DNA from: Rickettsiales bacterium
GTDB lineage: Bacteria > Pseudomonadota > Alphaproteobacteria > Rs-D84
DNA length: 5,768 bases
Assembly (NCBI GenBank): GCA_031259365.1
Contig: JAIRLP010000080.1
Span: 1 to 5,768 of the forward strand
Direction of reading: 5' to 3'
Shown: positions 1 through 5,768 of the stretch, piece by piece
Layout of the letters: each line of letters opens with the position of its first letter
Position numbering within the stretch: the first letter of the stretch is position 1
Notes under the pieces: generated by a model
Databases searched by the model: none
What the model was told of the DNA's origin: nothing
The model's input: only the letters and a program-made list of their open reading frames with translations
Translations under genes and position numbers: made by a program

Positions 1-465
1 CAAGTGTGACCCGCGATGCAAAACATTTGCGGATTTTAATAATTGCTTTGCACGCGATTCTGCCGTATCTTCGTCCACACCATTTGCCAACATTGGCAGC
101 ACAACATTTTCTAATGCAGTAAAATCAGACAACAGATTATGGCGTTGATAAACAAATCCGATCTTACGGCGGCGCATCAAAGTACGCATTTCATCATCCA
201 TCTTTTGAACGGATGTACCAGATAATAAAATACTGCCACCCGACGGTTTATCCAACAATCCAACGCATTGCAGCAATGTTGATTTACCACAACCCGAAGG
301 CCCCACCATTGCAACAATTTCACCACGACGCAGATCAAATCCGCCACCACGTAAAATATGCAAAGGCTGCCCACCTTCCATAAAGGTTTTCTTGATATCC
401 CGTACGCTTAATACCACATCACCTTTTGGGGAAACTTTGGATAAAGATTTCAATATGTTTGTCAT
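1..465 (-). CDS. lolD: Lipoprotein-releasing ABC transporter ATP-binding protein LolD (N-terminal 155 codons; 3' end lies beyond the left edge)
   Basis: The minus-strand frame opens at ATG 465 and stays open to position 1. It is missing from the supplied track because no stop lies in the window. My translation: MTNILKSLSKVSPKGDVVLSVRDIKKTFMEGGQPLHILRGGGFDLRRGEIVAMVGPSGCGKSTLLQCVGLLDKPSGGSILLSGTSVQKMDDEMRTLMRRRKIGFVYQRHNLLSDFTALENVVLPMLANGVDEDTAESRAKQLLKSANVLHRGSHL. Walker A GPSGCGKST lies at 277..303. The Q-loop segment GFVYQRHNLLSDFTALENV closely parallels E. coli LolD as I recall it (GFIYQFHHLLPDFTALENV). An AAGGGGA RBS sits in the 17-nt gap after the upstream permease stop. Confidence 0.85.
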   Translation of the reverse strand, partial: MTNILKSLSKVSPKGDVVLSVRDIKKTFMEGGQPLHILRGGGFDLRRGEIVAMVGPSGCGKSTLLQCVGLLDKPSGGSILLSGTSVQKMDDEMRTLMRRRKIGFVYQRHNLLSDFTALENVVLPMLANGVDEDTAESRAKQLLKSANVLHRGSHL

Positions 466-482
466 GTCTGTGTCCCCTTTAA

Positions 483-1739
483 TTATTCGTTACGCAATAC
501 ATCTACTGGATCTGTATTTGCAGCACGCCACGCCGGATACAGTGTCGCCAAGAACGCCAATGCGACCGCAATCAATGCAATACCAATAACATTTGATGCG
601 ATCAATTTGGATGGCAATTCTGATAAATAATATAATTCTGATGGGAACAAATCACGCCCTGTTAACCATTGGAAGAATTGTCGGATTGGTTCAATATAAG
701 TTGCGATCAAGATACCCAAACCAGTTCCCAGCGCGGCCCCAATAACGCCAATGCTGGTTCCGGTCAAAATAAAGATCTTCATCATTGAATGACGGGATAC
801 GCCAAACGTACGCAATACGGCAATATCTTTGGATTTATCTTTTACCATCATAACCAGTGAAGATACGATGTTAAATGCAGCCACAATAACGATCAACATT
901 AATATAAGGAACATCACATTAGATTCAACCTGCAACGCGCCCACAAAGCCGCGATTTAAATCACGCCAGTCACGGACCACAAAACCTTCTGGCAATAATG
1001 TAGACAATGAATCACGAACAGCTGTTGTTTTTTCTGGATCTTTCAAAAACAGATCAATGTGTGTGACACTTTCACCGATGTTCAAATATTTTTGTGCAGT
1101 TTCGATTGGCATAAAGATATAACCAGAATCATATTCATACATTCCCATAAAGAATGAAGACATAACTGGATAAGACATAATACGTGGCATCATGCCAAAT
1201 GCTGTTGGCGTACCACCATTTGCAGATACCAATGATACTTTGTCACCCATTGTCACACGCAAAGATCTGGACAATGAATTACCCATGATTAATTCACCGT
1301 CTTTGATTGCATCCAAAGCTTTGCCATAAATCTTGGTGCTGTTAACCGTCTTGGCTTTTAGATCAGACAGACGAATGCCGCGAACCATGGCGCCTGAATT
1401 GTTACCATTGGCGGACACCATTACTTGGCCTTCGGCAATTGGCACAATACCAGTTGCGTGCGCGGCCACAACTTTGTTCTGTTTCATTTTATCGATCAAA
1501 AAATCATAATCTTGGATTGCGCCATCTTGGTGGTAAACAACCACATGCCCATTCATCCCAACAATACGAGACAGCAATGTATCATGGAAACCGCCCATCA
1601 CAGACATCACAACAATCAATGTTGCAACACCCAGCATAATCCCCAACAATGAAATCCATGAAATAATGGACGTAAATTTTTCTTTGCGTTTTGCGCGCAA
1701 ATACCGGAAAGCGACCTTTCTTTCTAATTTTGAAAACAT
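483..1739 (-). CDS. lolC: Lipoprotein-releasing system transmembrane permease, LolC/LolE family (FtsX/MacB-type; the only permease gene next to lolD, so possibly a LolF-like homodimer)
   Basis: 418-aa ORF with an ATG start. The N-terminus KVAFRYLRAKRKEKFTSIISWISLLGIMLGVATLIVVMSVMGGF is the characteristic LolC/E opening (RYLR..., TM1, SVMxGF). A roughly 200-aa periplasmic domain separates TM1 from a C-terminal three-TM FtsX-type bundle (VMFLILMLIVIVAAFNIVSSLVMMVKDKSKDIAVLRTFG...). Length and position directly upstream of lolD match Lol operons. The C-versus-E (or F) subtype cannot be decided by eye, so the symbol is approximate. Confidence 0.85.
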   Translation of the reverse strand: MFSKLERKVAFRYLRAKRKEKFTSIISWISLLGIMLGVATLIVVMSVMGGFHDTLLSRIVGMNGHVVVYHQDGAIQDYDFLIDKMKQNKVVAAHATGIVPIAEGQVMVSANGNNSGAMVRGIRLSDLKAKTVNSTKIYGKALDAIKDGELIMGNSLSRSLRVTMGDKVSLVSANGGTPTAFGMMPRIMSYPVMSSFFMGMYEYDSGYIFMPIETAQKYLNIGESVTHIDLFLKDPEKTTAVRDSLSTLLPEGFVVRDWRDLNRGFVGALQVESNVMFLILMLIVIVAAFNIVSSLVMMVKDKSKDIAVLRTFGVSRHSMMKIFILTGTSIGVIGAALGTGLGILIATYIEPIRQFFQWLTGRDLFPSELYYLSELPSKLIASNVIGIALIAVALAFLATLYPAWRAANTDPVDVLRNE

Positions 1740-1757
1740 TTAAAAACCTTTTTAATT

Positions 1758-3095
1758 TTACATATCCAAGTAATCGCGCAGATCATCGCCAAACAACGGC
1801 GTCATGTTCTGGCTTGGCATCCCGGCATCGGCGATAGAGATTATGCGCGGGGACATAAACACGACCAACTCGGCAAATGGGCTGATCAGTGTTTCAGGTT
1901 CTGTTACAAATGAATGTGTTGGAATACCAATAATCACATAATTGTCACCGGGTGAACTTGGGATCTTGAATGATGTCAATTCACCGGCATTTGTACGCAG
2001 AACAATTTTAGAATCAATTTTCTTGGTTCCTGCATAATCACCGTATTTACCAGTTGCGCCGATCGTCAAATCAGTTTCCAGTCTTTCTTCTTTGCCACAC
2101 TGACCGATATCAAAGCGTGATTGCCATCCGTTTGGAATCACGAATGTTCCTTGGGAAATCAAAACAACGTTACCCTGGGACCCCAAGAATTCTTGCAATG
2201 TTTTGGTATTGATTTCCGGACTGGTCACCAGCGCACGACCAACGACACCTGGGATGGACATTCTGACATTCTTATCACCAAATGCCGGCAACATATTCAT
2301 CCAAATGATTGGATTGTCTGTACGTGGATAGACGCGGTATACATCAATATCCCACGCAACCATATATTTCTTGGAACCAACATCTGCGACAATTCTGCCA
2401 ACTTCGCGTTCTGTTTGATAATTGCCTTCGAATGTCACAGTCTTGTCTTTCCAATCAACTAACAAGTTGCGCAGGTCTGCACCATGCATAGCATCCAACA
2501 ACGCCATAATGATATTTTCATCTTTTGGCATTTTCATCAACCATTTTGCACGATGCATCAAATGAATTTCTTTGGCATCATCTTCATATGAATAATAAGC
2601 GCGTCCCATCTTGGCGATCAATTCAACAGTATCAGCCAATGATCCAGATTGAATAGAACCCGTAATTTTTTCTGGCAGGTCTTCATCTTCGATCACACTG
2701 ATATTTGTACCGTCCAACAGTTTATCCAGTGTCTCGCGGACTGTCAGTTTTGTAAATTCATAATCATTTACATTAAACGAAGGCAGTGGATCACCAACAT
2801 CCAGACGTACAATTTCAATCTTTTCTTCTGGGATAACAGACAATACGTTTTGGTTATTCCAATCTACTTTACAGCGTTTTGGCAATTCAATAGAAAAACG
2901 GCGCGCTGTATCTGTGGTTAGCGCGGCTTTCTTTGGAAAGATTGGCACAGAATTTTCATCAATAACCAGATTGTTAATAACCTGCACCGTGTCATATTGT
3001 GTTTGGTTCTGCCGACCAAACTGTTGGGTGCACCCCAAGATTGCCGGCACAACCGCCAAACCGCATATTATTCTAATAAATTTTGAATTCTTCAT
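1758..3095 (-). CDS. Outer-membrane lipoprotein with secretin-like architecture (putative liposecretin); function unknown
   Basis: 445-aa ORF with ATG at 3095 and an AGGA/GGGG RBS in the 15-nt gap upstream. The lipoprotein signal peptide is MKNSKFIRIICGLAVVPAILG|C (lipobox ILGC, Cys22, +2 Thr). Residues about 113-180 (TKLTVRETLDKLLDGTNISVIEDEDLPEKITGSIQSGSLADTVELIAKMGRAYYSYEDDAKEIHL) read like an STN/N0 domain. Residues about 193-255 read like an N1-type domain ending in DIDVYRV. Residues about 249-420 follow the secretin-core pattern: LQEFLGSQGNVVLISQGTFVIPNGWQSRFDIGQ, then GDNYVIIGI, then AELVVFMSPRII, matching the canonical ...ELLvFitPrIv ending. That it is a real CDS is high confidence. 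The secretin assignment is moderate and rests on pattern reading only. Confidence 0.65.
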   Translation of the reverse strand: MKNSKFIRIICGLAVVPAILGCTQQFGRQNQTQYDTVQVINNLVIDENSVPIFPKKAALTTDTARRFSIELPKRCKVDWNNQNVLSVIPEEKIEIVRLDVGDPLPSFNVNDYEFTKLTVRETLDKLLDGTNISVIEDEDLPEKITGSIQSGSLADTVELIAKMGRAYYSYEDDAKEIHLMHRAKWLMKMPKDENIIMALLDAMHGADLRNLLVDWKDKTVTFEGNYQTEREVGRIVADVGSKKYMVAWDIDVYRVYPRTDNPIIWMNMLPAFGDKNVRMSIPGVVGRALVTSPEINTKTLQEFLGSQGNVVLISQGTFVIPNGWQSRFDIGQCGKEERLETDLTIGATGKYGDYAGTKKIDSKIVLRTNAGELTSFKIPSSPGDNYVIIGIPTHSFVTEPETLISPFAELVVFMSPRIISIADAGMPSQNMTPLFGDDLRDYLDM

Positions 3096-3110
3096 ATCTA
3101 CCCCAGTCCT

Positions 3111-3434
3111 TTATATGTTCATGACTTTTTCAAATTCTTCCAAAGTCATTTCATGTATTGGTTTCTGCGTTGGCGTGGTTAGGGTTTGAACCTTTTGGTA
3201 TTGATCCCTAAATCTTTCTATCACGGCTGCGACTTCTGCGTTTATTGGCGTTTTGTCGCTTTGCATTTTCATTGCATAGTCTACTATAAATTCCAGCGTG
3301 TCCGCAGCAAAAAAACGTCCCACATAGTTTTCCATGGCAATTCCCCCCTTTTGCACACAAATAGCGGACATAATTGTCGTCATTTGGTTGTAAAAATTAG
3401 CCAGTCTAATAAAATTATCTACACTATGTGCCAT
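3111..3434 (-). CDS. Hypothetical small cytoplasmic protein (107 aa), first gene of the secretin-like/lol cluster
   Basis: The track ORF 3111..3488 begins at a TTG with no RBS. The in-frame ATG at 3434 is preceded by GAAAGGCGGGACCA (GAAAGG/GGCGGGA RBS) and lies downstream of a candidate TATAAT. Product: MAHSVDNFIRLANFYNQMTTIMSAICVQKGGIAMENYVGRFFAADTLEFIVDYAMKMQSDKTPINAEVAAVIERFRDQYQKVQTLTTPTQKPIHEMTLEEFEKVMNI. It has no signal peptide, no TM segment and no motif I recognise. The composition looks helical with an acidic C-terminus. Its stop is 15 nt before the next gene's ATG. Confidence 0.6.
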   Translation of the reverse strand: MAHSVDNFIRLANFYNQMTTIMSAICVQKGGIAMENYVGRFFAADTLEFIVDYAMKMQSDKTPINAEVAAVIERFRDQYQKVQTLTTPTQKPIHEMTLEEFEKVMNI

Positions 3435-3458
3435 TGGTCCCGCCTTTCTCTTTCCCTT

Positions 3459-3488
3459 ATTATAAAAACTATTGCCCCAGTAAAGCAA
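3459..3488 (-). promoter_or_regulatory. Candidate sigma70-type promoter for the small-protein/secretin-like/lolCD cluster
   Basis: Minus-strand reading gives TTGCTT (3488..3483), an 18-nt spacer, then a perfect TATAAT (3464..3459). The predicted TSS near 3452 leaves a leader of about 18 nt containing the RBS for ATG 3434. Sequence match only. Confidence 0.35.
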
Positions 3489-3500
3489 TTAAATTATAAT
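3472..3500 (+). promoter_or_regulatory. Candidate sigma70-type promoter for the small lipoprotein gene
   Basis: TTGCCC (3472..3477), a 17-nt spacer, then a perfect TATAAT (3495..3500). The predicted TSS near 3507-3508 would give ATG 3511 a very short leader and exclude ATG 3499. It overlaps the minus-strand promoter candidate. Sequence match only. Confidence 0.3.
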
Positions 3501-3510
3501 GGAAACCATA

Positions 3511-3897
3511 ATGATAGGAAAAGTCAGACTTTTATCTCTTTTGCTTATTTTGGCTGCTTGTTCATCCGTGAATACAGGCAGTATTGATGATGCAACTATT
3601 TTAAACTGGGAAAATGAAATGGTTACCACCGAACAGTTTGTTCGTGATCACAGAAGATGTTTGGGAATAACTCGCCCTGCCCATGCGCCAAGATCCAGGA
3701 TAGCCAAATTGATCTCTCCTAACCAAAGTGGCCAAATGCCAGATTGGGATGGATTATGGGTTACTTTCCAGTCAAACGAACACCAAGATGTTGGCCAACG
3801 CTCGTTAATGTCAATCCCCCCTAATTCCAGTTCTAAATCTGTTGGCGCATACCGTAAATGCATGTTCAGACGCGGATATTTGTTACGGGCTAGTTAA
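3511..3897 (+). CDS. Small lipoprotein (128 aa precursor), unknown function
   Basis: The track ORF starts at ATG 3499 (METIM...). ATG 3511 gives a textbook lipoprotein signal peptide, MIGKVRLLSLLLILAA|C (lipobox LAAC, Cys codon 3559..3561, +2 Ser), with GGAA 6 nt upstream. The mature part is polar and carries two further cysteines (HRRCLG and YRKCMFRRGY near the C-terminus). The antisense ORF 3648..3863 is a shadow. Confidence 0.75.
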   Translation: MIGKVRLLSLLLILAACSSVNTGSIDDATILNWENEMVTTEQFVRDHRRCLGITRPAHAPRSRIAKLISPNQSGQMPDWDGLWVTFQSNEHQDVGQRSLMSIPPNSSSKSVGAYRKCMFRRGYLLRAS

Positions 3898-3943
3898 AAA
3901 ACACCAAAATCATCAGCCAAGTCTTTTTTCTTAGACCTTTTTG

Positions 3944-3952
3944 TGGTATAAT
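3944..3952 (+). promoter_or_regulatory. Candidate extended -10 promoter (TGgTATAAT) upstream of ftsQ
   Basis: TGGTATAAT at 3944..3952 is an exact TGnTATAAT extended -10 element. There is no good -35 at 17-nt spacing, which is tolerated for extended -10 promoters. The predicted TSS near 3959 is upstream of the AGGA RBS and TTG 3981. Confidence 0.35.
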
Positions 3953-3980
3953 TTTGCATATATTTAAGCAAGGAAATAAA

Positions 3981-4664
3981 TTGAAAAAGTCTTTTTGGTT
4001 TTGGTTGTGTTTTTTGGTCGCTATTATCTTGGCGATCTATTTTGCATCGCGTATTATTATGACATCGTTGGGTCATGGTGACTCTGCCACCATTAAATCT
4101 ATATCTATTTCATCTGATTCTGGAAAACATAATTTGTCTGCGATCGCAACATTTGCAGGGATTGCACCTGGCACCAAAACTTATTCTGTTAATTTGGATG
4201 ATATCAATGCCCGAATTGCCACGGTGCCGGATGTTAAAACGTCCGCCGTACGACGTCTGCCAAACGGAAATCTGGCGATCAAGGTCAAATTACACAAAGC
4301 GGTCGCACTGTGGACTGATGGCGAAAAATTTTACCCCCTGTCTGCCGATGGCACAATCGTCAAAAGACCGATTGATCAGCGACCCGCAAATACCATTGTT
4401 TTCAAAGGGACACTGTCGGCTGACATTTCTGAAATTGCCAAGATCGCCCATAATTTGACACCTCATCTGGATTATCTGGAATGGATAGAAGATCGCCGTT
4501 GGAATATTCAAACAAATGGCGGTATCACTGTTATGTTACCAGAAGTTGATCCAATAGCATCCATCAGCGCATTAAGCCTGATGGATAAAAACCATCAAAT
4601 TTTGTCCCGCAAGATTACTGTTTTGGATATGCGTGACAGTGCCAGAATACTGGTTAAACAATAA
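3981..4664 (+). CDS. ftsQ: Cell division protein FtsQ (bitopic, POTRA domain)
   Basis: The track ORF 3954..4664 starts at a TTG with no RBS. The in-frame TTG at 3981 has AGGA (3971..3974) at 6-nt spacing and lies downstream of an extended -10 element, so I prefer 3981; 3954 remains possible. The N-terminal TM is FWFWLCFLVAIILAIYFASRII. A POTRA-like segment follows (IKSISISS...LDDINARIATVPDVKTSAVRRLPNGNLAIKVKLHKAVALW). The FtsQ C-terminal signature is present (RRWNIQTNGGITVMLPE...ITVLDMRDSARILVK). ftsA follows directly. Confidence 0.85.
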   Translation: MKKSFWFWLCFLVAIILAIYFASRIIMTSLGHGDSATIKSISISSDSGKHNLSAIATFAGIAPGTKTYSVNLDDINARIATVPDVKTSAVRRLPNGNLAIKVKLHKAVALWTDGEKFYPLSADGTIVKRPIDQRPANTIVFKGTLSADISEIAKIAHNLTPHLDYLEWIEDRRWNIQTNGGITVMLPEVDPIASISALSLMDKNHQILSRKITVLDMRDSARILVKQ

Positions 4665-4694
4665 AAACATTGGACAGCAAACGGAGATCTTGGG

Positions 4695-5768
4695 ATGAAC
4701 CTGTTTGATTCATCTTTCTTATGTCTTGATATTGGAACATCGATTGTACGGGCGGTGGCTCATCGTGTTCGATCGGGGCGCATTACCAGATCTGCACTGT
4801 TTACCGTATCCAGTACCGATACCGTTTTCGCCATTAAATCTGCGGTTGATGAATTAGAAAAGCAAATCTGTTCCAGATTTGATTCAGCATATATCACTGG
4901 AAACTTTGGCAAGGCTGAATTTGAAATTGTCGCCAAAAGCACCACATGGTCCGGTGAACACAAAATCACAACATCAGATATCCGACATCAAATTTCGCAG
5001 ATAAAGCCAAATGAAGGCTTTTATCCGATGCATGTTATTCCGCTGCGATATGACACATCGTCTGCCCGCAATCTGTTAACACCAGTCGGTTATATTGATC
5101 GACAATTGGTTTCTGTGTTTGGGGCAGTCTTTTATGAAACGTCCCGATTGAATGAAATTTTTGCATTCTTGCGCCGCGCACATATCCAGGCCGAATTTCT
5201 GGAAGATCCATCATTTTTGTTAGATGCCATATTTCGTCAAAAAAAACAAACTGCCTTGTTTATTGATTTTGGTGCTGAATTTACCAGCCTGTCTATTTGG
5301 ACCAACAGGGGCCCTGTTTTCTTTGATAAAATAGAAATGGGTCAATCTGCTATTACATGCGCCATTGCTGATGAATTAAATATTCAAAAAACAGATGCTA
5401 TGCGCATTAAAAATTCTGTGGCGTCTGTATCTGCAAACGAAATGGATCGATTTACACCAGCTGACACCACATATGATTTTTCACGCGCAGATGTGAATGA
5501 AATTCTGCTGACAATCTTGCTGGACACGATTGAAGCCGCGACACAATCACTGGCTGGCGCCATTACAAAATACATACCAGCACAAATCTTTGTATCTGGC
5601 GGTGGATCTGGCATAGACGGAATTGACGAACTGTTGGAAAATACATTTAAAATCCCTGTCAAAAATCTGGGTGCGGACGCGACAGTGAATGCTTTGTCGG
5701 CATATATTTGGGCAGAACAGGCACCTCGTATCAAGGCCTATTTAAACAGACGAAACAGATGGCAAAAC
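4695..5768 (+). CDS. ftsA: Cell division protein FtsA (actin-like ATPase fold), divergent; 358 codons, 3' end lies beyond the right edge
   Basis: ATG 4695 is preceded by GGAG (4683..4686). I translated the frame by hand and found it open to 5768; it is absent from the track because no stop lies in the window. Phosphate-1 motif: FLCLDIGTSIVRAV. FtsA-like core: MHVIPLRYD...PVGY. Phosphate-2 position: LFIDFGAEFTSLSIW. Adenosine motif: IFVSGGGSGIDGIDELLENTFKIPV. Its position immediately after ftsQ supports FtsA rather than another actin-like protein. Confidence 0.8.
   Translation, partial: MNLFDSSFLCLDIGTSIVRAVAHRVRSGRITRSALFTVSSTDTVFAIKSAVDELEKQICSRFDSAYITGNFGKAEFEIVAKSTTWSGEHKITTSDIRHQISQIKPNEGFYPMHVIPLRYDTSSARNLLTPVGYIDRQLVSVFGAVFYETSRLNEIFAFLRRAHIQAEFLEDPSFLLDAIFRQKKQTALFIDFGAEFTSLSIWTNRGPVFFDKIEMGQSAITCAIADELNIQKTDAMRIKNSVASVSANEMDRFTPADTTYDFSRADVNEILLTILLDTIEAATQSLAGAITKYIPAQIFVSGGGSGIDGIDELLENTFKIPVKNLGADATVNALSAYIWAEQAPRIKAYLNRRNRWQN

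Follow-up and report, generated by a model that had tools for sequence, protein, structure and literature searches.

A putatively lipid-anchored secretin and its small partner in a predicted operon with a LolF-type lipoprotein transporter in gut alphaproteobacteria

Liposecretins, such as HxcQ of Pseudomonas aeruginosa and BfpB, TcpC and PilN of type IVb pili, carry a lipobox with its cysteine and a flexible tether, followed by domains of the STN/N0 and ring-building types, and end in the secretin domain. HxcQ reaches the outer membrane through its own lipid anchor, according to Viarre 2009 as cited in PMC3230066, and in secretin/pilotin pairs of the PulD-PulS type, which Lol sorts, the secretin also gets there via a lipoprotein pathway. 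The LolDF and LolCDE transporters combine LolD with LolC/E-family permeases, in which a MacB-type domain in the periplasm is joined to four TM segments. Enteroaggregative E. coli has the Aat system, whose ABC ATPase and LolC/E-like permease are encoded alongside an outer-membrane channel. In the literature that we searched, no lol operon was described as containing a secretin gene. Such an arrangement is presented here: in alphaproteobacteria of the gut whose genomes are tiny, an unannotated secretin, predicted to be lipid-anchored, and a small partner appear to share an operon with the lipoprotein transporter.

The window (the whole stretch of DNA that was analysed, 5,768 nucleotides) is essentially an entire contig of 5769 nt from a MAG labelled 'Rickettsiales bacterium' (locus tag LBF37_02625), and its G+C content of 0.38-0.45 is even along its length. 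Tight gene spacing is general in it; the ATG of FtsA (4695), for example, follows the stop of FtsQ (4664) after 30 nt. The features considered in this study are the following.
1..465, minus strand: N-terminal 155 codons of lolD, an ABC ATPase with Walker A GPSGCGKS; the gene runs off the window start
466..482, minus strand: 17-nt gap between permease gene and lolD, with RBS-like purine-rich AAGGGGA
483..1739, minus strand: gene of a single lipoprotein-release permease of the LolC/E family (LolF-type), 418 aa; four TM segments, and a MacB-like domain in the periplasm
1740..1757, minus strand: 18-nt gap between secretin and permease genes, with RBS-like purine-rich AAAAGG
1758..3095, minus strand: gene of a 445-aa predicted lipoprotein, a compact secretin of an unannotated subfamily
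3096..3110, minus strand: 15-nt gap between p107 and secretin genes, with RBS-like purine-rich AGGACTGGGG
3111..3434, minus strand: p107 gene, 107 aa, predicted three-helix bundle
3459..3488, minus strand: predicted operon promoter, -35 TTGCTT (3488..3483), 18-nt spacer, -10 TATAAT (3464..3459)
3472..3500, plus strand: predicted promoter of the small lipoprotein gene, -35 TTGCCC (3472..3477), 17-nt spacer, -10 TATAAT (3495..3500)
3511..3897, plus strand: small lipoprotein gene, 128 aa from the ATG at 3511, lipobox LAA-C

The four minus-strand genes follow one another, from 5' to 3', as p107, secretin, permease and LolD, with gaps of 15, 18 and 17 nt that each hold an RBS-like stretch, just as an earlier note on this DNA had described. 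A terminator scan of the window found no credible terminator between them: the one minus-strand terminator-like site within the cluster is a weak 5-bp stem (1197..1185), and such sites number 8 in the window as a whole, where shuffled sequence gives 5.5 +/- 2.6. The note had also proposed co-transcription from a promoter at 3459..3488. Comparison indicates that this promoter is real, its -35/18 nt/-10 arrangement being present in 82 of 85 related loci, and in 77 of those 82 the p107 start follows it at a distance of 20-29 nt, with a mode of 27. The promoter matches TATAAT perfectly at its -10, and a generic promoter scan did not pick it up because its -35 TTGCTT matches TTGACA at only 3 of 6 positions. 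The prediction that the four genes form one operon, co-transcribed from a single sigma-70-type promoter, draws support from the conservation of this promoter, the shortness of the gaps and the lack of a terminator.

The permease, the only one encoded in the operon, reaches 434 bits with the NCBIfam model TIGR02212 (cutoff 362) and matches MacB_PCD and FtsX in Pfam. Its best solved relatives are structures of the homodimeric LolF (9w37, 9w35 and 9w2w; E 1e-69, residues 1-418 aligned to 1-411), with E. coli LolC and LolE ranking behind them. The alignment with LolF runs end to end, and the protein is of canonical length, with no domain-sized insertion or extra docking domain. LolD matches ABC_tran in Pfam, and its best NCBIfam match, TIGR02211 (LolD, E 2e-37), falls short of the cutoff solely owing to truncation of the protein at the window start; its relatives are 237-239 aa at full length. 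The previous assignment to a Lol-type ABC transporter is thus upheld, by the TIGR02212 score as well as by LolF as the best solved relative, and the locus differs from LolDF and LolCDE in the two client/partner genes predicted to be co-transcribed upstream. These properties bear on the idea, also raised earlier, of a dedicated trans-envelope exporter, in which LolF-LolD would dock on the N-terminal domains of the secretin and feed acylated proteins or lipids through it to the cell surface. Unlike the Aat system, the cluster has no TolC-like AatA, no AatB and no AatD acyltransferase, nor does it contain an adaptor gene; its channel is a secretin, and its permease is a bona fide LolCE/LolF equivalog and not a divergent AatP-type protein. 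A permease that passes an equivalog-level LolCE model and is LolF-like from end to end argues against such an exporter. So do the ordinary lipoproteins (the 3511..3897 product, and LppC nearby), which need sorting, probably by the sole Lol system. A second, dedicated Lol set is unlikely in Rs-D84, since its genomes are below 1 Mb (PMC12306168).

The 445-aa protein belongs to no Pfam or NCBIfam family, and the Pfam Secretin model matches none of the 31 family members tested; compared with known liposecretins, its secretin domain is shorter by about one third. As in liposecretins, the domains found in its distant phmmer matches are Pfam Secretin and STN, with or without TcpQ. Comparison with 24 true secretins by hhalign gave a probability of 100% (E 1.9e-39, residues 80-430). 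The top 18 Foldseek matches of its AF2 model (pLDDT 83) are all secretins, the best being the lipoprotein secretin BfpB (9u5s_A, E 9e-10). Profile and fold comparison therefore agree with its earlier description as secretin-like. Along the protein, the following parts are distinguished.
ILG-C22: lipobox, from the sequence
Residues about 23-57: disordered tether
Residues about 85-245: STN/N0-like and N1-like domains
Residues about 245-422: shortened secretin domain
Residues 437-444: short C-terminal helix

Most of the 31 family members have the lipobox and cysteine in the matching place of the alignment, and the STN/N0 region is well conserved, while the C-terminal helix of this clade's secretin is lacking in most clades of the 31-sequence alignment. 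Judging from its sequence, the protein would be lipidated at Cys22 and, like HxcQ (Viarre 2009, cited in PMC3230066), would be expected to depend on the Lol route, and it would oligomerise. It had been suggested that this lipoprotein is an outer-membrane acceptor for Lol in a lineage that lacks LolB, where it would insert the cargo. Alphaproteobacteria have no recognisable LolB (PMC9963962), and an outer-membrane-type lipoprotein is indeed encoded beside lolF-lolD. However, its homology over nearly the full length is to pore-forming secretins and not to the LolA/LolB fold, and its homologues also occur apart from lol genes. In Caulobacter, LolA itself supplies LolB activity, and a LolA of this kind makes a separate acceptor unnecessary (PMC9963962). 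A LolB substitute is accordingly not supported, and we hold it to be highly improbable.

The listed p107 reading frame could be extended to a TTG at 3488, but the ATG at 3434 is taken as the start because 852 homologues of 105-108 aa align from residue 1. The protein has neither a signal peptide nor a TM segment, and its AF2 model (pLDDT 78), with helices at residues 5-29, 33-59 and 66-82, has no significant fold neighbour. Comparison with the upstream partners in other clades by hhalign gave a probability of 98.2% (E 5e-14), and BLAST links them as well. On these sequence grounds, p107 is the minimal form of the C-terminal domain in the partner encoded directly upstream of every family secretin, a relation that was absent from the earlier note. 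In contrast to liposecretins, the secretin gene of this family always follows one for a helical protein of the cytoplasm; in Rs-D84 its place is within the lol operon.

All 85 close loci, which belong to the order Rs-D84, preserve the arrangement p107-secretin-permease-LolD as far as their contigs reach. The secretin-LolF-LolD adjacency extends to two deeper clades with entirely different flanking genes and a secretin identity of 34-39%. Secretin identity is 34-43% across the three clades; in the deeper ones the secretin gene overlaps lolF by 8 nt (L086) or is separated from it by 8 nt (L088). Tight coupling is not obligatory, since several loci have an extra gene of 205-256 aa between lolF and lolD, and an antisense gene (L007) or a 184-aa gene (L006) stands between the secretin gene and lolF. 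The pair of p107-domain and secretin genes also occurs without lol genes, in 35 metagenomic loci and in L090, L091, L093 and L094. Lol is therefore not intrinsic to the secretin module, and the cluster is a fusion of two modules, which had gone unmentioned before.

In the sister lineages, the gene of a bitopic membrane protein comes directly after the secretin gene, and the pair lies beside VirB-like genes: two or three of the TrbL/VirB6 type, with TrbI/VirB10 and VirB11 in five loci. VirB6-like genes are likewise multiplied in the VirB/Rvh-type type IV secretion clusters of Rickettsiales (PMC2653234). The Rs-D84 loci, unlike these clusters, have no VirB gene within 8-10 kb, and no homologue of the bitopic protein was found over the same distance. 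To our knowledge, no type IV secretion system that uses a secretin has been described. A further difference from the known liposecretins is that, in more than 120 loci, the neighbourhood contains no gene for a pilin, a prepilin peptidase, a platform protein or a GspE/PilB-type protein.

LolF-LolD occupies the slot of the conserved bitopic protein, right after the secretin gene, and with no bitopic homologue nearby it might have replaced that inner-membrane partner in Rs-D84, as the exporter described above would require. The conserved STN/N0 region would suit this, since in secretins of other systems it binds an inner-membrane partner. The lineage moreover lacks lipid and other biosynthetic pathways as well as standard uptake transporters (PMC12306168). 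The secretin module works elsewhere without adjacent lol genes, however, and together with the canonical permease and the missing adaptor, TolC-like and acyltransferase genes this has cost the dedicated exporter some of its support; we regard it as improbable, and weakly possible at best.

The adjacency could also be neutral. The secretin module would then have landed upstream of lolF-lolD in an ancestor of Rs-D84, with the bitopic gene replaced or lost, and the genes would stay together in compact, rarely rearranged genomes, co-transcribed without specific functional meaning. The small genomes, with a coding density of about 0.9 (PMC12306168), are in keeping with this, as are the spacing in the window (30 nt for FtsQ/FtsA), the unrelated genes inserted in some relatives and the lol-free modules of the sister lineages. 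Yet the adjacency has outlasted a change of every flanking gene across three clades, the overlap in L086 suggests translational coupling, and the lipobox is the one feature which makes the secretin depend on this very transporter. On balance, neutrality seems unlikely.

The explanation we favour, giving it an even chance, is that of a Lol transporter co-expressed with a major client lipoprotein. It is the best supported of the three readings proposed earlier, given the lipobox of the secretin, the canonical permease and the occurrence of the pair elsewhere without lol genes. Here, a housekeeping LolDF (a homodimeric LolF-type permease with the LolD ATPase) would be joined in a composite operon to p107 and a compact, self-piloting liposecretin. 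The secretin would be exported by Sec, lipidated at Cys22, extracted from the inner membrane by LolDF and handed on to the outer membrane, presumably by LolA, where it would oligomerise into a gated pore. Co-expression would match transporter capacity to a multimeric client that is harmful if assembled in the inner membrane, which may be the reason for the linkage, and the pore, whatever its cargo, would have its own task apart from Lol. The secretin probably serves these partner-dependent bacteria as the outer-membrane conduit for an envelope machine, so far uncharacterised, because the sister-lineage pair adjoins the bitopic and VirB6-, VirB10- and VirB11-like genes. Against this explanation, p107 is predicted to be cytoplasmic and its partner pore to lie in the outer membrane, which it leaves unexplained.

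In each of the 85 close loci, the gene of the small lipoprotein, divergent from the operon, lies beside that of p107, even though the FtsQ/FtsA neighbours vary. About half of the lipoprotein's positions are invariant, and searches of Pfam, NCBIfam, PDB and PHROG gave no match to it. It may be functionally linked to the secretin/Lol module. A small, very conserved lipoprotein predicted to be co-regulated with a secretin that has a short C-terminal helix recalls the PulD-PulS pairs; here, however, the secretin itself is predicted to be lipidated and the small lipoprotein has no detectable pilotin similarity, and its role is a guess. Its reading frame as listed starts at 3499, inside the -10, and the ATG is at 3511; in 64 of 82 loci the ATG comes exactly 7 nt past the -10, which implies a leaderless mRNA. 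The promoter of this gene is the top match of the promoter scan (10/12). The two back-to-back promoters, a common core that the earlier note did not contain, span 42 bp in a geometry that is fixed in 82 of the 85 loci, and their -35 elements form an inverted repeat, TTGC(C)-N-GGCAA.

The four minus-strand genes of the cluster are separated by 17, 18 and 15 nt (lolD/permease, permease/445-aa gene and 445-aa gene/p107, respectively), with a purine-rich ribosome-binding stretch in each gap. The p107 gene, coding for a 107-aa protein, is faced by a divergent gene for a small lipoprotein.

Features of the cluster and of its divergent neighbour
1..465, minus strand: lolD, N-terminal part (open reading frame)
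483..1739, minus strand: LolF-type permease gene (open reading frame)
1758..3095, minus strand: 445-aa secretin-family gene (open reading frame)
3111..3434, minus strand: p107 gene, 107 aa (open reading frame)
3459..3488, minus strand: candidate operon promoter; -35 TTGCTT 3488..3483 (weak), 18-nt spacer, -10 TATAAT 3464..3459 (perfect)
3472..3500, plus strand: candidate small-lipoprotein promoter; -35 TTGCCC 3472..3477, 17-nt spacer, -10 TATAAT 3495..3500; top match of a generic scan
3499..3897, plus strand: small lipoprotein gene as listed, likely start 3511; lipobox LAA-C

The start of p107 was placed at ATG 3434 and not at TTG 3488, because its 852 homologues, one of which is identical to it, are 105–108 aa long and can be aligned from residue 1. 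Terminator-like sites are not enriched in the window over shuffled sequence, and the cluster itself contains just one, a weak 5-bp stem; a search of the window against Rfam gave no RNA family match. In one relative, tRNA-Gly and tRNA-Tyr come downstream of lolD, a sign that the operon ends at this point. The operon promoter, already proposed as a candidate in the earlier note, has a weak -35 element when taken alone, but its geometry is preserved: it belongs to a 42-bp core (3459..3500) that 82 of 85 related loci share without any change of spacing, amid intergenic bases that vary. This core consists of two back-to-back promoters, one for the four-gene operon and the other for the small lipoprotein gene that diverges from it. 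That the four genes are co-transcribed, as that note had supposed, is well supported at the sequence level by the small gaps, the presence of a weak stem only and the conserved promoter. Together, the -35 elements of both promoters make up an inverted repeat, TTGC(C)-N-GGCAA, that could double as an operator. A phage or mobile origin of the cluster was rejected in view of the absence of PHROG matches, the even G+C content along the window and the fixed chromosomal position across species.

Searches with the 445-aa protein against Pfam, NCBIfam, PHROGs and PDB sequences gave no match, and its homology to secretins became visible only by exhaustive phmmer, hhalign and Foldseek, direct family assignment having failed. 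The phmmer search returned 133 cluster representatives, the full-length ones of 380–470 aa constituting the family; the weakest matches are longer proteins carrying Pfam Secretin and STN domains, sometimes together with TcpQ. A profile of 31 family members aligned with 24 Pfam-positive secretins at an hhalign probability of 100% (E 1.9e-39), from the STN/N0 region through the terminal ELV..L.PR..R strand of the pore domain, the N-terminal region of the 445-aa protein being matched to the STN/N domains of true secretins. In this alignment the pore domain covers about 120 columns compared with about 180 in true secretins, and is thus about one third shorter, a difference that accounts for the failure of all 31 members to match the Pfam Secretin model (PF00263) at E ≤ 1. 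The STN domain gives a weak match in the window protein (E 0.035) and was found in 7 of the 31 members (best 3e-4). The AlphaFold (AF2) model has a pLDDT of 83 overall, exceeding 90 in the alpha/beta domains (residues 85–245), which correspond to the STN/N0 and ring-building (N1/N3-like) periplasmic domains of secretins. When the model was compared with the PDB using Foldseek, all 18 significant matches were secretins, the best being BfpB (E 9e-10), a type IVb pilus secretin that is itself a lipoprotein. The low TM-scores of these matches may be attributed to the monomer model being folded back on itself, the protein being expected to fold properly only as a ring; secretins form gated outer-membrane channels of the 12–15-mer type. 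The N terminus carries a signal peptide, MKNSKFIRIICGLAVVPAILG, ending before C22, with the lipobox ILG-C22; the corresponding column holds a cysteine in most of the 31 members and lacks it in about six distant ones. Judged by its sequence and predicted structure, the 445-aa protein is a compact liposecretin from an undescribed subfamily, and the label "secretin-like" that it had been given was correct.

This subfamily comprises more than a thousand proteins, called "hypothetical" wherever a source names them and missed by Pfam. The presence of a secretin usually points to type II or type III secretion, a type IV pilus or a filamentous phage. No assembly genes for any of these were found within 8–10 kb in the window or in the fetched loci, nor were there any PHROG matches. 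Two cysteines, Cys75 and Cys333 (window ~2871..2873 and ~2097..2099), are invariant in 31 of 31 family members, even at 20% identity, and this points to a disulfide linking the N-terminal region to the pore domain. The C-terminal tail (1758..1835, residues ~420–445) ends in a short helix, GDDLRDYLDM, in the clade of the window, which is also the clade with the adjacent small lipoprotein. In most of the other clades of the 31-sequence alignment, the sequence terminates directly behind the last strand of the pore; a comparable "GDxL" tail occurs in two others. The tail could be an S-domain-like docking site.

The p107 protein has neither signal peptide nor membrane segment. It is predicted to form a three-helix bundle (model pLDDT 78), for which neither a PDB sequence search nor Foldseek with the model gave a significant neighbour. 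In the other clades of the secretin family, the gene directly upstream of the secretin encodes a protein of 147–707 aa, also devoid of signal peptide and membrane segment and acidic in those inspected, the C-terminal part of which is homologous to p107 according to BLAST links and hhalign (probability 98.2%, E 5e-14). From these alignments, the pair formed by the p107 domain and the secretin is the invariant core of the family. For the outer-membrane pore, p107, a cytoplasmic protein, could be a chaperone, a regulator or a cargo.

The other half of the cluster is a Lol-type transporter with a canonical permease. The permease scores 434 bits against TIGR02212 (cutoff 362.45) and contains the Pfam domains MacB_PCD and FtsX. 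Its best matches amongst solved structures are three LolF entries (E ~1e-69), ahead of E. coli LolC and LolE, and the alignment with LolF runs from residue 1 to 418 with no domain-sized insertions. Since the operon contains a single permease gene at every locus (counted at the level of the operon), the Lol part is probably of the LolDF type, which has been described for many proteobacteria (PMC9963962). The ATPase fragment is nearest to LolD (TIGR02211, E 2e-37), with a score of 129 for the 155 residues in the window, the cutoff of 308 applying to the full-length protein; relatives encode 237–239 aa. In the Aat system, the permease and ATPase go with the TolC-like channel AatA and the acyltransferase AatD, whereas no such domains were found in the window or in the flanking genes of its relatives. 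MacAB-TolC-type (type VII ABC) pumps need a periplasmic membrane-fusion adaptor, and none is present in the cluster or among its neighbours. It had also been suggested that the lipoprotein of the cluster acts as an outer-membrane acceptor in place of LolB. This is highly improbable, as the 445-aa protein is a pore homologue aligning lengthwise with secretins, and not with the unclosed beta-barrel of LolA/LolB, and alphaproteobacterial LolA is able to do the job of LolB (PMC9963962).

The closest relatives are uncultured alphaproteobacteria from gut and digesters, including "Candidatus Enterousia", of the order Rs-D84. According to PMC12306168, genomes of this order are smaller than ~1 Mb, most biosynthetic pathways are missing from them, as are flagella, and the bacteria have been proposed to depend on a partner; that study reported type IV pili in a different lineage and not in Rs-D84. 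The contig scan for synteny covered the 80 closest loci, and the more distant contexts come from single look-ups and one metagenome scan. The order small lipoprotein (divergent)-p107-secretin-lolF-lolD was found in 85 of 85 close loci, as far as the contigs extend. The neighbouring FtsQ and FtsA genes differ in about a dozen of these, the small lipoprotein staying beside p107 in all of them. Identity to the window is 71–89% for the secretin, 78–94% for LolF and 67–87% for the small lipoprotein, and lower for FtsQ/FtsA (~45–85%); the secretin subfamily is better conserved than the adjoining cell-division proteins, and the genomes that contain it are reduced and have no reported pilus genes. In two deeper clades (L086 and L088, GC 30%), the secretins are 34–39% identical to that of the window, and secretin, lolF and lolD lie side by side or even overlap in completely different surroundings; a double-HTH regulator and one or two partner proteins are encoded ahead of the cluster.

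The linkage between the secretin and the lol genes accepts insertions. Several loci (L019, L020, L034, L039, L047, L053, L054, L063, L066, L073, L074, L080 and L083) code for a soluble protein of 205–256 aa between lolF and lolD. Between the secretin and lolF, L006 has a 184-aa ORF and L007 an antisense gene for a 211-aa secreted protein. The 205–256-aa insert carries a conserved motif, "YGF(A/S)PE(D/E)I.YF".

Adjacency of the secretin to lol genes, whose co-occurrence the earlier note proposed to check, holds for all close loci and the two deeper clades, and is absent from the sister lineages. In none of 35 metagenomic loci and the loci L090, L091, L093 and L094 does lolF lie next to the secretin. 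As far as the contigs extend, the order in this lol-free set runs from a double-HTH regulator through the acidic proteins A and B (B with the p107 domain) and the secretin to a conserved bitopic protein. The latter spans the membrane once, between a cytoplasmic part rich in P and Q and a ~100-aa periplasmic domain with two cysteines. In the four-gene cluster of Rs-D84, two modules have been fused: the pair of p107 domain and secretin, and a housekeeping lolF-lolD. The regulator is a protein of ~330 aa with two HTH_3 domains, encoded upstream of the partner and secretin genes in every clade except that of the window (L086, L088, L091, L093 and most metagenomic loci), and is probably dedicated to them. 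An S24-peptidase-like C terminus is faintly visible in the one example scanned (L093).

Encoded upstream of the lol-free module are two or three polytopic TrbL/VirB6-domain proteins; one of these exceeds the Pfam cutoff, and some are fusions with an M23 peptidase. In five loci, representing two arrangements, a giant TrbI/VirB10 protein and a VirB11-type ATPase adjoin the secretin module (loci with giant TrbI/VirB10 proteins and/or VirB6-M23 fusions: L112, L120, L121, L123, L128; L109). The giant proteins beside VirB11 are 1402–1540 aa long and contain beta-flower repeats. Neither VirB6/10/11 genes nor a homologue of the bitopic protein were found within 8–10 kb of the Rs-D84 cluster. The VirB-type neighbours in the sister lineages are the best lead on the cargo of the pore, and raise the possibility that the secretin acts with type IV secretion parts; our literature search found no paper on a secretin with type IV secretion, or on one in a lol operon. 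That the subfamily is the outer-membrane channel of an unrecognised envelope machine with VirB6-, VirB10- and VirB11-type parts, in which LolDF replaces the bitopic connector in Rs-D84, is quite improbable; if true, it would mean a route from LolDF to the secretin by which a partner-dependent cell moves acylated proteins or lipids through its outer membrane.

What the cluster means for Rs-D84 depends on how its two modules are connected. If lipidated, the secretin, being a lipoprotein, would be a client of this Lol transporter, which is the simplest mechanistic link between the two, and could behave by analogy as HxcQ, a self-piloting liposecretin according to Viarre 2009 as cited in PMC3230066. 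In the liposecretin class of HxcQ, BfpB, TcpC and PilN, targeting to the outer membrane relies on the lipid anchor and on Lol, as may be expected here. The single promoter would match the supply of transporter to a multimeric client that is dangerous when assembled in the wrong membrane. With the lipobox on the secretin and the shared promoter as its basis, co-expression of Lol with a liposecretin client, one of the readings first proposed, is the one we prefer, giving it about an even chance. A version of the same picture in which the synteny is neutral is rather unlikely. The dedicated LolDF-secretin conduit, also proposed at first, would account for LolF-LolD occupying the exact position held by the bitopic partner in the sister lineages, but it is weakened by the canonical LolF, the absent adaptor and the lol-free sister systems, and we retain it as improbable. 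Under the preferred reading of transporter and client, the fixed place of the secretin inside the lol operon would illustrate how, in nature, a transporter can be wired to a single client, and the Lol paradigm is not overturned by this finding alone. The pore is also a concrete candidate for material exchange with the partner in Rs-D84, which is without most biosynthesis and standard importers.

The small lipoprotein is divergent from p107 in every close locus and was seen in none of the fetched loci of other clades. Its ATG lies exactly 7 nt past its -10 element in 64 of 82 loci, so its mRNA is probably leaderless and the likely start in the window is ATG 3511 and not ATG 3499, which falls within the -10 element. 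With 64 invariant columns among 25 species-level relatives, its conservation is above that of FtsQ or FtsA. It matched no family, PDB profile or phage protein, including the LolB and LolA families of Pfam and NCBIfam. That it might be pilotin-like is a guess. It was also considered as a lipid-anchored version of the bitopic protein, which was rejected at an hhalign probability of 0.45%.

Four contigs with the cluster (L013, L016 (OZ246409.1), L049 and L052) were deposited as Bacteroidales, Muribaculaceae (including a 716-kb "chromosome") and Bacteroides fragilis, names which probably reflect mislabelled bins or contamination. FtsQ and FtsA have weak scores on their own family models. The FtsA-like gene (4695..5768, plus strand) exits the window, and its relatives in L001, L002, L004 and L005 encode a 590-aa product in which the FtsA domain is joined to a ribulose-phosphate 3-epimerase domain, an unusual fusion.

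Follow-up and report, generated by a model that had tools for sequence, protein, structure and literature searches.

A secretin-family lipoprotein lacking both gates is encoded upstream of lolCE and lolD in some gut Alphaproteobacteria with reduced genomes

The window analyzed here is a 5,768-nt stretch of contig JAIRLP010000080.1, and all coordinates refer to positions within it in forward-strand numbering. Its minus strand contains a real open reading frame of 445 amino acids (1758–3095), designated secL, that family alignments, hhalign, AlphaFold, and Foldseek identify as the gene for a gate-less secretin-family lipoprotein. Located 15 nt upstream, between secL and the divergent region, is small125 (3111–3434, or to 3488; minus strand), the first gene of the operon. 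It encodes 107–125 amino acids, and BLASTP and a family HMM identify it as a reduced orthologue of up1, a protein found beside secL in related loci. The likely start of small125 is MAHSV at 3434; the longest open reading frame begins at a TTG codon at 3488. The list of neighbors in the original prediction did not include this gene. Beginning 18 nt downstream of secL is lolCE (483–1739; minus strand), which encodes a LolF-type permease that scores 434 bits against the TIGR02212 equivalog model (cutoff 362). After a further 17 nt, the 5′ part of the ABC ATPase gene lolD (1–465; minus strand), recognized from its translation, runs off the window; its orthologue in locus L001 carries Pfam ABC_tran. 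Across the divergent region, lipo132 (3499–3897; plus strand) encodes a small lipoprotein with two cysteines and is followed by ftsQ and ftsA. These genes, together with lolCE and lolD, are arranged as originally described. Rfam and tRNA scans of the whole window were empty.

The first 22 residues of secL (3030–3095; minus strand) form a signal peptide with a lipobox, AILG followed by C22, and the cysteine is invariant in an alignment of 45 orthologues, which bears out the clear lipoprotein signal noted initially. As judged from its sequence, the protein carries the acylated-cysteine signal of type IVb lipoprotein secretins and is predicted to be lipidated. AlphaFold and hhalign place a lipidated linker, an N0 domain, an N3 domain, and a secretin core in that order. 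The linker (residues 23–100; 2796–3029; minus strand) is the positional counterpart of the LG domain described for BfpB (PMC12531336). Residues 23–60 are predicted to be disordered (pLDDT <50); residues 44–100, which contain C75, are 88% conserved, with 33 of the 57 positions invariant in the close clade. The STN-like N0 domain (residues ~101–181; 2553–2795; minus strand) includes a sub-threshold Pfam STN match at residues 106–134 and is modeled with high confidence (pLDDT 84–95) in a β-α-β-β-α-β-β fold. The region first proposed as STN/N0-like (nt 2556–2759, or residues 113–180) lies within it. The following domain (residues ~182–257; 2325–2552; minus strand) was originally called N1-like; alignment by hhalign to the N3 domain of BfpB-like secretins, together with the secondary structure of the AlphaFold model, indicates that it instead corresponds to the ring-building N3 domain in BfpB terms (PMC12531336). 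N0 and N3 can both be aligned with their counterparts in true secretins and fold confidently. The shortened secretin core (residues ~258–422; 1830–2324; minus strand; pLDDT ~90) was delimited by mapping the elements of BfpB. The interval previously assigned to the core (nt 1836–2351, or residues 249–421) falls on this secretin-like region by both AlphaFold and hhalign, and all of the motifs quoted for it are present: LQEFLGSQGNVVLISQGTFVIPNGWQSRFDIGQ at residues 300–332, GDNYVIIGI at 383–391, and ELVVFMSPRII at 409–419. Within the core, the outer-barrel segments are largely kept, but only a reduced inner barrel remains and neither gate is present.

Curated HMMs miss secL, so its homology to secretins is visible only at the level of profile-profile and fold comparison. 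Pfam returned no Secretin (PF00263) match at E ≤ 1 and no Secretin_N match for secL, and the STN match, at 14.4 bits, fell below the cutoff of 28.4. Ten mid-distance members of the family likewise lacked PF00263 at E ≤ 1, whereas true relatives score 45–74 bits. A scan of NCBIfam at E ≤ 1, including the PilN (TIGR02520) and MshL models, produced no match to secL, and A2 relatives matched TIGR02519 and TIGR02520 only under the curated cutoffs. PHROGs gave no match, nor did phmmer and family-profile searches of PDB sequences. The HMM matches expected by the original prediction were thus not found. Profile-profile comparison gave a different result: hhalign aligned the secL family to true secretins with a probability of 100% (E = 2e-39) over 384 columns, covering query residues 5–413 including the core. 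A profile search with the family recovered true secretins, and the best PDB match of the relatives of secL was BfpB (4e-34). The AlphaFold model of the monomer, built from an alignment that included distant members, is confident (pLDDT 80.3). When this model was submitted to Foldseek, the 12 best PDB matches were all secretins (probability 0.95–1.0), and BfpB ranked first (E = 5e-10). The corresponding TM-scores are low (0.14–0.26), so the identity of the fold rests on probability, E-value, and sequence profiles. Together, the profile alignments and the predicted structure show secL to be a full-length homologue of type IVb pilus lipoprotein secretins. The lipidated-secretin homology proposed at the outset therefore holds, and the closest relatives are in the BfpB/TcpC/PilN-like type IVb class.

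In comparing secL with true secretins, we found a consistent difference in the segment that bears the gates. This segment spans 63–82 amino acids in all 28 members of the secL family and 121–139 amino acids in all 22 true secretin relatives, and the two ranges do not overlap. Mapping on BfpB revealed how much secL has lost: gate 1 is missing 19 of its 25 residues, gate 2 is gone almost entirely, and the inner strand that follows lacks 9 of 13 residues. The gate-1 deletion lies at C333-G334 (2094–2099; minus strand), where a 19-column gap stands opposite TYVSEIGTVLSQSSTSTTA of BfpB, a stretch that falls inside gate 1 (residues 406–430). C333, which flanks the gap, is invariant throughout the family, as is C75, and both cysteines are family-specific. 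The C-terminal outer-barrel segment is also shorter than that of BfpB by ~20 residues, which makes penetration of the membrane by secL uncertain. The original description of a minimal secretin is correct as to ancestry; since neither gate hairpin remains and one strand of the inner barrel is also deleted, a gated secretin-type pore is not to be assumed.

The secL family is confined to Alphaproteobacteria of the gut whose genomes are reduced, namely Ca. Enterousia, order Rs-D84, and relatives, and more than 1,200 proteins in the database derive from an intact open reading frame. Across the close clade, secL is ~75% identical, compared with ~55% for FtsQ and FtsA, and the outer-barrel segments together with linker residues 44–100 are 88–92% conserved. 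Gene neighborhoods were examined in 20-kb loci; 82 of these represent the close clade only, and distant contexts were taken from contigs that encode distant members. The sole neighbor conserved family-wide is up1, which precedes secL in every context. The small125 protein shares 40% identity with L092_up339 (E = 2e-9 by BLASTP), and the up1 HMM matches small125 in essentially all Enterousia loci (E = 1e-10 to 1e-12). A profile search with up1 retrieved 861 unnamed proteins from gut Alphaproteobacteria MAGs that offered no clue to function. Pfam and NCBIfam scans of up1, up2, dn, and TrbL-like proteins found nothing beyond HTH_3. The small lipoprotein gene lipo132 is present in all 82 close-clade loci (69–87% identity) and absent from the distant ones, so its membership in a secL module is uncertain; its product matched nothing in Pfam, NCBIfam, PHROGs, or the PDB.

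The adjacency of secL to lol genes is not a one-off rearrangement, since secL-lolCE-lolD is kept in 82 of 82 close-clade loci as well as in two deep branches whose secL proteins are 43% and 34% identical to that of the window. In all three lol-linked branches LolCE scores above the equivalog cutoff, and the hairpin equivalent to the LolCE Hook is retained in length. Gaps of 15–18 nt separate small125, secL, and lolCE in the window, and genes overlap in locus L093. The arrangement is, however, limited to part of the family. In other branches, a conserved bitopic membrane protein designated dn follows secL and no lol genes are adjacent; its profile found no match in the PDB, and neither dn nor lipo132 matched TcpQ in Pfam. 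All lol-linked members of the secL family carry a lipobox, whereas at least four of the eight dn-linked members are not lipoproteins. In four independent contexts of the dn branch, an array of three to five paralogous TrbL/VirB6-like proteins is encoded immediately upstream of the module, with a firm match to PF04610 in L097. Genes of this type were absent from the window, the 82 close-clade loci, and loci L083, L090, and L093.

The absence of pilus and secretion genes beside secL, claimed from the window alone, extends to its relatives. Neither the window nor the 20-kb loci of relatives contain an ATPase, pilin, or platform gene of this kind, and T2SS, T3SS, T4P, Tad, and phage-assembly genes were absent from the window, the 82 close loci, and 10 further distinct contexts. 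Pfam matches to T2SSE, T2SSF, and pilins were likewise lacking near secL in the 11 distinct contexts, so its orphan status was upheld in each. In contrast, the closest true secretin (P0206) adjoins T2SSE and T2SSF genes. A survey of Rs-D84 genomes reported type IV pili only for another lineage and described genomes of <1 Mb without them (PMC12306168). The loss of the gates and the lack of nearby pilus genes indicate that secL probably serves an undescribed envelope system.

We infer that LolCE-LolD releases lipidated secL from the inner membrane for anchoring in the outer membrane, a course that would parallel the self-piloting route of lipidated secretins such as BfpB. The protein would then multimerize into a ring through N0, N3, and the outer-barrel segments. 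Because the gates are missing, such a ring would be either permanently occupied by a partner or a fixed ungated conduit, rather than a gated pilus port. secL may form the outer-membrane portion of an envelope module specific to this lineage, with up1 (small125) as its constant partner and either dn or LolCE-LolD as its variable inner-membrane neighbor. In the branch to which the window belongs, co-transcription of secL with lolCE and lolD would most simply reflect the dependence of an abundant, essential-looking secL on the Lol pathway; direct mechanical coupling of secL to LolCE is possible. Taken as a whole, the best explanation is that secL descends vertically, under strong constraint, from a type IVb pilus-class lipoprotein secretin, has lost its gates, forms a ring, and belongs to an up1-based envelope module, and we judge this account to have an even chance of being correct. 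Counting against it are the missing lol adjacency in the dn branch, the ability of compact, syntenic genomes to hold gene order without a functional link, and the failure of curated secretin HMMs to detect secL. In addition, up1 and up2 lack signal peptides, which makes them a poor fit to an outer-membrane machine.

Two other explanations assign the ring a transport role of its own. It is tempting to speculate that secL acts as a Lol-coupled conduit, in which the ring, bound to the periplasmic domains of LolCE, acts as an outer-membrane acceptor or exit for lipoproteins, replacing LolB and perhaps bypassing LolA, or supporting surface export powered by LolD. This reading, which we consider rather unlikely, is favored by the tight or overlapping secL-lolCE-lolD operon in three deep branches (100%, 43%, and 34% identity), by equivalog-level LolCE in each of them, and by the inner-membrane protein with a periplasmic domain that occupies the same slot in the dn branch, which is consistent with swappable partners. 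Moreover, some lipoproteins, PulA among them, can reach the cell surface through T2SS secretins. However, secL matches no LolA, LolB, or other Lol family in Pfam, NCBIfam, or phmmer searches; the Hook hairpin, which recruits LolA, has kept its length and thus provides no sign of a LolA bypass; the dn branch has no adjacent lol genes and several non-lipoprotein members; and a wide multimeric ring would be an unusual way to insert single lipoproteins. In its broadest form, the gate-less ring would dock on LolCE-LolD, or on another inner-membrane partner in sister lineages, as a trans-envelope conduit for lipoproteins into or across the outer membrane and so provide reduced-genome Alphaproteobacteria with a LolB-independent, possibly LolA-independent, route for sorting or surface display. 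We regard that extension as distinctly unlikely. The loss of both gates, together with the retention and high conservation of the outer-barrel segments, could also point to a large, secretin-derived open pore for the import of nucleotides, peptides, lipids, or DNA, with partner cells or the gut lumen as the source. The secretins PilQ and HofQ serve DNA uptake in other bacteria, and the hosts of secL, which lack biosynthetic pathways and standard uptake systems, have been proposed to depend on partners (PMC12306168). Left unplugged, a channel with a width of tens of angstroms would nevertheless abolish the outer-membrane barrier, a hazard amid gut bile salts; the shortened outer barrel may not penetrate the membrane; and no competence or uptake genes adjoin secL. 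For these reasons an open pore appears unlikely.

The remaining explanations would place secL in a familiar setting. Its clear secretin ancestry by hhalign and Foldseek is what would be expected of an ordinary pilus, T2SS, or Tad secretin with partner genes elsewhere in the genome; secretin genes are sometimes unlinked from their own systems, and the evidence here comes from loci rather than complete genomes. Gate loss in 28 of 28 members renders this improbable, as do the 11 contexts devoid of pilus genes, the clustering of the closest true secretin with its own ATPase, the different conserved partner set around secL (up1, up2, HTH_3, and dn), and the description of genomes of <1 Mb without type IV pili (PMC12306168). 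The TrbL/VirB6-like arrays of the dn branch raise the idea of a divergent type IV secretion-like apparatus with these proteins at its center and secL as its outer-membrane ring. No VirB4, VirB9, VirB10, VirB11, or VirD4 match was found nearby, however, and the arrays are missing from the window, from the 82 close-clade loci, and from L083, L090, and L093. Type IV secretion systems are, to our knowledge, not known to use secretins, and we find the idea highly improbable. Finally, the large internal deletions relative to secretins and the weak fold matches to phage pIV might suggest a decaying relic or the remnant of an inovirus pIV-type prophage with no present function. Such an origin is extremely unlikely and is effectively ruled out by conservation (an intact reading frame in >1,200 proteins, with 75% identity where FtsA has 55%), by fixed chromosomal synteny, and by the lack of a PHROG match and of phage genes nearby.

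The preferred explanation, a gate-less secretin derivative in an up1-based module, has several implications. In the usual view, a secretin is an outer-membrane port that has gates and always works for the assembly motor of a pilus, pseudopilus, needle, or phage. The secL family breaks both rules, having lost the gates and joined a different, wholly unannotated gene module. secL ranks with the best-conserved envelope proteins in an entire order of gut bacteria whose genomes of <1 Mb keep little that is dispensable, and it is therefore a candidate for a core role in the construction or use of the outer membrane by these partner-dependent organisms. We know of no LolB in Alphaproteobacteria, and the repeated secL-lolCE-lolD operon bears on how these LolB-less organisms complete lipoprotein delivery. 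A search of the literature found no relevant report on secretin-Lol coupling or gate-less secretins.

Among known systems, the type IVb secretins BfpB, TcpC, and R64 PilN resemble secL in having a lipobox, the order linker, N0, N3, and core, and neither N1/N2 nor an S domain (PMC12531336, PMC12114550). By analogy with BfpB, the Lol pathway should be sufficient to bring secL to the outer membrane, with no need for a pilotin. Unlike these proteins, secL lacks gate 1, gate 2, one inner strand, and ~20 C-terminal outer-barrel residues; it has no detected BfpG/TcpQ-type partner and no pilus operon, is matched by neither TIGR02520 nor PF00263, and carries the family-specific invariant residues C75 and C333. 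GspD, PilQ, InvG, and pIV share N0, N3, and outer-barrel ancestry with secL, which keeps the motif L..FL...G.V..iS.G...vPNGW..RFDiG that opens the secretin domain as well as the motif ELVVF.SPRII that closes it. Those proteins form gated double barrels for an ATPase-driven pilus, pseudopilus, needle, or phage, whereas secL has no gates and no such motor nearby. With respect to the Lol pathway, secL is co-transcribed with equivalog-level lolCE and with lolD but has no LolA/LolB-like fold or sequence, and we know of no secretin-family protein that acts as a Lol component. HxcQ, a self-piloting lipidated secretin of the P. aeruginosa T2SS that is targeted to the outer membrane by Lol rather than by a pilotin, is like secL a lipidated secretin-type protein; unlike secL, it is full-length, gated, and encoded inside a T2SS operon.

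The 445-aa secretin-family lipoprotein is encoded by an intact ORF on the minus strand (secL; 1758–3095), followed on that strand by lolCE (483–1739; TIGR02212 equivalog, 434 bits; cutoff 362) and lolD, which starts at 465. The spacers are 18 nt (secL-lolCE) and 17 nt (lolCE-lolD). An ORF of 107–125 aa (small125; 3111–3434/3488) lies 15 nt upstream of secL. Across a short divergent region are the small lipoprotein gene lipo132 (3499–3897, plus strand) and, beyond it, ftsQ and ftsA, the latter running off the window at 5768; no RNA genes were found in the window. The original prediction named the lol, lipoprotein and fts neighbors correctly and overlooked small125; its coordinates and motifs were all found in the secL sequence. 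In a close relative (L001, 6669–8441, minus strand), ftsA is called as 590 aa with Pfam matches to FtsA and ribulose-phosphate 3-epimerase; the two genes are either fused or were merged in gene calling.

The lipoprotein signal predicted at the N-terminus (MKNSKFIRIICGLAVVPAILG followed by C) is borne out by orthologues, in 45 of which the Cys is invariant. Recognition by existing secretin models was not: Pfam gave no Secretin or Secretin_N match, and STN scored 14.4 bits, below its cutoff of 28.4, while NCBIfam, searched for the TIGRFAM PilN and MshL models, returned nothing for secL, as did PHROGs and PDB sequence searches. A 5.8-billion-protein database yielded 1,209 matches, the best 120 of them 74–89% identical; all are labelled “hypothetical” and derive from gut or termite Alphaproteobacteria MAGs. 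The family profile retrieved only 147 clusters from 1.84 billion representatives, with full-length members of 370–470 aa. Longer proteins make up the weaker profile matches (E 1e-12 to 1e-4); Pfam identifies them as true secretins (45–74 bits), one of them fused to a TcpQ domain. PF00263 detects none of 10 mid-distance family members, as with the query. Profile-profile comparison of 28 family members with 22 true secretins gave a probability of 100% (E 2e-39) over 384 columns, spanning query residues 5–413. These 22 secretins are lipoproteins too (consensus L-x-G-C); among solved structures, the one most closely related to them is BfpB, which serves as secretin for the type IVb bundle-forming pilus of EPEC (E 4e-34). 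AlphaFold modeling needed distant members in the alignment, a shallow alignment giving no usable C-terminal half; the resulting model (pLDDT 80.3, pTM 0.69) matched the fold that had been predicted, with secretins occupying all of the best 12 Foldseek matches in the PDB and BfpB the first place (E 5e-10). TM-scores were low, as expected when a monomer model is compared with multimer protomers. Together, the profile-profile and structural matches establish that secretin ancestry spans the entire secL protein. Its domain order (lipidated linker, N0, N3, secretin core) is that of BfpB (PMC12531336), by which the domain originally read as N1-like is N3.

In BfpB, the outer barrel comprises residues 307–392 and 495–545, the inner barrel residues 393–405, 431–460, and 480–492, gate 1 residues 406–430, and gate 2 residues 461–479 (PMC12114550). 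Using the BfpB sequence as hhalign template with these published boundaries, we found that the secL core is ~60 residues short, the missing residues falling in three blocks. The first removes 19 of 25 gate-1 residues immediately after the invariant C333-G334; the second, after F376, removes nearly all of gate 2 together with 9 of 13 residues in the inner-barrel strand that follows; the third, after I391 and F396, shortens the C-terminal outer-barrel segment by ~20 residues. From a conserved Gly to a conserved Glu, an interval that includes both gates, 28 of 28 family members span 63–82 residues, whereas 22 of 22 secretin relatives span 121–139, with no overlap between the ranges. Ahead of this interval, the outer-barrel segment keeps almost its full length (66 residues, compared with 74 in true secretins). 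On alignment evidence, secL is thus a gate-less secretin derivative and not the “minimal secretin” first proposed. Two Cys do not vary across the family: C75 lies in the N-terminal linker, and C333 marks the gate-1 scar; their pairing in a disulfide is possible.

Divergent lipo132 and the series small125, secL, lolCE, lolD form one block in 82 of 82 close-clade loci (contig ends truncate two of these, so that lolD is seen in 80); some loci have ftsQ and ftsA relocated. Pfam annotation of distant neighborhoods revealed two arrangements. The lol branch (L083 and L093, whose secL proteins are 43% and 34% identical to the query) contains an HTH_3 regulator, a ~260-aa protein, up1 (the gene preceding secL family-wide), secL, lolCE, and lolD; LolCE exceeds the equivalog cutoff in both, and the module genes overlap in L093. 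The dn branch (L085/86, L087/88, L089, L090, L091, L096, L097) reads (HTH_3, up2) up1, secL, dn, where up2 is a further upstream module gene and dn a conserved bitopic membrane protein of 170–245 aa whose periplasmic domain has 2 Cys. Adjacency to lol genes holds for the close clade, L083, and L093, with dn standing instead in the dn branch. The L092 locus, which is truncated, also has up1 followed by secL.

In four independent contexts, tandem arrays of 3–5 large TrbL/VirB6-like paralogues lie directly upstream of the HTH_3-up2-up1-secL-dn module (L085, 1198–7069; L087, 2–5796; L096, 2520–8296; L097, 1129–8408, with a firm PF04610 match); they resemble the multiplied VirB6 genes of Rickettsiales. 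A ~330-aa protein with two HTH_3 domains heads the module (L085, 7162–8148; L087, 5893–6876; L083, 6689–7687; L093, 7245–8246) and is its best-conserved gene (85% identity between L085 and L087, against 58% for the secL protein); the 20-kb Enterousia loci do not contain it. In the L083 lineage, two adjoining secreted proteins of 442 and 392 aa (3604–6123) are encoded a few kb upstream of the module; they are Cys- or Lys-rich, have coiled-coil character, and lack family assignment.

The small125 protein is 40% identical to the up1 protein of L092 (L092_up339; E 2e-9), and the up1 HMM matches small125 in essentially all Enterousia loci. Sequence comparison identifies small125 as a reduced orthologue of the up1 central domain, which makes the up1-secL pair the invariant core of the module. 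All up1 relatives are unnamed proteins from gut Alphaproteobacteria MAGs, and up1, up2, dn, and lipo132 have no Pfam, NCBIfam, or PDB match. The up1 proteins are acidic, with no signal peptide (L083, 7737–8528 and 8544–9926; L085, 8740–9987; L092, 1303–2322). Their ~110-aa N-terminal domain (GxNW...W...FGxxG) is duplicated in a neighboring L083 gene of 263 aa, and several of the proteins terminate in GPAPDGFE; Enterousia keep only the ~100-aa central domain, as small125. The lipo132 protein has two conserved Cys, is 69–87% conserved, and is always divergent from the operon in the 82 close-clade loci; it is absent from distant loci and has no PHROGs match. It may be a partner of the secL protein specific to this clade, analogous to BfpG/TcpQ, or may be unrelated.

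The close loci derive from Ca. Enterousia and other gut Alphaproteobacteria MAGs, one of them a circular 958-kb chromosome. Records titled “uncultured Muribaculaceae bacterium” (L011, OZ246409.1) and “Bacteroides fragilis” (L046, CAVGNU010000015.1) carry this alphaproteobacterial locus (secL 75–78% identical, lolCE/lolD syntenic); these bins are probably mislabelled or contaminated.

As the most likely mechanism, we propose that LolCE-LolD would extract the secL protein after its lipidation. Once anchored in the outer membrane, it would form a multimeric ring by way of N0, N3, and the outer barrel that it retains. Because it lacks gates, this ring would be either permanently occupied or a fixed conduit, and it may serve as the outer-membrane part of a lineage-specific module to which up1 also belongs. 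A Lol-coupled conduit or acceptor for lipoproteins is a less likely, rival reading. The secL-lol adjacency is real and old, extending over three deep branches, and is not universal. All lol-linked members carry a lipobox, whereas of eight dn-linked members at least four have ordinary signal peptides, a pattern that fits dependence of the lipidated form on LolCE-LolD for export, by analogy with BfpB-type “self-piloting” secretins. The secL protein shows no features of LolA or LolB. LolC recruits LolA through its Hook hairpin, residues 167–179 (PMC10865981); the Hook is generally poorly conserved in sequence, and window LolCE has a same-length counterpart, so we see no sign of LolA bypass.

Another rival, an open uptake pore, would likewise make use of a gate-less ring. 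Enterousia, of order Rs-D84, have genomes of < 1 Mb without flagella, amino-acid, nucleotide, and lipid biosynthesis, or standard transporters, and have been proposed to depend on partners (PMC12306168). In the same survey, the only lineage credited with type IV pili is a different one (PMC12306168), which speaks against an ordinary secretin whose partner genes lie elsewhere. The original prediction saw no ATPase, pilin, or platform gene in the window, and T2SSE, T2SSF, pilin, and phage genes are absent from every secL context examined; in contrast, in the nearest true secretin relative (P0206) the secretin gene is followed by a 164-aa gene, T2SSE, and T2SSF, with a second T2SSE further on. 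A T4SS-like hybrid would draw on the TrbL/VirB6-like proteins that often precede the dn-branch module, near which no other T4SS genes were found. A relic or a prophage gene is very unlikely. Over the 82 close-clade loci its product is ~75% identical (LolCE ~82%, FtsQ and FtsA ~55%), and linker 44–100, N3, and the two outer-barrel segments are 84–92% conserved; this conservation rules out a relic. Neither a gate-less secretin nor, consistent with the original prediction, a secretin-Lol operon turned up in searches of the literature. Compared with known secretins, the secL protein belongs to the superfamily by descent and departs from it in both defining features, the gate and the association with a system.
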